DNA from: a virus
Length of the DNA: 64,000 nt
Strand: one strand, 5' to 3'
IMG/VR virus record: IMGVR_UViG_3300023202_000142
Coordinates: 32,001 to 96,000 of that record
The translations under genes and the position numbers were made by a program. Below the pieces are notes generated by a model, which worked only from the letters and a program-made list of their open reading frames with translations, did not search any database and was not told where the DNA came from. Positions within the stretch are counted from its first letter, which is position 1, and every line of letters begins with the position of its first letter. Positions 1 to 64,000 of the stretch are shown here, piece by piece.

Positions 1-9
1 CTCACGGCG

Positions 10-354
10 ATGGTGGGGTCCGTGGAGGCCCTGAACGCCGAGACGGGCCATGAGTGGTTCTGTCTTGGCCCGGGAGTCTTCGCGATGCCCCTGAACTACA
101 GGGGCCCCGTTGTCACGGCGATGGCAGGGGACGGAGATGTCCGCGCCGAGGACGTCGTGCAGATCGAGCCTGAGTTCTCGGTGGTGATTCGGGAGGACGA
201 TGACGGCACCGGGTGGCACTCCCTGTTGATCATCGGTGGGTCCGACTATGGCGTCGGGTGCTCCGAAAGCATCATCGAGGCTGCGGAGGTCGGTCTGGCG
301 CTGCTGTCCGAGGTGGCTTCGAGTGCCGCGGCTGCGTTGGGCGGAGCTGAGTAA
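10..354 (+). CDS. hypothetical phage protein
   Basis: 114 aa ORF; stop overlaps next start (TAATG). Confidence 0.65.
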   Translation: MVGSVEALNAETGHEWFCLGPGVFAMPLNYRGPVVTAMAGDGDVRAEDVVQIEPEFSVVIREDDDGTGWHSLLIIGGSDYGVGCSESIIEAAEVGLALLSEVASSAAAALGGAE

Positions 355-935
355 TGGCCTGGCGAAGGAAAGTGGAGTTGGTGCTGCCAGACCAGAGTAC
401 CGTGAGACTCCCTGACGGCATCGAGACGCCGCGTAGGGGGGAAGAGTTGGTGCTGGACGGGGATGAGTTCAAGATTGGCTCAACCAGGCGTGTGCTTTGT
501 TCTACGGGCACCGTGGTCGAGGAGACCATCCACATCAACGCAGAGGTCATCCAGCCTGGTCGGCGCTGCCACTACTGTGACGAATTCGTCCCTCCGGGTG
601 AGGGCTACATGCGGGTCGAGATGTACTGCTCCATGCGGTGCGCGAAAGCCTGTAGAGAGGAATCCCGCGGTTCTGCTGCCTGGGGTCCTGACAGGATGGA
701 GCGCGCCAGGCACATCGCCGACCACGGCTGGGACTACTCAATGGGGCCGTCGCTGCACGAGGCGTTGGACGAAATCGAGCGTCTCAACGGCGTCCTGGAG
801 TCGGTTGCCGGTCCCCGGGGTCCGCGCTGCGAGAGCTGCAAGAACTTCGTCAGGGGCTTCGAGGTCCGTCGTCACGGGCACCTGTACTGCAGTCGATACT
901 GCGCCGATGTTGGCGTGAGGCAGGAGGAAGAATGA
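354..935 (+). CDS. hypothetical protein with two Cys-rich (CxxC...CSxxC) zinc-finger-like motifs
   Basis: CHYC..YCSMRC and CESC..YCSRYC; coupled to neighbours. Confidence 0.7.
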   Translation: MAWRRKVELVLPDQSTVRLPDGIETPRRGEELVLDGDEFKIGSTRRVLCSTGTVVEETIHINAEVIQPGRRCHYCDEFVPPGEGYMRVEMYCSMRCAKACREESRGSAAWGPDRMERARHIADHGWDYSMGPSLHEALDEIERLNGVLESVAGPRGPRCESCKNFVRGFEVRRHGHLYCSRYCADVGVRQEEE

Positions 936-1480
936 CGGACTGGAACCCCACACTCTCTCCACTGAAGGATGTGGACCGCAGCGGAACGCTCACTGAACAG
1001 TTCGAGCGCTTCCATGCCGCGAACCCCCACGTCTTCGAGTCCATCTATCAGATGACCACACAGCTTCACGGCAGGGGGCTCAGTCGGGGGTCAATGAAGA
1101 TGATATTTGAGCGGTTGCGGTGGCTCTACGCCATCCAGACGATGGGTGAGACGTTCAGATTGAACAACAACTACACCAGCTACTACGCACGAGTTGTCCA
1201 TGCCTACGACCCGTCACTGGAGGGTTTCTTCGAGGTCCGGTCCCAGCGGGACGAGTACGAGCCAGACCTCGAAGAGCTTGGCCTTGATCCCGAGAACAGA
1301 TCGGAGATGCGCCAACAGACTCCGTCACTGCCTCCGCAAGAGGTTGTCAGTTCCGCCCTGAGAGCAATGAGGCAGATGCACAGGGATTACAACGACTACT
1401 ACGGGGAGCCGCCGCCACAAGACTACATCACCGTGGCGAAATGGCTCTCAGCGATGAACAAGGCTAGGAAACGTGACTGA
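932..1480 (+). CDS. conserved-type phage hypothetical protein
   Basis: ATGA overlap, SD GGAGG; FERFHAANPHVF...LNNNYTSYYAR pattern typical of a phage family. Confidence 0.75.
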   Translation: MTDWNPTLSPLKDVDRSGTLTEQFERFHAANPHVFESIYQMTTQLHGRGLSRGSMKMIFERLRWLYAIQTMGETFRLNNNYTSYYARVVHAYDPSLEGFFEVRSQRDEYEPDLEELGLDPENRSEMRQQTPSLPPQEVVSSALRAMRQMHRDYNDYYGEPPPQDYITVAKWLSAMNKARKRD

Positions 1481-1679
1481 CTGGGGTATCAAACAGGGAC
1501 CAGACGACCGCGTCTTCGTTCACACCGATGAAGACGCGGTCGAGGTGGAGAACCTCTTGACGCACCTCTATGGCAACCAGGACTGGACTGCGTGGTTCCA
1601 GGTCGGTGATCGCTGGGTCCGCCAGCTCTCCGACGGAACCTCTGAGTGGCGTGACAACAAACCGGAGAACTGGCCATGA
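1473..1679 (+). CDS. hypothetical protein
   Basis: tiled ORF, overlapping start/stop. Confidence 0.65.
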   Translation: MTDWGIKQGPDDRVFVHTDEDAVEVENLLTHLYGNQDWTAWFQVGDRWVRQLSDGTSEWRDNKPENWP

Positions 1680-1867
1680 GTGTCTGGATACCGAAGCTGA
1701 AACGACTGGGGGCCACGGAGTCCGACATCGAGGACTTCGAGGAGCGCGCCGCGATCATGGAGTACATGGGTCTACAGGACCGCAGGACGGCCGAGAAGAA
1801 CGCGTACGGCATCGTGTCCAAGCGCGTCTACGCCCTGAAGAGGAAGCGACGTGACGCTGATAGCTGA
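1676..1867 (+). CDS. hypothetical protein (FEERAAIMEY motif)
   Basis: ATGA overlap; motif seen in small phage proteins. Confidence 0.7.
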   Translation: MSVWIPKLKRLGATESDIEDFEERAAIMEYMGLQDRRTAEKNAYGIVSKRVYALKRKRRDADS

Positions 1868-2156
1868 CAGGCCAGAGCCGACCATCGAGCCCAGTGGGTT
1901 CAGAGGTGACCGCTTCGTGGTGGTGAATCAGACGTCCTCCTACGCCTTCAGGTCAGGCCGCTGGGTCCGATTGCATCCACCCGTTCGGGTCCAGCGACCC
2001 GAGCCGGTTCCTCGGGAGGGGTTCAAGCCTGGCATCCTCTACTCCCTTTTCGCGGCGGCGAGGCTGTACGCTGGTCAACTCGCGCGCCGTGAAGCTGATA
2101 TGCAGATGCCCATGATGGTGGGAGATCTCTTCTGCATGGAGCAAGACGATGACTGA
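1851..2156 (+). CDS. hypothetical protein
   Basis: tiled ORF. Confidence 0.6.
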   Translation: MTLIADRPEPTIEPSGFRGDRFVVVNQTSSYAFRSGRWVRLHPPVRVQRPEPVPREGFKPGILYSLFAAARLYAGQLARREADMQMPMMVGDLFCMEQDDD

Positions 2157-2409
2157 CCTCGAAATCGACCCGGAGCGTTACGAATCATTGGGTGACGACG
2201 GCGCCCATACCGGAATCTACGTGCGTGCCAAGCACGTACACAACACCGAGAACGCCGTCGCAGGCAAACACGCCTCCGTCGACATCGCTGTCCTGACGAA
2301 GGACAGCGTGCTTACCTGGCTGCGCTCGCGTGGCGGAGAGAACGCCTGGGCCGAGGATGTCGTCGGGCATCTCCTGGGTTACGGGGCGTTCACCGACGAG
2401 GATTCATGA
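2149..2409 (+). CDS. hypothetical protein
   Basis: tiled ORF. Confidence 0.65.
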   Translation: MTDLEIDPERYESLGDDGAHTGIYVRAKHVHNTENAVAGKHASVDIAVLTKDSVLTWLRSRGGENAWAEDVVGHLLGYGAFTDEDS

Positions 2410-2774
2410 GCCACCGCGGCAAATTGCTGGAAGAGGCCAACGAGTCGGAGTGGATCAGGCTCGCTGGACTGCTCGCCAACCACTTCGTCTACGCGGAGCT
2501 GTACGGCCATCTCTCCGACGACCCTGCCCTCAGAGCTGCCGCGCAACGTCGCGTCGATCTGATGCGGGAGTACGGAGACCTCATGTTCTTCGGCCTGAAG
2601 CACGACCAGAACATCGAGGTGGTGTCTGTGGTCTTCGGCTCAGGCGACATCGAGACTCTTGGTGAGGACTGGCAAATCTGTGACGAACATCGCGGCCTCG
2701 TCAGGGGCTGCCACGTCATGGGCGTCCACCCCGCGTACTTCCCTCAGATCCCGGTACTGGAGAAAAGAACATGA
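2406..2774 (+). CDS. hypothetical protein
   Basis: ATGA overlap at both ends. Confidence 0.65.
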   Translation: MSHRGKLLEEANESEWIRLAGLLANHFVYAELYGHLSDDPALRAAAQRRVDLMREYGDLMFFGLKHDQNIEVVSVVFGSGDIETLGEDWQICDEHRGLVRGCHVMGVHPAYFPQIPVLEKRT

Positions 2775-2896
2775 ACGCCTGGGAGTTCCTGCACAACGCC
2801 GTAGCACACCCCCTGCTGGCGCTCAGCTTCAATGCCACATGGGCCGTCAGGTTCCATGACTGGACCGCTGAGCGCGCCTGGAGGTCCGATGACTGA
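2771..2896 (+). CDS. small hypothetical protein, 41 aa (MNAWEFLHNAVAHPLLAL...), not in ORF track
   Basis: fills the gap exactly with ATGA overlap; HN..AHP pattern of a small phage family. Confidence 0.6.
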   Translation: MNAWEFLHNAVAHPLLALSFNATWAVRFHDWTAERAWRSDD

Positions 2897-3434
2897 CTAT
2901 CCAAACATCGTCCAAGAAGCTCACAGGCTGCTCTGGGAGGCGACATCGACGTCCTCTGAGAACCGCTTCGATCGTGAGTTGATCCAGGAGCAGATCCGCG
3001 AGGGCATCGCCGAGAAGTTCGGTATCGAATCCAACCCCAGGGTCTTCATGCGTGCCGGTCGCCCCGCCGTCGAACTCAATCTTGAGGCCGAGATCGAATA
3101 CATCGATCAGCTCCGCGAGAAGTGGGGGCCCCTCCTCACCAACAACGCAGCGCTGGAGGGCTATCACCTCTTCAAGGTCCGCGAGCCCGGCGAGGACCGC
3201 ATCGCGCCGATCCGCTTCATCCACACCGAAGAGCACGGACAGGGCTACATCAGCCTCGCGTTTCCAGAACTCACGCTCGATGAGGCCATGGCCACCCTGA
3301 TGACGGCCGCACAGTACCTCGTCACGCACTACGACGCCGATCTCGAAGCCCTCGCCGACACCATCATCAATACCCCTGAGAACCGTCGCGCCGGGCTTCA
3401 GCTCGTTCAGGGCGGCGCCTCCGAGGAGGAATGA
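2889..3434 (+). CDS. hypothetical protein
   Basis: start reassigned to ATG 2889 behind GGAGG. Confidence 0.7.
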   Translation: MTDYPNIVQEAHRLLWEATSTSSENRFDRELIQEQIREGIAEKFGIESNPRVFMRAGRPAVELNLEAEIEYIDQLREKWGPLLTNNAALEGYHLFKVREPGEDRIAPIRFIHTEEHGQGYISLAFPELTLDEAMATLMTAAQYLVTHYDADLEALADTIINTPENRRAGLQLVQGGASEEE

Positions 3435-3554
3435 TGGTGTTTCAACTCGGTAACTGGATCCGTGTGCGTGACGTCGAGATGACGACGGAGAGCGCTACGA
3501 CGGCTCGATCGAGTGGGCTGACGTCAAGCGTTTTGCAGACATACTGGAGGTCGA

Positions 3555-3923
3555 ATGAAGAATCTGAAGCTCTACATCAACGCGGTATCGGCGAAGCATG
3601 CCACGGGTCGTGACCTCATGAAGGCTACGGAGCCCTACGAGATCGGACACCTGTTGGTCAAGATGGAGAAGCAGGACAACCACGCCAAAGACCTCGCTGC
3701 ACGCCTCACAGACGACGAGAGGGCGGTCTACAAGCACTTCGAGGACATCAACTACAAGTTCGGTGAACTGCTCTCAGCCGTGAACTTTCTGAAGGCGAAG
3801 CTGAAGGGCCGGGGCTATCTGGGTCCCGACGACTACGAGGCCGCCTGGGTGCGGGTTGATGATGCCCTGGGGCGTCACCCCGAGCCCTTCGACGTCGAGG
3901 AGGATGGTAATGGCGGATGGTAA
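3555..3923 (+). CDS. hypothetical protein
   Basis: GGAGG SD, 122 aa. Confidence 0.7.
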   Translation: MKNLKLYINAVSAKHATGRDLMKATEPYEIGHLLVKMEKQDNHAKDLAARLTDDERAVYKHFEDINYKFGELLSAVNFLKAKLKGRGYLGPDDYEAAWVRVDDALGRHPEPFDVEEDGNGGW

Positions 3924-4323
3924 AGACCTCGAAGTCCTGCACGGACACGTGACGTCAGATGAGATCGCCGAATTCGCCCGGGGGGTCGGTGTCGACGTCG
4001 ACCTTCCCGTCCAGTTTACCCCCGAGGACTGGAAGACCTTCCAGCCCTTCGAGGAGCCTGGGATCCAGGACTTGATCCGCGATGTCATGGGTTGGGCTGT
4101 GCCTGATAGTTCCATGCACATCTGCCATTGGCCCAAGGGCAATGTACTGACGGTCGATTTCACGGGGTCGATGTCCTCCGGGCAGCTCTTCGACATTCAA
4201 AGACGACTCGGTGCCGCGAGGTTCGAGATCTATGCGGATTACAGACACCCAAGAAGCTCCGTTCTGTCGATAGCATTTCACCCCAGTGAAGAGCCTGTGG
4301 AAAACGAGGAGTCATCGGCATGA
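3910..4323 (+). CDS. hypothetical protein
   Basis: start ATG 3910 behind GAGGA. Confidence 0.65.
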   Translation: MADGKDLEVLHGHVTSDEIAEFARGVGVDVDLPVQFTPEDWKTFQPFEEPGIQDLIRDVMGWAVPDSSMHICHWPKGNVLTVDFTGSMSSGQLFDIQRRLGAARFEIYADYRHPRSSVLSIAFHPSEEPVENEESSA

Positions 4324-4369
4324 ATGCTGACGCTTCGCATGTGGAAAACCCTGTTGGAAGGAGCATGTC

Positions 4370-4579
4370 GTGAACCACACCCAGCCTCAGTACTACGACG
4401 TCGAAATCTACGGCGGCATCTTCAGGATCGAGGCCGAGGGGGTCGAGGCAGCCATCGGCATCGCCGTCAAACGCGCCCAGCTCGAAGCAGGGCGTCACAG
4501 CGCCCGTGTCGACGGGCAGTTCTACACCTTCAAGGTCGAACGCATCTCGCGTGCCGCGAACATCAGGAAGACATCATGA
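4370..4579 (+). CDS. hypothetical protein
   Basis: GTG start behind GGAG; stop overlaps next ATG. Confidence 0.6.
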   Translation: MNHTQPQYYDVEIYGGIFRIEAEGVEAAIGIAVKRAQLEAGRHSARVDGQFYTFKVERISRAANIRKTS

Positions 4580-5781
4580 CAGGTACTTCGATCAGCAAAC
4601 TCGTTGAGGTTCAGGCTGTCTGGGAGGTCGTAGAGACCCACCTCGGCCGCCTGGCGCCAGCGATGGTCGATCTCGACTGGGTCTACCATGCCGACCGGCG
4701 CCGGTTCCCGGTGTTCAAAGCCAGTTTCGATGGTTTCGATCTCTCGCTGAACCGTATGGCGGGGGTTGATAGCGATCTCTGGACCGCTCGCGTCGAGGGC
4801 GAATCGATGGGCCCGCGTGGTGTCTCACTGGAGAAAGCCGTCGAGAATCTCGTCAGTGGCTTCCGGAAGTGTCTTGAACTGTCGATCGAACATGCCAGCG
4901 AACTGCTTCACAAGATGGGTGGTGAGTACACCCGCGCGGTCTGTGAGATCTGCCACGAGCCGGCGACATCTGCAGTGCAAGATCACCCCCGATGTGATCG
5001 CCACACCTATCCCAACGCTACTGAGGACGGCCTGCACGCCGTCGACGAGCAAAATACCTCTGACGCACCACCCCCTTACCCCCTCCTGCACGACGCTGAC
5101 GGCCTGATCAAGGTCGGCTACTGGCGTGGACGAACTGATCCCAACCTGCCCGAGCCGGTGTCGACCGAGTACCTGCCGGCCATTAAGGCTGAGATTCTGT
5201 CCTGGCTGCGCAATCACACCGAGGTTCTGCAGCGCTACAAGGGTTTCTCGCGGTGTCGGTTCTGCGACACAGCTAACGGGTCGGTCTGCTACACCGATGG
5301 CACCTATCGCTGGCCTGAAGGTCTGTATCACTACGTCGCCGAACACGACGTCGAACTGCCCGAGTCGTTTGTGTTGCACATGGGTGTCCGGCCGCGGATG
5401 CGCAACTTCCTGGAGGATGGTTTCGTCTTCGCGCCCTACGTCCCCCTGGACTCCGTGGCGCGACGCCAGGACATCCTCGCCCGAACCCTGGGCCCCAAGA
5501 CGGAGCCCGCGGGGCATCTGTTCTACCAGGAATGGAAGGAAGGCGTGATCACCTGGACTGTTCGCAACCTTCTCGACAGGCTCAGGACTGAGCGTGTCGA
5601 GGCCGCGGACCTCGGCCCTGGCGATATCATCGCCACCGACCGCGGGCCGTTTGGGGTCGCCTCCGTCGAGTTCGACGACGGCCTCATCACGGTGTATGAC
5701 GACGATAACATCTCGATCAGCTACCCCATCGCCCACCGCGTGAAGATCGTGAAGCGTTCCTCCACCACCAAGGCCCCGTGA
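4576..5781 (+). CDS. multi-domain hypothetical protein (YKG.S.CRFC...WPEGLYHYVAEH module)
   Basis: about 400 aa; start reassigned to ATG 4576. Confidence 0.7.
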   Translation: MTGTSISKLVEVQAVWEVVETHLGRLAPAMVDLDWVYHADRRRFPVFKASFDGFDLSLNRMAGVDSDLWTARVEGESMGPRGVSLEKAVENLVSGFRKCLELSIEHASELLHKMGGEYTRAVCEICHEPATSAVQDHPRCDRHTYPNATEDGLHAVDEQNTSDAPPPYPLLHDADGLIKVGYWRGRTDPNLPEPVSTEYLPAIKAEILSWLRNHTEVLQRYKGFSRCRFCDTANGSVCYTDGTYRWPEGLYHYVAEHDVELPESFVLHMGVRPRMRNFLEDGFVFAPYVPLDSVARRQDILARTLGPKTEPAGHLFYQEWKEGVITWTVRNLLDRLRTERVEAADLGPGDIIATDRGPFGVASVEFDDGLITVYDDDNISISYPIAHRVKIVKRSSTTKAP

Positions 5782-6008
5782 TGCCCGAAGAAACTGCCGA
5801 AGAATTCCGTGCTGGAGTCGACAAGCACGTCAAGAAGATCCGTGAGACCGTCGAGATGCTGAAGGTCGCCAACGGGTTTCCCGAAGAACTCGCACAGCGC
5901 GCCGCCTGGGAAATGGCGGTGGCGGAAGCCCATCACCGCATCGATCGACTCATCGATGCCGTTAACGACATTGCAGCCCACATCGGGCTCGAAGAGACGA
6001 GGCACTAA
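5778..6008 (+). CDS. hypothetical protein
   Basis: tiled ORF. Confidence 0.65.
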   Translation: MMPEETAEEFRAGVDKHVKKIRETVEMLKVANGFPEELAQRAAWEMAVAEAHHRIDRLIDAVNDIAAHIGLEETRH

Positions 6009-6586
6009 TGGAACCTGACGAAACGAAATGCCCGCAGTGCGGTTCTGGTCTCCGGGCCGAGCGCGCCGAAATCCAGCAGGGCTACGACTACAGGACCGCC
6101 TGCGTCGACCCCTGGCATGAGGCCCCGCCATCGCAGGGGGAGGTCGAAGAGGCTCTCGGGGACGCCCAGGAGGGCTTCTACGCCGACGCGACGTATCGGC
6201 GCTGCCTGGATTGCTCGAAGTGGGTCCGCGGCGGTCCTACGCGATGCCAGGACTGCGTCCACAAGGTCGACTACCAGTTCCCCGAAGAACTGTTCGGCGG
6301 GTCGCGCAACAAGGGCCTGGAGCAGATGGTGCGTGCCGGGTTGCAGTGGTTTGACGAGAACCCCGCACTGAAGGCCCGGGTCGCGCTGAACCTGGAACTG
6401 TCCAGGGACGACCTCAAAGCGCTGCATGATGTCATGCTCAAGGATGCCAGGTGGCCCAGGGGAACCAAGGTCCGCTCAGCAACCCTGCACGTCATCCGCG
6501 GTGTCGCGATCGGGTGGGACGAGTACCTTGACATCGTGAAGGTATTGACACGACCCGACAAGCTCGTGATGGAGCTACTGGGATGA
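6008..6586 (+). CDS. Cys-rich hypothetical protein
   Basis: three CxxC pairs; TAATG coupling. Confidence 0.65.
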   Translation: MEPDETKCPQCGSGLRAERAEIQQGYDYRTACVDPWHEAPPSQGEVEEALGDAQEGFYADATYRRCLDCSKWVRGGPTRCQDCVHKVDYQFPEELFGGSRNKGLEQMVRAGLQWFDENPALKARVALNLELSRDDLKALHDVMLKDARWPRGTKVRSATLHVIRGVAIGWDEYLDIVKVLTRPDKLVMELLG

Positions 6587-6804
6587 GAGCACTACGCTAC
6601 CCCGCAGCTTTGATCTGGTGGCTGATGTGGCTCTTCAGGGGCCGCAAAACCGTCCGGGGCGTCCAGACCTGGGTTTGTATGACATCGGACGCTTTCGACA
6701 CCCAGTGGCCACACGACTACAAGCTACATCGTGGTGGCGACGGCTACCCCGACCACTTTCACACCTTCACGTGCCCGCGGTGCGGCCGGGAGTTCACGAT
6801 ATGA
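6583..6804 (+). CDS. small Zn-ribbon protein
   Basis: C-terminal HxF.CPRCG; ATGA overlaps. Confidence 0.6.
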   Translation: MRALRYPAALIWWLMWLFRGRKTVRGVQTWVCMTSDAFDTQWPHDYKLHRGGDGYPDHFHTFTCPRCGREFTI

Positions 6805-6953
6805 ACCAACTCGGAATCGCTGTGTGGCTCGAAGCCAGGTACTGCCTGAGTCGTAGCAGGGGCGATCACGTCATGACTCGCGCCCAGTTCCTGGATTGGG
6901 CCCGTCGAGCCGCCATGAACGTGATGTTCGACCGCCTGATGAGGTCGTCGTGA
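6801..6953 (+). CDS. small hypothetical protein
   Basis: ATG 6801 overlaps previous stop. Confidence 0.5.
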   Translation: MNQLGIAVWLEARYCLSRSRGDHVMTRAQFLDWARRAAMNVMFDRLMRSS

Positions 6954-7180
6954 CGCACTCACTATGCGAGACCGGACTGTACCCCGTCGCTGTCTACCAC
7001 ATCCGGGTCCTGAGTGACGCCGGCCCCAGGTATGGCGACGGAGCTGATACCCCGTCGCTATGCGGGACCGATGTTCGCTGGGACATCCACGATCTAGAAT
7101 TCACCCCTGAGATTCTGGAGCAGGTCCATGACAGGATCTGCTCCAGACGCCTCAACGCTTACGAGGGCAGAAATGACTGA
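6950..7180 (+). CDS. hypothetical protein
   Basis: GTG 6950 overlaps previous stop. Confidence 0.55.
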   Translation: MTHSLCETGLYPVAVYHIRVLSDAGPRYGDGADTPSLCGTDVRWDIHDLEFTPEILEQVHDRICSRRLNAYEGRND

Positions 7181-7592
7181 CCGCGACACCCTAGATCTCA
7201 AAGAGCAGGTCTCCGACCTCCGTGATCTCGTTGAACTCCAGCAGAGAACGATTCGCGATCTCAAGGAACTACTGGACTGCCGCGCCGGCGAACTGTTGCG
7301 CTCCGACCGAACGTTCGTTGTTGTCGCCGCAGACGAACCCTACTTTGTCGAGGTCTACAACATGATCCGCAACCACGAGATCAAGAAGGACACCTGGACG
7401 AACGCCTGTGAAGCCGCCTACCGCGAAGCCATTGGAGTCTGTCCCGAATGTGCCGGCAACTCGCCGAGCCCCGAGGAGGTCGCCATCAATGGCAACGGCC
7501 CTCTTTGTGGTACATGCGGCGGCGACCCCTGGTACATGTTCGAAGCGCTGAGGGTTCGGGTGCTGGAGTTGCAAAATGAATCTGACAACTGA
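7173..7592 (+). CDS. coiled-coil plus Zn-ribbon hypothetical protein
   Basis: heptad-like N-terminus; CPEC..CGTC. Confidence 0.65.
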   Translation: MTDRDTLDLKEQVSDLRDLVELQQRTIRDLKELLDCRAGELLRSDRTFVVVAADEPYFVEVYNMIRNHEIKKDTWTNACEAAYREAIGVCPECAGNSPSPEEVAINGNGPLCGTCGGDPWYMFEALRVRVLELQNESDN

Positions 7593-8007
7593 GGAGTTCC
7601 TGGAACTGGCCGAGGAGGCCGCACCCTTCGAGCCCTGTGTCGGTTCAGGGTACTGCTGCAAGAAGGTGCCGTGTCACGTCGCCTTCGAGGTCCTCGGTGA
7701 CGTCGAGGCGCCCTGTCCTGCCCTGGTATGGTCCGATGACGACGATCGTTACTACTGTGGCGTCGTTCTCGATTCCGAGCGCTATGGCGTCGACTCCGAG
7801 TTCGTGCGCCGCAGTCTAGGCATCGGAGCTGGCTGCTGTTCCTCGATGAACGATGACCACCGCAAAGCCATCTCGCCGTACCTTTCCGACCCCAGAGTCC
7901 AAGACCTCATCGGTCTCGACAAACGTAGAGCCTACATGCGGGGACTGTCGACCTGGGCAGACGAGGTCCGTGAAGAGACCAGTTGCAGCACTGACCAAAC
8001 TGTGTAA
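7576..8007 (+). CDS. Cys-cluster protein (YkgJ-like CxxxxxCC...PC)
   Basis: PCVGSGYCCKKVPC...CPAL...YYCG...GAGCC. Confidence 0.6.
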   Translation: MNLTTEEFLELAEEAAPFEPCVGSGYCCKKVPCHVAFEVLGDVEAPCPALVWSDDDDRYYCGVVLDSERYGVDSEFVRRSLGIGAGCCSSMNDDHRKAISPYLSDPRVQDLIGLDKRRAYMRGLSTWADEVREETSCSTDQTV

Positions 8008-8017
8008 TCTGTGCACA
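8001..8017 (+). promoter_or_regulatory. 17-bp operator TGTGTAATCTGTGCACA overlapping -10 (TAATCT); predicted leaderless start at ATG 8017
   Basis: TTGCAG-N16-TAATCT; predicted +1 is the A of ATG. Confidence 0.65.
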
Positions 8018-8727
8018 TGGAAAACTACACGCTGATTTGCCCGAAATGTCATCACGACGAGGTCGAACTCGTTGACGTCCAGCTCTCCGAACCCAACGCT
8101 TTCATCGGCATGATGAAGTGCCGGGACTGTGGGCACATCGCTGCCGAGTCGGTCTTCGAGGAGGCGCACAGGTCAAGTCGTGCTGCGGCGATACTGGACC
8201 AGTACAACATTCCACCATGGGCTTCCTCTGAGGTTCGTAAGCTGCGCATGTTCTTCATCGCCAACATGTTGTCGGAGGCCGAGTTCGAGCGCGAGGTGCA
8301 GAAGCATCGTCGTGAAGAGCCGTCGGTCCTGGACCCCCGGCCCGGGCTCGTGATGAGTCCCAGGATCTACGATGAGATAGCGGACAAGAACCGCTACACC
8401 GATGTCAGCAAAGAGGAACTGGAGCGCATCAAGGCGGAAGCCGAGAGGGTCGTAGAGGCCGAGACGGGTCGAAAGCCGGACCGCATCGATGCCGTCGCAA
8501 GGGGGCACTGCGTCAAGATCAACGTCCAGTACCAGGACCCTACTCCGGTCGATCAAATCAAACTGACGCACGTCCAGGTCAAGCCAATCGAGATATCGAG
8601 GGCCGAGGTGGAGAAGATGCTGGGGATGTTCGAGGAGGTTCGTGAGTGCCTCGATGAGATACAGCAGAAGATGGGTGAATATGAGGGCCTGATGCGCAAG
8701 GCGTTGGGCTACGGAGGGGATGGCTGA
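8017..8727 (+). CDS. hypothetical protein with N-terminal Zn ribbon
   Basis: CPKC..CRDC; probable leaderless start. Confidence 0.7.
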   Translation: MENYTLICPKCHHDEVELVDVQLSEPNAFIGMMKCRDCGHIAAESVFEEAHRSSRAAAILDQYNIPPWASSEVRKLRMFFIANMLSEAEFEREVQKHRREEPSVLDPRPGLVMSPRIYDEIADKNRYTDVSKEELERIKAEAERVVEAETGRKPDRIDAVARGHCVKINVQYQDPTPVDQIKLTHVQVKPIEISRAEVEKMLGMFEEVRECLDEIQQKMGEYEGLMRKALGYGGDG

Positions 8728-9311
8728 TGGAAGACGTAAGACGCAAACCCATGGAGTGCGACAAGCATGGCGTCACACTGCACTACTTCGTCGACTACCG
8801 CACCGTCGGGGGCGAAGAGTTGGAGTGGTGGTCCTGTGAGACCTGCCGAAGCCTTGGTCGTCTGCGAAACACGGCATCCAAGACCCTCTCCGCGCCAGTG
8901 AGAAGAATCGGGCAGTACTTTGGCGACCTCAACGAGCGGATGTACTTGCGCCTCGTTGAGGAGCTTTCTGTTGGTACTGCGATGGTTTCCCCCCAGGAGG
9001 AACTGGATGGCGAGACCTTCTGGGCCAAGACGATGAAGTGCGGAGCCGTGAACATCGGCAAAGCAATGGTCGCAGTGTTCGCCAGAGACGCCCGTCCGTC
9101 TTTCGAGGAGCACATCTGGGGCCTTCTGAGGCCCGTGTATGCCAAGTATGCCGAACAGGGGTGCACCATCCATCCCTACATCGTTGTTAACCCTGGCGGC
9201 CTCCTGGCGGCCCACAGGCCCGATCTGTGGACCGACACGGTGATCCCCTTTGGTCACGGTGACGCTGACGAGTTCTTGCTGACAACCCGGTTCGCTGCGA
9301 CAAAACCATGA
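8727..9311 (+). CDS. hypothetical protein
   Basis: TGATG coupling. Confidence 0.65.
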   Translation: MEDVRRKPMECDKHGVTLHYFVDYRTVGGEELEWWSCETCRSLGRLRNTASKTLSAPVRRIGQYFGDLNERMYLRLVEELSVGTAMVSPQEELDGETFWAKTMKCGAVNIGKAMVAVFARDARPSFEEHIWGLLRPVYAKYAEQGCTIHPYIVVNPGGLLAAHRPDLWTDTVIPFGHGDADEFLLTTRFAATKP

Positions 9312-9490
9312 CTGAATCTGTGATGAAGCCCTTTCACGTTCCGCCCAAGAAGTCGTCGATCACGCTTCCGCATCTCTGCAACGGGGTTCGGAGGGATCTC
9401 GAAGCCCAGAAACCGCAGACGGTGGTGAGATGTCGGCGCTGCGGGGTCACTGCTCGATTGATCTGGCACAACCCCGAGGAGGAAGAGTGA
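9308..9490 (+). CDS. small hypothetical protein
   Basis: tiled ORF. Confidence 0.55.
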   Translation: MTESVMKPFHVPPKKSSITLPHLCNGVRRDLEAQKPQTVVRCRRCGVTARLIWHNPEEEE

Positions 9491-9780
9491 GCGAGACCAA
9501 AGCAAAATCGACATCCGTTATCCATCTGGTCGTCGAGGTCGACAGCGAAAGTGTCTGGGGTGACGACTGCACCATGGCACAGGTCGCCAAACAAGCCCGT
9601 GAAGCCGCAGCGGAGCACTCCAGGCGGCTCGTCAGGCGCATCCTCGACAATGCTGAGGGTGAGTATGGTTATCTGCGTATTCGCCAGGTTACCGTGGAGC
9701 AAGAGATCAAGGTCAAGCTGATCTCAGGCCGCTCCGAGACCTATTCGGTCCGACAGGGGGATCTGTGTACGTCGGACTGA
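9487..9780 (+). CDS. hypothetical protein
   Basis: GTG 9487 overlaps previous stop. Confidence 0.6.
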   Translation: MSETKAKSTSVIHLVVEVDSESVWGDDCTMAQVAKQAREAAAEHSRRLVRRILDNAEGEYGYLRIRQVTVEQEIKVKLISGRSETYSVRQGDLCTSD

Positions 9781-9880
9781 TGATCGTCGCACTACTTACC
9801 GGCTGGTGGTTCATTGTTCCGACCTGGACCGCTCACGCCTTTCTTCAAGCACTTCACCGAGCACTGGACAGGGTCATCGC

Positions 9881-10264
9881 ATGGGCGAGTTCACCGTTAA
9901 GAAGTTCGCTGAGGCCCTTCTGGGCAAAGAGGAAGGCCAGAAGGTCATCCAAGAGGCCCGTGACAACCATCAGCGCCTCCTTCACTGTGCCGTACCCCAC
10001 GACTTCGAGCTGGTAGACACCCGTCCATCGAAGGCCAGGTGCAAGAAATGCGGTGGGATCATCAGCGGTTCCGCGATGACCTGGTACAACCGGGGCCTAC
10101 GACACGCCGGGATCCAGAAGAATCCATACCACTGCGAGGACTGCGGTAAGCTCATCGATGCCGACAACCCCGAGGAAGCCGCCTGGAGCGGGCCTGACGG
10201 TGCTACCGTAGTATGTCTGGAGTGCGAACCGGACTGGCGAAAACCGTCCGACGATCCCCCTTGA
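9881..10264 (+). CDS. Cys-rich hypothetical protein
   Basis: CKKC, CEDC, CLEC. Confidence 0.65.
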   Translation: MGEFTVKKFAEALLGKEEGQKVIQEARDNHQRLLHCAVPHDFELVDTRPSKARCKKCGGIISGSAMTWYNRGLRHAGIQKNPYHCEDCGKLIDADNPEEAAWSGPDGATVVCLECEPDWRKPSDDPP

Positions 10265-10289
10265 CATGTGAACAGCGTGCACATAGCGT
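10261..10289 (+). promoter_or_regulatory. sigma70-type promoter TTGACA-N17-TAGCGT; operator TGTGAACAGCGTGCACA fills the spacer (10267-10283)
   Basis: direct motif reading. Confidence 0.8.
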
Positions 10290-10313
10290 GGAAAATCTGA
10301 ACAGGGAGAGATC

Positions 10314-11240
10314 ATGAAACACCTGATCAAGGCTGTGAGCTACCGGGTGCGCAACGATGCTGACATCGTTTGGCAGTCCGACATCAAGAACGATGAGGTT
10401 CTGGTGCGCTTCGACGCTCCCAGGGATGCCGAGTTCGCCCAGGAGGTCATAACCACTGCCCTGAGCAACTTCGGCAACATGCCGATCATGATGTCTCCCA
10501 AGGACCTCAGTCGGCTTGAAGACACGATTCGGGGACTGATGAGCACGCCGCTGCGCGGCATTCACTTCAAGCTGTACGAAGACGGTACGGTTCGCGCTGA
10601 CTCCTGGGTGTTCGCTCAGGGCAGGGTGCCCCCGGAGATGCTTCACCGGGAACGAAACATCATCGAATCGATCGCCAACACCATTGGGGCCGAGGTGCCC
10701 AAGGACAACTACGAGGAGAAGGTCATGGAACCAGAAGACGAAAACACCCCCACGCGCCTACAGAAGGCGCGCAGCGCCGCAAAAGAGACCGGCGGCGACG
10801 CCAAGGATGCCATCATGGAGGGCCTTGAAGAGGCGGCTGTGATGGCGGGCTCCGAGGGCTTCGTGAATATCGTGAAGGAAGCGTTCAGCGACAGTTCGAT
10901 CTTCAGGGCCTTCCTCGAAACCGAGAAGGGTGAGCAGACCGCGTTGCTGATGAGCGGCCTGGTCATGCACTGGGCAGCCACGGCCGGCCTGGTGCCGGAG
11001 TCCGGGGCGAACCAGGTCAAGCGTGTCACGAAGGTCATGATGCGCAACTCGACGCGCACCTTTGCGCTGCCTCAATTCCGGTGGGCCAAGGACATGGCGT
11101 TCAAGATGGTGAAACACGCCATCAGCCTGAAGGTTCCGTCGACCCCCGAAGAGATGATGTCGTTGGCTTACGAAGAGCCCGCCGATGCCTCGGAGTTCGA
11201 GGTCGAGGAACGCGAGACCGAAAAGGTCCCCGCCAAGTAG
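10314..11240 (+). CDS. hypothetical protein
   Basis: 308 aa, SD GGGAG, own promoter. Confidence 0.75.
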   Translation: MKHLIKAVSYRVRNDADIVWQSDIKNDEVLVRFDAPRDAEFAQEVITTALSNFGNMPIMMSPKDLSRLEDTIRGLMSTPLRGIHFKLYEDGTVRADSWVFAQGRVPPEMLHRERNIIESIANTIGAEVPKDNYEEKVMEPEDENTPTRLQKARSAAKETGGDAKDAIMEGLEEAAVMAGSEGFVNIVKEAFSDSSIFRAFLETEKGEQTALLMSGLVMHWAATAGLVPESGANQVKRVTKVMMRNSTRTFALPQFRWAKDMAFKMVKHAISLKVPSTPEEMMSLAYEEPADASEFEVEERETEKVPAK

Positions 11241-11246
11241 GGCACC

Positions 11247-11585
11247 ATGAAGGTTCGCAACAAACAGTGCAAAGCGTGTCCCTGGAGGGTCTCAACGGAT
11301 CCCGATCGAGACATCCCGGGCGGTTATGACCGAGAACTTCATCGCGGTCTCAGCGAGACAATCGCGGAGCCCGCGACCCTCAACACCTCGTCAGGCGGGA
11401 TGATGGCATGTCACGAGTCGAACCCCGATGGCGGTGAGTACCCCTGTGTTGGATGGCTCTGGCACCAACTCGGGCGAGGCAATAACCTGCCCCTTAGACT
11501 TCTGGCACTGCAGGGCCACTTCGACGACATCGAGGTCGACGGTCCCCAGCACACCTGTTTCGAGGACACGCTACCCGATGACTGA
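11247..11585 (+). CDS. Cys/His-rich hypothetical protein (DUF6283-like)
   Basis: CKACPWR...MACHES...PCVGWL...GNNLPLRL. Confidence 0.6.
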   Translation: MKVRNKQCKACPWRVSTDPDRDIPGGYDRELHRGLSETIAEPATLNTSSGGMMACHESNPDGGEYPCVGWLWHQLGRGNNLPLRLLALQGHFDDIEVDGPQHTCFEDTLPDD

Positions 11586-11925
11586 CTCCGTATTCAGTAG
11601 CAGAACACCGTTCAACATCGGCGGACAGCATTATGCGCTCGACGAGATGGAGAACGCTCCCCTGGCATCCGTCGGAGCAACCCGGCAGGGCGAGATCCCC
11701 GAAGAACTCACCGTCCCCGACTACATCTCAGAAGATGTCGCCGAGGAGTGGTTGAGGGGCTACGTTGCCGCTGCTGCAAGCGATGGCCGCTGCCCCCGAT
11801 GCCTGAGCTGGAACGTTAAAGAGAGCCGCTTCAGAATGCTCAGGGGCGCCGAGGAATGGAAACGAAACTGTCAGGACTGCAGCCTCCTCTCAACCTTCAC
11901 CAAAAGAACCAAGGGCAGGCGATGA
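11578..11925 (+). CDS. hypothetical protein with C-terminal Zn ribbon
   Basis: CPRC..CQDC. Confidence 0.6.
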   Translation: MTDSVFSSRTPFNIGGQHYALDEMENAPLASVGATRQGEIPEELTVPDYISEDVAEEWLRGYVAAAASDGRCPRCLSWNVKESRFRMLRGAEEWKRNCQDCSLLSTFTKRTKGRR

Positions 11926-12185
11926 ACTATCTTGATCTGGTGCCAGAGTCGTTGCGCGGTAAGACGTGGAGCGCTGCAGGCATGACACTTACTGACACCC
12001 ACCTCGCCAAAGTGGTCGAGAATCTTCATGTCGGAGATCCGCCTTACCGTGGCGTCGATATGCAGCGCAGCGGCCGCCGCTTCGATCGAGCTGCCCAACT
12101 GCTGAGGAAGGCCGGCGTCATCGAGTATGACCGCCACAAGACTCGCTGGGTCCTCAGTGAAGCCACGCTGGAGCGGATCGAGTAA
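11922..12185 (+). CDS. small winged-helix-like hypothetical protein
   Basis: DRAAQLLRKAGVIEYDR..W pattern. Confidence 0.55.
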   Translation: MNYLDLVPESLRGKTWSAAGMTLTDTHLAKVVENLHVGDPPYRGVDMQRSGRRFDRAAQLLRKAGVIEYDRHKTRWVLSEATLERIE

Positions 12186-12406
12186 TGAGGAAGGGTGAGG
12201 TCTACAGGTGGGCCCAGAAGAACGACCTGGATTGGTCCAGCGAGTTCTGTGACGGCCTTCAACGCGCTCTGGCCCACACCGGCGAATTGCGATCTGTACA
12301 GCTAACCATTCTGCGGTCGGCCTTCCAGGTGTTCGGTGGCGACACCTTCAGGGACGCCCAGAAGAAAATGCTGCAGCTCCGCAAGTTACGAGAAGAGCCG
12401 GAGTGA
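12185..12406 (+). CDS. hypothetical protein
   Basis: TAATG coupling. Confidence 0.6.
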   Translation: MRKGEVYRWAQKNDLDWSSEFCDGLQRALAHTGELRSVQLTILRSAFQVFGGDTFRDAQKKMLQLRKLREEPE

Positions 12407-12520
12407 ACTGCCATCGCACCCGGGTGCAGAATCTGTCGCGCCGGACCAGCTCTGCACTTGGTTCGACGTCTGACATCATGCATGATGGGGCGGCCTACAG
12501 TGACCCCGTGAGGAGTAGAG

Positions 12521-12916
12521 ATGTCAGACGTGACCACAATGATCGAGAGCTTCCTCGGAGACGGCGGCCTCGCCCTGAACGAGGCGGCAAAGGCCAGCCC
12601 GGTGAGGACTAAGGTCAAAATGGCAAAAGACCTGGAGACTCGCCTCCTGAAGCCCCTCAAGAAAGAACTGAACTGCCTTGGGTGGACGGTGCCTGGAGCC
12701 GAAATCGGATTCATCAACAAGGGCGGGTTCACGCTCGACCTCAAGGTCAGCTACCCTTTTCATCCCGAGTTCCCGAAGGACCCCAAAAAGGTCGCCGGAG
12801 AACTGGAAGCGGCTGTCAAGAAGGCGCTTTCTACGCGGGGCCAGATGAAGATGGATGTGCTCAGCCGGTATGAGAAGGATCGCACCGCAAGTATCGACAT
12901 CGCGTTCTGGAAGTGA
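12521..12916 (+). CDS. hypothetical protein with N-terminal tag variant (MSDVTTMIESFLG...LNEA)
   Basis: SD AGGAG; tag-like N-terminus. Confidence 0.7.
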   Translation: MSDVTTMIESFLGDGGLALNEAAKASPVRTKVKMAKDLETRLLKPLKKELNCLGWTVPGAEIGFINKGGFTLDLKVSYPFHPEFPKDPKKVAGELEAAVKKALSTRGQMKMDVLSRYEKDRTASIDIAFWK

Positions 12917-12919
12917 TCC

Positions 12920-13162
12920 ATGAACTTGATCGACCGAATCGATGCCCTCCTGGAGATGCGGCCACGCAAGGTACGCAAACGCCTGCGTAAGGCCGGCTGC
13001 AAGGAGCTGCGCCAGAAGGGCTCCCATCTCAGGGTGAGCTGCCCGCCGGACGACCGGAAATCCACGATCCCTGTCCACAAGGGCAAGGACATCAAGAAGG
13101 GCACCCTGAAATCGATCGAGAAGGACCTCGACATCGACATCGATGGTGACGGCAGACCCTGA
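12920..13162 (+). CDS. hicA: HicA-family mRNA interferase domain with N-terminal tag MNLIDRIDALLE
   Basis: LRKAGCKELRQKGSHLRV...TIPVHKGKDIKKGTLKSI matches the HicA/YcfA signature. Confidence 0.85.
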   Translation: MNLIDRIDALLEMRPRKVRKRLRKAGCKELRQKGSHLRVSCPPDDRKSTIPVHKGKDIKKGTLKSIEKDLDIDIDGDGRP

Positions 13163-13175
13163 CGCACCTCCCGGG

Positions 13176-13211
13176 TAGACGACCCGCCTTGTCGTGTGTA
13201 GTCTGTGCACA
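13176..13211 (+). promoter_or_regulatory. promoter TAGACG-N17-TAGTCT; operator 13195-13211; leaderless ATG 13211
   Basis: operator TGTGTAGTCTGTGCACA ends on the A of ATG. Confidence 0.75.
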
Positions 13212-13990
13212 TGGCACGACCTGACATCGAAACCGTTCGAACAGTCTGTTCAGACCCTGGCTGTGAAGCCGAGTACACCGACGTCGTTCAGTACGTCTCA
13301 CCCCTGAACCATCTATGGGAGTGCTCGAAATGCCGACGCATCGGGCACACCGTCGACACCTCTGGGATCGAGATCGTCAGTGGCCCTGATGCGGTCTGGA
13401 AGCGACCGCTGTTATACCTGGACCGGCCTGAAGCCCTCCTCGCATCCGTGAGACACTTCAACAGAGCCAATGAGCCCCGCAAGGCGGACATCCTCGCGGA
13501 CCTGCTTCCCGACACCTGGCTGATCGAAAGCAACCACGCCAAACCACCCGAGGAAAGGTATCGGTGTGATTTTCCCAGACACGTCAAGGACGCCCTGGTA
13601 ATGCCGGTGCGGACAAAGTCCGGCGACACCTGGTCACTAGTCGTCTGGAGACCCAATGATGTTCTCCGTGGCGCCTATCTCGTCGACAAGGCTCCGACAC
13701 CTGAGCGCAACGAGGTCGTCGAGGCAGTTCCGCCACTGAAGAAACCATGGACGCTCACGTTCAAGCGTCCGTCGAGGAGCCCGTCACCCTACATTGAAGA
13801 ATGGCTCAACAAATACCCTAACCAGCGCGGCTGGGGCGATCATCTGGCACTAGAAAAGCACCGTGAGGCCGTCAAAGACATTCTGGAGTCCGGCGTTGAG
13901 CCCGACGGGGTTACCGGGGTCTTGCTCAGAAAATACGGAGGTGCACCGAGCCCCACAGCGATTGAGGCGTTTATCAGGGAGCTGACGTGA
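13211..13990 (+). CDS. hypothetical protein with N-terminal Cys motifs
   Basis: CSDPGC..CSKC. Confidence 0.7.
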   Translation: MARPDIETVRTVCSDPGCEAEYTDVVQYVSPLNHLWECSKCRRIGHTVDTSGIEIVSGPDAVWKRPLLYLDRPEALLASVRHFNRANEPRKADILADLLPDTWLIESNHAKPPEERYRCDFPRHVKDALVMPVRTKSGDTWSLVVWRPNDVLRGAYLVDKAPTPERNEVVEAVPPLKKPWTLTFKRPSRSPSPYIEEWLNKYPNQRGWGDHLALEKHREAVKDILESGVEPDGVTGVLLRKYGGAPSPTAIEAFIRELT

Positions 13991-14250
13991 GGGACGAGAG
14001 CAAGTTCAGAAGCCCATTTGGGCCGATTAAGTTGCCTGACCAGGCAATGAAGCCTTGGGGAACGGTCTTCTATCCCGACGGCTCGAAACGGCGCGTCTGG
14101 ATGATTTACGCTGCCTCCGGGGTGCCACTGGGATTCGCCTACCAGGTCTTTTGCAATCTGATCCCCCACGAACTCACCGAGATCAAGCCAATGGAGCAAC
14201 CCGTTGGTACTGTGTTTTTCGAGAACTACACGAGGAACCATGATCTCTGA
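13987..14250 (+). CDS. hypothetical protein
   Basis: GTGA overlap. Confidence 0.6.
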   Translation: MRDESKFRSPFGPIKLPDQAMKPWGTVFYPDGSKRRVWMIYAASGVPLGFAYQVFCNLIPHELTEIKPMEQPVGTVFFENYTRNHDL

Positions 14251-14401
14251 CTGGTGGCATACCCTCACTGAACCCCCGGTCCTGTACGATATCGGGACAT
14301 TGAGTCACCCCCTGCTGGTATGGGCATGGACGTCTCAGGAGAAGATGCGCTGGGCGCTATTCATCGAAAAACGCTACCCCTCGAAACGGAGGTTTGATTG
14401 A
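14240..14401 (+). CDS. small hypothetical protein
   Basis: ATG behind GAGGA. Confidence 0.5.
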   Translation: MISDWWHTLTEPPVLYDIGTLSHPLLVWAWTSQEKMRWALFIEKRYPSKRRFD

Positions 14402-14829
14402 AGCTCGTGATCGCAGGGTCCAGAGGTATCGTTTCACACGACCACTGGTCGAAGCTGATACAGCTCATCGAAGAACTCGCCGAACTGGCCGACTCCTACC
14501 CTACCGAGGTCTTGCACGGCGGCAACATGCAAAGCCCGGATCGATTCGGGAACGAGTTGGCCGCGTCGTATGACTGCCTGGAAGTCGTCATCGCACCGGA
14601 CTACGATGCCGCGCGACGTAAGGGCATCCCCACCAAAGCAGCACCACAGATTCGCAACAACCAGCTCGCCGACCGCGGCGACGCCCTGGTTGGTCTCTGG
14701 GATGGCCAGTCACCGGGCACCGAGTCGATGATGAAGCGGTTTAAGAAAGCGAGGAAGCCGTACCGGGTCTGGCGCGTCGACAACCACGAGATTCTCCGGT
14801 TCACTGATGCCCAGGTGAGTTTGTTTTGA
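14398..14829 (+). CDS. SLOG superfamily (YspA/DUF2493-like) protein
   Basis: KLVIAGSR...VLHGG...RN...DALVGLWDGQSPGT. Confidence 0.8.
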   Translation: MKLVIAGSRGIVSHDHWSKLIQLIEELAELADSYPTEVLHGGNMQSPDRFGNELAASYDCLEVVIAPDYDAARRKGIPTKAAPQIRNNQLADRGDALVGLWDGQSPGTESMMKRFKKARKPYRVWRVDNHEILRFTDAQVSLF

Positions 14830-15027
14830 GCGATGACGGAGACATTCTGGTCCACGGCCTCGGCTTGACGCGCGACGAACTACGCGCCGGGATGCTCCGA
14901 CTGAAGATGTCGGGATGGCCGATTCATGACATCAGGGCCAGGATGGCATGCGACGGCAACCTCAGCCCTTGTCTCGGCTCAAGGGTCGCGGCAGAATGGG
15001 CCAACTGCAACGGAAAAGCGGATGATC

Positions 15028-15410
15028 ATGAAGAGCAACGAGTTGACCGAGCGAATCGATCAGTTCCTGAGTGAAGCCGGGATGCCCGTCTACTCGGACA
15101 CCCTCTGTCCGCAGAGGAGTTCGCTGAGAGGCTTTACGCGATCGAGGACTGGCTCACCAGCGCGGCGAGCGATGTGAAGGCGATCCGAAAGACGATTGAA
15201 GGGAGCCGACGGTCCGCGAAGCGAAATATCAAGCCGAATGATCCTCCGTTCAAGAAGTTCTGGGCAGGCGTCCCCGTCAAGAAAGTGTTCCAGCGGTTTG
15301 CGTTGATCGGGGCCAAAAACACCCGCGGTGACCTCAAGAAGGCCCGCGAGGCATACGATGAGCTGCTTAAGGACTTCCAGGCCACCATGAAGCACTTCAA
15401 CATCCGATGA
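15028..15410 (+). pseudogene. tagged protein (MKSNELTERIDQFLSEA...) split by a -1 frameshift near 15078-15081
   Basis: the -1 frame reads DARLLGHPLSAEEFAERLY... open to 15410 and has an upstream TGA; first frame degenerates after GCC GGG. Confidence 0.55.
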
Positions 15411-15949
15411 GCCTCATCGAAACCATAGATGTCCTCCTGGAGCGCGACGATTACTTCGACGACCCCAGTTTCGTCTGGGCCACCTTGCTCGACAACGCGT
15501 TCGACACCCCAATGCGATCGATCCGGCAATCGGTAAAGCACCACCCCTTCGCACACCGTCACGCCTTCGCCATGATGGTGCGCAGCGACGAGCACTGGGA
15601 GCGCTTCAACTACGAAGAGGATCTCATCCTTGGCGCCCTGCTTCATCTGGCAAAGAAGCACAGACCGCTCAAGAAGTCCGTCAAGGCCATCAAGAAAGAC
15701 CTGCGACTGGGGAGCAAGAGAGCTTCGAAAAGCGATGTCGAGGAGCGCACCGGCATGTCGCCCCGTGAATGGGAGCGTGAGTACGAAAAATACATCGATA
15801 AGTGGATGGACCGCGAAGACGACGGCGTGCTCCGCGAGCTATCTATCTCCCCTGACAACATTGATTCGATCGGTGACCTGGAGCCCGACCAGGCGCGCAA
15901 GGCCAGAAAGTGGATCACCGACTACCAGAAGAAACAGGGCTGGAGATGA
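15407..15949 (+). CDS. tagged hypothetical protein (MSLIETIDVLLE)
   Basis: N-terminal tag; ATGA overlap. Confidence 0.75.
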   Translation: MSLIETIDVLLERDDYFDDPSFVWATLLDNAFDTPMRSIRQSVKHHPFAHRHAFAMMVRSDEHWERFNYEEDLILGALLHLAKKHRPLKKSVKAIKKDLRLGSKRASKSDVEERTGMSPREWEREYEKYIDKWMDREDDGVLRELSISPDNIDSIGDLEPDQARKARKWITDYQKKQGWR

Positions 15950-16317
15950 ACGTTGTAGGCGAGGCTGAACGCCTTCTCAGCGAAGCAGAAGACGATCTGC
16001 CGAGTCTTGAAGACTGGATCAACCGTGACCCCTTCTCGCGGGGAAAGAAGCGCCTGCAGCGCGAGAGAAAGGCCCTGAAAAAGAAGTGGGAGCGTGAGGT
16101 ATCCCGTGATCGCGCGCGCCTTCGAGGCGCAAGAAACGTCGTCGACAAGATCGCCGGCGATATGGGGCCGGAATGGAAGGACGAGGGCTACACTGACGCC
16201 GAGGTCGAATCGACAGCGTTCGGCACTGCGCACGACATGAGACCCGACCTTCGCTGGTGGTTGATCTGGAACCAGCACCGTGAAATCCCGCTGAAGTCGA
16301 TCCCGCTTCGCTGGTGA
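15946..16317 (+). CDS. tagged hypothetical protein (MNVVGEAERLLSEA)
   Basis: ATG 15946 behind GGAG. Confidence 0.7.
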   Translation: MNVVGEAERLLSEAEDDLPSLEDWINRDPFSRGKKRLQRERKALKKKWEREVSRDRARLRGARNVVDKIAGDMGPEWKDEGYTDAEVESTAFGTAHDMRPDLRWWLIWNQHREIPLKSIPLRW

Positions 16318-16902
16318 CTACAGCGGTCGCATCCCCATCGACACCCTGAACTGCGAGATGAACTGCTTCACTGTGGGGATTTTCGCTCCGGTCTGATTGC
16401 GCAGCACCATCGCCGCCTTCATGAGGTCGTCAGCCTTGATGTGCTTCCTGGCCTTCTTGACGACCGTCTGCGGCCACAGTCGATTGGACTGGTCACTGGG
16501 GTGCCACGGGACGCCGCTGACGGTCTCCCACAGCAGGCTGGAGTTCTGGACGATGTTGCGGCCGGTCAGCAGGCGCTTGGCCTTCGATACCTGGACAACC
16601 TTCGCTGACGACAGCTTGATCGAGTCAGCGTGCCAGATCACTTCCTCGGGGTAGACGACCTGGGGATCCTGCTTCGTGGTGAAGATGACCGCGAAATTCC
16701 GGCTCGTCGCACGGCCGAGCTTGGTGGTTGCTACGCCGCCTACGAACTTGCCGCCCTCAGCCACCGCGTAGACCCCGTTCACGATGCTCGATTTATCTAG
16801 TCGTCGGGAGGACGCGATGGCCTCAGCTCCGACCTGGTCGGAAAAGTGGACGTAACGGACCTGGCGCGCTTCAAGCAAGATGTCAACGGCCTCAACGAGC
16901 AT
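16318..16902 (-). CDS. tagged putative ADP-ribosyltransferase-fold protein (MLVEAVDILLEA)
   Basis: YVHFS..GAEAI.SS..L...GVYA...EEV resembles H-Y-[DE] ART toxins; start could be TTG 16923. Confidence 0.55.
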   Translation of the reverse strand: MLVEAVDILLEARQVRYVHFSDQVGAEAIASSRRLDKSSIVNGVYAVAEGGKFVGGVATTKLGRATSRNFAVIFTTKQDPQVVYPEEVIWHADSIKLSSAKVVQVSKAKRLLTGRNIVQNSSLLWETVSGVPWHPSDQSNRLWPQTVVKKARKHIKADDLMKAAMVLRNQTGAKIPTVKQFISQFRVSMGMRPL

Positions 16903-16980
16903 GTCGGCGATTCTCTCCGACAAGCCCCGGAGACGCAACAGGTTGCTGTCTGCTGTCCCGTTGGGTACGTTCGGGGGACA

Positions 16981-17013
16981 GAGAAGACCATGCAAGGGAG
17001 AAGACCATGCAAG
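16981..17013. repeat. 17-bp tandem duplication GAGAAGACCATGCAAG(G) x2
   Basis: exact copies at 16981-16996 and 16998-17013, each with an ATG. Confidence 0.9.
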
Positions 17014-17633
17014 TACGCGACAAGACGTCCGTAACGATCGACATCAGCGTCGAAGCTGGTGCTGGAGAAGACCTCGAAGTGGACATCCTGGAGGACAAGA
17101 ACCAGGAGCCGAGGATCGAAGCAGGCAAAGTTGTCGAGACTGGACTGCCTCCGCTCGATACCCTGGGGCGGGTAGCCAAGGTGCTCCGAAATGAGGAGGC
17201 CATGGCATTTCAGCGAGTCAGGCCGGGCACTTCCACCACCTTCGAGGTCGAGCCAGGTGACTCGATCCTGTTGACCCGCAACGGGAACAAACGAGTGCAC
17301 GTGCACCAGCTTGGGGAACATCAGTTCCTCGTTACGCGCGATGAACTCAAGCGTGTCATCGGCATGGTTGCCGAACTGAAGCCCGACGCCCTACAGCTAC
17401 TCCTGAAGCTCATCGAGCCCGCGGAGTTCTCGATGGAGCTACTGCGCTTCGCCATCGAGCAGGCGCGCGAAGGTGTCGAGCCCGACGAGCCCGACGAAGA
17501 ACGCTATGCTCGTTTCGCGCGCGAAGCGTTGCAGCGATCAGGTGGAGAGAACAACATTCTCCACAGCATGGCCAAGAGCATCGATGAAGCATCGAAACGC
17601 GATCCGCTGGAGCCGCCTAGCTTCGACGAGTAG
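17007..17633 (+). CDS. hypothetical protein
   Basis: start at second duplicated ATG. Confidence 0.7.
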   Translation: MQVRDKTSVTIDISVEAGAGEDLEVDILEDKNQEPRIEAGKVVETGLPPLDTLGRVAKVLRNEEAMAFQRVRPGTSTTFEVEPGDSILLTRNGNKRVHVHQLGEHQFLVTRDELKRVIGMVAELKPDALQLLLKLIEPAEFSMELLRFAIEQAREGVEPDEPDEERYARFAREALQRSGGENNILHSMAKSIDEASKRDPLEPPSFDE

Positions 17634-17671
17634 GGGTCGATTCGATCGGCCGCTGGGGGTAGGATGCCAGC

Positions 17672-18394
17672 ATGAATATTATCGAACACATCGACGCGCT
17701 GCTTGAAGCCAAAGTTCGCTGGAAGTGGCCGACCAAGAAGCAGCTCGTTGATGAGTTCGAGACCGAGCCCTGGATCCGATCGCTGTTCGGCGGTGACATT
17801 TCCTGGGTTCGAGACGGGACCTACGACGACAGTTCCGCGAAGAGGTTTTTCCTCGATCACCTCAAAAAGGTCTCAAAGACCAAGGTGTTCAAGAAACCAC
17901 CGCGCGGGATCGAGTTCCACAAGGCCGACTCGATCGACAAGCTGGCGCAGAAAACCGAGTACATGGGCAAGGACGTCCAGTCATTAGCTGATGCGATGAA
18001 ACGCGGCGGCAGTCTCCCCATGCCGATCCTCGTCAAGTCCGGTGGCACCTACAAAATGCTCGGTGGTCGCACCAGGTTCGGTGTCGCATCGATTTTAGGA
18101 ACCCCCGTGAAAGCAATTGTCGTTGACCTCAAGAGGCTCGCCGGTGCCCTTCAGGAATGGGCTCGCGATGAGTTCATTCACAACCCGAAAGGGATCATAG
18201 CGAAGGCGCCTGTGACTGCCGAGGAGCGCGAGGAGTGGTACGACTGGGTCTGGGGCGGCCAACGCGGCCCGATGCCCCTGGAGGGGCTAGAGAAGCGCTG
18301 GGACCTCAGTTTCTCCAAGGTCTGGGCGAGCCTGTTCGCACGCCAGTTCGACAAGATGGATCTCAAAGAGACGTTCAAAAGCAAGAGGGGCTGA
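17672..18394 (+). CDS. tagged ParB/Srx-like domain protein (MNIIEHIDALLEA)
   Basis: LPMPILVK..GTYKMLGGRTRFGVASILGTPVKAIVV. Confidence 0.7.
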   Translation: MNIIEHIDALLEAKVRWKWPTKKQLVDEFETEPWIRSLFGGDISWVRDGTYDDSSAKRFFLDHLKKVSKTKVFKKPPRGIEFHKADSIDKLAQKTEYMGKDVQSLADAMKRGGSLPMPILVKSGGTYKMLGGRTRFGVASILGTPVKAIVVDLKRLAGALQEWARDEFIHNPKGIIAKAPVTAEEREEWYDWVWGGQRGPMPLEGLEKRWDLSFSKVWASLFARQFDKMDLKETFKSKRG

Positions 18395-18783
18395 TGCTGG
18401 TTGAAGACGTAGATCGTCTGCTGGAGGCAAGGGAATACGCTTACGGGGCCCAGAACAGACCTGTCGCAACAGCTCAGGTGCCTGATGGCTGGATCGACAC
18501 CCGCAAGGATCGCCGCTTCAGGCATGGTGTGGTTGTCTACAAGAAGCCGCTGAGCGATCGCGAGGTCAGAAACTTCCAGCTCACCCCGTTGATTCCGCGC
18601 CGCGACCTTGCAAAACAGATCGCCCAAGAGATCGACTACCCCGAAGCCTACGTCGAGATCTACGATGACGATCCCCGGGAATTCGCGTCGATGCTACAGA
18701 TGCTCGACCTGCCAGATGCCAGAGCGATCGAAGGGGACAATGACCGGAAATTGCATGCCATGATCATCAAAGAGCTGAAATGA
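18394..18783 (+). CDS. tagged protein with DarA C-terminal-like domain (MLVEDVDRLLEA)
   Basis: YG.QNRP....VPDG...HGVVVYKKPLSDREVRNFQLTP. Confidence 0.55.
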   Translation: MLVEDVDRLLEAREYAYGAQNRPVATAQVPDGWIDTRKDRRFRHGVVVYKKPLSDREVRNFQLTPLIPRRDLAKQIAQEIDYPEAYVEIYDDDPREFASMLQMLDLPDARAIEGDNDRKLHAMIIKELK

Positions 18784-19106
18784 ACCTCAACCCCGGAATT
18801 CGTCGTCTCGTCGCCTGGCTCAACGAGCACAACTTCAAGACCATTGATTCCGGTGACGGTGCAACCCATGACCACGAGTGCGACCGCGATCATCCCTACG
18901 TTGTCATCCAGCTCGAAGCCCCTGCGTTCATCGAGTGGCACGCCAGTCGTCTGAAACAGCTCCTCGAAAACGAGGGGATCGAATTCGATCCGGCGCAACC
19001 CCACGGGCCCTTCCTGCAGGCAAACTACAGTCCCGTGGACGGTTACGCGTTCCTCGAAGTGCTCAACCTGACCGACGACATGATCTGGCCCGCAGAAGAC
19101 GCGTGA
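18780..19106 (+). CDS. hypothetical protein
   Basis: ATGA overlap; F.TIDSGDG motif. Confidence 0.65.
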   Translation: MNLNPGIRRLVAWLNEHNFKTIDSGDGATHDHECDRDHPYVVIQLEAPAFIEWHASRLKQLLENEGIEFDPAQPHGPFLQANYSPVDGYAFLEVLNLTDDMIWPAEDA

Positions 19107-19138
19107 CAGCGTTTCAGCACATGTGTAGTCTGTGCACA
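19103..19138 (+). promoter_or_regulatory. promoter GTGACA-N17-TAGTCT; operator 19122-19138; near-leaderless ATG 19141
   Basis: operator identical to 13195-13211. Confidence 0.75.
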
Positions 19139-19140
19139 TC

Positions 19141-19542
19141 ATGGGTACGGACCTCTACTATCACATCGAACGCCAACTCGAAGACGGCTCATGGGAGACC
19201 GTCGACTGGCGCGATTACGACCTCGATCTGATCCCGCGCGCCTACGTGTTCTACGGTATCCTGGATGGTACCAGACACGATCTACCGGAAGACCTGAACC
19301 CCATCGTGCCTGAGCCGCGCGGATGGCCACCGCATACCAGAAAGGGTCGTGGGCTGACCTGGGATCACATGTACGGTCACTCCTGGGTAACGGCTGACGA
19401 GATCCGTGAATGGCCAGGCTGGGCTCATGGGTGCAGGAACGACAATCAAACATATCGAGAGCGCGCCGGCGGTATTGCTGATGCGGTCATCGAAGTGCTG
19501 GAGAAAAATGCGCCAGCTCGACTCTACTTTTGCTACGACTAA
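19141..19542 (+). CDS. conserved-type phage hypothetical protein (MG.D...E...PRG.P...HSW)
   Basis: family-typical motifs. Confidence 0.75.
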   Translation: MGTDLYYHIERQLEDGSWETVDWRDYDLDLIPRAYVFYGILDGTRHDLPEDLNPIVPEPRGWPPHTRKGRGLTWDHMYGHSWVTADEIREWPGWAHGCRNDNQTYRERAGGIADAVIEVLEKNAPARLYFCYD

Positions 19543-20357
19543 TGAACGAAGCCGAACTTTGCGCACTCTTCGCCGAAGCTGCCCGCCAGGACGGTTGGAC
19601 GGTCTACCCCGAGGTCAACGACTGGGATCTCGTGTTGGTCTGGAACAACCCGGACGGTCGACCCAAGGCCGCACTGCAGAGGTATGGTCGCAGCGATCTC
19701 GGGTTCGCCGTCCGGCAAGGCGACATCATCGCAATCGAAGCAAAGTCTCGCGCGACTACCGCAGCACTGATGCAGGCGCACAAACGTCAAATGCCACCGG
19801 CCACGACGGCGCGAACCAGGAAGGGCCCGGACTTCAAAGCCGTCCTGGTGCCAAAGGCGCCAAAGGGGTTCAAATATGTTGCCGGTGAGATGGAGCTGGG
19901 CGTCTTCACGTCGCACAACTACGAAGAGCAGAAGCCTGGTGGACGCCGCTGGAAGTGGACGGACCCCTGGCGCGTCCCAATAGAGCCGGCCTTTCAGCTC
20001 CGGCTAACGGAGCGCTGGGCAGGCAAGATGTGGCTACCCCCGGTGGTCCCCGAGAACGACGCCGGGGTGCCCTCGCCTACATCGTTGACCCCCTGGCGGG
20101 TCAAGGCGTTGAAGATATGCGCGCTCCTGCGCACGCGTGGTGGCGTGACCTCCGCGGACTTCAACGAGATCGGTATCTCGATCACGAGGTGGCGCAACAA
20201 CGGTCGTTACTCATGGCTTGTCGACTCCGGCGAGCGCGACGGGAATCGCTACATCTACGTTTTGCCAGACGAACTGCCTGATGATTTCCCTGACATCGGC
20301 TGGGAGGCCGAACGCGATCTGATCTGGGAACAGCATCTCGCGCAAGAAGAGGAGTAG
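19542..20357 (+). CDS. PD-(D/E)xK nuclease-like protein
   Basis: VYPE..WDLV...IAIEAK...QA. Confidence 0.55.
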   Translation: MNEAELCALFAEAARQDGWTVYPEVNDWDLVLVWNNPDGRPKAALQRYGRSDLGFAVRQGDIIAIEAKSRATTAALMQAHKRQMPPATTARTRKGPDFKAVLVPKAPKGFKYVAGEMELGVFTSHNYEEQKPGGRRWKWTDPWRVPIEPAFQLRLTERWAGKMWLPPVVPENDAGVPSPTSLTPWRVKALKICALLRTRGGVTSADFNEIGISITRWRNNGRYSWLVDSGERDGNRYIYVLPDELPDDFPDIGWEAERDLIWEQHLAQEEE

Positions 20358-20358
20358 C

Positions 20359-20430
20359 TTGACACTGTGCAATACGTGCACTAATTCTGGGTGCGAGGAG
20401 ATCACCCCACTCCCGCCCCCTGGAGGTAGC
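20359..20430 (+). promoter_or_regulatory. promoter TTGACA, operator 20366-20382, ACCCCA-loop hairpin 20393-20416, RBS GGAGGTAGC 20422-20430
   Basis: direct motif reading. Confidence 0.75.
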
Positions 20431-20431
20431 C

Positions 20432-20668
20432 ATGAGCCGCCGAAAAGCCGAAAACATTGCCCACCGCCTCTACTACGATGATGAGGTCTACGGCACCGAC
20501 TGTGTCTGCGCCAACGCCCACGTCGCATCTCGCGGTCGCGTCGACACCGACGATATCTCCACTACGACACTTCGCCGACTCGATCGCTATGGTCTCGTCA
20601 GCGTTGAAGGTGACGACGTGTTCAGCACTGAACTAGGCTGTCACGTCGATGTCGTCATTCACCACTGA
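20432..20668 (+). CDS. hypothetical protein
   Basis: strong RBS. Confidence 0.7.
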   Translation: MSRRKAENIAHRLYYDDEVYGTDCVCANAHVASRGRVDTDDISTTTLRRLDRYGLVSVEGDDVFSTELGCHVDVVIHH

Positions 20669-20682
20669 GCCGAGAGGATTCA

Positions 20683-20913
20683 ATGGCCTACCACGCCCGA
20701 AACGGAGTCTCTGTTAACGTCACCCCAATGGGAGTTCGGTCCAAAGTTCGCGTACGAGCCCCAGGGATGGATACATTCCATTTCTACTCCAGCAGTGTGC
20801 CCGACGCGCACAAGCGGCTCACCGTCGAAGCTGACGCGCTTGAGGCTGAAGGCTACACAGGATCTGCTGCTGCGCTGCGGCGGATCGCTGAAGATGCATT
20901 TCCCACTGCTTGA
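20683..20913 (+). CDS. hypothetical protein
   Basis: GAGG SD. Confidence 0.6.
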   Translation: MAYHARNGVSVNVTPMGVRSKVRVRAPGMDTFHFYSSSVPDAHKRLTVEADALEAEGYTGSAAALRRIAEDAFPTA

Positions 20914-20989
20914 CGGTGTGCAATCCGTGCACACATTACACTTGCCCGGGACGGGTCACCCCGCCTGTCCCATCACCAGAGGAGGTAGC
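20910..20989 (+). promoter_or_regulatory. promoter TTGACG, operator 20917-20933, ACCCCG-loop hairpin 20948-20971, RBS GGAGGTAGC 20981-20989
   Basis: direct motif reading. Confidence 0.8.
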
Positions 20990-20990
20990 G

Positions 20991-21410
20991 ATGTCAGTCA
21001 GTTTCTGGAGTAACGAAGATGAGACGATCGTGACTGATCGATACGAGTGTTGCAACCACAAGGGTTGCTACCACTGCGACGGCGCAGGCTTCGTCGAATT
21101 CACCGGCAAGCGTCACGAATGCAACATGTCGAACGCATCGGCGCGCCTGGTCCTGGAAGGTCTCGGCCTTTCCGATGTTGACCCGCTTTGCGGCGAGGTC
21201 GTTCCGGCCGAGATGCCGGACCTGATTCGCAAGGGAATGCGATTGTCGGCACTGGAGTCCGAAACCAGCAAGTACACCTACGACGCCTTCGAGGATGGCA
21301 ACGTGGTGGACTGCGGAATGGACGCCGACCGCCTCAAGGGTAACGTCGGGCGCGTCCTGGAGCTTCTCCGGGTCGCCGTCGAGAACAATTGGACCGTCCA
21401 CTACGGATAG
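20991..21410 (+). CDS. hypothetical protein
   Basis: start reassigned to ATG 20991 behind GGAGGTAGC. Confidence 0.75.
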   Translation: MSVSFWSNEDETIVTDRYECCNHKGCYHCDGAGFVEFTGKRHECNMSNASARLVLEGLGLSDVDPLCGEVVPAEMPDLIRKGMRLSALESETSKYTYDAFEDGNVVDCGMDADRLKGNVGRVLELLRVAVENNWTVHYG

Positions 21411-21419
21411 GAGGTAGAG

Positions 21420-21647
21420 ATGTCAGCCCATGAACTACACGAACTACTGGTCAAGGCCGTCGCCTTTGTCCCCGAGGACGAAGGCGGTGACGCCGAAACC
21501 GATGTCACCGTAAGCCTCGAAGATCTCCGAGATCTGATCACGGTCGCCTGGAAGGCCGTTGATGCTGTTGAAAAGGGCGAGCGGGAAACGAGAAAGTACC
21601 GCGAACTCTACCGTGAGTGCGCGCAGCGAGAGCGGTCCAAAGGGTAG
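21420..21647 (+). CDS. hypothetical protein
   Basis: RBS GGAGGTAGA. Confidence 0.7.
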   Translation: MSAHELHELLVKAVAFVPEDEGGDAETDVTVSLEDLRDLITVAWKAVDAVEKGERETRKYRELYRECAQRERSKG

Positions 21648-21673
21648 ACAAGGGAGTGATCATGGTGCACACT
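21645..21673 (+). promoter_or_regulatory. promoter TAGACA-N17-CACACT with degenerate operator 21655-21671
   Basis: AGTGATCATGGTGCACA. Confidence 0.55.
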
Positions 21674-21701
21674 GCGGTCCCTTTCGCACCCGGGTGCAGT
21701 C

Positions 21702-22052
21702 ATGATTCGAGTCTACGTCGCCGGCCCCTACACCGGGGGCAACACCAATGAAAACGTCGCCCACGCCGTGCATTTCGGCTTTGGGCTGCGCGCCATGGAC
21801 GACCGCATCTGCCCTTTCGTTCCGCACCTCTACCACTTCGCGGAACTGCTCGCGGGCGCCCAGGAGTACGACTGGTGGATGCAGATTTGCCTGGAGGAGG
21901 TCCGACGCTCCGACTACCTGATCCGACTGGATGGTGAGTCCAACGGTGCGGACATGGAAATGGAGGAAGCGCTGGTTAACGGCATCCCGGTCCTGGAGGG
22001 CCCGAAATCCCCGCAGGAAGCTCTTCGGTGGCTGATGGAAAAAGCGGGTTGA
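21702..22052 (+). CDS. nucleoside 2-deoxyribosyltransferase-like (DUF4406-type) protein
   Basis: VYVAGPYTG...PFVPH...W..IC...V..SD....GES.GA..E. Confidence 0.75.
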   Translation: MIRVYVAGPYTGGNTNENVAHAVHFGFGLRAMDDRICPFVPHLYHFAELLAGAQEYDWWMQICLEEVRRSDYLIRLDGESNGADMEMEEALVNGIPVLEGPKSPQEALRWLMEKAG

Positions 22053-22123
22053 CGTTGTGCACAGCGTGCACACATTGATAGTGCCGCGGGCGGTGACCCC
22101 TCGCCTCCGGCCCAGGAGGTAGC
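22049..22123 (+). promoter_or_regulatory. promoter TTGACG, operator TGTGCACAGCGTGCACA with perfect arms (22056-22072), ACCCCT-loop hairpin 22084-22110, RBS GGAGGTAGC 22115-22123
   Basis: direct motif reading. Confidence 0.85.
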
Positions 22124-22127
22124 CCTG

Positions 22128-23345
22128 ATGGAAAAGACCTGTCCCAGATGCGGTGCCCACGCCGCCTGTCCCGAGGAGATCGACCTCGTGTTCGGGTGGC
22201 GCTACGAAGGTACCACTCCTCAGTCGTGGTGCCACGACTGTCGGACCCGACGCGGTGAGTTCGCTGCTGAGCGAGTCAGCCTGGACGTCGGTGCCCGACT
22301 CGGCGCCACCTACTTCGCCAGCGGCTCGAATCACCCTGGTGAGATTCTCGGTCTCGCCGAGTGCGGGATCGATGTCGGCGTCGCAATTCAGGATCTGCAC
22401 TCCGATGGCGAGGCGGCCATCGCTGAGGCCGTCACCCGCTTCGGCGTCTCGGTCTTTGTCGACTCTGGCGCCTTCTCCGAGGTCAGCTTCGGTCCTGACG
22501 GCCCCTACGTCTCCGACCGGATCCCTGATGACGAGTGGCGGGCTCGCCTCGCGGCCTACGAACGAATCGCGTCAGACATCGGCTCTGCGCTCTTCGCCGT
22601 CGCCCCTGACATGATCGCTCATCAGATCGAAACCCTGGGCCGCATGGAAAAGTTCCGCAACGAAATCCGAGCGGTCGCCGCCCACGGCGCCAACGTTCTC
22701 GTTCCGGTCCAGAAGGGTGAGCTGGCGATGTCGGAGTTCTGGGAACTGGCCACTGAGACCCTTGGGGTCGACGACCCCGTTGCCGCGGTTCCGATGAAAA
22801 AGGACGCCACGACGACCGACGAATTCGCTGAGTTCCTGGCAGCTTGCCGGCCCGGTCGGGTCCACCTGCTCGGTCTGGGGCCCAAATCCTCCCGGTTCCG
22901 GGAAGTGATGGCGGTCGCCCGCTCGGTGAGCCCGGAGACCGAGGTGTTCTGTGACTCCGTTCTCATCACTTCACTGGTCGGCCGAAGCAACGGCCGCGGC
23001 GGCGGACCCCGGCCGTTAACCGCGGCCCATGACGAAGTCGTCGAGTTCGTTGAAGGCGGCGTCTTTGTCGGTGACGTCTCTCCCGCCCTGGACTGGACGG
23101 AGATGGCGACCCGCCCGAGTTACTGGGTGTCAGCAACCGGCCTGAAACGAGTTGCCCGCTTTGCTGGTCTCACCGGTTCCACCCGAGCCGCCTTTCTCAA
23201 GGATCCCGATGAATGGGTTGAAGAGAACTGGGAGAACCCGCTGGTCGAGGTCGCCCTGGAGGCCGAGTGGGCCAAGTGGGCCAAGGGTTCCGGTTCCACT
23301 CGGTTCCGTAAGCGAGAGTCGCTCAAGGCGCTGTTCATGGTCTGA
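22128..23345 (+). CDS. tRNA-guanine transglycosylase/DpdA-like TIM-barrel protein with N-terminal Zn ribbon
   Basis: FVDSGAFS, APDMI, VPVQKG, RVHLLGLG, CDS motifs in TGT order. Confidence 0.7.
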   Translation: MEKTCPRCGAHAACPEEIDLVFGWRYEGTTPQSWCHDCRTRRGEFAAERVSLDVGARLGATYFASGSNHPGEILGLAECGIDVGVAIQDLHSDGEAAIAEAVTRFGVSVFVDSGAFSEVSFGPDGPYVSDRIPDDEWRARLAAYERIASDIGSALFAVAPDMIAHQIETLGRMEKFRNEIRAVAAHGANVLVPVQKGELAMSEFWELATETLGVDDPVAAVPMKKDATTTDEFAEFLAACRPGRVHLLGLGPKSSRFREVMAVARSVSPETEVFCDSVLITSLVGRSNGRGGGPRPLTAAHDEVVEFVEGGVFVGDVSPALDWTEMATRPSYWVSATGLKRVARFAGLTGSTRAAFLKDPDEWVEENWENPLVEVALEAEWAKWAKGSGSTRFRKRESLKALFMV

Positions 23346-23348
23346 GCG

Positions 23349-23384
23349 TTGACACCCCTACCAAGGATGTGAATCATGTGCACA
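23349..23384 (+). promoter_or_regulatory. promoter TTGACA-N17-AATCAT; operator 23368-23384; near-leaderless ATG 23385
   Basis: TGTGAATCATGTGCACA. Confidence 0.65.
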
Positions 23385-23636
23385 ATGACTGACGATGAAA
23401 TCGCCGAGACGCTCCGAGGCGCCCTCGCTAGACTCAGTGACGGGTCGGGCTCCGAGGGCATGGTCGAAGACCTCGACCCCGCTTCCGTGGAGTTGAACCG
23501 GGCCTCGGTGAGGACCGGAGACATCTATTACCGAGACGCCTCTCGATCGATCGACAAAGCCATGTTGCTCATCGAGAACGAAGACTACGATGGCGCCGTC
23601 GTCGAACTGGATGTCGCGTTGAGTTTCGTTTCATGA
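23385..23636 (+). CDS. hypothetical protein
   Basis: starts directly after operator. Confidence 0.65.
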   Translation: MTDDEIAETLRGALARLSDGSGSEGMVEDLDPASVELNRASVRTGDIYYRDASRSIDKAMLLIENEDYDGAVVELDVALSFVS

Positions 23637-23884
23637 AGATACCTTGTGAAAAGTGCTTCAAGCTGTATCGGGCAGACGAACATGACGTCTGTCCGAACTG
23701 TAAAGGGCATGGCGTGCCGATGACGACCGAGGATGTTGTCAGAGCCCACTGCTACGCCAACCAGGTCAGGCTCGTTTCGCTGGATTTCCTGCTAGAACTG
23801 TTCGGCGAAGCAGGTCTCATCGTATGCGGTGATGATGGGCTGACCGTCACAGTCTGGCGACCGGATACAGGAGAAAAGAAGTGA
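23633..23884 (+). CDS. small Zn-ribbon protein
   Basis: CEKC..CPNC. Confidence 0.6.
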   Translation: MKIPCEKCFKLYRADEHDVCPNCKGHGVPMTTEDVVRAHCYANQVRLVSLDFLLELFGEAGLIVCGDDGLTVTVWRPDTGEKK

Positions 23885-24483
23885 GTTCTACCGCTGACCA
23901 TTTCCGCGAAGGGGCCCCCGATTTTTACCCGACCCCGCTATGGTGCGTCGATCGGCTATTTGACGCCTTCGAACCGCCCGAGGGGAAGTGGCTGGAACCC
24001 GGGGCAGGCAACGGTCAGATTATCCGAGCTGCATCTCACCACGGATTCTTCCCCGACTGGACAGCCATCGAACTACAGCCCGAACTGGAAACGAACCTGT
24101 TGCAGGTCCTGCCCCCTGAGTCCGTGCTGTGTCCGCAGGATTTCTTCGAGATCAATCCGTTGGGTCGATTTGATCTCGCTATCGGCAACCCGCCGTTCAA
24201 CCTGGCAATGCAGTTCATCGAGAAGTGCCTCGACGTCGCTTACACTACCGCATTCTTGCTACGCCTGAACTTCCTCGGCACCGCGAAGCGCGCCCCGTTC
24301 TTCCATGATCGAATGCCAGATGTCTACATCCTGCCGGACCGGCCGAGCTTCAAAGGCGGCCGGCGCGACTCAATCGAGTATGCCTGGTTCGTCTGGAGGT
24401 CGGGCGTCTACCGAACCTGGGGGCGTACCGTCGTGTTACCCACCACACCCCTGAAAGTCCGTAAGGAACGAAACCATGTCTGA
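23881..24483 (+). CDS. amino (N6-A/N4-C) DNA methyltransferase, small phage type
   Basis: FYPTP, LEPGAGNG (SAM-binding), IGNPPF catalytic motif. Confidence 0.8.
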   Translation: MSSTADHFREGAPDFYPTPLWCVDRLFDAFEPPEGKWLEPGAGNGQIIRAASHHGFFPDWTAIELQPELETNLLQVLPPESVLCPQDFFEINPLGRFDLAIGNPPFNLAMQFIEKCLDVAYTTAFLLRLNFLGTAKRAPFFHDRMPDVYILPDRPSFKGGRRDSIEYAWFVWRSGVYRTWGRTVVLPTTPLKVRKERNHV

Positions 24484-25033
24484 CGCCCAGCTCGTTGTAA
24501 TCGTCGGCCCCAGCGGAGTCGGCAAAACCACGTTGACCCAGATCCTCCAGGAGAGGAACGACTGGCCAATCGCAGTCTCTCATACCTCCCGACCGCCCCG
24601 TGACGGCGAGGTCGACGGCGTCGACTACCACTTCGTCCCGAAGCATCACATCCAGGCAGCAATCGAGGATGGCTCCGTAGTGGAATGGGCGGAGTACAAG
24701 GGAAACCTCTACTGTCTCACCGCCGACGAACTGGAGCGCGATGAAATCACCACCGTCGTCGTCGAGAGGGCGGGTCTCGACCATCTCCTGGACCGCTACG
24801 GGCATGAGGGTGTGTTGTCGGTACTGGTGCTGCCTCCGAGCCTGCACGACCTCAGAAAGCGTCTACGCGGCCGTGGGGATGACCCCGAACTGATCGAGAA
24901 GCGCATGAAGACCGCCGTCGAGGAGTGCGCGCTGGATCGCGAGTTCGCCCTCCTCGTCGTCAACGGTGACGAGTATGAGGCGGCCAGCCGGATCGCAGGT
25001 GTCGCGGAGTGGAAGTACGAACCGTGCTTCTGA
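24476..25033 (+). CDS. gmk: guanylate kinase
   Basis: GPSGVGKTT, SHTSRPPRDGEVDGVDYHFV, EWAEYKGNLY, PPSLHDLRKRLRGRG. Confidence 0.92.
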   Translation: MSDAQLVVIVGPSGVGKTTLTQILQERNDWPIAVSHTSRPPRDGEVDGVDYHFVPKHHIQAAIEDGSVVEWAEYKGNLYCLTADELERDEITTVVVERAGLDHLLDRYGHEGVLSVLVLPPSLHDLRKRLRGRGDDPELIEKRMKTAVEECALDREFALLVVNGDEYEAASRIAGVAEWKYEPCF

Positions 25034-25058
25034 CTGCGTCCCGGTGTAGGCTGCGCTC

Positions 25059-25664
25059 ATGGCTATCCGGTACAAAACTCGACGGGTGGAATACGGGCAC
25101 TACGAAATCCGTGCCTACGACGGCCGCAAGCGCATCGGTCGCATCGTGATCATGAACCTGGGGAAGCTGGCAAGCGTTGAGGCCGTCCGGGTCGCTGACG
25201 AATACCAGCGTCAAGGGATCGCCACTGAACTCTACTTGATGGCGGCCAAGGTCTCCTGCAAAGAATTCGGTAAGCCGCTTGCGTCAGCGAACTGGGGATC
25301 TATCCCCGCCGCCAAAGGGGTGTGGCGAAAGCTTGTATCGAAGGGCAAGGCGAAGCGCTACACTCAGAAGAAACACCACAAGGACATACAGGGTTACCTG
25401 ATTCCCTGCAGGGGCGTCGAGATCCCCGACGGTGTCGTCATCGAGTCGCTCGTCGAGTACATCGATCACCTCCTAGAAGCTGAGGGCTCCCTGGTAGACA
25501 TGGCACGTGACCGTGCGCGCGGGGATGCTCCGGCGGGGTCAGGCAAGGCCGACTACTTGCCCGATGAGCCCGAGGAAGAGCCCGAGGAAGAGCCCGAGGA
25601 AGAGCCCGCCCAGCCCGGCACCGATGCGACCACCGCTGGTGTCCCGGGTGTCGGTGTCGACTAA
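25059..25664 (+). CDS. GNAT-fold acetyltransferase with internal tag (LVEYIDHLLEA) and acidic tail
   Basis: VRVADEYQRQGIATELY acetyl-CoA motif A. Confidence 0.75.
   Translation: MAIRYKTRRVEYGHYEIRAYDGRKRIGRIVIMNLGKLASVEAVRVADEYQRQGIATELYLMAAKVSCKEFGKPLASANWGSIPAAKGVWRKLVSKGKAKRYTQKKHHKDIQGYLIPCRGVEIPDGVVIESLVEYIDHLLEAEGSLVDMARDRARGDAPAGSGKADYLPDEPEEEPEEEPEEEPAQPGTDATTAGVPGVGVD
25566..25607 (+). repeat. 12-bp tandem repeat GAGCCCGAGGAA, about 3.5 copies (EPEE repeats)
   Basis: direct reading. Confidence 0.9.
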
Positions 25665-25667
25665 GGG

Positions 25668-25711
25668 TTGACCTCCTGGTCAATCGAGGCTTACTGTGCG
25701 CGGACTTCACA
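25668..25711 (+). promoter_or_regulatory. promoter TTGACC-N18-TACTGT with weak operator-like site 25695-25711
   Basis: TGTGCGCGGACTTCACA. Confidence 0.45.
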
Positions 25712-25730
25712 ATCCAGTACAGGAGTCAAG

Positions 25731-26582
25731 ATGCCAGAAATGAGAATCCAGGTGCTCGACGGCGGGTTCGTCGAACTCATCGACATCATGGGCGACGACC
25801 GCGCGATCGAAGAGGCGGCCCGGGTGTCCTACAAGGGCACCCGCGACGAGGAGCGAGATCCCAAGCAGACCAGGGGGTTGATCCGGTATCTGATGCGCAA
25901 CCGTCACACCTCACCCTTCGAGATGGTGTCGTTCAAGTTCGCCTGCAGGATGCCGATGTTCGTGGCCCGGCAATGGGTCCGCCACCGCACCGCGAGTCTG
26001 AATGAAATCAGCGGAAGGTATGCCGAACTGCCGGCCGACTACTACGTTCCCGCGCCCGAGCGCGTGACGTTCCAGTCCAGGTCCAACAAGCAGGGCTCGT
26101 CGGACGAACAGCTCGAAGAGCCAGCCGAATGGATTGAAGAGTTCGACACCGAAGCCATCAGTGCGTTCGAGTTGTACCAGGAGCGCCTCGAAGCCGGGAT
26201 GGCCAAGGAGTTGGCGCGCATCAATCTACCGTTGTCGACATACACTGAGTGGGTCTGGAAGATGGACCTCCACAACCTGTTCCACTTCCTCAATCTCAGG
26301 CTGCATCCTCACGCCCAGCACGAGATTCGGGTCTACGCCAAGGCTATCGCGGAGTTCGTCAAGCAAGCGGTCCCGGTCTCCTGGGGCGCATTCGAGGACT
26401 ACGTGCTCAACGCCATCCATCTCACCTACCCCGAGCAGGTCGCGATTCGGCAAATGCAGGAACCAGTTGAAGCTAACTTCGAGGATGCCTGCAAGGCCGC
26501 TGAGCTGAGCGGACGTGAGCAGCGCGAGTTGCGCGAAAAGCTCGATGTTCTGGAGATCGGCAGGGTCGAGATCCCTTTCTGA
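25731..26582 (+). CDS. thyX: flavin-dependent thymidylate synthase
   Basis: AARVSY, RHTSPFE, FVARQWVRHRTASLNEISGRY, ELARINLP, LRLHPHAQHEIR. Confidence 0.97.
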   Translation: MPEMRIQVLDGGFVELIDIMGDDRAIEEAARVSYKGTRDEERDPKQTRGLIRYLMRNRHTSPFEMVSFKFACRMPMFVARQWVRHRTASLNEISGRYAELPADYYVPAPERVTFQSRSNKQGSSDEQLEEPAEWIEEFDTEAISAFELYQERLEAGMAKELARINLPLSTYTEWVWKMDLHNLFHFLNLRLHPHAQHEIRVYAKAIAEFVKQAVPVSWGAFEDYVLNAIHLTYPEQVAIRQMQEPVEANFEDACKAAELSGREQRELREKLDVLEIGRVEIPF

Positions 26583-26622
26583 ACTCGATGCATCTAAGCT
26601 CTAGTTCGGCTACGCTGAGGTT

Positions 26623-27078
26623 ATGACAGAAGAAACCGTCAATCTCGCTGACATTGTCCAGTTCGCCTCGCAGCACTGGGTAGAACTGGGCACCGGGGCC
26701 GCAGCGGTGACCGCTACAATCTTCCTGGTCGAACTGGGTAAGGGCTGGTTGAAGCTGTGGGTCGCGGATCGTGGCTACTCCGAGCAGTTCGAGGAGAACG
26801 CCGTCCGAACCCTGGTCTTTGCGCTGTCGGTGCCAGTCGCCTGGCTCCTCGAATTCGGCAAGACCTGGGAGTCGTTCTTCGGTAGACCCATGGGCACCGG
26901 CGCCGAGCTGTTCGTTGGCGGAGCCATCACAGCGATCATTAGCATCGTGGTTTACCTGTTCATCCACCGCATTGAACCGATCGAGGTAGCCAGACTGAAG
27001 CTCTACAAGTGGCTGAAGGTCAGCCCCGGCGAAATCGAGAAGGCCCGAAACAACCGACGCGACCAAAAAGGTTCTTGA
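26623..27078 (+). CDS. membrane protein with about 3 TM segments, possible holin
   Basis: hydrophobic segments and basic C-terminus. Confidence 0.5.
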   Translation: MTEETVNLADIVQFASQHWVELGTGAAAVTATIFLVELGKGWLKLWVADRGYSEQFEENAVRTLVFALSVPVAWLLEFGKTWESFFGRPMGTGAELFVGGAITAIISIVVYLFIHRIEPIEVARLKLYKWLKVSPGEIEKARNNRRDQKGS

Positions 27079-27104
27079 CCGCATCGCGACCCCGTCGCTA
27101 CAGT
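27075..27104 (+). promoter_or_regulatory. promoter of tRNA array 1: TTGACC-N18-TACAGT
   Basis: hexamers directly after the upstream stop codon. Confidence 0.7.
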
Positions 27105-27116
27105 CGTCGTCACGGG

Positions 27117-27224
27117 ATGCGACCGGCCACCTTGGAACGAAAACATGATGCAATCATTGCCCAGTCAGATTTGCTCCTCGCTGCTTCCGAGCAGCCACTG
27201 GAGGCGTCTGCGCTGAGCGACTGA
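27117..27224 (+). CDS. putative leader peptide 1, 35 aa (MRPATLERKHDAIIAQSDLLLAASEQPLEASALSD)
   Basis: ATG about 6 nt after predicted +1; Leu/Ser/Gln/Pro-rich distal half; stop about 21 nt before terminator. Confidence 0.6.
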   Translation: MRPATLERKHDAIIAQSDLLLAASEQPLEASALSD

Positions 27225-27276
27225 ATACATCGTTCAAGCCGAAGAAGCCTCCAGTCACTGACTGGGGGCTTTTTTC
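27197..27276 (+). terminator. attenuator 1: terminator GCCTCCAGT-cactg-ACTGGGGGC plus U-tract; antiterminator ACTGGAGGC at 27197-27205
   Basis: 27197-27205 is a perfect 9-nt complement of terminator 5' arm 27247-27255. Confidence 0.75.
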
Positions 27277-27281
27277 GTTTG

Positions 27282-27303
27282 GGTCTTTGACAACTGAAGA
27301 TGA
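27282..27303 (+). promoter_or_regulatory. boxA-like antitermination element GGTCTTTGACAACTGAAGATGA
   Basis: resembles rrn spacer boxA (TCTTTGAAAACT); near-identical copy at 29184-29205. Confidence 0.6.
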
Positions 27304-27308
27304 TGTAA

Positions 27309-27382
27309 GCCCGGGTAGGCTAACTGGCAACGCCGCGGTCCTAAGAAGGCCGTGAGTGTGGGTTCGACTCCCACCCCGGGTA
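27309..27382 (+). tRNA. tRNA-Leu(AAG), short variable loop
   Basis: cloverleaf; CGGTC-ctAAGaa-GGCCG; A73. Confidence 0.8.
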
Positions 27383-27384
27383 CT

Positions 27385-27456
27385 GCTCCCGTACCCCAAC
27401 GGCAGAGGAGCGGCCTTAAAAGCCGTCGAGTCCGGGTTCGATCCCCGGCGGGAGCA
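27385..27456 (+). tRNA. tRNA-Leu(TAA), short variable loop
   Basis: GCGGC-ctTAAaa-GCCGT; TTCGA T-loop. Confidence 0.85.
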
Positions 27457-27458
27457 TG

Positions 27459-27531
27459 GCGCCCATAGGCCAACAGGAAGAGCCGCGTGGTTCAAACCCC
27501 GTGGGTCCAGGTTCGATCCCTGGTGGGCGCA
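27459..27531 (+). tRNA. tRNA-Leu(CAA), bulged anticodon stem, short variable loop
   Basis: acceptor GCGCCCA/TGGGCGC; loop ttCAAac. Confidence 0.7.
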
Positions 27532-27535
27532 TGAT

Positions 27536-27621
27536 GGAGGGTTGGCAGAGCGGTAATGCATCGGTCTTGAAAACCGACGAGTCCCTGACGGGGCGCGAGG
27601 GTTCGATCCCCTCACCCTCCT
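27536..27621 (+). tRNA. tRNA-Ser(TGA)
   Basis: TCGGT-ctTGAaa-ACCGA; long variable arm. Confidence 0.92.
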
Positions 27622-27625
27622 CTGA

Positions 27626-27697
27626 CTGGGTGTGGGCCAGTGGTTGGCCACTTGCTTTGGGAGCAAGGTTACGGGGGTTCGAATCCCTCCACCCAGA
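27626..27697 (+). tRNA. tRNA-Pro(TGG)
   Basis: CTTGC-ttTGGga-GCAAG. Confidence 0.9.
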
Positions 27698-27770
27698 TGA
27701 CCTGTAGCTCAATTGGCAGAGCACTGCACTTTGACTGCAGTGGTTCGAGGTTCGAATCCTCGCAGGTCAA
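27698..27770 (+). tRNA. tRNA-Gln(TTG)
   Basis: CTGCA-ctTTGac-TGCAG; U1-A72. Confidence 0.92.
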
Positions 27771-27773
27771 TGC

Positions 27774-27844
27774 GGCGACGTGTGCGAGTGGTTAGCGCTC
27801 GGATTGCAAACCCGAGGACGCGGGTTCGAGTCCCGCCGTCGCCT
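27774..27844 (+). tRNA. tRNA-Cys(GCA)
   Basis: loop ttGCAaa; U73. Confidence 0.9.
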
Positions 27845-27845
27845 T

Positions 27846-27930
27846 GGAGCAGTGGCAGAGTGGCAATGCAGCGGGTTGCTAACCCGTAGGTCGTTTCGAC
27901 GGCCCGGGGGTTCGATCCCCTCCTGCTCCG
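27846..27930 (+). tRNA. tRNA-Ser(GCT)
   Basis: loop ttGCTaa; long variable arm; G73. Confidence 0.92.
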
Positions 27931-28000
27931 TATCTCACTGAAATCGAGCTGGAATCAGCTCGGAGCTGGCTGCTAGGGTCGGGTAACCCTGGAGGCTCAG

Positions 28001-28273
28001 ATGACTCTGACAGAACACGTGGACCTTCTCCTCGAAGCGCGCATGTCGTCGCGGGAGCAGAAGCTAGTCGGTAACATGTTGGTGGGCATGGAGATGGAAG
28101 AATACGGTGGCAACACCGAGCGCTTCTACCGCTGGATCGAGCGGAAGACGGATGAATTCCTGGAGGAACTCTACGCAAGGCTCGAAGGTAACGTGCGCGA
28201 AGCCGACCGGAAGAGGCTAACATCGCTAAAGGCCAGGGAGTACATTGCATTGCACAACATGGCGCTAACCTAG
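28001..28273 (+). CDS. tagged hypothetical protein (MTLTEHVDLLLEA)
   Basis: GGAGG SD; tag. Confidence 0.75.
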   Translation: MTLTEHVDLLLEARMSSREQKLVGNMLVGMEMEEYGGNTERFYRWIERKTDEFLEELYARLEGNVREADRKRLTSLKAREYIALHNMALT

Positions 28274-28282
28274 CCCGCCTCG

Positions 28283-28501
28283 CTAACCGAGGTCTCCGGG
28301 CTCAGCCCCGTCGAGAACTCCGAGGACCAGTCGACGGTATTCGTCTCGGGGGATCTCGATGGCGTCGGCGATGGCATCAAGGATGTCTCCGGGGGTGCAG
28401 CCTGCTCGAAGACGACTGACGATGATAGCACCTCCGACCACGAGTCGGTCGGGATTGACGTACATCTCAAGGGTTGGTTCAGAATCTTGTGCATTGGGCA
28501 T
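28283..28501 (-). CDS. hypothetical protein
   Basis: SD AGGAG on the - strand. Confidence 0.6.
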   Translation of the reverse strand: MPNAQDSEPTLEMYVNPDRLVVGGAIIVSRLRAGCTPGDILDAIADAIEIPRDEYRRLVLGVLDGAEPGDLG

Positions 28502-28569
28502 CTCCTATCCCCTCCAACTGCGTTTTGATAGTCTGAGGCTGTCCGTAGCTCGACGCAACAGGAGACGCA

Positions 28570-28980
28570 ATGAGAGACATTCTGAACCGCTTACTGAGTA
28601 GACTGCCCCACCAGTGGGCTCGTGATGCCTCGACCGGCCAACACGCCCTCCTGGAGGCTGTGAGCTTCGAATTGCAGCGCATCTATGATCGAATCGGCGG
28701 TCGGCCCGATCAAATCGTGTTCGAACGCGTCGATCTGATGAACCCCTCACCCGACGATGTCCTGGTGTTGACCATGAAGGTCCCGACATCATTCGGGATC
28801 ACGAACTGGATCGACCAGGCGCAACGGATGAGTGATGACCTCAAGGATGCCCTGGGGGTTCGTGAAATCATCGTACTGCCAGACATCGTACACATCGAAA
28901 ACCTGGGTAATCTCGACGCCAACACCGCAAAAGAGCTTGGGAAGCTCAGGAATGTCATCGCGGCACTGAAGGGTGCTTGA
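28570..28980 (+). CDS. hypothetical protein
   Basis: SD AGGAG. Confidence 0.65.
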   Translation: MRDILNRLLSRLPHQWARDASTGQHALLEAVSFELQRIYDRIGGRPDQIVFERVDLMNPSPDDVLVLTMKVPTSFGITNWIDQAQRMSDDLKDALGVREIIVLPDIVHIENLGNLDANTAKELGKLRNVIAALKGA

Positions 28981-29005
28981 CGACCGAATCCAGGTTCAGT
29001 AGGGT
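28977..29005 (+). promoter_or_regulatory. promoter of tRNA array 2: TTGACG-N17-TAGGGT
   Basis: canonical spacing; overlaps upstream stop as in array 1. Confidence 0.75.
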
Positions 29006-29018
29006 TCGTTTTGAAGCA

Positions 29019-29120
29019 ATGCTCACTGCCCGAGAAGGACAGATGCTTTCAACACGGATGGAAACAGGTACGGATAATCGCTGGACCGGGACGCCCCGGG
29101 CCGGAGGCGATGTCGTGTAA
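29019..29120 (+). CDS. putative leader peptide 2, 33 aa (MLTAREGQMLSTRMETGTDNRWTGTPRAGGDVV), not in ORF track
   Basis: ATG about 7 nt after predicted +1; Thr/Met/Glu/Asp/Asn/Trp-rich centre; stop 23 nt before terminator. Confidence 0.6.
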   Translation: MLTAREGQMLSTRMETGTDNRWTGTPRAGGDVV

Positions 29121-29175
29121 CTGTTGTTCATCGACATGAGTCTAGGCCCGGAGGAAACCCCTCCGGGCCTTTTCT
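29096..29175 (+). terminator. attenuator 2: terminator AGGCCCGGAGG-aaacc-CCTCCGGGCCT plus U-tract; antiterminator CCGGGCC at 29096-29102
   Basis: 29096-29102 is complementary to 29145-29151. Confidence 0.7.
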
Positions 29176-29183
29176 CGTTCTGG

Positions 29184-29205
29184 GGTCTTTGAAAATTGAA
29201 GATGA
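29184..29205 (+). promoter_or_regulatory. boxA-like element GGTCTTTGAAAATTGAAGATGA
   Basis: 20/22 identical to 27282-27303. Confidence 0.6.
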
Positions 29206-29209
29206 AAAG

Positions 29210-29281
29210 TGGTCGGTAGCTCAGCGGTAGAGCGTCGGGTTGTTAACCCGAGGGTCGTGGGTTCGAGCCCCACCCGGCCAG
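29210..29281 (+). tRNA. tRNA-Asn(GTT)
   Basis: TCGGG-ttGTTaa-CCCGA; G73. Confidence 0.93.
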
Positions 29282-29285
29282 TTCA

Positions 29286-29358
29286 GCCCCCTTGGCCCAG
29301 TGGCTAGGGCAACCCGTTGTCTGCGGGAAGATCGTCGGTTCGACTCCGACAGGGGGCG
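29286..29358 (+). tRNA. tRNA-Asp(GTC)
   Basis: loop ttGTCtg; G73. Confidence 0.88.
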
Positions 29359-29376
29359 CTGGGGGCAACCCCATGA

Positions 29377-29450
29377 AGCGGGATAGAGCAGTCTGGTAGC
29401 TCGTCGGCCTCATAAGCCGAAGGCCGGGGGTTCAAATCCCCCTCCCGCTA
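29377..29450 (+). tRNA. tRNA-Met(CAT), initiator-like
   Basis: fMet-type D arm and TTCAAAT loop; A1-U72; anticodon stem TCGGC/GCCGA. Confidence 0.85.
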
Positions 29451-29451
29451 C

Positions 29452-29515
29452 TGAGTGCGCACATCGACCAAGGCGGTCCTAGATCACGGGTACGCGGGTT
29501 GGTGAAGGCGGCTCA
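29452..29515 (+). ncRNA. unassigned hairpin RNA of about 64 nt inside the tRNA array
   Basis: TGAGT/GCTCA and CATCGACC/GGTTGGTG stems; not a cloverleaf. Confidence 0.4.
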
Positions 29516-29517
29516 AT

Positions 29518-29591
29518 GCCAGTGTAGCTCAATCAGGCAGAGCAGCTCCCTTGTAAGGAGAAGGCTGGGGGTTCGATTCCCTTCACTGGCT
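29518..29591 (+). tRNA. tRNA-Thr(TGT)
   Basis: loop ctTGTaa. Confidence 0.9.
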
Positions 29592-29595
29592 TAGC

Positions 29596-29668
29596 GTCGC
29601 CGTCATCTAGTGGCCCAGGATGCCGGGTTTTCAGTCCGGTCACGGGGGTTCGAGTCCCCCCGGCGATA
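29596..29668 (+). tRNA. tRNA-Glu(TTC)
   Basis: CCGGG-ttTTCag-TCCGG. Confidence 0.88.
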
Positions 29669-29672
29669 CTGT

Positions 29673-29746
29673 AGGGAGCGCGCGCTGGGTACGCGGTCTG
29701 GCCTCCAAAGCCGGACGACAGCTCGGATCGTCACCGAGGCTCTCTG
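29673..29746 (+). tRNA. tRNA-Trp(CCA) with atypical T-loop ATCGTCA
   Basis: loop ctCCAaa; CTCGG/CCGAG T stem; G73. Confidence 0.75.
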
Positions 29747-29751
29747 TGTGC

Positions 29752-29843
29752 AGGCGTGGCCCGCCAGAGCTGGAGAGCTGGGCCGGGCTGTAAACCCGGT
29801 GCACCCAAATAAGACTGAGTGGGTTCGACTCCCACCTCCCCTA
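29752..29843 (+). tRNA. tRNA-Tyr(GTA), atypical (two acceptor mismatches); possibly pseudo-tRNA
   Basis: perfect CCGGG-ctGTAaa-CCCGG and T arm; degenerate acceptor and D arm. Confidence 0.55.
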
Positions 29844-29853
29844 TGGAGAATGC

Positions 29854-30069
29854 ATGACACGCAACGATGACATCACCCCCTACGCGCGGCGCATCAGGCG
29901 TATGCTGCATGAGCGCATGAACCCCGAAGCGGTCGAGGTCGAGGTCGAGATCATGCGACGTCTTCGTGAGACCTCCGAGCGCAGTGTCTACCACCGCGCC
30001 ATGCTCACGCCCCTACCTGTTGAGTCTGGAGGTGCCGCGTTTCTGCGGCGCGACAAACCCGAGGAGTGA
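29854..30069 (+). CDS. hypothetical protein
   Basis: GGAG SD, 71 aa between tRNAs. Confidence 0.55.
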   Translation: MTRNDDITPYARRIRRMLHERMNPEAVEVEVEIMRRLRETSERSVYHRAMLTPLPVESGGAAFLRRDKPEE

Positions 30070-30074
30070 GGTTC

Positions 30075-30148
30075 GGGCCGGTAGCTCAGTTTGGCAGAGC
30101 GGCGGATTCTTAATCCGCAGGTCGAGGGTTCGATCCCCTCCCGGCTCA
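30075..30148 (+). tRNA. tRNA-Lys(CTT)
   Basis: GCGGA-ttCTTaa-TCCGC. Confidence 0.93.
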
Positions 30149-30152
30149 CTTC

Positions 30153-30228
30153 GCGCCCGTAGCTCAACTAGGTTCAGAGCATTCGACTTTTAATCGAAGG
30201 GTTCTCGGTTCGATTCCGAGCGGGCGTG
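30153..30228 (+). tRNA. tRNA-Lys(TTT)
   Basis: TTCGA-ctTTTaa-TCGAA. Confidence 0.93.
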
Positions 30229-30244
30229 CTGTACGATCCCTTCC

Positions 30245-30565
30245 ATGTTTCGACTGTTATTCAGGGCCCTCAAGGGCATCGGTGAGATCATCCACCGTGC
30301 ACCTGGCTGGAAGTGTTCAGATTGCGGAAAGGCCATGGCGCCCGGCCATCGGTGCATCAACGTTCACGTTCTTCCGGCGAAGCCACAATCGCGTCGCTAC
30401 CCGGTGGCTAAAACACCATTCAGGATGGTGTTCCATCCTACAGGGGCGGTCCGGCGAACCGTGTTTATCGGGACGACTCTTTCGGCAGAGCGTTCAGGGG
30501 GAGCCAAGGGGTGTCGACCCACTGAGCCCGATCGCCTGGGCGGCCAGCTCCTCAAGACGCTGTAG
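30245..30565 (+). CDS. hypothetical protein
   Basis: CSDC motif; no clear SD. Confidence 0.45.
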   Translation: MFRLLFRALKGIGEIIHRAPGWKCSDCGKAMAPGHRCINVHVLPAKPQSRRYPVAKTPFRMVFHPTGAVRRTVFIGTTLSAERSGGAKGCRPTEPDRLGGQLLKTL

Positions 30566-30662
30566 CGTTGCTTCGGGTCTGAGGTCAGACTATTCTCGGT
30601 CCGAGGAAGGATTCAAGGCCACAAGATGAGCGGTGGTCGTCGATCAGCCGCGGGAGCCTAGC

Positions 30663-30944
30663 ATGGATGTTCAGGACCACATCGACCATTTCTTTGGAGA
30701 AGCTCGTACACGCGGGCGCGCAAGCGTGGGGGATGCCAGAGGACAGGCATCCGAGGTGACTCGAAGGATCGGGGAAGCATTCCTTGAAGCCACCACCCTG
30801 AAGGGCGACTTCGACGCCATGGACGAGATCCCTACATCAGCCCGGAAGATATACGACCGGACCCTGAAGGTCATGGATCTGCTCGGAAAGGCCAAGAAGG
30901 AAGCCTATCAGACCGAAATGGAGCTTCGGAGGGGCAAGTTTTGA
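30663..30944 (+). CDS. tagged hypothetical protein (MDVQDHIDHFFGEA)
   Basis: GGGAG SD; tag variant. Confidence 0.7.
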   Translation: MDVQDHIDHFFGEARTRGRASVGDARGQASEVTRRIGEAFLEATTLKGDFDAMDEIPTSARKIYDRTLKVMDLLGKAKKEAYQTEMELRRGKF

Positions 30945-31186
30945 GCATCCAAGACCACATCAACGCATTCATCGGGGAATCGCCTCAACGCCCTCTCAGT
31001 GAAGCTGAGAGCGAATCTGCGATTCGCGCGCTGATCAATGACAAACTGAAACGAGCTGAGATGCTTCGAGGGATTGCCTCCGGCGACACCTTCGACGACA
31101 CCACTCGCGAGAAGCTGATGAAGTTCATCGACTCGGAGCACAAGGCCCACAAGCAGCTCCAGAAGCTTCTGGGCGGCGAATACTAG
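30941..31186 (+). CDS. tagged hypothetical protein (MSIQDHINAFIGES)
   Basis: TTG start overlaps previous stop; tag variant. Confidence 0.7.
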   Translation: MSIQDHINAFIGESPQRPLSEAESESAIRALINDKLKRAEMLRGIASGDTFDDTTREKLMKFIDSEHKAHKQLQKLLGGEY

Positions 31187-31629
31187 TACGCTGCAGCCTT
31201 CTGTTCGAGCTGCTCGAAGATCTTCTGCTGGACCTCGGCCGACTCGCTGCTCTTCTTTTTCTTCGGCTCAGCCTTCGCTAGTGGCCGATCTGGCTCACCC
31301 TCACTCTCTGCCCCTCCTCCGGTCTCTTCGAGATCCACGGCAATCGCCGGGACAGACTCCCCCATTCCGAGCATCGATGCATGAATTGCAACGGTGACTC
31401 GCAACTCCCGGTTCTCATCTTCAAGGTCTTCGACATCCGTCTTGAGTCCGTTGATCTCCCCCAGCAACGACTCAACAATCAGCTTGTCGGACGCCATCGT
31501 GACCTCTTGAGCCTTCTCCTGGTCTCCCCTGGTGTCGAAGTACTGCACTGTTGCCGTAATGGCCGTTGCCACCGCGAGGATGACCGCAGCCCACGAAGGT
31601 GCATCTCGTTTCGCCTTCTCTTTGTCCAT
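31183..31629 (-). CDS. N-terminal TM plus coiled-coil protein
   Basis: WAAVILAVATAITATVQYF followed by heptads. Confidence 0.65.
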   Translation of the reverse strand: MDKEKAKRDAPSWAAVILAVATAITATVQYFDTRGDQEKAQEVTMASDKLIVESLLGEINGLKTDVEDLEDENRELRVTVAIHASMLGMGESVPAIAVDLEETGGGAESEGEPDRPLAKAEPKKKKSSESAEVQQKIFEQLEQKAAAY

Positions 31630-31703
31630 GATCCGTCCGTTGTTTCAGTCCCGGGTACACAGTATCTTCGGTGAAGTCTGGCTGACACGAAACTGGAGAA
31701 GCA

Positions 31704-32138
31704 ATGGCGAACCTGACCACAACCCTGATGGAGAACTTCCTCACGGAACGTGCTGACGAACCCAGTTGGATCGATGCGCTGTGGGATTTCGAGCGAAAGC
31801 TCGCCGAATACCTCCGCGGCTCGACAGACAGCAAGTACGCCAAGAAGATGAGGCGCAAGCCCAAGATCGGGCGCGCCGGAAGAGGAAAGGGTGCTTCCCT
31901 GGAGTACACTTTCGACGATGGCAAGATCACGTTCACGGCCAGTGTCGTTTCGGACAAGGACAAGATCCGCCTGGCATACTCGGGCAACCATCCCGGCCTG
32001 AAGCGTCGTACCGTGAAGAGTGCCTACAAGGGCCCATTTGAGGTCGACATCACCGAGCCCTGGAAACTGAAAGGGAAGATGAACGGTCTACTGGGCGCCG
32101 CACTCGTCGACGATGAAGGAAAATCTCAACTACGATGA
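31704..32138 (+). CDS. hypothetical protein with tag variant (MANLTTTLMENFLTE)
   Basis: GGAG SD. Confidence 0.7.
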   Translation: MANLTTTLMENFLTERADEPSWIDALWDFERKLAEYLRGSTDSKYAKKMRRKPKIGRAGRGKGASLEYTFDDGKITFTASVVSDKDKIRLAYSGNHPGLKRRTVKSAYKGPFEVDITEPWKLKGKMNGLLGAALVDDEGKSQLR

Positions 32139-32707
32139 CCATCGTTGAGCACGTCTCAGCCCTCCTCATGGAAGCGGCCAAGGGGGTCGACGATCTGGCT
32201 GAGCTTGACCTCACCATCCAGGTCGAGCGCACCGGTGGCGAGGTCTGGGTACGCATCCTCAAGGATGGTGAGGTTCAGACGACCCGTGACCCGGTCTACG
32301 GCTTCCTGGCAATGAAAGATGCGCCGTTCAGTGGCTACGAAGGTAGCTCTGGCGAGTGTCTGGGCGCTTATGTCGTAACGCTCACTTCAGCCACAAAGGG
32401 CTGGGGGCCCCTGATCTACGATGTCGCAATGGAGTATGCGGCTTCGAAGCGAAAGGCCCTGGCACCTGATCGATGGAGCGTCAGTTCGGACGCCAAACGG
32501 GTCTGGAAATACTTCTCCAGTCGACGCTCTGACGTCAAAACCATACAGCTCGACGACCTCAAGAACACGCTGACCCCGACCCCCAAGGACAACTGCCGGC
32601 AAGACTCGGCGCGACGGTTCCCGCGGGATGTTGTCTCCCAGGCATTCTATCGATCTTCGACCCCGAAACTGAAGAAGCTCCGATCGATGGGACTGCTGGA
32701 CACCTGA
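32135..32707 (+). CDS. tagged GNAT-like protein (MTIVEHVSALLMEA)
   Basis: KGWGPLIYDVAM...SDAKRVWKY parallels the 25059 GNAT C-terminal half. Confidence 0.6.
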   Translation: MTIVEHVSALLMEAAKGVDDLAELDLTIQVERTGGEVWVRILKDGEVQTTRDPVYGFLAMKDAPFSGYEGSSGECLGAYVVTLTSATKGWGPLIYDVAMEYAASKRKALAPDRWSVSSDAKRVWKYFSSRRSDVKTIQLDDLKNTLTPTPKDNCRQDSARRFPRDVVSQAFYRSSTPKLKKLRSMGLLDT

Positions 32708-32750
32708 CCTTCCCTGGTGATATTCACGCATTTCACCACAGGAGGTCCCC

Positions 32751-32987
32751 ATGGCCAAGAAGATTAAGCGTCGCCGCCCCCGAGGGTTTGCCTGCGCGTT
32801 CTGTGAAAAGAAACGCGATCAGGTCGAGGTTCTTGTCGTCGGCAACAACGGCGTTCACATCTGTGACGAGTGCATCGTCGCGGGCATCCAGTTCTGCGTC
32901 GGACGCGGCGTCGACGTTGTAAGCAGGGCCATGGATCAACTTCAACAGGCGATGGCTGAACTGGAGCGGGCCCAGGAGCAGGAATGA
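32751..32987 (+). CDS. stand-alone ClpX-type C4 zinc-binding domain protein
   Basis: CAFCEKKRDQVEVLVVGNNGVHICDECI. Confidence 0.85.
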   Translation: MAKKIKRRRPRGFACAFCEKKRDQVEVLVVGNNGVHICDECIVAGIQFCVGRGVDVVSRAMDQLQQAMAELERAQEQE

Positions 32988-33061
32988 ACACCTCGGTTGT
33001 CTGAGATTTTGATCGGGTCCATGATCCTGTCCACAACGACAACACCAACGAGGTTGCACAC

Positions 33062-33541
33062 ATGCTCATCCAACAAACCATCACGAATGCCAGCTCGACG
33101 GACGCGCTGGAGCTGCCGCCGGTCCTCGGTGGTGCCGAGATCGCCGCGTCGGGTTCGGAGTCCAACGTCATCGACACCGACAACGTCACCGAGGAGTACC
33201 TGGAAGCCCTCCAGGACCTCGTCGACGCCGGCGATGCCACCGTCACCTTCGCGCAGACCGCCTTCGAGGAGAATGACGTCCTCGGCGCCTTCAACAAGGC
33301 GATGTCACAGCAGGCGCTCCAGGAACGCGCCGGCACGCAGGCTTTCGCCGCCTCGACATCGGAGTCGGTCTCCCTCTCCCAGGACATGCCGGACACTGAC
33401 TACGTCGTGCTGACCGAGATGTCGGCCGACCCGTCCGATGCACAGGGGCCATGGATCACGAACAAGGCTGTCGACGGTTTCGATATCGAGTTCGATGCCG
33501 CCGTCACCATGGATGTGACCTGGGTCGTCAAGGCGATCTAA
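33062..33541 (+). CDS. acidic beta-rich protein, probable virion/fibre component
   Basis: DYVV...WITNKAVDGFDI...VTWVV resembles fibre C-terminal modules. Confidence 0.5.
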   Translation: MLIQQTITNASSTDALELPPVLGGAEIAASGSESNVIDTDNVTEEYLEALQDLVDAGDATVTFAQTAFEENDVLGAFNKAMSQQALQERAGTQAFAASTSESVSLSQDMPDTDYVVLTEMSADPSDAQGPWITNKAVDGFDIEFDAAVTMDVTWVVKAI

Positions 33542-33560
33542 CCCTGACAGGGGGAACGCT

Positions 33561-33595
33561 GGGCCCGTCACGGTTGTGGCGGGCCCGTTCTTTTT
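33561..33595 (+). terminator. intrinsic terminator
   Basis: GGGCCCGTCAC/GTGGCGGGCCC stem plus TTCTTTTT. Confidence 0.75.
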
Positions 33596-33677
33596 GTAGG
33601 GTGAGTTTCACCGGCAAGCTGCGATCCGGGTCAACAGCGCAGCACTCCAAACGAAACCGAACATACAGGAGTGCACC

Positions 33678-34148
33678 ATGCGCAACCCAGTACGAGCCAA
33701 GTTCAGAATTCTCAAGAAAACCGTCGACTGGCGAGGCACCGCGATCTACGAATTCGCGCCCGTCCTCAAGGACTCGGACGACGAATCAGAGAACTCGCTG
33801 TTCTGGTCTGCATCCCCATCCGGCGAGATGCAGCTCACCTTCAAAGAGGACCCCAAGCACGACATCGGGGCTTACTACTACCTCGACTTCACCCCCGTCG
33901 AACTCAGCGGACCCCCCAAGGAAGATCCCAGGCAGATCTGGGGCGTCGACAAAGTGACGCGGCACTTCGGCGGCCAAACCGATGTCCGTATGAGCCCGCG
34001 TGGAGGACCGCTGCTGAGCTGGAGTTCGTATTTCCAGGTCCAGATCGATCACGAGAAAACCGAGGCTCACGATTCATTCGGGGACGGGTCTGAGCCGGAC
34101 AATCACTGGACGCTGGACATCACCTTCGCTGAACCCAGTGACGACTAG
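33678..34148 (+). CDS. conserved-type phage hypothetical protein (AKF...EN..FW.ASPSG...YYLDFTP)
   Basis: family-typical motif; AGGAG SD. Confidence 0.75.
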   Translation: MRNPVRAKFRILKKTVDWRGTAIYEFAPVLKDSDDESENSLFWSASPSGEMQLTFKEDPKHDIGAYYYLDFTPVELSGPPKEDPRQIWGVDKVTRHFGGQTDVRMSPRGGPLLSWSSYFQVQIDHEKTEAHDSFGDGSEPDNHWTLDITFAEPSDD

Positions 34149-35458
34149 GCGGCCTCGGCGCAACCATCGTCTTGCTCCGCCTCTCGTTTCGCCTTGCGGC
34201 GCTCACGCGCCGCCTTGTTGCGGCAGGGGCGGCAGTAGGACTGGGGTTTCGTCCGGTTGTACCGCAGACCAAAGCGCTCATCGACGTTGGCGATTCCGGT
34301 CGCGGTCTCACCGCAGCAGGGGCACTCGGCCTCCATCGGGTCTTCGAGCATCTCCATCACTTCGATCCACGCGGCATCAAATCCGCGACCGGATTTCTCG
34401 GTGACTACTGCCGGGGCGGCGACGAGAAACTCTTCAACAGCCGGGTATCCTTCTCGTCGAGTCCTCAGTTTGACGACGTGGTCTTCAACCTCGCCTCGAC
34501 ATGCAAGTTCCTCGACAACCTCAGCCCGGGAGCCGTCGAAGATCTTCTCGATCTTCCTGCCGGTGTAACCGCGTCGCGTCGCGTCTTTCTTCGAGGGCTT
34601 AAAGACCCGTCGCATCCGATAGACGGCCCAGGGCCGGGCTTCGTCGGTCGACAGTTCTTTGAAGCGCCGCAGCGCCTCGATGTTGCCGGATCGCTCGACC
34701 AGTTCGCGCATCGAACGCGTTTTGAAGAGCTTCATCCGGGGATTGAATCGCAGCGCGATTTCCTCCATCTCCAGGGCCCGGGCAACCTCTTCGGGCTCTT
34801 CCTTCCATCGCGACTGAACTCCACAGTCTGGCCGAGCGAAGGGGCAGAACACGCAGGCCGACTTCCGCCACCGCACTCCGGTAACGCTCTCGATGTAGTC
34901 GACACAGGCAGCACGATCCCAGCCCCAGTCGATCAAGGGGTAGCTGGGCTCACGACCTGGCACGGTTCCGAAGGTCTGGTCCTTCTCGACACGTCGTTCC
35001 TCACCCTTAGCGAAGCCGATGACATGGGTGTAAGGCGCACCATCCAGGAAGCCCTCGATCCATTCATCGAGGACGTACCCCTTGAACTTCAGGCTGCACT
35101 TCCGGGTTCCGCCGGTGGTTGGAATTGTTGCGGCCTCAACCATTTCGTCAGACAGCTTGTAGGCGCCGTCGAGGTGAAGTTCGGTAGGCTCCGTGGAGTC
35201 GTCGAGAACAACGATGCCGTCCGACGTGAATCGGCCGCCCTTGGCGACCTGGACATAACGGATCCCGTGGGCGCGCATGCGCGGGAGTACGTGCTCGCGC
35301 ACGAGCGCGCCCGAGCTGGTGAATTCGTTTCCAGTCATCGACGTAATGACAACCAGTTCGTCGAGCGGACAGGGCCGGGTTTCGGGTTCCTCGATCCAGC
35401 GCAACAGGATGGCTGTGGAGTCGACACCCATGCCGTAGCTGAGTATCACTTGAGTCAT
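34145..35458 (-). CDS. PP-loop/PAPS-reductase-like enzyme with C-terminal Zn ribbon
   Basis: SYGMGVDS PP-loop, CSLKFK, YPL, KSACVFCPF; start reassigned behind GGAGGTAGC. Confidence 0.75.
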   Translation of the reverse strand: MTQVILSYGMGVDSTAILLRWIEEPETRPCPLDELVVITSMTGNEFTSSGALVREHVLPRMRAHGIRYVQVAKGGRFTSDGIVVLDDSTEPTELHLDGAYKLSDEMVEAATIPTTGGTRKCSLKFKGYVLDEWIEGFLDGAPYTHVIGFAKGEERRVEKDQTFGTVPGREPSYPLIDWGWDRAACVDYIESVTGVRWRKSACVFCPFARPDCGVQSRWKEEPEEVARALEMEEIALRFNPRMKLFKTRSMRELVERSGNIEALRRFKELSTDEARPWAVYRMRRVFKPSKKDATRRGYTGRKIEKIFDGSRAEVVEELACRGEVEDHVVKLRTRREGYPAVEEFLVAAPAVVTEKSGRGFDAAWIEVMEMLEDPMEAECPCCGETATGIANVDERFGLRYNRTKPQSYCRPCRNKAARERRKAKREAEQDDGCAEAA

Positions 35459-35459
35459 C

Positions 35460-35515
35460 GCTACCTCCTTTTGTGGGGTCAGTGAGATTGTGTGCACAGA
35501 GTGAACTTCAGTCAA
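35460..35515 (-). promoter_or_regulatory. promoter TTGACT, operator 35491-35507, ACCCCA, RBS GGAGGTAGC
   Basis: direct motif reading on - strand. Confidence 0.75.
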
Positions 35516-35524
35516 GGAGCAAGC

Positions 35525-35773
35525 ATGTGGGTCCGAAGTGACGCTGAAGGGGTTTTCGAGCTGAGCGAAGTTGACGGGATCTGGATTGACCACGAGGGGT
35601 CTCTGCCGACTCTCTACATCACCAGGCGCAACAGTGGCCGCCCTGTCGCGATGATGAGCCACCGGGACCCAACGGCCCTCTCCGAGGTCAAGAAAGGACT
35701 GGAGAAGGCCCTGGGCGTCCATGAGGGCGCCCACGACATCGCGTCATTCAAGAGCTACGATTATCGCTATTGA
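35525..35773 (+). CDS. hypothetical protein
   Basis: AGGAG SD. Confidence 0.6.
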   Translation: MWVRSDAEGVFELSEVDGIWIDHEGSLPTLYITRRNSGRPVAMMSHRDPTALSEVKKGLEKALGVHEGAHDIASFKSYDYRY

Positions 35774-36239
35774 GACAGTCTTCCGGGGTTACTTCGAGAT
35801 CCCGGAACAGCATGCGGAGAACAGCTTCCGCGGTCGAAGCCCGATTAGCGGCATCACTGATGATTTCCTCGCCCAACTCGGGATTGTCTGAGAAGTGATC
35901 TCGAACCTTCGCCTTGACCTCTTCGGTCATCACGTTGCCAGCCTTCTCGACCAACTCGCCGAGACGTTCTCGGCCGACATCTGCCCAGTTCATCGCGTTC
36001 TTCGAGCCCCTGCCGCTCAATGAGCCGTCCGCGTTAACGGTCAGCCAGCGTTTCGACTTCTGCCATTCTGAGAAGCCACGGCGACCGCAGGTTCGATACT
36101 TCGAGTTGGGGTAGATTCGCACGACATCGTCACCAGCCCAGACGTTCGCATCGAGCCAGCGCGAGTTGTTGCTCGCCCGGTTGAGTGCGACGAGAACTTC
36201 GCCGTGTCGCTTTCGCTCTGCAACGGTCATGTCGGTCAT
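35748..36239 (-). CDS. hypothetical protein
   Basis: start reassigned behind GGAGGTAGC. Confidence 0.7.
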   Translation of the reverse strand: MTDMTVAERKRHGEVLVALNRASNNSRWLDANVWAGDDVVRIYPNSKYRTCGRRGFSEWQKSKRWLTVNADGSLSGRGSKNAMNWADVGRERLGELVEKAGNVMTEEVKAKVRDHFSDNPELGEEIISDAANRASTAEAVLRMLFRDLEVTPEDCLNSDNRSS

Positions 36240-36240
36240 C

Positions 36241-36314
36241 GCTACCTCCTGTCGCGGGAGCGGGGTTGGCTCCCTGGTGCATCTTGATGATGTGCACGCA
36301 TTGCACGATGTCAA
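36241..36314 (-). promoter_or_regulatory. promoter TTGACA, operator 36291-36307, ACCCC-loop hairpin 36256-36274, RBS GGAGGTAGC
   Basis: direct motif reading. Confidence 0.8.
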
Positions 36315-36318
36315 CGGT

Positions 36319-36708
36319 CTATCTGTTTCGTGCTCGGTTGTTGATGTCTTCCCAGTTGAGACCGTTGAGCAACTCTCTTGCGACCTCACTATCCCTCAAG
36401 GTGTCGCCGAGGGCATCTGTGAGGGCCATCATGGCGTCCTTGCGGGATTCTTCGGTGTAGAGACCACCTGCCATTGCAATTCGGTTGAAGTCGCCTGAGA
36501 GGCGAATGAGGGTGCCCTCAAGGCCATCCGCGCCGACTGCCCTGGCGGCCTTGCTGGCCATGTCCAGCATGTTCCATGCGGACATGGCATCAGCGTTGAG
36601 ATCCGGTCCATCTGGGCCAGCCATTTTGAGGCGCCGCAGTAACCCTGAGCTACCGTATCCCCAGCGATTGAGGATCTCGTCGATTTCGGCTCTGAATGAT
36701 TTCGGCAT
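36319..36708 (-). CDS. hypothetical protein
   Basis: AGGAG SD. Confidence 0.65.
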   Translation of the reverse strand: MPKSFRAEIDEILNRWGYGSSGLLRRLKMAGPDGPDLNADAMSAWNMLDMASKAARAVGADGLEGTLIRLSGDFNRIAMAGGLYTEESRKDAMMALTDALGDTLRDSEVARELLNGLNWEDINNRARNR

Positions 36709-36716
36709 CAGGTCTC

Positions 36717-37046
36717 CTATCGGTCGTATCGAGCCAGTTCGTCAGCCAGCGCTGCCGTTGCCGTTTCGACGGCAACGTGAGCGTCATGCATTCGATCCTC
36801 GAACCCTTCAGCGAGCTTGACGCCTCGCTCGTAGAGATCGGTGTAGGCAGCGGCGTTCTTCACGGCCTCATGGAGGGCGCGACAGGCATCGAACAAGCCG
36901 GGGTTCTCTTCCAGGACCCAGCGGGCAAGAACCCAAACGTTTCGCCAGCCCCACTCCCAGTGGGGCATGGCGCTGAACGCCGCCTCCGAGACGTAGGCGA
37001 CCGCGTTGGTATCCGCAGCCACGGTCATGTTGGTCACTTCGGTCAT
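36717..37046 (-). CDS. hypothetical protein
   Basis: start reassigned behind GGAGGTAGT. Confidence 0.7.
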   Translation of the reverse strand: MTEVTNMTVAADTNAVAYVSEAAFSAMPHWEWGWRNVWVLARWVLEENPGLFDACRALHEAVKNAAAYTDLYERGVKLAEGFEDRMHDAHVAVETATAALADELARYDR

Positions 37047-37047
37047 G

Positions 37048-37125
37048 ACTACCTCCTCTGAAAACGGGGAGGCGGGGTACCCTCCCCGGGCAAGGACAAT
37101 GTGAACACAGTGCACACACCGTCAA
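37048..37125 (-). promoter_or_regulatory. promoter TTGACG, operator 37100-37116, ACCCCG-loop hairpin 37065-37088, RBS GGAGGTAGT
   Basis: direct motif reading. Confidence 0.8.
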
Positions 37126-37571
37126 GGGACATGCTTCCAGGTTTTTCGTTTAACCAGGTGACTGATCGCCGTGTGGGTCACGCCATATTCCCTACCCAGG
37201 GCCCGGAACGACTCACCCTGGGCAGACCTCTTCCGAATTTCCAGGACATCGTCGGGCGTGAGTTTCGCTGTGTTAACCCTTACACCCTTTGCTGTTCGGC
37301 CCTTCCTGACCGCGTCAAGGCGATTCTCTTTCTGCGTTCCCAACTTCAGGTGAGACGGACGAACGCAAGATGGATTGTCGCAAGTATGCATGATGATCTT
37401 GCCGTCCGGGATGGGCCCGTTCTCCAATTCAAACGACACTCTATGAACGTACTCATTTTTGCCGTTACAGCCGATGTACCCGTAACCAGCAGCATTGCTG
37501 GCACCTTCAAACACCCAGCATTCACCAGATTCATTGACCTTCTCGTAGAGCCTCTCACGTACGTTTGGCAT
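37122..37571 (-). CDS. free-standing HNH homing endonuclease with C-terminal HTH
   Basis: CWVF...GYG...VHRVS...MHTCDNPSCVRPSHL..GT..EN..D. Confidence 0.9.
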   Translation of the reverse strand: MPNVRERLYEKVNESGECWVFEGASNAAGYGYIGCNGKNEYVHRVSFELENGPIPDGKIIMHTCDNPSCVRPSHLKLGTQKENRLDAVRKGRTAKGVRVNTAKLTPDDVLEIRKRSAQGESFRALGREYGVTHTAISHLVKRKTWKHVP

Positions 37572-37596
37572 AGCGCCTCCTCAGCGGGTTACATTG

Positions 37597-38595
37597 TTAC
37601 ATGTTCCACTCAGGAGTCATTTCGTCAAGGTCGACCTCTTCATCAGCTTTGACGGCTTCGAGAACCTCGGCCAACGAGAGGTTCTGTCGAAACGTGTGGT
37701 CGATGCGGTCTTCGACCGCGACGTACTCTTCGAGCAACTCCCGGTTGTGCTTCCCGGCGAGCACCAGGGCTTCCTTGGGGGCGAAGATGCAGAACGCGCA
37801 ACTCAGTCGCGGCATCCCCAGGTCGTAGGCCGGGTGGTGGGGAACGCCGGAGGCCCGAATCGTGGCCCAGACCTCGTGCTCCAGCCAGTGCTGAATCGGC
37901 AGCCAGGAGTCGACGTGCTGATTCGAGTTCGACTTCCGGTTCTCGAACTGGGTCTTCTTGGCGCGAGCCGGGGATTCCTCGGCTCGCAGACCCATGCAGT
38001 CCAGAATCCGGCAAGGACGACAGTCAGCCTTCTCGGGGTTCACCTTGCGCCACTCGCGGGCAAGCTGAGTGAAGACCTTGAGGATCGGACCGCGCTTGAA
38101 CTCCGAAGTGCACCAACGAGCGGCCGACGACGGCCAGGCCCCGCGACGCTCCGCGTAGTCCAGGATGTCTCCGTAGGTCTCACCCTTGGAGTAGGTCTTG
38201 CCGTTAACCTTGCAGATTCCACCGATCCTGGACGTCACGATGAAGGGGCACCCGTAAGCTTTGGCCTGTTCTTCGGCCAGCTCGCCGGTTCCCTCCCATT
38301 CGACTTTGCCGAGATCGGCATGAATGACGACGACGCGATCAGCGATGCCAGCATCTGACGCCAACCCGTGGACGTAGTCGAGCATGGCCTGGGAGTCCTT
38401 CCCGCCGGACGACGACACCGCGATGACATCGTACTCGGTGAGGTCGGGAACGACCCCGGCCTCGAACGACTCACCTGCGAAGCAGCGTTTGCAGTACGTG
38501 GAGGGCTTCTCGCCGCCGTACCGAAGCCCGAAGACCTCCCGGCATTCGTCCTTGGTCTCAGCGCGGACACCGCACTTGGGACACTCGTGGTTCAT
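37597..38595 (-). CDS. PAPS-reductase-family (PP-loop) enzyme with N-terminal Zn ribbon
   Basis: SSGGKDSQA, WCTSEFK, GLRAEES..R, LPI..W, HPAY..G..RLSCAFCI. Confidence 0.85.
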   Translation of the reverse strand: MNHECPKCGVRAETKDECREVFGLRYGGEKPSTYCKRCFAGESFEAGVVPDLTEYDVIAVSSSGGKDSQAMLDYVHGLASDAGIADRVVVIHADLGKVEWEGTGELAEEQAKAYGCPFIVTSRIGGICKVNGKTYSKGETYGDILDYAERRGAWPSSAARWCTSEFKRGPILKVFTQLAREWRKVNPEKADCRPCRILDCMGLRAEESPARAKKTQFENRKSNSNQHVDSWLPIQHWLEHEVWATIRASGVPHHPAYDLGMPRLSCAFCIFAPKEALVLAGKHNRELLEEYVAVEDRIDHTFRQNLSLAEVLEAVKADEEVDLDEMTPEWNM

Positions 38596-38597
38596 TT

Positions 38598-38676
38598 GCT
38601 ACCTCCGTTGAGAGAGGGGCGGCGGGGTAACCGCCCCGGAACACTTTCAATTTGTGCACGGAGATCACTCTGACAA
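38598..38676 (-). promoter_or_regulatory. promoter TTGTCA, operator 38653-38669, ACCCCG-loop hairpin 38616-38637, RBS GGAGGTAGC
   Basis: direct motif reading. Confidence 0.75.
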
Positions 38677-38699
38677 GGGCTCAAACTCCCCCTGCCAAA

Positions 38700-38722
38700 G
38701 GGCCCCGGGCAACCCGGGGCCC
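38700..38722 (-). terminator. GC-rich hairpin after the 38728-38919 gene, probable terminator
   Basis: GGGCCCCGGG/CCCGGGGCCC perfect stem; short U-tract. Confidence 0.55.
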
Positions 38723-38727
38723 ACTGT

Positions 38728-38919
38728 TCAGCCGTTGACCTCTTCGACCACGGCTTTCGCGAACTCGGTGGGGTGACAGTGTTTGTTGCAGAACCCCATC
38801 TTGTCGAACTTCGACATTTTCATTACGGGGATTTCGTTGGTCGCTACGAAGTGCTCAAGGTCTTTGAAGTCCTCGTCACTCATGGCGTTGGCGGTGCTTA
38901 CGATCTCTTCGACAGTCAT
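38728..38919 (-). CDS. small hypothetical protein
   Basis: RBS GGAGGTAGC. Confidence 0.7.
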   Translation of the reverse strand: MTVEEIVSTANAMSDEDFKDLEHFVATNEIPVMKMSKFDKMGFCNKHCHPTEFAKAVVEEVNG

Positions 38920-38920
38920 G

Positions 38921-38999
38921 GCTACCTCCTGTTGGGATTCCGGGCGGTGGGGTTACCGACCCGGCACCCTGAGTATGTGCACAGATCTCACTCCGTCAA
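38921..38999 (-). promoter_or_regulatory. promoter TTGACG-N16-CATACT, operator 38976-38992, ACCCCA-loop hairpin 38940-38964, RBS GGAGGTAGC
   Basis: direct motif reading. Confidence 0.8.
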
Positions 39000-39194
39000 G
39001 GCTTTTCGTAACACATCAATGTCGATGCCCGGCCACCCCGCAACATCGATTGCGCTTTCGACGTCATCAAGCGCGGCTTCGATGATCTCCCAGGCGACGT
39101 CATGGAGCCCGGCAAGCGGTTCGGGCTCCGGCAAGATTGGGCGGGGGATCAGTTTGTCGTACCGGCGAATGTCGAAAAAGTCAGGCTTTGGCAT
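38988..39194 (-). CDS. hypothetical protein
   Basis: TAATG coupling to GroES. Confidence 0.6.
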   Translation of the reverse strand: MPKPDFFDIRRYDKLIPRPILPEPEPLAGLHDVAWEIIEAALDDVESAIDVAGWPGIDIDVLRKALTE

Positions 39195-39505
39195 TACTCC
39201 ACCAGGGCTTCGATCTCATCGTAGCGGGCGATCACGTGATTGATCCCTTCGATCTCTACCTCGGAGCCGGCCTTCCAGCTCACGACGACTCGATCGCCGA
39301 TCTCAAGGTCGACAGGGTGCCCTTCCTTGCCGGGACCCCTGGCCACCACCACTGCCTCGACGCTGGGGTGTGGCCCCTTGGCCTGGAGTCGCGAGAAATC
39401 CCGCTCATGCTTCTCGTTGAACACGATGAGGCCACTTTCTAGCGTTGTGGTCTCTGCTTTTTCGTCGCGGCGCAAAACGACGCGGTCATACATTGGTTCG
39501 ATCAT
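39194..39505 (-). CDS. groES: GroES-like co-chaperonin
   Basis: IEPMYDRVVL...SGLI...VVARGPG...IGDRVV...GSEVEIEG...EIEALV. Confidence 0.88.
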   Translation of the reverse strand: MIEPMYDRVVLRRDEKAETTTLESGLIVFNEKHERDFSRLQAKGPHPSVEAVVVARGPGKEGHPVDLEIGDRVVVSWKAGSEVEIEGINHVIARYDEIEALVE

Positions 39506-39903
39506 GCGTTCTCCGGGTCAACGAATCGGGTGATGTTGACGACGTAGCCGCCTTGGCTGGGGCGATAGCGTTGCGGGTCACCAACGTCGCGAGCGCGAAC
39601 CTTCCAGCCATCTCCAAGATCTTCCTCAGCCCTGGCGATGGCGGCTTCCTTTGATTCGGATGGCCCCAGGACAAGCAAGATCGTCTTGGTCTGCTGGATC
39701 TTGCCGATTTTGCCGATATCCCGCAGGATGACCTCGCAGTCTTTTCCCTTGCGGTCCAGGTAGTCTTCGGGGAAGTCTTCCATGTCGACCAAGACGTCGA
39801 GGACCGATAGGCCCGAGACCTCATCGACTACTGTCAGTTGGAGCTGGGGCACGCCTGAGCGATCCGCCTCATTCAGCTTGAGCTTACCCTTGAATGTTTC
39901 CAC
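39502..39903 (-). CDS. hypothetical protein
   Basis: GTG start; promoter TTGACA-N17-TAACGT upstream with operator-like 39931-39947. Confidence 0.65.
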   Translation of the reverse strand: METFKGKLKLNEADRSGVPQLQLTVVDEVSGLSVLDVLVDMEDFPEDYLDRKGKDCEVILRDIGKIGKIQQTKTILLVLGPSESKEAAIARAEEDLGDGWKVRARDVGDPQRYRPSQGGYVVNITRFVDPENA

Positions 39904-39966
39904 ATCACTTCCGATCTGGTAGACGCCGTACGTTACGTGCGTGCACTACAGGTGTCAACAGGTACC

Positions 39967-40275
39967 ATGAACGACAAAGACCTTAGATCTCTCCTCGCCG
40001 ACGCCTCTGGCGACCTCTTCGACCTCAAGGCCGAACTCGGTGACGTTATCTACAAGCCCAACCGATGCGCTGTCTACAGGACACCGGGATCCTGGGTTGT
40101 GAAGCTAGTGCTCCGCGGCGCATCCAGACGAGATGAAGTAGACGTCCAGAAGACATTCACGGACGAGTTTCTGTCGGCGTGTATCGAGACGCACGGACCA
40201 GATCTCGCGTTCCAGCTCCTCAAGACGTCGATGCGGAAAATGTTCAGGTCGGAGATCGATCGGGTGATGGCGTAA
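39967..40275 (+). CDS. hypothetical protein
   Basis: ATG 39967. Confidence 0.6.
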   Translation: MNDKDLRSLLADASGDLFDLKAELGDVIYKPNRCAVYRTPGSWVVKLVLRGASRRDEVDVQKTFTDEFLSACIETHGPDLAFQLLKTSMRKMFRSEIDRVMA

Positions 40276-40540
40276 CCATTACCTCAACCAGGGCATCCGA
40301 CAAGGTCGTCGCGACCCTCTCTGCCTCTCGTTTCGCCTGATCCTTGTTCAGCGGGGGCATCAAGACCGTTGGTGCGATCTCCAGAGCGTCAGCGATCGCG
40401 TAGAGCGTGGACACCTTGGGGTCACCACCCTCCTCGATGTGGGCGATCGTTGAGTGAGAGACGCCAGCGAGCTTGCCTACAGCGTGCTGGGTCATCCCGC
40501 GATCCATTCTGAGGCCGACCATGGTGTGCGCGAGCTTCAT
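40244..40540 (-). CDS. XRE-family HTH transcriptional regulator
   Basis: LRMDRGMTQHAVGKLAGVSHSTIAHIEEG.DPKVSTLYAIADAL. Confidence 0.9.
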   Translation of the reverse strand: MKLAHTMVGLRMDRGMTQHAVGKLAGVSHSTIAHIEEGGDPKVSTLYAIADALEIAPTVLMPPLNKDQAKREAERVATTLSDALVEVMVTPSPDRSPT

Positions 40541-41028
40541 TTCCCCTCCATCGCAATAAACTCGGCTCGAAGCGACAGGCTCTCTTCATCAAGCTCGATG
40601 CCTCGGTACATATGGCGAAGCTGCTTCTCAGCAGCGTCTGCCCACACCCTGTTGGGCTTGCCGCTCGGTGATTTTCCGCTGCGCCTGTATGAGATCATGG
40701 CCGATTCGATCTTGGTCCTGTAACGCTTATTGAATGTGATAGCCAGCGCCTCATCTTCGCCCAGTTCAAGGATCTGACAGACCCCCTGGAACTTAGCCAG
40801 GACGCAGGGCTCGCCCTTCCTGATGTCGTCGAAACCTATGAATTTCCAGATAAAGAACTTCGTCAGGCTGTTCAGGTCATCGATGCGGTAGCGAACCAGA
40901 CCGCCGCTCGTTTTTGGTGTCCCAGTCTTGTTGCGCAGGGGTTCGAATTTCTCGGCGAGCCAGGCGTTGAAATCCTCGGCGACGCGCTCTCGATGAAGCC
41001 GGCGCTTTCTAGCGTGTTGGTTTTCCAT
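40537..41028 (-). CDS. hypothetical protein, near-leaderless
   Basis: TTGACG-N16-TACACT promoter; operator 41028-41044 abuts ATG. Confidence 0.7.
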   Translation of the reverse strand: MENQHARKRRLHRERVAEDFNAWLAEKFEPLRNKTGTPKTSGGLVRYRIDDLNSLTKFFIWKFIGFDDIRKGEPCVLAKFQGVCQILELGEDEALAITFNKRYRTKIESAMISYRRSGKSPSGKPNRVWADAAEKQLRHMYRGIELDEESLSLRAEFIAMEGK

Positions 41029-41104
41029 GTGCACGCAGTGTACATCGGCCACCCCTTCCGTCAATCCCTGGAGTGTCCTACGATTCCCGGAACCGGAGGT
41101 TCGC

Positions 41105-41788
41105 ATGCCCTACAAGACGACGTCAGACATTCCCCAGCCCGTCCAGGACGCACTTCCAGCGAAGGCCCAGGACATGTGGATGAAGGTCTACAACTCGGCG
41201 AGCAAGCAATACGATGGCGACAAGAGCCGATCTGCGGCAACAGCCTGGGCCGCAGTGAAGCGCAAGTACAAGAAAGGGGAGAACGGAGATTGGGCTCTCA
41301 AGGAAGGACTCATTGAGGCCGTGGACCGCCTCCTGGGCGTAACCAGCGCGCTGCTGCTGCTCTTGCTGCTGTCGGGGTGTGCCTCGGCGCCAGAGCAGAC
41401 TGAATGCCCTGGGGTGCCCCCTGAAGCCGCTTACAGCTTCGAGCTTGTTCGGGTTGTCGACGGTGACACCATTGAGGTCCTCGTGGACATTGGTTTCAAC
41501 ACCTACCGCAAAGTAAGCGCCCGCCTGGACGGAGTCGATACACCTGAGATCTATGGCGTCAAGAAGTGGATGGACGACGCCAAGACGGCCTACACCGAGG
41601 AGTACGCCAGGGGTGCCGCCGCCTCGGAGTTCACGAAGTCGTGGCTTCGGTCTGAATGCCCCTGCACCATTGAGGTCGACGGTGCCGGCAAGTACGGGCG
41701 GTGGATTATCGTGGTTTACTCAGCGAACGGCGCATCGCTTAACGATGCTCTGGTTGAAAGCGGCAACGCTGTCATCGCGGAATACTGA
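41105..41788 (+). CDS. ChaB domain, tag, lipoprotein signal (LSGC) and thermonuclease (SNase) domain in one ORF
   Basis: MPYKTTSDIP...LP..AQ..W..VYNSA...AW.AVKRKY (ChaB); RVVDGDTI...RLDGVDTPE...GKYGRWI (SNase). Confidence 0.85.
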   Translation: MPYKTTSDIPQPVQDALPAKAQDMWMKVYNSASKQYDGDKSRSAATAWAAVKRKYKKGENGDWALKEGLIEAVDRLLGVTSALLLLLLLSGCASAPEQTECPGVPPEAAYSFELVRVVDGDTIEVLVDIGFNTYRKVSARLDGVDTPEIYGVKKWMDDAKTAYTEEYARGAAASEFTKSWLRSECPCTIEVDGAGKYGRWIIVVYSANGASLNDALVESGNAVIAEY

Positions 41789-42026
41789 GGTCAACAAACA
41801 CGGGCGTACATGCACCCATGAACGCTCCAACGACATTGTACTCCATCCAGTCAATCGCATCCTCACGATCCCAGTCTTCCCGCTCCATTAAGACCTCGAC
41901 GCATTTGTCGTAGTCGTAAGCGACGACCTCCATCCCGACACGGCGCGCCATGCCGATGATCGCCTTGTCGAGGCCGTCAATGAGGATCGCTTCAGGGTTC
42001 CTTTCCGCGATTTCTTCCTGAGTCAT
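41772..42026 (-). CDS. conserved-type phage hypothetical protein (DG.D.AIIG...YD..K...GA.MG..TP)
   Basis: family-typical motif. Confidence 0.7.
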   Translation of the reverse strand: MTQEEIAERNPEAILIDGLDKAIIGMARRVGMEVVAYDYDKCVEVLMEREDWDREDAIDWMEYNVVGAFMGACTPVFVDLSIPR

Positions 42027-42297
42027 AGTCGTTCGCGTCCGCAAAGAAGTGTACAACGCCGCCTTCGTAGTCGTATCCAAGACCGTATATCACTTTCACG
42101 AGAGTCTTGAATCCGGTGTTACCGCCGGCCTCGATGCGGTCCAGGGTGTGGACGTGTACGCCGGCGTCGCTTGCTAGGTCCACGCGTGTCTTGCTGGTCA
42201 GGTCTCGCTCGTGCCGAATGAAATCACCGACCTGGACAAGGACGTCATCGCTGGATAACTTGTGCACTCTGTTCACCCGTTCGTCAAGGTGCTCCAT
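41992..42297 (-). CDS. XRE-family HTH protein, true start uncertain
   Basis: FIRHER....TRVDLASDAGVHVHTLDRIEAG. Confidence 0.7.
   Translation of the reverse strand: MEHLDERVNRVHKLSSDDVLVQVGDFIRHERDLTSKTRVDLASDAGVHVHTLDRIEAGGNTGFKTLVKVIYGLGYDYEGGVVHFFADANDYDSGRNRGKEP
42261..42277. promoter_or_regulatory. operator TGTGCACTCTGTTCACC between divergent HTH genes
   Basis: TTGACG on - strand at 42282-42287. Confidence 0.55.
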
Positions 42298-42625
42298 GGA
42301 AATTATCGACCTAATGTCTCGTGAGGAACTGGCAGACCGAGTCGGCCTTTCGCCTGGCTATGTCGCGAGATGCGCGCGGGAGGAACGGTTTCCTGGCCAC
42401 CGGTTCTTTATCTATCGGACCCGAGCCAAAGACAAGTGGTTCCACCACTACGCTGCCGTTGATTTCGGCGAGCAGGGGCTGTGGGGGTGGCTGAAGGTCC
42501 AGGGTGTGGACGAAGCTGCTCGCACGCTGAAGATAGAGCGGTTTGCTTTCACCCGGGCGCTGAGGGAGGGAGATCCGGCCTTACTCAGGCAGATCCGGGG
42601 GCACCTGAATCCGCTGAACCGCTGA
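42296..42625 (+). CDS. HTH (excisionase/MerR-like) protein
   Basis: LMSREELADRVGLSPGYVARCAREERFP. Confidence 0.6.
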   Translation: MEIIDLMSREELADRVGLSPGYVARCAREERFPGHRFFIYRTRAKDKWFHHYAAVDFGEQGLWGWLKVQGVDEAARTLKIERFAFTRALREGDPALLRQIRGHLNPLNR

Positions 42626-42860
42626 ATTGGTCTCGGACACGAGCTTCCGCAAAGTCCTCAGCGATGTGCTCATGCATGCCAGCCGTAATGAAGGCCGCGG
42701 TGAGCATATGAAAGGTCATTTTGGCCCGGAAGCTGTTGTCGGTCCGCACATCCTCGACAGGGGTCGCACCCGGGTGCAGTTGTACCTGCAGCGTTTGAGT
42801 TGGGGCCTTTCGTCGTAGTTCACGACCCTGTCTTCGTAGTTCTTGGTAGTCGATGTTCAT
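42585..42860 (-). CDS. hypothetical protein
   Basis: ATGA overlap with recombinase stop. Confidence 0.55.
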   Translation of the reverse strand: MNIDYQELRRQGRELRRKAPTQTLQVQLHPGATPVEDVRTDNSFRAKMTFHMLTAAFITAGMHEHIAEDFAEARVRDQFSGSADSGAPGSA

Positions 42861-43531
42861 TCTTCGATGAGACGTTTGACCTGTGTGGGGTGAAACGGCT
42901 TCCCTTTGCGATTTTTCAAGCCGAAGTGAGCCATGGCGCGCGAGATCGATCGGAGCGAGCCCCCTTCTTTTCTGAGCTGCCGCGCAGTTCGGATGGCCTT
43001 CTGTTCGGCCGGATCTTCTATGAGATTGACCCCGTCATCGTCAAGGGCGTACCCGTAGGGGGTTCCGCCACCCGTATACTCTCCACGTGCGCGCTTGCGC
43101 TCCAGCGCTTTGGCGGTCCGCTCCCCAATCACTTTTCGCTCCCACTGCGAGATCGCGATGAGAACGTTGAGTACCAGTTCGCCGGTGGCCGTGCTGGTGT
43201 CGATTTGCTCAGAGATCGAAACGAGCCTGAACTGAGACTCGAAGTAATTCTCCAAAAGGATCGCGAAGTCCTTGACCGAGCGTGTCAGCCGATCGAGTTT
43301 GGCGACGATAACACCGTCGACGTCGCCTGATTTTTTGAGCCGCGTGAGCATTGCTTCCAGCCCCTCCCGGTTCAGGGTCGAGCCGGACACGCCCGCGTCC
43401 ACTTCAACACCGATCAGGTCGTGCTCGAATAGTTTACAGTAGGACCTGATTCGTTCCTCTTGGGCCTCGATGCCTAGCCCAGACTCAGCCTGGGCTTCGG
43501 TCGACACCCGAATGTATCCGATGAGTCTCAT
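42857..43531 (-). CDS. serine recombinase (resolvase/invertase catalytic domain plus short recombinase domain)
   Basis: GYIRVST, DAGVSG, KLDRLTRS, G...PYGY. Confidence 0.93.
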   Translation of the reverse strand: MRLIGYIRVSTEAQAESGLGIEAQEERIRSYCKLFEHDLIGVEVDAGVSGSTLNREGLEAMLTRLKKSGDVDGVIVAKLDRLTRSVKDFAILLENYFESQFRLVSISEQIDTSTATGELVLNVLIAISQWERKVIGERTAKALERKRARGEYTGGGTPYGYALDDDGVNLIEDPAEQKAIRTARQLRKEGGSLRSISRAMAHFGLKNRKGKPFHPTQVKRLIEE

Positions 43532-43540
43532 CGTGACCTC

Positions 43541-43849
43541 CTATCCAGAACACTTGAGTGCCAGACGGACATCCGATCCGGTGTCTTCGAGGACCACGGC
43601 GAAGGAGTTCCGCGAGGCGAAGCGCCGCCCGGTGTCGGGCGAGACGTTAACAACTCGGAACGAGTAGAGGACCTTGTGAGTGCCGACGCTGTAGAAGAGT
43701 CGACCGCGATCAGCATCTATCTCACTGGCGCAAGCGTCAGAGCCGACGACGAGAGTATCGCCTGCGGAGCGAACGCCGTGAACCCGGTGGGCGAGCCCGA
43801 GCGCTTCGAGCGCTTCGGAAAGAGGGACTGCTTCATCGAACCGTGCCAT
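43541..43849 (-). CDS. hypothetical protein
   Basis: RBS GGAGGTAGC. Confidence 0.7.
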   Translation of the reverse strand: MARFDEAVPLSEALEALGLAHRVHGVRSAGDTLVVGSDACASEIDADRGRLFYSVGTHKVLYSFRVVNVSPDTGRRFASRNSFAVVLEDTGSDVRLALKCSG

Positions 43850-43851
43850 TT

Positions 43852-43929
43852 GCTACCTCCTGGTGAGTGGGAAGGCGGGGTGCCCTTCCCGGTGCATCGA
43901 CAATATGTGCACGCCGTGCACAGTGTCAA
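43852..43929 (-). promoter_or_regulatory. promoter TTGACA-N16-CATATT, operator TGTGCACGCCGTGCACA with perfect arms (43906-43922), ACCCCG-loop hairpin 43869-43890, RBS GGAGGTAGC
   Basis: direct motif reading. Confidence 0.85.
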
Positions 43930-43990
43930 GCGAGTTGCTTTGTAGGTTCGCTGGGCTGACAATGCAGCTCGACCAGCACAGGAGAGTAAA

Positions 43991-44242
43991 ATGGCAGACA
44001 AGGCCAAAACAGCGATCAAAGAACTGATGGACACCGACTACAAAAAGCCGGACGCGCACTTCAAGATGGTGCAACTGCTCAAGGGTCTGGCCGCGGCGTC
44101 GAAAAAAGACCAGCAGGCCAAGCTGTTCCTCGACGGTGTCAGCGATGCGCTGACGACGGTAGGTAAGACGGTGCTGAAGGCGTCCGAGAAGGAAGAGTCT
44201 GCCGGTCTTACCGGCGACCTCATCGAGAACTACGTCGGTTGA
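43991..44242 (+). CDS. hypothetical protein with weak C-terminal tag (LIENYVG)
   Basis: AGGAG SD. Confidence 0.7.
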   Translation: MADKAKTAIKELMDTDYKKPDAHFKMVQLLKGLAAASKKDQQAKLFLDGVSDALTTVGKTVLKASEKEESAGLTGDLIENYVG

Positions 44243-44637
44243 GCGATCTCGTGCTCAGTGGTGCGTCGAACGCTTTCGCGTGCTGCGCGGTGCGCGACAC
44301 CGGAATCACCGGAAGACTCCATTACGGCCCGAAAGGTCCTTAGCCACAACAGCTTCATCTCCTGGGGTAGAGTTTCCAGATCTTCTGGTAGATCTGCCTG
44401 GAGCTGTCGCTCTTCGAAATGCTCTACTCTATTGTAGAGGACCTTCAGGCGCGCGTCCGATCGAGCGCGTTTGACCTCGCACACATCGTCCATCATGGAG
44501 CCCTTTCGGCCGGCCTTGATGACGTAGATGCGATCCTCCAGGAACGCAACAATGCGCTCCATGAGACGTTCATTGTTCTTCTCATCGCTCCAGTCGGCCA
44601 GTTCGACCAAATCGTCTACGGTTTCTCTTCGGATCAT
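44230..44637 (-). CDS. hypothetical protein
   Basis: AGGAG SD; promoter TTGACA-N16-CATAAT with operator 44664-44680. Confidence 0.7.
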   Translation of the reverse strand: MIRRETVDDLVELADWSDEKNNERLMERIVAFLEDRIYVIKAGRKGSMMDDVCEVKRARSDARLKVLYNRVEHFEERQLQADLPEDLETLPQEMKLLWLRTFRAVMESSGDSGVAHRAARESVRRTTEHEIAQPT

Positions 44638-44750
44638 GCTGTCTCCTGTGAAGGGCACCATTATGTGCACTCACGTCACACTGTCAACCTGGGGTGCATC
44701 TGAGGTTGGCCGGTGATATACAAGATCATCAAGCCAAGCGGAGAATTGCG

Positions 44751-44957
44751 ATGAAATACATCACGCTGTTGGTATTCGCCCTGTTGCTGCTGCTCGTTGG
44801 ATGCGAGGAGAAGCCGAAACCGGACGCTCCCGAAGAGGACGCCGGAGTTGCAAGGGTCGATGCCGGAACCGAAGAGCCTGCCGCCGCAGATGTTGGTGAG
44901 CAGGCTGATGTCGACAACTCCGACGCGAAAGCGGACGCAGAAGGGAGCAAGGAATGA
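44751..44957 (+). CDS. small acidic lipoprotein with DAG repeats
   Basis: MKY + hydrophobic core + LVGC lipobox. Confidence 0.75.
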   Translation: MKYITLLVFALLLLLVGCEEKPKPDAPEEDAGVARVDAGTEEPAAADVGEQADVDNSDAKADAEGSKE

Positions 44958-45727
44958 CCACGCAGATCGTCGTCACAAACGAAACCGAAGACGTAGCCGA
45001 GGTCCGAACGGTGACCATCGGGTCAGCCGAGGAGGGAGACCTTCACAGCGTCGTGTTCGAGGGAGCCGCGTTCGAGTACGAGGTCGGCGCCGCAGAGACG
45101 CCAACCGACGTAGCCTCGGCGCTCCAGGCTCTGATTGCCGCAAGCGCAATCCCGTTCACTGCTTCGGCGTCGCTCGCTGAAATCGAAGTGACCGCGGACC
45201 GAGCTGGCCGACCGTTCGCGCTCTCAGTCTCGCACCCCAATGACAGTGTTGCGCTGACGACGGCTGCCGAGCAGGCTGTCGATGTACCGCTCCCGGGCGG
45301 CTTCAGTCGTACGGTGCCGGAGGCCGGTCAGGTCAGCCTCCAGGTGAACCTCACTCGACTCCCTCCGGGCGGCCTCCAGGCTCTCAAGGATCTGGAGACT
45401 GCCGGGTTGGTTTCAGTCCTTCCACCCATCGAAGCCCTTCAGGGCGGAGAGGTGGAGAACCTCACGGTCCCCGACGGAGTCACGCTGACGATGTCCAATA
45501 TCGTGGTGAACGGTGACCTCAGTGTTGCCGGAGACCTCACCATGGAAGGGTGCCGCGTTGAAGGTGACGCAGCCATGGCTGCAGGCACGTTGACGGGCGA
45601 GGACTGCTACTTCGGTGGCGATCTCGACAACAACTCTGACCCCGGAACGGTCACTCTCAATGGCGGCCGCGTCATCGGAGCAAAGTCTGGCACGATCACT
45701 CACACGCAGGGTGACTCTGGGTCCTGA
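44954..45727 (+). CDS. Thr/Val/Gly-rich beta protein, probable virion structural protein
   Basis: composition; C-terminal beta-helix-like repeats. Confidence 0.5.
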   Translation: MTTQIVVTNETEDVAEVRTVTIGSAEEGDLHSVVFEGAAFEYEVGAAETPTDVASALQALIAASAIPFTASASLAEIEVTADRAGRPFALSVSHPNDSVALTTAAEQAVDVPLPGGFSRTVPEAGQVSLQVNLTRLPPGGLQALKDLETAGLVSVLPPIEALQGGEVENLTVPDGVTLTMSNIVVNGDLSVAGDLTMEGCRVEGDAAMAAGTLTGEDCYFGGDLDNNSDPGTVTLNGGRVIGAKSGTITHTQGDSGS

Positions 45728-45784
45728 TTCGGTAGGCGAGCAATCGTCTACTGGAACGCGCGCCCCCTCGCGCGTGTAGCCGCA

Positions 45785-45828
45785 CGGGAGCAGACGGGTC
45801 CTCCACCCTGTCTGCTCCCGTTTTATTT
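45785..45828. terminator. hairpin terminator between convergent genes
   Basis: CGGGAGCAGAC/GTCTGCTCCCG stem plus TTTTATTT. Confidence 0.75.
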
Positions 45829-46056
45829 GCCGTGTCCCCTTCGAATGATTACCGGAGGCTCGAAGGGCTCTTCCGGCTCGGAGTCTTCGTCACCGCCTGA
45901 GCGTGTCGACCCCAACAACTCCTCGCGGTTAATTGGAATTTCCTTGGGCGCAACGATGCCGATTCGGACCTGACTTCGACGAATCTCGCGCACTTCGATG
46001 GTGATGTCGTCGCCAACCTGGATTCGTTCGCCGACTTTGCGGGTGAGGGTAAGCAT
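45823..46056 (-). CDS. csrA: CsrA/RsmA-family RNA-binding regulator
   Basis: MLTLTRKVGERIQVGDDITIEV......VRIGIVAPKEIPINREEL; operator 46093-46109 upstream. Confidence 0.92.
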   Translation of the reverse strand: MLTLTRKVGERIQVGDDITIEVREIRRSQVRIGIVAPKEIPINREELLGSTRSGGDEDSEPEEPFEPPVIIRRGHGK

Positions 46057-46107
46057 AGTGTCCTCCGTGACGTTGTGGACGTTCCATGTCGATGTGCACT
46101 CTGTGTA

Positions 46108-46533
46108 CTACCTGGAGCGCAGGGGGTCAAGAAAGTCACGGATCAGAATTGCAGGGCTGCCGCTGCAGGGGTACCTGCCCTGCTCCCAGTTGACGACGGT
46201 CTGTTCGGTAACTCCGCAAGCCAAGGCGAAGCTCTTGAGTGTATCGTCGCGCTGAATGCGCACCCATCGAACCGCGATCGGCGCCAGTGGATTTTCCTTC
46301 AGCATCGGTGAGAGGTCGAGGTCCATGTCGATGTGCTCGATGTACTCACGTACGCCCCAGGGCTTCAGAGCACTGTGGTGCCATCTTGTGCACTGATTAC
46401 TCAGGATTTCACCCCTGCTGTAAACATCCGCCCAGACGCGACCTACTGCTGACACGTAGAACGGGCCATAGTATGTGGTTTCGCCATCGAAAATGTACGC
46501 TTGACCGTCTCGCTCAGCGATTCTGAAACGCAT
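46108..46533 (-). CDS. protein with C-terminal XRE-type HTH
   Basis: TLKSFALACGVTEQTVVNWEQGR. Confidence 0.75.
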   Translation of the reverse strand: MRFRIAERDGQAYIFDGETTYYGPFYVSAVGRVWADVYSRGEILSNQCTRWHHSALKPWGVREYIEHIDMDLDLSPMLKENPLAPIAVRWVRIQRDDTLKSFALACGVTEQTVVNWEQGRYPCSGSPAILIRDFLDPLRSR

Positions 46534-46594
46534 GGCACCTGAACCTGAAATGACCTAACCTGACCGCAGTTCAGAGGTTAACGGAGAGATCGGC

Positions 46595-46888
46595 GTGGAC
46601 ACAGACAAAAATTCGGCGCGTAAGGAAGCTCTGGGGTTTGAGAGGGGATTCGGCCGCACCATTGGACCAAGCCCCCTCGTGGAGAGGGTTGACGCCCTCC
46701 TGGAGAACTTCACGGTCGTCTCGAAGGTTGCGGTGAACATTCCCAAGGCGGTGCGAACAGGTCAGACGCTTGACCCTGTCGATGACGTCCGGGCTGACTA
46801 CACCAAGTACCGCAAGCTGCACTTCTCGAAACGGAAGTGCCCGCCAGAGTGCCCCTTCTGCAAGAGAGCCAAGAAGAATGCTCGTTGA
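46595..46888 (+). CDS. hypothetical protein with internal tag (LVERVDALLEN)
   Basis: GTG start behind GGAG. Confidence 0.6.
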   Translation: MDTDKNSARKEALGFERGFGRTIGPSPLVERVDALLENFTVVSKVAVNIPKAVRTGQTLDPVDDVRADYTKYRKLHFSKRKCPPECPFCKRAKKNAR

Positions 46889-47966
46889 AGACTTCCCTGT
46901 GGAGATCGGGGATGACGAGTTCGACCTCGAATTGAACCCCGGTTCCGACATTCAGCGCGATCACCCCCTGGTCGGTCGGGGGGTCCAGGTGTCGCCAGGC
47001 GCCAACGAAATCCTGGCCAATCGTCGTGGCGATTTGGGTCAAATCCGGGGCGTCGTGGTCAAGCACGGCCAGGTCGCGGGGTTTCTGGTCGATCTCGATG
47101 GCGATATCCTCATGGGCCCCAAGAAGGCGTTCTACTACGACAAGCTGTTCGTCGAGGACGTTCACCTCAACTCGCCCAGGGCGCAACATATCCGTCGCCT
47201 GATGGCTCACTGGTCAGTCCAACGACACTATTTTGGGCCGAACTGGGACGGCATTGAGTACTTTCACTACCAGCTCGCCAAGGCTGTCGACTGGCTCGCT
47301 GTCGAGAGTGCGGGTTGGTACGACTACCCATCCACGCCCAATGACAAGCTCGGCGGCAAGGACTGGCGTCTCATCATTCCCGACGATCGTTCCTACGTCT
47401 CGGTGAACTGCCATAGTCTCGTGCATGACGGAACCTGGTCGTTGTCGACCACGATATTTTCAACACGCGACATCGATGAGACTGCCCTTTCCATGGTCGG
47501 CGGGCGGGACCACTGGGATCGTGTCTTGCGGTGGACGATTGAAACAGCCAGGGCCCTTCAGGAGCCCGGCATTAACTACTCAGACGTCATCGCTGATCTT
47601 ACTCGGAGAATTGACATGCAGCAGAGCCTGCAGCAGCTCTCTGAAGAACTCAGGCCCGCGCTCGCGCGGGCGCACGAACAAGTCTTTGATGAGGAGATGC
47701 GGTGGCCACGATTCAGTATCGGGGCGTCCAAGATCCCCATCGGGGTTGGAAAGATTGGAGTCAGCATCGCGCCTACTGATGAGCACGACTACACCATCAT
47801 CACGGTACACCCCAAGGCGTTCCAGAAACCTGATTACCTCCGCGAAGTAGTTCGGCACGAGTTGATTCACACTGTCATTGACCAGGACATTCAGACGTCA
47901 GCACATGACGACGTGTTCCAGGCATTCGCAGCGGCCGCCGGCCTCCCGGAGAAGTATCGTGACTGA
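46878..47966 (+). CDS. protein with C-terminal SprT-like zinc metalloprotease motif
   Basis: VVRHELIH...AHDDVF. Confidence 0.65.
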   Translation: MLVEDFPVEIGDDEFDLELNPGSDIQRDHPLVGRGVQVSPGANEILANRRGDLGQIRGVVVKHGQVAGFLVDLDGDILMGPKKAFYYDKLFVEDVHLNSPRAQHIRRLMAHWSVQRHYFGPNWDGIEYFHYQLAKAVDWLAVESAGWYDYPSTPNDKLGGKDWRLIIPDDRSYVSVNCHSLVHDGTWSLSTTIFSTRDIDETALSMVGGRDHWDRVLRWTIETARALQEPGINYSDVIADLTRRIDMQQSLQQLSEELRPALARAHEQVFDEEMRWPRFSIGASKIPIGVGKIGVSIAPTDEHDYTIITVHPKAFQKPDYLREVVRHELIHTVIDQDIQTSAHDDVFQAFAAAAGLPEKYRD

Positions 47967-48642
47967 AGGCTATAGCTACATGAAGCCAGGGCAGTACAGG
48001 GTTCCGGCATCGCTGCGAATCACCGAAGCCTGGCGCGCCACGTGGGCCGCTGCACCGTTCCTGGCGATCGTTCTTTTCGGTACGATTTGGGTTGGGTTCC
48101 ACAACGGCTGGGGCACCGGAGGCGCCGCCGCGATGTACCTCCTGCTCGCTATCACGCTGGGTGTTATCGGCTGGGGTGTTTTTCACACCTGGGTTATCTC
48201 CGGCGCAGTGCGCTACGAGGTCGAAGGGATCACGGTAGTTTTCGGTGACGAAGACTACTACGTCCCGCCCGAGGTGTTCGTGGACTTCCTGGAGCGGCAC
48301 GTCTGGGGTAAATTCCAGTTGCTCTTCGACCGAACGCCTGCTGATGTCATGCCGCTCGACAAGATGGGGGTCAACCCCAGGGATCTTACTGACGGCGTTT
48401 TGGTTATCTGTGAAGGTGACGAACCACTAGCGCGCGTGCGTGAGGGAGATGGCTCAGTGCGGATCAAGAATGTGCTGGGTGCAACTCAGCCGTGGAGACG
48501 GTATTCTCGAATTGCAGCACGGGGGTTGCTTGACCCGGGGGTCGGGGGATACGAACTCAAGCTACACTGTTGCCACAAATTGTTTCCCGGGCGCCAAGAG
48601 GCTGACGACATCGCCTGGATGCAGGAGCATGACATCGCATGA
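47959..48642 (+). CDS. membrane protein with 2 TM segments
   Basis: two hydrophobic segments; GTG start overlaps previous stop. Confidence 0.65.
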   Translation: MTEGYSYMKPGQYRVPASLRITEAWRATWAAAPFLAIVLFGTIWVGFHNGWGTGGAAAMYLLLAITLGVIGWGVFHTWVISGAVRYEVEGITVVFGDEDYYVPPEVFVDFLERHVWGKFQLLFDRTPADVMPLDKMGVNPRDLTDGVLVICEGDEPLARVREGDGSVRIKNVLGATQPWRRYSRIAARGLLDPGVGGYELKLHCCHKLFPGRQEADDIAWMQEHDIA

Positions 48643-48983
48643 AGGACCTCGCTGAACAGATCTGGTCGACCATCAAGAAGTGGTGGTGGGTTATCGCTGG
48701 CGCGCTCGTGGCAATTCTCGGTTGGCTCCTGTTGGCGCCTCGCGGCAAAAAGCCACAGTCGAAACAGGATCTGCTCAAAGTTCCGCCAGAGACGGCCGTG
48801 GATTCGTTGCGCCAAGTTGCGGTACTGGAGGCCGAGAAGGCTACGGCCGACGCGTTGATTGCGAAAGCGAAACGGGATACAAAAGTCGAAGTCAAACGGA
48901 AGGAACTGGACCGCATCAAGTCGGAACCGGACCCCGTCGTCCGGCGAAAACGTCTTGCGGCATGGGCCACCAAGAACCTGTAG
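48639..48983 (+). CDS. N-terminal TM plus coiled-coil protein, i-spanin-like
   Basis: WWWVIAGALVAILGWLLL followed by helical domain. Confidence 0.55.
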   Translation: MKDLAEQIWSTIKKWWWVIAGALVAILGWLLLAPRGKKPQSKQDLLKVPPETAVDSLRQVAVLEAEKATADALIAKAKRDTKVEVKRKELDRIKSEPDPVVRRKRLAAWATKNL

Positions 48984-48994
48984 GAGACCATCAG

Positions 48995-50107
48995 ATGAGC
49001 GACATCCTGAACCGAATCGACAACGTGCTCGATGAGGCTTCGTATCGGCAGAACGTGTCTCACGGCTCTCCGCTCGACACCTCGACCAACGAGGGGCCTC
49101 AGCTCCCCGCGCATCTCGCCAACACCCTGTCAGTCATGACTGGCATTGACGTCCAGACCGTTGACGCCTTTGTCGAACTGGTTGGCCAGGGCCAGAGCAT
49201 TGCGTCCGCCGCCGCAGAGGTTGGTCTTTCGATCGGCCAGGCACACGACCTCAAGACGGCAATGGTCGACGTTGGGATGAATACCAGTGGCGGTATCATC
49301 GAATCGCACCCGGGTGCAGTCGAAGCACGTCGAACCGCCGATTTCCTCTATCGACTCGCCGAAGCTGCAGATCTCGGAGAGGATGATGCTGCGGGGGTCT
49401 GCGAGGGGCTCGCTCAGGCCGTGAAAGAGGCTGTGTCGGTGTCGGACCTCTTGGGTGGCGGCGGCAGCAAAACCTACGAAGGGCCGAGCCCCGAAGGTGC
49501 CGCAGCAGTCCTGACGTTGGCCCAGGCTATCTTGCTCGACCTTGGCATGGAGGCTGAGTCCGAGAAACTGGAACGCATCAAGAAGAAAATGCGACCCAAC
49601 CGTGCTGCCGTTATGAAGATGGCCGTGAAGCTGTCGAAAAAGGCCAAGCAGCTCGGCCTCATGGAGCACCTCCTCGAAGCCGACGACCCCGGAAACGTGC
49701 CTGATGTCCCCAAGGAAACCGAGCTGAGCCCAAGCGGTTTCCAGAAGTACTCCGGCCTCGATCTTCCCGAAGACGCACGCCAGATCGCACAGACCTACGC
49801 GATGGCGATCTGCGACAACCTGCCGTCATCGCACCCGGGGCGCCTCACATGCACCTTCGGCTCCGCGACCGGCGACGCGAAGAACGCGATGGTCCAGGGC
49901 CGTGATGAGGACGGTAACGAGATGACCGTCACAGTGTCACTGGGCGGCAGTCCGCCGTACGTGATGCTGCAGATCGGCGGAGACCTCGACTCCAGTATCA
50001 CCATGAAGCTGCTCAGCTCGAACTGGATGGCCGCGCTGTCGCTGATGATGCAGCACGTCGTCAGGGGCTTCATGCAGGCGGGCTACACCTACGACGAGGC
50101 GATCTGA
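48995..50107 (+). CDS. tagged acidic protein (MSDILNRIDNVLDEA; internal LMEHLLEA), probable head-associated
   Basis: start reassigned to ATG 48995 behind AGGAG. Confidence 0.7.
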   Translation: MSDILNRIDNVLDEASYRQNVSHGSPLDTSTNEGPQLPAHLANTLSVMTGIDVQTVDAFVELVGQGQSIASAAAEVGLSIGQAHDLKTAMVDVGMNTSGGIIESHPGAVEARRTADFLYRLAEAADLGEDDAAGVCEGLAQAVKEAVSVSDLLGGGGSKTYEGPSPEGAAAVLTLAQAILLDLGMEAESEKLERIKKKMRPNRAAVMKMAVKLSKKAKQLGLMEHLLEADDPGNVPDVPKETELSPSGFQKYSGLDLPEDARQIAQTYAMAICDNLPSSHPGRLTCTFGSATGDAKNAMVQGRDEDGNEMTVTVSLGGSPPYVMLQIGGDLDSSITMKLLSSNWMAALSLMMQHVVRGFMQAGYTYDEAI

Positions 50108-50110
50108 TCC

Positions 50111-50968
50111 GTGTTCCTCGCTGAGAGTTACGCCCTCGACCAGTTACCTTCGCTCGGCTCGCGCATGCGCTTGTCGAGCGAGGGTGTTTCTGGGGAGTTC
50201 GTGTACGCGGGTTTCACTGAGTCCGGGGACATCGTTGCTGTACCACTGGTGCCGTTAGTCAGGATGTCTTCCTGCCAGCCTGTGGCCTGCCCTGGCGCCA
50301 AGGTTCACTACGTCGAGGATGAGGGTAGCCATTTCGACGCCAGGCGTCTCCTGAGCCTTCTGGAGGCGACTGAGTATGAGTCCATTTGGCCCAACAGAGA
50401 TGGTTCTGGCGGCTTCCTTCTGGGTCGTCTCGCCGTAAAGCCCCGAACAGGAGATCTCCTGGAGATTGCTGGCAAACCGATGGTGTTCTGTGGCAATTAT
50501 CGGTCGAAGTGGGTGCTCGCGACACAAGGGGCTCACACCTTTCAGCCCCTTGGGACCGTGACCGCCGAGGGAACCTCCTGGAATATCGCTGTCTTGCCTG
50601 AGCGAGACCACGGATTGCTTTGTGGCCTCATTGAGTCAGACACGGCATCCCGGATTTTTCGAAAAACCACCGATCGTCCTTTCCCTGGATCTCGCGTGCG
50701 CATGCGGGGCGTCGATGGCATGTACTTGCGTTGGGACGGCCGGTTCGGCTTGCACCATCAGGTTGCTTTCCCGATTGAAGAGTCGGCTCGATCGACCATT
50801 GCGACCTTCGATGTGGATCGAATCGTCGAGGTTGACGACACGTCGTATGCGGTTTGCTGGGTGTCGATCAATCAGAACATGAACCTCTTCGAACTACCGG
50901 ATCCTGTGCAGACCCGGCTTGCGCTGCAGATCGCTGACACCCCGTCTTCCTATCGGAGGCATTTGTGA
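50111..50968 (+). CDS. hypothetical protein
   Basis: 285 aa ORF. Confidence 0.65.
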   Translation: MFLAESYALDQLPSLGSRMRLSSEGVSGEFVYAGFTESGDIVAVPLVPLVRMSSCQPVACPGAKVHYVEDEGSHFDARRLLSLLEATEYESIWPNRDGSGGFLLGRLAVKPRTGDLLEIAGKPMVFCGNYRSKWVLATQGAHTFQPLGTVTAEGTSWNIAVLPERDHGLLCGLIESDTASRIFRKTTDRPFPGSRVRMRGVDGMYLRWDGRFGLHHQVAFPIEESARSTIATFDVDRIVEVDDTSYAVCWVSINQNMNLFELPDPVQTRLALQIADTPSSYRRHL

Positions 50969-51456
50969 GACTCCTTGTTCTGTTGTCGGCTCTGCTGCTT
51001 GTCAGTTGCGCTACCACCAAGAAATCGGACCCCCTGGACAAGCCCCAGGTGCAGCTCACCGAACTCAAGGCGCCCCCGGCACCCCTGGAGGACGAAGTTG
51101 TCCCCGTAGACCCCGGCGGTCTCACGGCCGAACAGGCAGCGTGCGTACGGAGCCTGGGCCTTGACCCCGGCGGCTTCGTGATGTCAGAGCAGAAACTCGT
51201 GTCGCTTTCCGAGTTGCGCCTATACGCCGAACAGACCTACTCTGACGGCCTCGCCAACGGTGCGATCTGCACGGCACATCTCGATGCCACCTGGAACCAG
51301 CTCAAGAAGGCCGACAAACTTCTCGATGACATTCACGAGCGCGAGAACTCCTGGTGGAATCGAAACAAGGGGACGATTACCTTCGCCGCAGGGTTCATTG
51401 TGGGCGCCGGCTCGTCGATCCTCATCGTGTACGGCGTCAGCCAGGCAACGGAGTAA
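50965..51456 (+). CDS. lipoprotein with C-terminal TM segment, u-spanin-like architecture
   Basis: LLVSC lipobox; C-terminal FAAGFIVGAGSSILIVYGV. Confidence 0.6.
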   Translation: MRLLVLLSALLLVSCATTKKSDPLDKPQVQLTELKAPPAPLEDEVVPVDPGGLTAEQAACVRSLGLDPGGFVMSEQKLVSLSELRLYAEQTYSDGLANGAICTAHLDATWNQLKKADKLLDDIHERENSWWNRNKGTITFAAGFIVGAGSSILIVYGVSQATE

Positions 51457-51458
51457 TC

Positions 51459-51707
51459 ATGAGTGAGCAGATGTCCGAAGATGTGAGTCGTGCCGCAGGT
51501 CACCTCGAAAAGGTGAAGTACGCGACAAAGAACCTGGAGAACGAACTCCGAAACATCGATCGCGGTCGTAACGTGCAGCGGCACAAGCGTAATGCGATGA
51601 GCTTCGCCAGGGAGATCATTCAGAACGCCGAAAAAACGCTGACTGAAGTGGGTGGCATCCAGGAGGAGTCCACGGCGATCTCTCGCATCGATGATTTCCT
51701 TGGCTAG
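51459..51707 (+). CDS. coiled-coil protein with C-terminal tag (ISRIDDFLG)
   Basis: ATG 51459 behind GGAG. Confidence 0.65.
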   Translation: MSEQMSEDVSRAAGHLEKVKYATKNLENELRNIDRGRNVQRHKRNAMSFAREIIQNAEKTLTEVGGIQEESTAISRIDDFLG

Positions 51708-51761
51708 AAAGCCCCGATCTGGGGTGCTACGATAGGGCAATGACGACCTGAGCGGGGCCCT

Positions 51762-52166
51762 ATGTACGCATTTCAAAGAAAGATTGTACACCTCTCCTCG
51801 TCACCACCCAGTCGCGCGATGCGCAAAATGGGGGTGTACGAATTACCGACAGTTCAGCTCCTCGACCTCCAGGAGTGCATGAAGTTCATCTCAGCGCCCT
51901 CCCGCGATGAGATCGAAAGGCGTGCGAAGCATATCGCAGCTATCGCTGAGGAGTCCGGCGCCCACAAGGCGGTGATCGATGTCCCGGCCTTCATGGTTTC
52001 AGCCGTTGAAGAGGCGCTGGCCCGACGAAACATTGCTGTCGTCTACCCCTGGGGCAAGGTCTGCAGGTATCTTGTCGAGACCCCCGTTGAAGACGTCTAC
52101 GAAGCAAAATGTCGATTCGATGTCACTGACCTCATCGAGACTGGCGTGAAAATCGTTGCTGGCTGA
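51762..52166 (+). CDS. hypothetical protein
   Basis: 134 aa ORF. Confidence 0.6.
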   Translation: MYAFQRKIVHLSSSPPSRAMRKMGVYELPTVQLLDLQECMKFISAPSRDEIERRAKHIAAIAEESGAHKAVIDVPAFMVSAVEEALARRNIAVVYPWGKVCRYLVETPVEDVYEAKCRFDVTDLIETGVKIVAG

Positions 52167-52169
52167 TAC

Positions 52170-53072
52170 TTGATTCGACTGGAGTCGATCATGCACGAGC
52201 GCAACGAACTCATCATCTCTCTATTTCGAAAGCACCTCGGAGGCTTCGAGGTCTACGAGAAGCAGGACGTCTGGCACCAGCGCCTCCTCGGCGTTGTGAT
52301 GTTCTGGATGTGGGGCTACGAGAAAGACGAAAGCATCAGTCTCGGTCGTGCCGTTGTGAACGTCCTTTTGCCGCTGCTTGCGGTTGGCTCGATCGCCGGC
52401 TCCATCATTGGGGGCTACGAAGGGTTTCTCTTCGGCCACACCCTGACAGGATTAGCAATTGGAGCGTCATTGGGCGCGATCGCCTCACTGTCGTTTGCAG
52501 TCTTTCAGATAGCGAAGGGCGCCCGGCGCATCGAGCGTCGATACATGACCGATTTCATCAGCTTCGTCGGCAAGGCGTTGTTTGTTCCCGACATGGACAG
52601 ACTTGAAGCGTATTCGTTTTGGCGCGTGCTGGCGCACGAGTTCGTGCACGGCTGGGATGCCAAAGAGAAACCATTAATGTCATTCCAGTTGGGCTACGTT
52701 GTGCCACAGGTTCTGGCATTCCTGGCCCTTTTGGCTATCGGAAAGATCTGGGTGCCGTGGATGGCGTGGTTCGGCATCTGTCAGGTGTTCTTGCTGCCAC
52801 TACCCGCGCCTGTGCGCGCGTGGGCTGAAAAACGTGGGTACACCATGACGCTTGCCGCTTCGATCTGGGACGGCTGGAGCGACGAGAATGTTGAACGCCG
52901 CATCGAGGGCATCACACAAAACTTCACCAGCGGTGACTATTACTGGATGTGGCCATTTCGGTCTCGGGTCACAGGGTGGTTCACTGAGGCAGTGGAAGAC
53001 ATCAAAAGTGGGGCGATTCTCGATGATGAACCGTTCCGTATCGTTCACGACGCCATAGAGGTTCAGGGATGA
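52170..53072 (+). CDS. membrane protein with HExxH motif
   Basis: about 4 hydrophobic segments; AHEFVH. Confidence 0.65.
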   Translation: MIRLESIMHERNELIISLFRKHLGGFEVYEKQDVWHQRLLGVVMFWMWGYEKDESISLGRAVVNVLLPLLAVGSIAGSIIGGYEGFLFGHTLTGLAIGASLGAIASLSFAVFQIAKGARRIERRYMTDFISFVGKALFVPDMDRLEAYSFWRVLAHEFVHGWDAKEKPLMSFQLGYVVPQVLAFLALLAIGKIWVPWMAWFGICQVFLLPLPAPVRAWAEKRGYTMTLAASIWDGWSDENVERRIEGITQNFTSGDYYWMWPFRSRVTGWFTEAVEDIKSGAILDDEPFRIVHDAIEVQG

Positions 53073-53485
53073 AGGACTGGTTCAAAGGGGTTTTCGGGAT
53101 GTCAGCGGTTGCTGACGACAGCCAACGACCGACACGCGAACGACAGTCGACTCGGGAACTCAATGCTCAGAGTTTCGCGCGCCAAGAGCGCGCCAAGACC
53201 AGAGTCGAAAAGGTCGACAGGTTGATCGGTGAGCTGGCTGATGAGCCGTCGGAACCCCTTCAGGCAGACCCCAAGATCCTGTTTCCTGAGTCACCCCCCG
53301 ACCTCAATGTTGCGGTAATGCCGCAGAGATCACTTCGAGCCCGGCGAATGGAGACTGACTTCGTCGTTCGAACGAAAGCGAGAGCTGTCGTCCAGGGAGA
53401 GGCTGGAGACTGGCTCGTCGAGTACCCCGGGGGTGATCTGTCCGTCTACACCAACGAAGAGTTCAGAGCGGCGTTCAGGCCGTGA
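53069..53485 (+). CDS. hypothetical protein
   Basis: C-terminal G..GDWLV.YP.G....Y..EEF...F motif. Confidence 0.65.
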   Translation: MKDWFKGVFGMSAVADDSQRPTRERQSTRELNAQSFARQERAKTRVEKVDRLIGELADEPSEPLQADPKILFPESPPDLNVAVMPQRSLRARRMETDFVVRTKARAVVQGEAGDWLVEYPGGDLSVYTNEEFRAAFRP

Positions 53486-53596
53486 GAACCGATCCCTTGA
53501 CATCCTGATGACCGAGTCTCACTCTGCTTCGCACTTCTGAGATTTGGTCCTGCTGGATGATCCCAAGAAAAAGAACAACCCGAAAGCGACTCAGTT

Positions 53597-54904
53597 GTGG
53601 GACCAGATCGCTTCCGGGTCATTCAAGGAGACACCCGTATGTATCTCTCGGTGGAGGAATATGATGCCTGGGCTCTGCAAAAGCAAGGGCTTTCTTCGGT
53701 ATCACACATCCGATTCTTGCACATCGTAACTCGCGTGATGTTCGGTCACGGCGTCTGCACCCTTGGCGCCAGCGAGATCGAACGGCGCGCAAAGATCTCG
53801 TCGAGGACCCGTCTGAGGGTCATGAAGCAACTCGAAGAGGCCGGGGTGATCACGGTCAACACCGTGGTAACCAGCACCAATTCAGTTCGTCACGAGATTC
53901 GTCGCACGCCAATCACGACCGATGACCTCCAGGAGTTCGCTCAGGAGCGTTTCGCGCCTGGACTGGATAATTCGCTCCAGTTCCGCCTCAAGACCGGTGA
54001 GGTCCTCCCCGCGTTGCACGAATCGTTCTTTACCGACGACGTCGGTAGCCAGCTCGTGTTCGTGGAGGGTGAACCCAGGTTCGTCGCCAATGTTGGCGAC
54101 TCGCCAGATCTGTCGACTGAACCGCCCGCCAGATCTGGCGGCCATAATAGAATACAAGAACAACAAACCAACCAACCCACCGCGCGGCCGCGGGCCTCGG
54201 CTTCGCAAAGCTCAGCCTCGGACCCGCGTCTCGTCGCGAAATCCCCTGCCGGGGGCTCTGGGTCAGAGGCCAGGGTCAAGGACCCCGTCGCCTACGGCTC
54301 CGGGCGCCAGAGACTCGGCGAGGCCGAGTCTCTGCCCGTTGGTCGTTTGGTCGACGTGGTTCTTGCTGCCCTGACTCCGCGGTTTGAGTCTCTGGAGCGG
54401 GCGTTGGGTCTGAGGTCTACGACCAACTCCGATCCCGACTCTCCCAGGCCCCCCAAGCCCCCCACTGAGCCGATTGACGACGTCAGTGAGGAGGATGCGG
54501 ACACGCTGTTGCGGTTACAGCAGTTGGTGATGTCTCTGGCTGTCGCCGAGGGTGTTGAGGACGAGGTCAAGCCGATCTCGAAGCGTGCGGCGCCGAAGAT
54601 CCTGAAGGCGGTGAGGAAGGTCGGCGGGGTTAACCATGCCGAGGACTATCTGAGGTACGTCTTCAGCAAGGATCTCGGGTGGTTCGCCAACTTCTGCTGG
54701 AAGGACAGGGACGTCTACGCGTTGTTGTGCAACGGAGCGATCAAGGAATGGCGCATCGAGTCCGGCAGGACCCGGGAGACCGAACTGAAAACCGAGAAGA
54801 AACACCGTCGCAAGCGCGGTCGTCAGACCGGGCGTGATCGGCTTCGGGACCGCGAGTGGCAAAAGGACGATCCGACCCAGATGGGGGAGGTCGGTGAATG
54901 GTGA
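53597..54904 (+). CDS. N-terminal winged-helix protein, replication-initiator-like
   Basis: ASEIERRAKISSRTRLRVMKQLEEAGVI; low-complexity linker; promoter TTGACA at 53498. Confidence 0.6.
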   Translation: MGPDRFRVIQGDTRMYLSVEEYDAWALQKQGLSSVSHIRFLHIVTRVMFGHGVCTLGASEIERRAKISSRTRLRVMKQLEEAGVITVNTVVTSTNSVRHEIRRTPITTDDLQEFAQERFAPGLDNSLQFRLKTGEVLPALHESFFTDDVGSQLVFVEGEPRFVANVGDSPDLSTEPPARSGGHNRIQEQQTNQPTARPRASASQSSASDPRLVAKSPAGGSGSEARVKDPVAYGSGRQRLGEAESLPVGRLVDVVLAALTPRFESLERALGLRSTTNSDPDSPRPPKPPTEPIDDVSEEDADTLLRLQQLVMSLAVAEGVEDEVKPISKRAAPKILKAVRKVGGVNHAEDYLRYVFSKDLGWFANFCWKDRDVYALLCNGAIKEWRIESGRTRETELKTEKKHRRKRGRQTGRDRLRDREWQKDDPTQMGEVGEW

Positions 54905-55620
54905 GGGCGACTTTCAAGCGGGTTGAGAGGTTTGACCCGAACCCGAACCGAAACTGGAAGTGGACGCCGACGATGCTTGGTCTGATCCTTGGAGCTGGTG
55001 CCAGCGCTAGGGCGAAACTGCCCGACATGTACCGCAGGATGTCGTTTCGTCAGACAGACGATGTCATTGACGCGACGGTGTTTGGCAATACCGGCGAGTA
55101 CCAGGTCTGGATTAACCTCAACACGGCTCAGCAGCACTGTGACTGCCCCAGCTTTCAGCATCGCGATGGACCGTGCAAGCACATCGCTGCGGTCGCCGCG
55201 GTGCTTATCGGGGAGCGCGAGAGCGGCGGTCCGAACTGGTGGGTCAGGTTGGCTGTTCTCGATGATCGCAACAGCGGTCGCCAGTTCAAGCGCTGGGAGT
55301 TCCGACCGGAGCCTTCCGAGGAGGTTGCGAGGCGCTACGATGCGAAGGTGTGGAGTCGTCATGCCGGCCATGTCGTCGTGAAAGGCTATGTTGTCGAGGA
55401 CAAGGTCTGGACGGGTGAACTACCGCTGCCGGCGATCGATGACCGTGTTGTTGCGTATTTGCCGACCGGAGAGCAGGTCCCTGGGTGTATCGTGCGTCGG
55501 TTCGATCGTGATCCTACGTACCACGCCTACAACGTCACGTTGGACTGGACGCCTGAAGGCTACGACAGTCCTGACGTCGTTTTGTTCGGTTCTGAAATCC
55601 TCCAGAGTGACAACTTGTGA
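54898..55620 (+). CDS. SWIM zinc-finger protein
   Basis: YQV...CDCPSF......CKHIAAV. Confidence 0.8.
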   Translation: MVRATFKRVERFDPNPNRNWKWTPTMLGLILGAGASARAKLPDMYRRMSFRQTDDVIDATVFGNTGEYQVWINLNTAQQHCDCPSFQHRDGPCKHIAAVAAVLIGERESGGPNWWVRLAVLDDRNSGRQFKRWEFRPEPSEEVARRYDAKVWSRHAGHVVVKGYVVEDKVWTGELPLPAIDDRVVAYLPTGEQVPGCIVRRFDRDPTYHAYNVTLDWTPEGYDSPDVVLFGSEILQSDNL

Positions 55621-55643
55621 AACCTGTGCACAGGTGCTAGCTT
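55615..55643 (+). promoter_or_regulatory. promoter TTGTGA-N17-TAGCTT with operator 55616-55632 over the -35
   Basis: TGTGAAACCTGTGCACA. Confidence 0.65.
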
Positions 55644-55662
55644 CGCTGGTCAGGAGGTTGAA

Positions 55663-57132
55663 ATGGAACTGATTAAGGAAACCTTCAAGGGCGTTGAGAT
55701 CGAGGTAGAGCCTGATGGTTCGTTTCGCTGTCTCGGCCCTGATGGCTGGAAGATGGAGGGTGTCGAACCCCTTGGTCCGACCGAGGCACTTCGGGAGGCC
55801 AGGGTGTTGGCTTCACGGAGGGCGGACAAGGTGGAAGCCGCTGGGGCTGGGTTCGCATTTGAGTGGAATGACGAGCAGCTCGCAGCGATCGAAGCGATGA
55901 TCGACTGGTGGAATAACGGCTCGGAGTCGTTCTTTGGCCTCTTCGGTTACGCCGGGACCGGTAAAACATCGGTGGTTCAGGAGGTCTGTTCGAGGTTGGG
56001 CAGGTCGCAGTTCAATACTGCGATGGCGGCGCCGACGCACAAGGCGGTTGGTGTGCTTGCGCACACGTCTGCATCTCATGGCAGCTCCAGGTACCACTAT
56101 GCCACGCTCCATTCGCTTCTGAAGTTGCGCCCTCAGAAGGTTGAGGGTCGACAGGTGTTTCGTCGTGACCGACCAGACACAACTGCGCCGATCCAGAACT
56201 ATACGCTGGTCGTGCTTGACGAGTGCTCCATGGTCGACGAGGACCTCTGGAAGTACTTGAATGACGAGGTCCAGGAATCGATCTCGCAGATGTTTCAGGC
56301 GCCGATTCGTGTTGTCGTGATGGGGGATCCGCTGCAACTCCCGCCAGTCAACGACACTGGCGATGAGTCGCCGACCTTTGGTGTCGAGTCTCAGGTCACA
56401 CTGTCGGAGGTGATGCGATACGCCGGTGCGGTTGGTGAGGCGGTTGACGAAATCCGCGACAACATCAACTCGCCGAAGCCGTTGATTCCTGGCGATGCCT
56501 CGGACAGTTATGGTCAAATCGTGAACTACGATGCCCGTAACCGCTGGATGGACGACCTCATTGAGAACGCGCGTGTCGACCATTCTGTGAAAGCGTTGGC
56601 GTGGACGAACCGCTCAGTGAACAAAATCAACCGTGATGTTCGCCAGGCGATCTGGGGTCAGGATGTAGATGCGTTTGTCGCGGGCGAGCGCCTGGTCGCT
56701 GTTGAGGCATATGTTCAGCACAACAACGTCGTGCTGCAGACCGAGGCGGAGATCGAGGTTATCGATGCCCAGCAGGACCAGTTTGGCGGGATGGACTGCT
56801 GGGTGTTGCGGGTCTCAAATCTTCACACCGGCGAGGAGGTCAAGGTCTGGACGCTGGAGTCCAGGCAGCGACATGCCCTGGATCGCCAGCTCAAGCGTCT
56901 GGCGAGGGCCAAGAAGTGGGGTGAGTTCTGGCCGCTCAAAGAGAAGTTCGCGGTGTTGCGCCCGCCCTATGCGACGACGGTTCACAAGTCTCAGGGCTCC
57001 ACGTATCGCCAGGTGTATGTCTTACAGTCTGACATCGGCCGGGCAGGTCGCAGGGACAGCTTTCTGCGTAACCGTCTGATGTACGTGGCCTATTCGCGCA
57101 CGTCGAATGGGCTCATGATTTGTCACGACTGA
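55663..57132 (+). CDS. Dda/RecD2-like SF1 DNA helicase
   Basis: GYAGTGKT, APTHKA, DECSMV, GDPLQLPPV, YATTVHKSQGSTY, YVAYSR. Confidence 0.93.
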   Translation: MELIKETFKGVEIEVEPDGSFRCLGPDGWKMEGVEPLGPTEALREARVLASRRADKVEAAGAGFAFEWNDEQLAAIEAMIDWWNNGSESFFGLFGYAGTGKTSVVQEVCSRLGRSQFNTAMAAPTHKAVGVLAHTSASHGSSRYHYATLHSLLKLRPQKVEGRQVFRRDRPDTTAPIQNYTLVVLDECSMVDEDLWKYLNDEVQESISQMFQAPIRVVVMGDPLQLPPVNDTGDESPTFGVESQVTLSEVMRYAGAVGEAVDEIRDNINSPKPLIPGDASDSYGQIVNYDARNRWMDDLIENARVDHSVKALAWTNRSVNKINRDVRQAIWGQDVDAFVAGERLVAVEAYVQHNNVVLQTEAEIEVIDAQQDQFGGMDCWVLRVSNLHTGEEVKVWTLESRQRHALDRQLKRLARAKKWGEFWPLKEKFAVLRPPYATTVHKSQGSTYRQVYVLQSDIGRAGRRDSFLRNRLMYVAYSRTSNGLMICHD

Positions 57133-57159
57133 AATGGTGAAGGCTGTGCACTTTTTACC

Positions 57160-57188
57160 TTGACGGTTGTGAAGCTCGTGCATAAGGT
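57160..57188 (+). promoter_or_regulatory. promoter TTGACG-N17-TAAGGT with operator 57168-57184; extra half-site 57145-57152
   Basis: direct motif reading. Confidence 0.75.
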
Positions 57189-57194
57189 CTCAGT

Positions 57195-57496
57195 AACGGA
57201 CAGGGACTCAACGCTTCCCATCCTGTCCGGGTTTTGGCCCTTCGGGGCATCGAGTCAGGAGTTGCGTATCTGCGGGAAGAAATGATGAGAGTCTGTAGAG
57301 GGTTAAATCGCTGCATCTTTTCCTTCCGGCCAGCCTTGGCCTTAAAGGGTGCGATGCTACCTCCCCCTTGAAGATCAGACTGGAGTCTCAGGAGCAGCTC
57401 GCCCCTGGACAGGGCCGGACTAACGGGTAGGGGTATCCGCCGTCCCGCGAGCAAACTAGACCCGTCGCCTGCTGGACAGGCGGCGGGTCTTTGTTT
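57195..57496 (+). ncRNA. structured RNA or regulatory leader of about 300 nt ending in an intrinsic terminator
   Basis: several hairpins including C(UUCG)G; 9 GGA motifs; GCTACCTCC at 57356-57364; 29-codon uORF 57282-57371 ending PPP. Confidence 0.55.
57457..57496 (+). terminator. intrinsic terminator
   Basis: AGACCCGTCGCCTG/CAGGCGGCGGGTCT stem plus TTGTTT. Confidence 0.8.
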
Positions 57497-57507
57497 ACAC
57501 ATTTCAC

Positions 57508-58002
57508 ATGAACGTTATCGAGCCAGGTCCGGCGCGAGCGGGTTACATGACCGTGTTTTGCCCGAAGTCGGGCAAACACATTTCGTCGATCCAGTGCGAA
57601 ACGGTCTGTTTCAGCTTTTCGCACTCGTTTGACGCGGCGTGTCGTCATCGTCAGCAGTGTCCGGTGTGGCGTGGCATGGTTGGGATGCGAAACGGTGTGC
57701 TTGAGATGCCCGTGCAGGAGATTACAATGTCAGAAGAACTCACCGAGGCCCAGGAGTCGGCGTTCGATATGCTCGTCGAACTGGGTGGAGACGCGAATTG
57801 GGTGGCCGCGAAGGCGGTCGGCCATCATTCGGCAATCAGGGCGCTGGAGCGTCGGAACGTGATCCAGACCCGTGACATCGACGGAGAGGTTCAGGTCGCC
57901 CTTGCGGGCGTCCTCCTCAACGAGGAGATCGCAGATGCAGCAAGACAAGCAAGAGCAGAAACAGGAGACGCAGGGGCCGACGCCGAAAGTGAAGAGGAGT
58001 AA
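57508..58002 (+). CDS. hypothetical protein
   Basis: Cys-containing N-terminus; wHTH-like C-terminus. Confidence 0.55.
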   Translation: MNVIEPGPARAGYMTVFCPKSGKHISSIQCETVCFSFSHSFDAACRHRQQCPVWRGMVGMRNGVLEMPVQEITMSEELTEAQESAFDMLVELGGDANWVAAKAVGHHSAIRALERRNVIQTRDIDGEVQVALAGVLLNEEIADAARQARAETGDAGADAESEEE

Positions 58003-58058
58003 CACGCTCCTCACCGAGGAGTTGCCGGCCGGTGGTCTGACCCAGGAGGAGTTCAAGC

Positions 58059-58478
58059 ATGTCGGACACAACCTCGCAGAGGTCGACGACGACGAAGACG
58101 AAGACGGCTCCGCGGATTGATCGTGATGCAGCTCGTCGGAAGGAACAGGAGTGGGCCAGGTTGGCTAGCTCCAGGACCGATAGCGAGTTTATGGTTGTCG
58201 AAGATGTCAAGTCTCCCGAGGTCCCGGATCTCAGTGACTGGTCGTCTTCGGGCCATCCCGAGGTCAACGTGCAGGCTACTCGGTTGGAGATGAGGCTGGG
58301 TCATCTGGCTTCGCAGTTGGCTGTATTCTTTTTGCGGTTCCATTGGGTGCCGTTTTTCACGGCTCTTGGCATGTTCTGGGCTCGACGAGCCTTCTGGTTT
58401 ACTGGCGGGGAGATCCCGGTCGGTGACCCATCCCAGGTCAGGGACCACAACTATCTCACCGGGCGTCACAGAAGGTAG
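58059..58478 (+). CDS. hypothetical protein
   Basis: 139 aa ORF; weak SD. Confidence 0.5.
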   Translation: MSDTTSQRSTTTKTKTAPRIDRDAARRKEQEWARLASSRTDSEFMVVEDVKSPEVPDLSDWSSSGHPEVNVQATRLEMRLGHLASQLAVFFLRFHWVPFFTALGMFWARRAFWFTGGEIPVGDPSQVRDHNYLTGRHRR

Positions 58479-58524
58479 TTGCCGACCGCGGGTGCATCCC
58501 TTACGGTAGTGCACTCTCTTCACG

Positions 58525-58815
58525 TTGTCGGAGGCCGTGATGCTGCGCAAACCTCTTGTTGGGGAGATCGTTACGACGCCGGATGGCGACGGTACGGTTG
58601 TGTCCGTTCAGGAGTACCTCGATCAGTCTGAGGCTGGCTCGCAGGAGTTCGAGGCATTTCTCAGGTCCAGGTTGGGCCGAGATTTTGCGCGGCAATATTT
58701 CACGGCCGAGGTCGAGGTGGATGGCGAGGTAAAGGACTTTGAGTGCTGGGAATTGGACTATGATGCCGAACGAGACCCGGAGGAGGCTCCTTGGCGAGCG
58801 CCTCAAGGGGATTGA
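58525..58815 (+). CDS. hypothetical protein
   Basis: GGAGG SD near GTG/ATG. Confidence 0.55.
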   Translation: MSEAVMLRKPLVGEIVTTPDGDGTVVSVQEYLDQSEAGSQEFEAFLRSRLGRDFARQYFTAEVEVDGEVKDFECWELDYDAERDPEEAPWRAPQGD

Positions 58816-59767
58816 GGAGATCGGGGCGAAGGCGTGGATCGTCTACGAGGTGTTGCGGTCGGTGCAGCCGTATCGGGATCTGGACTGGGAGTATCGACCT
58901 GGTGTGGACGTACCGGATGGCGACGCCGTCGTCGCCGAGGTCCAGTTTGAGAGGTTTGTTGGTATGTCTGGTCCCGACGAGGTCGAGTCTCTTGTGAGGG
59001 CGCTTTGCGCGAAGAACCCGGAAGGGTCTTGGGTCTATGACTACGAGGTCACCGATGACTCGGTTGTTGCGGTGGTTGGTGTCTACCAGGAGCCAACCAT
59101 TCGATTCGCAGCGGAACTGTTGGTGCAGGTGCGGCGTTCCCGGGTTGAGCGCGACCTGGGTCCGCCTATTCGGCCGAAGGTCGGCAGTAGCACCCGGGTG
59201 CAGACGGCCAAAGAAATGCGAGAGAAAGCGAAGGCGGAGACTGACGAGAAGCGTGAGAGGAACCGGAAGCGCCGCGAGAGGCGATCGATCAAGAAGACGT
59301 CCAGTAAGGCGGGCACGCGAGGCTCCCGTGCGCGAGGGAAGAGCTGGGTGGACCCCGAGGGTATCGAGGGGGTTAAAGAGGACAAGGAAGGACTGTGGCG
59401 CCTTTATGAGGACCTGTTTGTCGAGCATTTTGGCTATGACCCCGGCGTGTTCAAGAAGGGCGTCCCGACGACGAAGGGCGCCAACCAGCTCGCCGCGGTT
59501 GCCAATGAGTATGGCGTAGATACCGCAATTAAGGCCGTGGCTTACGCGGTCAGGAATTGGGAGGAGTATCAGAAGATCAAGGGCGATGCCCGGACCCCGA
59601 TGCCGAGTGTTCTGTGGGGCATTCGTCATGAACTGTGCCCGCCGATCAAGCAGGGCCTGGACCCCTGGGCTGAGCTGAGGCGACTGAGGAAACGCAAGAC
59701 CGGCAAGGACAAGTTGAAGGATCGCGAGTGGAAGGAAGGCGACGAGGGAGAGATCGGGGAATGGTGA
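58760..59767 (+). CDS. putative replication initiator/helicase-loader partner
   Basis: directly upstream of and coupled to the DnaC-like ATPase. Confidence 0.55.
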   Translation: MMPNETRRRLLGERLKGIEEIGAKAWIVYEVLRSVQPYRDLDWEYRPGVDVPDGDAVVAEVQFERFVGMSGPDEVESLVRALCAKNPEGSWVYDYEVTDDSVVAVVGVYQEPTIRFAAELLVQVRRSRVERDLGPPIRPKVGSSTRVQTAKEMREKAKAETDEKRERNRKRRERRSIKKTSSKAGTRGSRARGKSWVDPEGIEGVKEDKEGLWRLYEDLFVEHFGYDPGVFKKGVPTTKGANQLAAVANEYGVDTAIKAVAYAVRNWEEYQKIKGDARTPMPSVLWGIRHELCPPIKQGLDPWAELRRLRKRKTGKDKLKDREWKEGDEGEIGEW

Positions 59768-60402
59768 ACTACTGGCTAGACGAGGCGCGGGTCCTAGAGG
59801 AGGCTGATTACGGGCGTATGAACATGCCTGTGCGTTACCGCGATGCGGTGTGGGATCGTGTGCCTGAAGGCTCGGCAAAAAAGTTCGTAGGGGTCTACCT
59901 TGAGAAGTTGCGTATGATGCGTGATGAGGGGACCGGGTTCTACGTCTATGGGCCCAACGGCCACGGAAAGACCGCGTTAGCTTGCATTGTTTTGCGCGCC
60001 TTTCGGTCTCACGGTCAGCCCTGCCTGTTTGTTCGTCACAGCAAGTTGATTCGGTCGGCCTACAAGGACATTCGGTTGTTCGAGGATGCGCCTCCGCTGT
60101 GGGATCTATCCAGGTCTGTCGACGTGCTGCTGATCGACGATTTCGGCAAGGCGCACGAGTCTGAGTCTGGGTTTTCTGATGCCGAACTCGAAGACCTTTT
60201 GCGCGACCGATATGACAACCGTCTTGTGACTATCTTCACCTCCAACCTGTCGGGCACGAAGCTCGCTGAGCGCGGGGTGATTGAGTCGACTATCTCGGTC
60301 TTGCAAGGGATGGCGGTTCCGTTGGGCCTCATTGGTGAGGGTCAGCGAGCGCAGGAATCCAAGGACGTTTTGAGCATGCTTCTAGGAGAAATTGATGAGT
60401 GA
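59761..60402 (+). CDS. DnaC/IstB-like AAA+ helicase loader
   Basis: P.RYR.A, YGPNGHGKT, LLIDDFGK, LLRDRY.....TIFTSNL. Confidence 0.88.
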   Translation: MVNYWLDEARVLEEADYGRMNMPVRYRDAVWDRVPEGSAKKFVGVYLEKLRMMRDEGTGFYVYGPNGHGKTALACIVLRAFRSHGQPCLFVRHSKLIRSAYKDIRLFEDAPPLWDLSRSVDVLLIDDFGKAHESESGFSDAELEDLLRDRYDNRLVTIFTSNLSGTKLAERGVIESTISVLQGMAVPLGLIGEGQRAQESKDVLSMLLGEIDE

Positions 60403-61039
60403 TCTCGTGAACAAGTTGGTGTCCCGGTTCGACTCGGTGGCGCAGAAGATCTTCCAGGCTCCGATTGAGTCGCTGTCATTCGAGGAGCGCGCTGTGGTTA
60501 GCGCCGCCCTCGCGGTGATCGACAAACACATGAAGGACCGCAGGAAGCGAATCTCCGATCTGCTTCAAGAGCAGATTGAGTTTGGCGACACCGAAGGTTG
60601 GGAGACCGAGCCGACTGAGTCAGGAAAGTCGGTGCGCGTCGACATGCCGCACGTCAAGCTCATGCGGACGGAGTCTGGGGGCGGGCGCAGTCCTGATGTC
60701 GAGAAGATGCGCGCACTGTTGGAGTCGAAAGACATCGACCCATCGAAGGTCGTCAAGCCAACAGGGTACCGCGTCAACATGGATGCGATTGAGGAGGCGA
60801 TTGAGGAGTTCGATCTTGATCGCGACGCGCTGCTGACCCCAAAGGGCTGGGAGGTCGATGAGTCGATCCTTGGCGCGCTCATCGAACTTGGGCACCTCAC
60901 GCTCGAAGAGGTCGAGAACACGTCGACGGAGATCCCGAAGCGGGTGTCACTTCGATGCACTTTCGAGAAGGACACGCAGCAGATGTTGCTGGATCAGATG
61001 AAGGCCATGGAGGGCGAGGGTGGGTCGGACGACGATTGA
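60395..61039 (+). CDS. hypothetical protein
   Basis: ATGA overlap. Confidence 0.7.
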   Translation: MSDLVNKLVSRFDSVAQKIFQAPIESLSFEERAVVSAALAVIDKHMKDRRKRISDLLQEQIEFGDTEGWETEPTESGKSVRVDMPHVKLMRTESGGGRSPDVEKMRALLESKDIDPSKVVKPTGYRVNMDAIEEAIEEFDLDRDALLTPKGWEVDESILGALIELGHLTLEEVENTSTEIPKRVSLRCTFEKDTQQMLLDQMKAMEGEGGSDDD

Positions 61040-61046
61040 TCAGGTG

Positions 61047-62306
61047 ATGTTTCGGCGTTCCGTTGAGGAGTTTGGCGCCCCGTGGCACATCGAAGAATTG
61101 GGACTGAAGCGCGAGCACTTGGAGCCTGATGTTCAGGCTGCCTGGGAGTTCGTAGAGTCCTACATGAAAGAGAACCACGGGGAGATCCCGAGTGACGAGT
61201 TGATCGTCTACGAGATGGGCTGGAACGAGGTTCCGCTCGAAGACCTTCCGGCTGGATCGGTGAAGTACTTTGCGACCGAGATCAAGCGCAGGGAGGTCCA
61301 GGGGCAACTCAACGACATTCTCGACGAGGTCGATTTCATCATGAAAGGCGGGGGCGACTCTGTCTTCGAGGCGCAGTCCAGGCTCATTGAGCTGGTGGAC
61401 GATCTTCGGGCGTTTGGTCTGACGCGAATTTCTGCCGTCAACATCTTCGACCTCTACCCCAAGGTCGAAAAGAACTACGAGCAGTACCAGCAGGGTGATG
61501 TTGGTATCGAGACCCCGTGGCCGACGATGACTGAGTCGATCCTTGGCTTTCAGCTCGGCCATGTCGTTTACTTCGTGGCGCGCCCACAGACAGGGAAGAC
61601 CTGGGCGCTGCTGCGGACCGCGATGCACTGCTATGACTCCGGCCATCGGGTTTTGATGGTCACGCCGGAACTGACTGAGGACGAGTGCGCTGAGCGCCTC
61701 GCGTGCATGCAGGCGCACGTGAGCTACTCGGCGTTTACTCGCGGCCGTCTTGATCCGTACGCCGAAGATCGGCTCAAGAAGCACATCGAGGAGTGCAAGG
61801 AACTCAACGGGTTCTGGGTCAGTGACTCAACGATGGAGTTCGACAAGACCGAGGTTGAGGCGCTGGTGAGCCAGTTCGACCCCGACGTCATCGCAGTGGA
61901 CTCGATCTACTGTTTCGGCGATGGCCGGAACAGAAATGAGCGGATTGCGAATGCGAGTCCGTGGCTGATCGAACTGGCCAGGAAGCATGGGCGCAAGCGC
62001 CTGGTTCTTGCGACATCTCAGATGAACCGGAAGGCGATCAACGCGGAGACGACTACAATTGAGAACATCTACGGGTCGGACGCCGTGGGGCAAGACGCAC
62101 ACGTGATTTACGGGCTGTTTGCCTCGGACGAGATGTATCGAGACAAGCGGCTGGGGATGACCCAGCTCAAGGTGCGCCGCGGAGTGCGGCATGACCCGTT
62201 CTACTGTAACTGGGACCTCGACGTGATGGATTTCGGGGAGACCCGTACCAACCAAACTGGCTACGAACGAGAGGAGGATGAGGATGACGACGCCTACAAC
62301 TATTGA
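61047..62306 (+). CDS. dnaB: DnaB-like replicative helicase
   Basis: ARPQTGKT Walker A, PEL, VDSIY, SQMNR, GSDAVGQDA; start may be GTG 61044 or 61020. Confidence 0.88.
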   Translation: MFRRSVEEFGAPWHIEELGLKREHLEPDVQAAWEFVESYMKENHGEIPSDELIVYEMGWNEVPLEDLPAGSVKYFATEIKRREVQGQLNDILDEVDFIMKGGGDSVFEAQSRLIELVDDLRAFGLTRISAVNIFDLYPKVEKNYEQYQQGDVGIETPWPTMTESILGFQLGHVVYFVARPQTGKTWALLRTAMHCYDSGHRVLMVTPELTEDECAERLACMQAHVSYSAFTRGRLDPYAEDRLKKHIEECKELNGFWVSDSTMEFDKTEVEALVSQFDPDVIAVDSIYCFGDGRNRNERIANASPWLIELARKHGRKRLVLATSQMNRKAINAETTTIENIYGSDAVGQDAHVIYGLFASDEMYRDKRLGMTQLKVRRGVRHDPFYCNWDLDVMDFGETRTNQTGYEREEDEDDDAYNY

Positions 62307-62697
62307 TGTTTACGCAGCGCGCGCCCGCGCGGAGCTTTTGAGGCGTAAGTTTTCGGTGAAGCAGGTCAAGGAGGGCGAGTTCGATCTCGGATTGGGGAAC
62401 TACTACCTGATCCGGGTCGGCATCGTTGAGGAGGATCTGGAGATCAAGGTCGATGAGTTCGTTGACCTTCTGGAGACGAGTCTCAAGAAGTATCTCGATG
62501 ATCTTCACGAGAAGGAACAGGAGTTGTCGGAGATCACGATGCAGTTACCTCCTCGGCCTGAGCCGCCCTCTCAGAGGGGTCAGCCCGCCAGAGTAGAGGA
62601 GGACGTCGACATCAAGCCGCGCACGATCCGCGATCAGATTTACCGCGAATTCCTTCACGCTCGCGCAGAGAAGCTCAAGGAAGTGAGGACGTCGTGA
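62284..62697 (+). CDS. hypothetical protein
   Basis: GAGGA SD. Confidence 0.65.
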   Translation: MTTPTTIDVYAARARAELLRRKFSVKQVKEGEFDLGLGNYYLIRVGIVEEDLEIKVDEFVDLLETSLKKYLDDLHEKEQELSEITMQLPPRPEPPSQRGQPARVEEDVDIKPRTIRDQIYREFLHARAEKLKEVRTS

Positions 62698-63347
62698 CGC
62701 TGACTGGTGAAGAGATCAAGAAGAACATCGAGGCTGGTCTCATCGGGGTCACGCCGTTCGATCCGGTGCGTGTTGGTGCAAACAGTATCGACATGACTCT
62801 GGCGGATGAGTTGAAGGTATATGTGGATCGCGAAGGTCGTCCGCTCGACCTTGTTTATGCTGAGGCGCTCCACCTTCATCCACAGGACGGGGGATACCCT
62901 GCCGAGAATGCCATGGTGAGGAGCCTGGAGCGCCGTGGGGCGATCCTGGACGTTCGTGAGCCCCCCAGGACACGTAGGGTAAGGATCCCGGATGACGGCA
63001 TCGTGCTGCTTCCTGGTCGGGGGTACCTGGCGCGCACTGCTGAGCGGGTTTCGACGGACCACTTCGTCGCACACATGCACGGCAGGTCCAGTGTGGGTCG
63101 GTTGTTCGTTTCGGTTCACCAGACAGCAGGATGGGGCGATGTTGGATTCGCAGGAACATGGACGATGGAGATCACGGTCATTCACCCTGTCAGGGTCTAC
63201 GCCGGGATGGCCATCGCGCAACTCGCATTCGACAAGCCGCTCGGAGAGAGGACGCTGTATGGAGAGCGACGAGGGTCGAAGTACCAGGACCAGCGAGAAC
63301 CGGAGGAGTCTCGACTCTACTGGGACTTCAAAGGTCAGGAAGAATGA
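62694..63347 (+). CDS. dcd: dCTP deaminase
   Basis: ANSIDMTL, GRSSVGRL, AGWGDVGFAGTWTMEI, IAQLAF, YQDQ. Confidence 0.93.
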   Translation: MTLTGEEIKKNIEAGLIGVTPFDPVRVGANSIDMTLADELKVYVDREGRPLDLVYAEALHLHPQDGGYPAENAMVRSLERRGAILDVREPPRTRRVRIPDDGIVLLPGRGYLARTAERVSTDHFVAHMHGRSSVGRLFVSVHQTAGWGDVGFAGTWTMEITVIHPVRVYAGMAIAQLAFDKPLGERTLYGERRGSKYQDQREPEESRLYWDFKGQEE

Positions 63348-63369
63348 CATCGTCGATATCGGCGGACCT

Positions 63370-63660
63370 GTGCGCGCCGAGACGGTTGAGGAGGTCGACG
63401 GAGGTTATCGTGTGAATGGTGAATTCTTCACCGAGCACGGTGTGGCCGACGCGTTGTTGTCTCGTGAGGAGGACATGGCGTCGACGATCGTCCGTCAGCT
63501 CCGTTTCCAGGAATCGATGCTGCGTTCGCAGATCGTGTTGATGGGTGACTCAAATCGGCAGGGTCATGCGGAGTGGCATGGTGCGATGCGAGAACTGGAA
63601 AGGATGCTCTACACCGTTCGCCGTATGCTGCGCCACCGCGGCGCCCGGGAGTCGGAGTGA
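63370..63660 (+). CDS. hypothetical protein, start uncertain
   Basis: open frame filling the gap before primase. Confidence 0.45.
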   Translation: MRAETVEEVDGGYRVNGEFFTEHGVADALLSREEDMASTIVRQLRFQESMLRSQIVLMGDSNRQGHAEWHGAMRELERMLYTVRRMLRHRGARESE

Positions 63661-64000
63661 ATGAGTCGTCTGTCATCGAGTTTTTGAAGGCTCTGGGGTG
63701 CCGCAAGATTCAGGCTCAGGACCCCGACAGGGAGGGGAAGGTCAAGGTCAAGGCGACCTGTCCGTTTGAGAGGTGGGGGCATTCTGGTGGTATTGACAGT
63801 GATCCGTCGTTCAGCATCTGGGTGAATGATACGGGGGCGAGCACATACAACTGTTTTGCCTGCGGAGAGGTTCACGGCTGGGTCTGGAGCCTTCCTAAAC
63901 GACTGGCGGGGATGCCGGGAAATGATCGTAGATACCCCGAGGCCAGGAGGATTTTGCGCGAAAATGAGGTGCGAAAGCGTGGTCGAGAGGCTGGCGATTT
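63657..64000 (+). CDS. DNA primase N-terminal CHC2 zinc-binding domain, truncated by window end; not in ORF track
   Basis: GTG start; CPF..WGH..D..PSF.......YNCFACG. Confidence 0.8.
   Translation, partial: MNESSVIEFLKALGCRKIQAQDPDREGKVKVKATCPFERWGHSGGIDSDPSFSIWVNDTGASTYNCFACGEVHGWVWSLPKRLAGMPGNDRRYPEARRILRENEVRKRGREAGD

Follow-up and report, generated by a model that had tools for sequence, protein, structure and literature searches.

Why phages carry tRNA genes has been debated for decades, with compensation for codon usage set against the replacement of tRNAs that the host destroys (PMC10264068). Phage tRNAs can offset tRNA-cleaving defences, as with the tRNA-Tyr of T5 and SP15 against retron-Eco7 and with the tRNAs of mycobacteriophages (PMC11555353, PMC10264068). 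The locus studied here raises the question of what decides whether such genes are transcribed: within a 64,000-nucleotide stretch of phage DNA (positions 32,001 to 96,000 of IMG/VR record IMGVR_UViG_3300023202_000142; hereafter the window, whose numbering we use), a tRNA block lies behind a short open reading frame (ORF) and a terminator, an arrangement that an earlier note on this DNA read as a tRNA-depletion-sensing attenuator.

The Phage and Its tRNA Genes

The record comprises 185,324 bases at 59% GC and belongs to an uncultured T4-like phage, which encodes a T4-type Gp23 capsid protein and a tail sheath; no Terminase_6N was found in the genome. Close relatives surfaced neither among cultured phages (blastn, tRNA matches only) nor in IMG/VR when sought via the neighbouring 151-aa protein or the exact 22-nt boxA, and the DnaB and ThyX relatives of the phage are distant. 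One candidate relative (L001) was rejected as the same DNA, and a host link via a single genome match was rejected as a chance match to coding-like sequence with no tRNA close by. Among the sequencing runs listed, none that holds this DNA was an RNA run, and no strain variants in the leader were seen in the contigs compared.

With default settings, 16 tRNA genes are called in the genome, all within two blocks. Array 1 (27309..27931, + strand) encodes three Leu, two Ser, Pro, Gln, and Cys tRNAs, and the core of array 2 (29210..29747, +) encodes Asn(GTT), Asp(GTC), Met(CAT), Thr(TGT), Glu(TTC), and Trp(CCA) tRNAs, the last with an atypical T loop. The earlier note had placed a Tyr tRNA seventh in array 2; its first six members stand, but the tRNA-Tyr(GTA) (29753..29841, +) is atypical, with a mismatched acceptor stem, is not called by ARAGORN, and is possibly decayed. 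After a 71-codon ORF come tRNA-Lys(CTT) and tRNA-Lys(TTT) (30075..30229, +), probably on the same transcript as array 2; no promoter or terminator was found between it and the Lys genes. The tRNA-Met (29377-29451), previously described as initiator-like, does have an initiator-type body, yet its 1:72 position is paired (A-U) and one anticodon-stem G-C pair (29408/29416) has the opposite orientation to that in tRNA contigs from other organisms in the same sample, features with which it may act in elongation or be nuclease-resistant.

Two further features of the arrays were observed. Three tandem short (~74-nt) Leu tRNAs (27309-27531) carry the anticodons AAG, TAA, and CAA—the first unusual in bacteria—and find their best matches in the three Leu tRNAs of large mycobacteriophages. 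Array 2 contains structured spacers at 29452-29517 (-28.5 kcal/mol) and 29358-29378 (-9 kcal/mol) that are not called as tRNAs and are possibly tRNA remnants or processing signals.

Promoter, Reading Frame, Terminator, and boxA of Leader 2

Leader 2, as we call the region ahead of array 2, begins with a predicted sigma70-type promoter (28977..29005, +; TTGACG at 28977-28982, a 17-nt spacer, TAGGGT at 29000-29005), present as the earlier note had it. This promoter matches the consensus at 8/12 positions and is unlisted by the promoter scanner; its class (TTGAC-N17/18-TAnnnT) is enriched in the genome (18 vs. 4.5 in shuffles), and its layout recurs in L156, a relative's locus treated below. Its -35 element overlaps the stop of the gene at 28570-28980. 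In both tRNA leaders of this phage the -35 TTGA (27075-27078; 28977-28980) overlaps the TGA stop of the upstream gene, and the first ATG lies in the frame of the -35 TTG, exactly 42 nt beyond it, so that a ribosome finishing the upstream gene could, by translational coupling, also enter the leader. Elsewhere, a sigma70-type promoter class with a repeated GTGCAC in the spacer occurs at 10261 (+), 39958 (-), 43929 (-), and ~9 further genome sites; the motif, probably an operator, is absent from both tRNA-leader promoters.

The leader ORF (29019..29120, +; 33 codons, ATG 29019 to TAA 29120) exists as described, but it had been thought missing from the ORF listing, where it in fact sits within a 47-codon TTG-started frame (28977-29120). 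In-frame ATGs occur at 29019, 29043, and 29058, and TTG 28977 is also in frame; there is no good Shine-Dalgarno sequence, and the start site is uncertain. The terminator lies where it had been placed before, and the boxA-like element follows it: an intrinsic terminator (hairpin 3:4; 29144..29178, +) with an 11-bp stem (29144-29170) and a U-rich tail, and then, 5' of array 2, a boxA of the rRNA-operon type (29184..29205, +). The spacings held as well, with 15 nt from CCGGGCC to the stop codon and 23 nt from the stop to the terminator. Only ~30 nt separate the terminator tail from the first tRNA, and boxA takes most of them. The boxA-like 22-mer has one other close copy in the 185-kb genome, ahead of array 1, and the same motif is present in bacterial rRNA operons at five other loci (L085, L089, L098, L112, L138).

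Contrary to the earlier statement that the two leaders of this phage lack sequence similarity, they are faintly alike, with a global alignment score of 78 (shuffle mean, 48), which 0.4% of shuffles reach and to which shared promoter and terminator features contribute. The heptamer GGAGGCG was seen in segment 2 of leader 1 (27200-27206), of leader 2 (29103-29109), and of the L156 leader; in leader 2 an ATG comes after it and opens a 9-codon ORF (29110-29139), three of whose codons specify Cys.

Predicted Folds of Leader 2

The earlier structural model had to be corrected in two respects. Rather than a 7-bp antiterminator, we predict an extended hairpin 2:3 (29094..29154, +; ~20 bp, about -34 kcal/mol) within which the stop codon lies and which ties up the 5' arm of the terminator, and a competing anti-antiterminator hairpin 1:2 (29057..29132, +; -36.1 kcal/mol) had been missed altogether. 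The predicted 1:2, 2:3, and 3:4 structures are mutually exclusive. Free leader 2 RNA is predicted to fold with the long hairpin 1:2 and the terminator together (z -4.7). To mimic a ribosome, the RNA was also folded without its 5' part; from 29094 on it then forms 2:3 with the terminator 5' arm captured, a fold that none of 200 shuffles equals in energy and that is lost once the covered part passes ~29100, as expected with a ribosome at the stop. In these models, 9 terminator-arm bases are paired in the stalled state and 0 with the ribosome at the stop. In sequence and predicted fold, leader 2 has every structural feature of a leader-peptide transcription attenuator that was checked.

Codon Content of the Two Leaders

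If leader 2 senses decoding, the codons that matter should be those at which a waiting ribosome opens hairpin 1:2, i.e., the 12 codons of its 5' arm, beginning with the ATG at its base and reaching up to the antiterminator (29058..29093, +). These specify Met, Glu, Thr, Gly, Thr, Asp, Asn, Arg, Trp, Thr, Gly, and Thr: nine of twelve are array-2 amino acids and none is an array-1 amino acid, with Asn, Asp, Met, Thr, Glu, and Trp all sampled. The last two or three of these codons lie within one ribosome footprint of the antiterminator base, and the match to array 2 ends beyond 29093. The earlier count for codons 12-25 (10/14 array-2 and 0/14 array-1 amino acids) is reproduced.

How unusual this is depends on which tRNAs are counted. 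All six tRNAs are matched in only 9 of 43,711 12-codon windows of real genes and with a frequency of 4.5e-4 in dinucleotide shuffles (best of three frames), figures that depend on omitting Tyr and Lys; counting these, the shuffle value becomes 2.3e-3, and 6/9 tRNAs (Tyr and both Lys genes included) are matched by 3.8% of fixed windows. No Tyr or Lys codon occurs in leader 2, and the Gly and Arg codons of the sensor window have no tRNA here. The codon enrichment for which the earlier note had wanted a chance test passes it in part: the best window gives p 0.005-0.05 after correction for window choice, but the whole ORF gives p 0.03-0.14. In the rule-based cross-match described below, leader 2 attains a whole-ORF -log10 p of 1.1 and is not the best cell of its own row. 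Given its whole-ORF values and the dependence on omitting Tyr and Lys, leader 2 alone is not decisive, and its codon match by itself is moderate and suggestive.

The partner attenuator of array 1 adds to this. Leader 1 (27075..27303, +) has a promoter, 1:2, 2:3, and 3:4 hairpins, and a boxA, and the same three states as leader 2 are predicted (1:2, -34.7; 2:3, -31; terminator). Its sensor is probably a 23-codon ORF (27145..27216, +) rather than the 35-codon ORF (27117-27224) that it overlaps in a different frame. Specifically, 14 of 15 codons at positions 3-17 of the short ORF specify Leu, Ser, Pro, Gln, or Cys and all 8 array-1 tRNAs are matched, which none of 43,252 real windows achieves (corrected p about 1e-4), while the 35-codon ORF matches weakly (corrected p 0.03-0.07). 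Codon match therefore favours the short ORF, whereas position favours the long one, the first ATGs of both leaders then lying 42 nt from the -35. The reciprocal correspondence between leaders and arrays that the earlier note emphasized is upheld with either choice (Fisher p 1.2e-6 with the short ORF, 0.005 with the long), but the leader 1 ORF it used probably gives way to 27145-27216, which fits better by its codons.

Similar Units in Other Genomes

The earlier note had suggested looking for promoter-uORF-terminator-boxA units ahead of other phage tRNA arrays, and such units exist. Among external loci gathered by pattern scans (U-tract plus boxA), a 15-50-codon ORF ending 13-35 nt 5' of the terminator is, by a single rule applied throughout, present in 17/18 distinct terminator-boxA units followed by tRNAs but in 2/17 without tRNAs (p 6e-7), and such ORFs precede 7-11% of random positions. 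The 18 tRNA-bearing units were picked by boxA pattern, some are interrelated, and some of their arrays are cut by contig ends.

Across units the codon-to-array match is strong, and like the architecture it recurs in unrelated phages with different arrays. When eight external leaders were crossed with their arrays, the same ORF rule being applied to every cell, only 3 of 40,320 assignments scored as well as the true pairing. Left out of this comparison were L033 (no ORF, and a promoter-like site after boxA), L032/L044 and L135 (no terminator), L069, L104, L108, L124, and L150 (one or two tRNAs seen), L002, L068, L076, L126, L129, and L152 (near-duplicates or homologs), and L063 and L078, whose broad arrays are preceded by leaders with all 20 amino acids (p 0.018 and 0.003). 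By way of example, the L027 leader is rich in Arg, Met, Asp, and Trp ahead of an Arg/Met/Asp/Trp/Phe array, the L153 leader in Leu, Ser, Cys, and Tyr ahead of Cys/Leu/Tyr/Ser, and the L148 leader in Lys, Phe, and Trp ahead of Phe/Lys/Trp; L079 and L076 have two arrays each, with two different matching leaders.

Homologous leaders in other units differ by whole codons and keep their frame through 3-nt indels, which points to translation. In 19 units the stop-to-terminator distance is 15-33 nt, and an antiterminator fold is predicted in all 19, its energy beating shuffles at p < 0.05 in 13; the number of paired terminator-arm bases, a weak statistic, does not differ significantly from shuffles in 18/19. 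Units share ORF position and codon match but no conserved hairpin sequence. Short blastn searches, which are insensitive, surfaced no cultured phage with such a unit among the annotated matches.

One further unit, in L156, was reached without the boxA pattern, through the surroundings of a ThyX relative that ranks among the closest (60% identity). Six tRNA genes (Asn, a His-anticodon gene, Pro, Gln, Lys, Thr) follow a leader with TTGACG-N17-TAGCAT, an ATG 9 nt on, and a 22-codon ORF whose codons 5-14 (Asn, Gln, His, Gln, Lys, His, Pro, Thr, Asn, Pro) are ten consecutive array codons matching all six tRNAs (whole-ORF p 0.013). Hairpins 1:2 (-41) and 2:3 (-33) are predicted, and stop and terminator are 23 nt apart, as they are in leader 2. 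The unit has no boxA, which makes boxA an accessory part, and its ATG closely follows the predicted transcription start, a position suggesting that translation of these leaders can do without a Shine-Dalgarno sequence. Past the tRNA-Thr, a further tRNA-like fold (L156:12297-12382) is called by neither ARAGORN nor Rfam.

Proposed Mechanism and Alternatives

Taken together, the fold energies, ribosome-position models, 12-codon window, reciprocity with leader 1, unit census, cross-match, stop-to-terminator distances, frame-keeping indels, all-20-amino-acid leaders of the two broad arrays, and L156 make it very likely that leader 2 is a ribosome-stalling transcription attenuator gating tRNA array 2. 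From the sequence and its predicted folds we infer that the leader ORF is translated, that read-through depends on stalling, and what boxA does, as follows. Host RNA polymerase would transcribe leader 2 with a ribosome following. As long as the host Met, Glu, Thr, Asp, Asn, and Trp tRNAs work, this ribosome would reach the stop at 29118 and cover the 5' strand of 2:3, and the terminator would form and keep the array off; with no ribosome, hairpin 1:2 and the terminator would form, and the array would again be off. Were any one codon slow, the ribosome would wait within 29058-29093, breaking 1:2, and 2:3 would capture the terminator 5' arm and permit read-through, upon which boxA could load NusB/S10-type antitermination for the untranslated tRNA block. 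The phage tRNAs so produced would relieve the pause, giving negative feedback.

The sensor window samples many kinds of codon, mostly once each and not in runs of one kind, so the switch would operate as an OR gate that requires a long pause, which fits severe loss of one tRNA better than mild starvation. We therefore lean slightly towards severe loss of one tRNA, by an anticodon nuclease or bulk degradation in infection, as the trigger; as the switch reads decoding speed, cleaved and uncharged tRNA would be indistinguishable to the switch alone. We regard it as about an even bet that many unrelated phages keep tRNA-targeting immunity under surveillance in this way, each tRNA block being gated by a leader that samples just its own tRNAs and being made once a host anticodon nuclease or degradation has depleted any of them.

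The alternative that survives best accepts the attenuator but makes it a general translation-stress switch, responding to whatever slows ribosomes (antibiotics, a shortage of ribosomes, the timing of host shut-off), with the codon match secondary. Upstream ORFs such as E. coli toiL do sense many kinds of stall (PMC12121999), and two external leaders with all 20 amino acids, like the non-array codons in the leader 2 window, are in keeping with such a role. Yet leaders correspond to the arrays behind them and to no others, and different matching leaders occur within one genome (here and in L076/L079), which would be needless for a general sensor; we regard this reading as improbable.

Leader 2 might instead be a small hairpin RNA (~165 nt) ending in a terminator of its own, with leaky read-through supplying the tRNAs and the ORF and its codon match being by-products of hairpin composition. 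The stability of the whole RNA as 1:2 plus terminator, the want of a strong ribosome-binding site, and the moderate enrichment of leader 2 taken alone would all suit this, but neither leader belongs to an Rfam family, homologs preserve the frame through their indels, every unit offers the alternative antiterminator fold, and what is conserved between units is ORF position and codon match, not the hairpins. Moreover, boxA in the established rrn mechanism does not bypass a terminator lying upstream of it, and here it lies 3' of the terminator and so cannot bypass it in that way. On these grounds a small RNA seems very improbable. It is scarcely credible that the ORF is an ordinary small gene closing an operon with its own terminator, the tRNAs coming from a different promoter, a phage-specific one: the -35 TTG does overlap the upstream stop like the coupled starts common in the genome, but the short, boxA-filled gap between terminator tail and first tRNA, the frequency of such ORFs in tRNA units as against random positions, and the antiterminator and array-matched codons it leaves unexplained all speak against it.

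Relation to Known Systems

The trpL, hisL, and multivalent thrL and ilvGMEDA leaders share the attenuator layout described for pheL-pheA. There, a short ORF with control codons precedes 1:2, 2:3, and 3:4 hairpins and a terminator, and stalling frees segment 2 (PMC3082878). Attenuation of tRNA array 2 would have the short ORF, control codons, three hairpins, and intrinsic terminator in common with these amino-acid operons, and differ in having tRNA genes as its output, in being phage-borne, in the boxA past the terminator, and in sampling six or more amino acids mostly once each rather than runs of one to three kinds. Leader 2 consequently falls outside a strict trp/his/phe-type definition (biosynthetic or synthetase genes, tandem codons of one to three amino acids).

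In E. coli, the pheST attenuator (pheM leader) controls a synthetase by ribosome stalling and senses one amino acid; it too is stalling attenuation of the translation machinery, but is host-encoded and has a synthetase as its output. T-box riboswitches bind one uncharged tRNA directly, without a ribosome, tRNA status setting terminator vs. antiterminator. Leader 2 would make the same choice, but a T-box would not respond to tRNA loss, and neither leader gave a T-box match in Rfam up to E 10. The trn operon of Anabaena is a tRNA array that is off until induced under translational stress, with TrcR as repressor (PMC10272220); the array is stress-induced as is proposed here, but TrcR acts at initiation, and the system is plasmid-borne and not codon-specific. 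Leader 2 is distinct from toiL as well. Phage tRNAs that offset defences probably share the purpose of array 2, replacing host tRNAs lost on infection, but rely on a strong promoter or resistant anticodon loops, and attenuation goes unmentioned in their reports (PMC11555353, PMC10264068). The boxA motif is that of rRNA operons, here placed past an attenuator and before phage tRNAs, where it would presumably bind NusB/S10.

No report of attenuation on tRNA genes was found in the literature searched, mostly beyond subscription journals. What would be new is attenuation controlling tRNA genes with many codons sampled; its workings would be those of an amino-acid-operon attenuator. Attenuation would thereby extend to a new output (tRNA genes) and a new logic (one codon per tRNA, an OR gate). 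tRNA genes switched on only when their own codons are read slowly would be direct genomic evidence for on-demand replacement, and the question of why phages carry them becomes testable with a 200-nt reporter. The leader would also serve, as it stands, as a genetic sensor in the search for tRNA-cleaving defence systems and, if the surveillance reading is true, its sequence would show which tRNA losses a phage monitors.

Two minor observations concern the external loci. Roughly 780 nt upstream of boxA in L148 and L152, by the attenuated array, a tRNA is called with a TTA (stop-reading) anticodon, a possible suppressor. In L158:1-3077, reached via a ThyX relative, RelA/SpoT, a release factor, and a tRNA-Ser occur together.

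Follow-up and report, generated by a model that had tools for sequence, protein, structure and literature searches.

On the anatomy of its sequence, the + strand of an uncultured T4-like phage carries a stand-alone non-coding RNA gene at positions 57195-57497 of the window, that is, of the 64-kb stretch analysed here, which corresponds to bases 32001-96000 of a 185-kb IMG/VR record rated 90% complete. The predicted RNA is ~300 nt long and single-copy, and presents in an apical loop the sequence GCUACCUCC (DNA GCTACCTCC, 57356-57364), the exact complement of GGAGGUAGC, a ribosome-binding-site (RBS) sequence shared by a class of early phage genes. We refer to the two as the anti-tag and the tag. 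With a probability of roughly 60%, we read the RNA as a trans-acting antisense RNA that masks the RBSs of the tagged early class; it would probably lower translation of ~25 tagged early genes. We infer, from the comparisons set out below, that the RNA is transcribed and pairs with the tags, and that this pairing represses.

An earlier, sequence-only reading of this DNA had proposed a trans-acting antisense RNA directed against the shared early RBS, among other possibilities. Every sequence feature that it had named was found where it had been placed, and its antisense proposal is supported by the location of the anti-tag in a conserved apical loop and by the finding that RNA and tag change together between lineages.

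Setting and anatomy of the RNA gene

The 185-kb record has a G+C content of 59% and includes a gene for a T4-type major capsid protein of the Gp23 family (E = 8e-65); the window encodes 16 tRNAs and a CsrA homologue (45910-46056, - strand). The RNA gene occupies a gap of 375 nt that is bounded 5' by a Dda/RecD-like helicase gene (55663-57132) and 3' by an open reading frame (ORF) of 164 aa (57508-58002, + strand) that begins a stretch with initiator-like, IstB/DnaC-like and DnaB-like genes. The initiator-like gene gave no family match, and its label is that of the sequence-only reading. An AlphaFold model of the 164-aa protein reached a pLDDT of 47 and was set aside. No paralogue of the RNA was found elsewhere in the 185-kb genome.

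Two homologues of the RNA were identified, one at ~4833-5086 of L003, a 15-kb IMG/VR contig with conserved synteny and a helicase of 63% identity, and the other at ~70-343 of L217, a 951-bp Logan contig recovered through an exhaustive profile search for the downstream 164-aa family. Outside the elements described below, the three RNAs are only weakly alike in sequence. Word-based protein searches with the flanking genes returned L003 only, and scans of IMG/VR for patterns drawn from the RNA blocks, the operator promoter and the cassettes gave only chance matches beyond L003; one metagenome that was scanned gave six matches, all attributable to chance. Among GenBank phages, neither blastn with the RNA nor tblastn with the 164-aa protein found a match, and tblastn with the helicase found matches at 30% identity or less only. 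At the gathering threshold, the covariance models of Rfam 15 matched nothing in the window except tRNAs, and the best sub-threshold hits across 57050-57600 had E-values of 0.8 or higher. There were no Rfam matches in L003, L217 or three further contigs that are introduced below (L218, L219 and L225).

A sigma-70-type promoter is predicted at 57160-57188 (TTGACG at 57160-65, a 17-nt spacer and TAAGGT at 57183-88), which would place the transcription start at A57195/6. Its counterparts read TTGACC-17-TACTCT in L003 and TTGACC-17-TACTGT in L217, such that TTGAC and TAnnnT are kept; a consensus promoter scanner made no call at the site in the window because its -10 element is weak. An operator-type sequence, GTGAAGGCTGTGCAC, lies at 57137-57151 (+ strand), 8 nt upstream of the -35 element, and operators occupy the same position in L003 (GTGAAGGGAGTGCAC) and L217 (GTGACGAGCGTGCAC). 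The three copies share the form GTG(A/C)N-N4-GTGCAC, exactly 8 nt 5' of the -35. A degenerate operator copy, GTGAAGCTCGTGCAT, is found within the promoter spacer (57169-83, + strand), where the half-site spacings are N4, N3 and N5 in the three RNAs. Genome-wide we count 55 operator-type sites, 27 of them in promoter spacers, and the RNA promoter is the only one with an operator upstream of its -35. The RNA had been credited with its own operator-controlled promoter; the promoter-like site stands, and the placement of the operator is corrected here, since the full copy is the one at 57137-57151 and the copy in the spacer is degenerate.

At its 3' end, the gene is closed by an intrinsic terminator (57458-57497, + strand) composed of a 14-bp stem (57458-57490) with a 5-nt loop and the tail UUUGUUU. 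The terminator was called in both the window and L003 and shows compensatory changes among the three copies, and its U tract is present on the + strand only. The -35, the TAnnnT -10, the upstream operator, a 5' hairpin and the terminator are thus a gene-like anatomy common to all three copies. Comparison of the window with L003 revealed no ORF conserved across the RNA gene on either strand. Two other readings of these features were rejected: a promoter within the terminator (TGGACA ... TACACA) is not conserved in L003, and a - strand gene was discarded with its 115-aa ORF (57155-57502), which is missing from L003.

The 164-aa ORF lacks a Shine-Dalgarno (SD) sequence and starts 17 nt past the terminator stem, a spacing that is identical in L003. 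As this leaves no room for a promoter, the ORF would be transcribed only by read-through, a dependence that extends to just the two ORFs directly 3' of the terminator. Because the initiator-DnaC-DnaB genes are provided with a separate promoter-like site (~58480-58520), they would not be gated by the terminator. The suggestion that the RNA is an attenuator gating the initiator-DnaC-DnaB operon therefore does not hold for those genes, and survives only in that the two adjoining ORFs do need read-through.

Secondary structure of the RNA and its conservation

Conservation of structure in relatives had been set beforehand as a test of the RNA, and we find that helices are kept at homologous places in the three copies while their sequences differ and their pairs covary. 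The 5'-terminal hairpin H1 (57198-57228, + strand) pairs GGACAGG with CCUGUCC around a 17-nt loop; in L003 and L217 the same place is taken by GCCGG/CCGGC with a 16-nt loop, two pairs having changed on both sides. It is followed by H2, GCCC-UUCG-GGGC (57237-57248, + strand), whose stem covaries: L003 has CCUC-UUCG-GAGG, and L217 combines the same stem with the loop CUCAG, which shows that the UUCG loop is not invariant. A short block, UAGAGGG (57296-57302, + strand), appears conserved from a by-eye reading of the alignments, with the counterparts UAGAGAG in L003 and UAGAGAA in L217.

The anti-tag hairpin (57345-57369, + strand) consists of an AAGGG/CCCUU stem (57345-49/57365-69) and a 15-nt apical loop (57350-64). 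The three RNAs all share its GGG/CCC closing pairs, and their loops measure 15, 22 and 19 nt and carry the anti-tag at the loop end. An A/U-rich outer stem around this hairpin, seen in the window and L003, was dropped from the consensus, as L217 lacks it. Downstream lies a 3' domain (57397-57452, + strand) in which an outer stem, GCUCG/CGAGC (57397-401/57448-52), encloses the hairpins Ha (57403-14) and Hb (57417-45). The first pair of the outer stem is G-C, G.U and A-U in the three RNAs, three pairs of Ha and up to four of the outer part of Hb are changed on both sides, and the apex of Hb, GGUA-GGGG-UAUC, with its GGGG loop at 57430-33, is conserved. Two invariant single-stranded elements stand out: GGUAGGGGU, which spans this apex, and GCUA(C/U)CUCCCCC, whose first nine bases lie inside the 15-22-nt apical loop.

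Over eight helices, 39 pairs are standard in all three RNAs, with 14 double-sided and 3 single-sided changes, counts that lean towards structure because the registers were chosen by eye and several were not reproduced by MAFFT; when the 3' partners were slid by 1-3 positions as a control, 38-52% of cells still paired. Global minimum free energy (MFE) z-scores are weak (-1.4 and -0.5), as is usual for GC-rich sequence. The MFE folds disagree among the copies, and enforcing the consensus helices costs 5.5 kcal/mol in the window and 11 kcal/mol in L003 relative to the MFE.

Several hairpins present GGA in their loops, such as AGAC-UGGA-GUCU at 57377 and GCCC-CUGGACA-GGGC at 57401 (both + strand), which had led to the proposal that the RNA is a sponge for the phage CsrA. 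The gene for the CsrA homologue is real, and the window RNA does contain nine GGA motifs, some in loops. This number had been judged only modestly above chance, and our counts agree: 9 compares with 7.7 +/- 2.1 expected (p = 0.35) in the window, and 5 with 5.3 in L003. The conserved blocks contain no GGA, moreover, and the GGA-loop hairpins, including that of the terminator loop, are absent from L003 and L217. With no enrichment of the motif and no conservation of its hairpins, a function as a CsrA sponge is barely credible.

The same comparison bears on the view that the RNA is a cis-acting leader, a 5' untranslated region with a regulated terminator that serves the two small ORFs, in which case the terminated RNA would arise as a by-product and the anti-tag would act in folding of the leader. 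The start codon at 57508, 17 nt past the terminator stem with neither an SD nor space for a promoter, in L003 as in the window, is what one would expect of such a leader. A similar layout recurs in the distant contigs L218 and L219-221, where a promoter, a structured gap of ~285-440 nt (z = -4.25 in L218) and a terminator stand immediately before the homologous N-domain gene; these gaps have no significant sequence similarity to the RNA. The UAGAG(G/A)G block could also pair with the anti-tag loop in cis, where it may form a weak self-masking helix. Yet no alternative pairing with the 5' arm of the terminator occurs at homologous positions, the downstream 164-aa gene has no SD for an anti-SD element to mask, and a loop that matches, and changes with, the tag of ~25 distant genes is left unexplained. 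A leader-peptide attenuator in particular fails for want of a conserved upstream ORF or antiterminator pairing. The upstream ORF that had been put forward as a regulator (57282-57371) is present in the window and has no counterpart in L003, where the RNA stretch has no ATG and no matching ORF; likewise, the possible antiterminator ACGGGT (57423) exists in the window and lacks a conserved equivalent in L003. We regard a cis-acting leader as unlikely overall, although a plain leader role, given the read-through that the SD-less gene needs, may exist alongside the trans action or compete with it.

As a separate observation, GCTACCTACC of L218 may echo TTAGGTAGCGG of the next gene; the resemblance is tentative, and a 69-aa ORF overlaps it.

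The tag class and its matched change between lineages

The tag GGAGGTAGC occurs nine times in the 64-kb window against an expectation of 0.26, a count that none of 100 shuffles reached. Across the 185-kb genome there are 24 copies, 23 of which lie 1-5 nt 5' of a start codon; the sole exception is on the - strand of the RNA gene itself (57356-57364), where it is followed by ATC, in agreement with the earlier statement that no start codon stands behind it. The 8-mer GGAGGTAG behaves in the same way, with 27 of its 28 copies before start codons and the same - strand site as the exception. Within the window, exact GGAGGTAGC copies precede start codons on the + strand at 20422-20430, 20981 and 22115, and exact matches are found on the - strand at 35460, 36241, 38598, 38921 and 43852; further copies of the 8-mer are at 21410 (+) and 37049 (-). 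The ORFs behind the tags encode 57-437 aa. An operator-type promoter is found no more than 130 nt upstream of 20 tagged sites, and a CCCC motif no more than 45 nt upstream of 24; most tags conclude a cassette with the order TTGAC, GTGnn-N4-GTGCAC, ACCCC-loop hairpin, tag. The anti-tag is a 9-nt complement of 23 RBS tags, predicted to be accessible and placed in an apical loop in each of the three RNAs.

In the related lineage, both partners differ. The RNAs of L003 and L217 read GCUAUCUCC where that of the window reads GCUACCUCC. On the L003 contig, the gene at 6153 is preceded by GGAGATAGC-AA-ATG and the gene at 12259 by GGAGATAAG, and GGAGGTAG does not occur. A search with one of the tagged window genes, which encodes a PAPS-reductase-domain protein (37597-38595), recovered L225, a Logan contig of 7.2 kb (run SRR29492072) that carries an ortholog with 77% identity. 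Its cassettes have the layout seen in the window (TTGAC, GTGnn-N4-GTGCAC, ACCCC-loop hairpin, tag, ATG), and its tags are GGAGATAGC, three times, GGAGATAGT, GGAGATGGC and GGAGATCGC, with GGAGGTAG again absent. Tags of the type GGAGAT(A)GC are thus present at 6/6 cassette-type sites on L225 and at one site on the L003 contig. Conversely, GGAGATAGC was not found before a start codon in G000. Two more distant PAPS-reductase relatives, L226 and L229, are without cassettes and tags.

Loop and tag hence differ together between the lineages, a G-C pair in one being matched by an A-U pair in the other: in the window lineage the tag has G at position 5 and the loop has C, and in the lineage of L003, L217 and L225 the tag has A and the loop has U, which gives the pairs GCUACCUCC/GGAGGUAGC and GCUAUCUCC/GGAGAUAGC, respectively. 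In the A-tag lineage, a single exact tag shares a contig with an RNA, and L225 was assigned to that lineage by similarity and by its run number, which adjoins that of L217. Although the change is class-wide, we count it as one compensatory event because the cassettes probably homogenise by recombination, and with only three RNA copies in two lineages the covariation is in effect a single evolutionary event. Part of it could be intramolecular, since the UAGAGGG/UAGAGAG block could pair with that loop position and varies in parallel, which makes it a possible 4-bp internal partner of the anti-tag (GAGG/CCUC versus GAGA/UCUC).

The matched change also informs three other accounts of the anti-tag. 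ACCUCC is the generic anti-SD core, and the C-rich loop UACCUCCCCC might accordingly bind any strong SD, including those of host mRNAs, as a general competitor that aids host shut-off. Similar C-rich loops in the RsaE/RoxS and cuckoo RNAs act on or resemble anti-SD elements (PMC6158497, PMC4615179). Against such a general role, conservation in our RNAs reaches into GCUA, whose only counterpart is the phage-private portion of the tag, and the UCUCC loop of the related lineage, a weaker partner for canonical GGAGG, is again perfectly complementary to the tag found in that lineage. We consider a general competitor quite improbable.

A role elsewhere in the replication module, for example as an origin or primer transcript, would make the anti-tag a product of chance or a relic. 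The RNA is flanked by the Dda/RecD-like helicase gene on one side and by the initiator-like, IstB/DnaC-like and DnaB-like genes on the other, with a predicted promoter of its own, but it ends in a strong terminator and nothing direct points to an origin. In addition, apart from the single matched substitution, the anti-tag 12-mer is invariant among RNAs with little other sequence similarity, and we hold this role, too, to be very unlikely.

Lastly, the locus could be a functionless scar of recombination that left part of an early cassette here in inverted orientation. The cassettes resemble the mobile promoter-stem-loop (PeSL) modules of T4-type phages (PMC2839356, PMC4122927), and the - strand has GGAGGTAGC preceded, ~60 nt upstream, by an ACCCC-containing hairpin. 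The likeness to a cassette is nevertheless confined to the 9-mer: that strand has no cassette promoter, operator, start codon or conserved ORF, gene conversion could hardly keep a 9-bp island in step, and the + strand has a conserved promoter, covarying helices and a terminator. A scar is, on this evidence, highly improbable.

Predicted energies are consistent with the antisense reading. The 9-bp window duplex GCUACCUCC/GGAGGUAGC is valued at -16.0 kcal/mol, with a predicted cost of 3.6 kcal/mol for opening the site within the RNA. The two cognate duplexes, at -16.0 and -14.0 kcal/mol, compare with -10.7 and -6.4 kcal/mol for the same tags paired with the 3' tail of 16S rRNA, and the window RNA placed on the A-tag, a non-cognate duplex, has -9.3 kcal/mol. 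When accessibility was included in a simple scan, 19 of 22 tagged start regions had the anti-tag as their best site; the totals ran from -6 to -10 kcal/mol, with a median of -7.5 kcal/mol, against a mean of -5.1 +/- 1.8 kcal/mol for 243 other SD-bearing start regions, 22 of which reached the median of the class. Net predicted pairing energies are favourable yet modest. Plain duplex folding without accessibility gave about -40 kcal/mol for class and controls alike and was uninformative.

Proposed mechanism and relation to known systems

Phages need timely switch-off of their early genes. In the mechanism that we propose, the apical loop GCUACCUCC would base-pair with the private RBS tag GGAGGUAGC of 23 genes (27 by the 8-mer), which are mostly the first genes behind operator-controlled early promoters. 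The pairing would cover the SD sequence, out-compete the 16S rRNA tail and block 30S binding, such that translation of the whole tagged early class would fall together. More speculatively, the GGGG apex of GGUAGGGGU may first touch the (A)CCCC hairpin loop just 5' of each tag in a loop-loop contact; the apex is complementary to this near-invariant loop in both lineages, over 4-5 bp and without covariation. The protein that shuts off the early promoters may spare or even activate the RNA promoter, given that its operator lies upstream of the -35 rather than in the spacer. On a tentative view, which we think rather doubtful as a whole, a single module could thus couple transcriptional with translational early shut-off, the operator protein repressing ~27 early promoters through their spacer operators while sparing or activating the RNA promoter, and the RNA reading two marks in each leader.

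The proposed RNA can be compared with several known regulators. In RsaE/RoxS of Firmicutes, C-rich loops block initiation on several mRNAs by binding at their SD regions (PMC6158497), and the cuckoo/RSs0680 family of Alphaproteobacteria displays CCUCCUCCC loops (PMC4615179). These are likewise structured RNAs that show a C-rich, anti-SD-like motif in hairpin loops. Unlike them, the RNA described here is phage-encoded and has no sequence or Rfam relation to them; a GCUA extension adapts its motif to a private tag on the phage's early genes, and this motif is presented in a single loop rather than repeated, within ~300 nt that include a three-hairpin 3' domain.

The c4 RNA uses short segments of complementarity to block a ribosome-binding region in phage genes. 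It is an antisense immunity RNA of the phages P1 and P7 (Citron & Schuster 1990, cited in PMC2864571). Both it and our candidate are phage-encoded antisense RNAs aimed at a phage RBS region. However, c4 targets a single operon in a temperate phage and is excised from the leader of that operon, whereas the RNA proposed here would act on ~25 dispersed genes of a T4-like, lytic-type phage from its own predicted promoter and terminator. The c4 model RF01695 gave no match at either gathering or E-value thresholds.

In phage T4 itself, RegB cuts GGAG within early SD sequences and RegA competes with ribosomes on ~30 mRNAs (PMC3014915). The likeness lies in the post-transcriptional silencing of a whole class of early phage mRNAs at the regions where translation starts; RegA and RegB are proteins, and the effector proposed here is an RNA. 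Pfam models of RegA and RegB found no match in this genome and were likewise silent in control genomes. The PeSL elements of T4-type phages, repeated units of an early promoter and a stem-loop before small variable genes (PMC2839356, PMC4122927), resemble the cassettes, that is, the targets and not the RNA; in the portions available, these sources describe them as recombination modules and mention neither a matching antisense RNA nor a private RBS tag. In the literature searched, we found no account of a lytic-phage small RNA whose sequence corresponds to a private RBS tag on the early genes of the same phage.

The antisense reading accounts for the UAGC extension that is kept at ~25 RBSs and would otherwise be pointless. 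The loop complementary to a repeated RBS tag offers a search signature for genomes of uncultured phages, and the two natural, orthogonal RNA-tag pairs (C/G and U/A) provide a ready test system and potential parts for synthetic translational control. Where T4 uses the proteins RegA and RegB, the RNA described here appears to read a private barcode in the RBS of a whole gene class, and if the one-module reading is true, it would be an RNA counterpart of T4 RegA/RegB. If the antisense reading is correct, large lytic phages would run regulon-scale riboregulation of their own genes.

Control of the RNA and a block within it

Upstream of the –35 element of the promoter that serves the putative ~300-nt non-coding RNA (window 57195-57497, + strand) lies an operator, GTGnn-N4-GTGCAC, at window 57137-57151; its counterparts are found at 4776-4790 in L003, the syntenic 15-kb IMG/VR contig, and at ~17-31 in L217, a 951-bp Logan contig. 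Of the 55 such sites in the genome, no other lies upstream of a –35 instead of inside a promoter spacer. The three promoters of the RNA (window, L003 and L217) all keep it at a constant distance of 8 nt, an arrangement that suggests opposite or separate control of the RNA.

Within the RNA, a conserved block reads UAGAGGG at window 57296-57302, UAGAGAG in L003 and UAGAGAA in L217. It could form 4 bp with the CCUC/UCUC of the anti-tag, the loop segment (window 57356-57364) complementary to the tag, and it changes from G to A where that loop changes from C to U. This pairing may be a coincidence or a self-masking helix.

Tags in their leaders

The tag, a private RBS motif of ~25 early genes, mostly stands in cassettes behind an operator promoter and an ACCCC-loop hairpin, and opening it in these leaders is predicted to cost 4-8 kcal/mol. 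In many cassette hairpins (for example, those upstream of window 37049 and 22115, and of genome position 7669), the 5′ arm is GGGAGG-like and the 3′ arm is CCUCC(C); the latter is itself anti-SD-like, and could pair alternatively with the downstream tag. ACA or CA precedes many tags, yielding ACAGGAGG, and these could be sites for the phage CsrA homologue, which was confirmed at window 45910-46056 (– strand; Pfam CsrA, E = 1.6e-20).

The downstream gene and more distant contigs

The 164-aa ORF downstream of the RNA (window 57508-58002) fuses a Cys-rich N domain (residues 3-61) to a C domain (residues 74-156); other metagenomic contigs carry the two domains as small genes of their own. No SD stands before its first ATG (57508), whereas a GGAG SD precedes a second, in-frame ATG at 57727 (M74). 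In its secondary-structure pattern the C half resembles a winged helix, but the AlphaFold model of the product was unusable (pLDDT 47).

In four more distant contigs (L218-L221), a homologue of the N-domain gene comes directly after a terminator, which in turn follows a promoter-like site and a gap of ~285-440 nt that is structured and non-coding (L218:735-1174; L219:2433-2717; also L220 and L221). The structure of the L218 gap scored z = -4.25, and these gaps may be remote analogues of the RNA. L218 also contains GCTACCTACC, and the RBS region of its next gene is TTAGGTAGCGG.

Tagged genes across lineages

In L225, a related 7.2-kb cassette contig (Logan SRR29492072), tagged early genes include those for a HicA-like toxin domain protein, a resolvase, an HTH protein and a Cpn10 (GroES) homologue. 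A 91-aa ORF (window 58540-58815) is preceded by a promoter-like site with GTGCAC shortly 3′ of its –10 (region 58480-58815; L003:6080-6380). In the window this ORF has GGAGGCCGTG as RBS, whereas the L003 ortholog carries the tag, GGAGATAGC; membership of the tagged class therefore varies by lineage.
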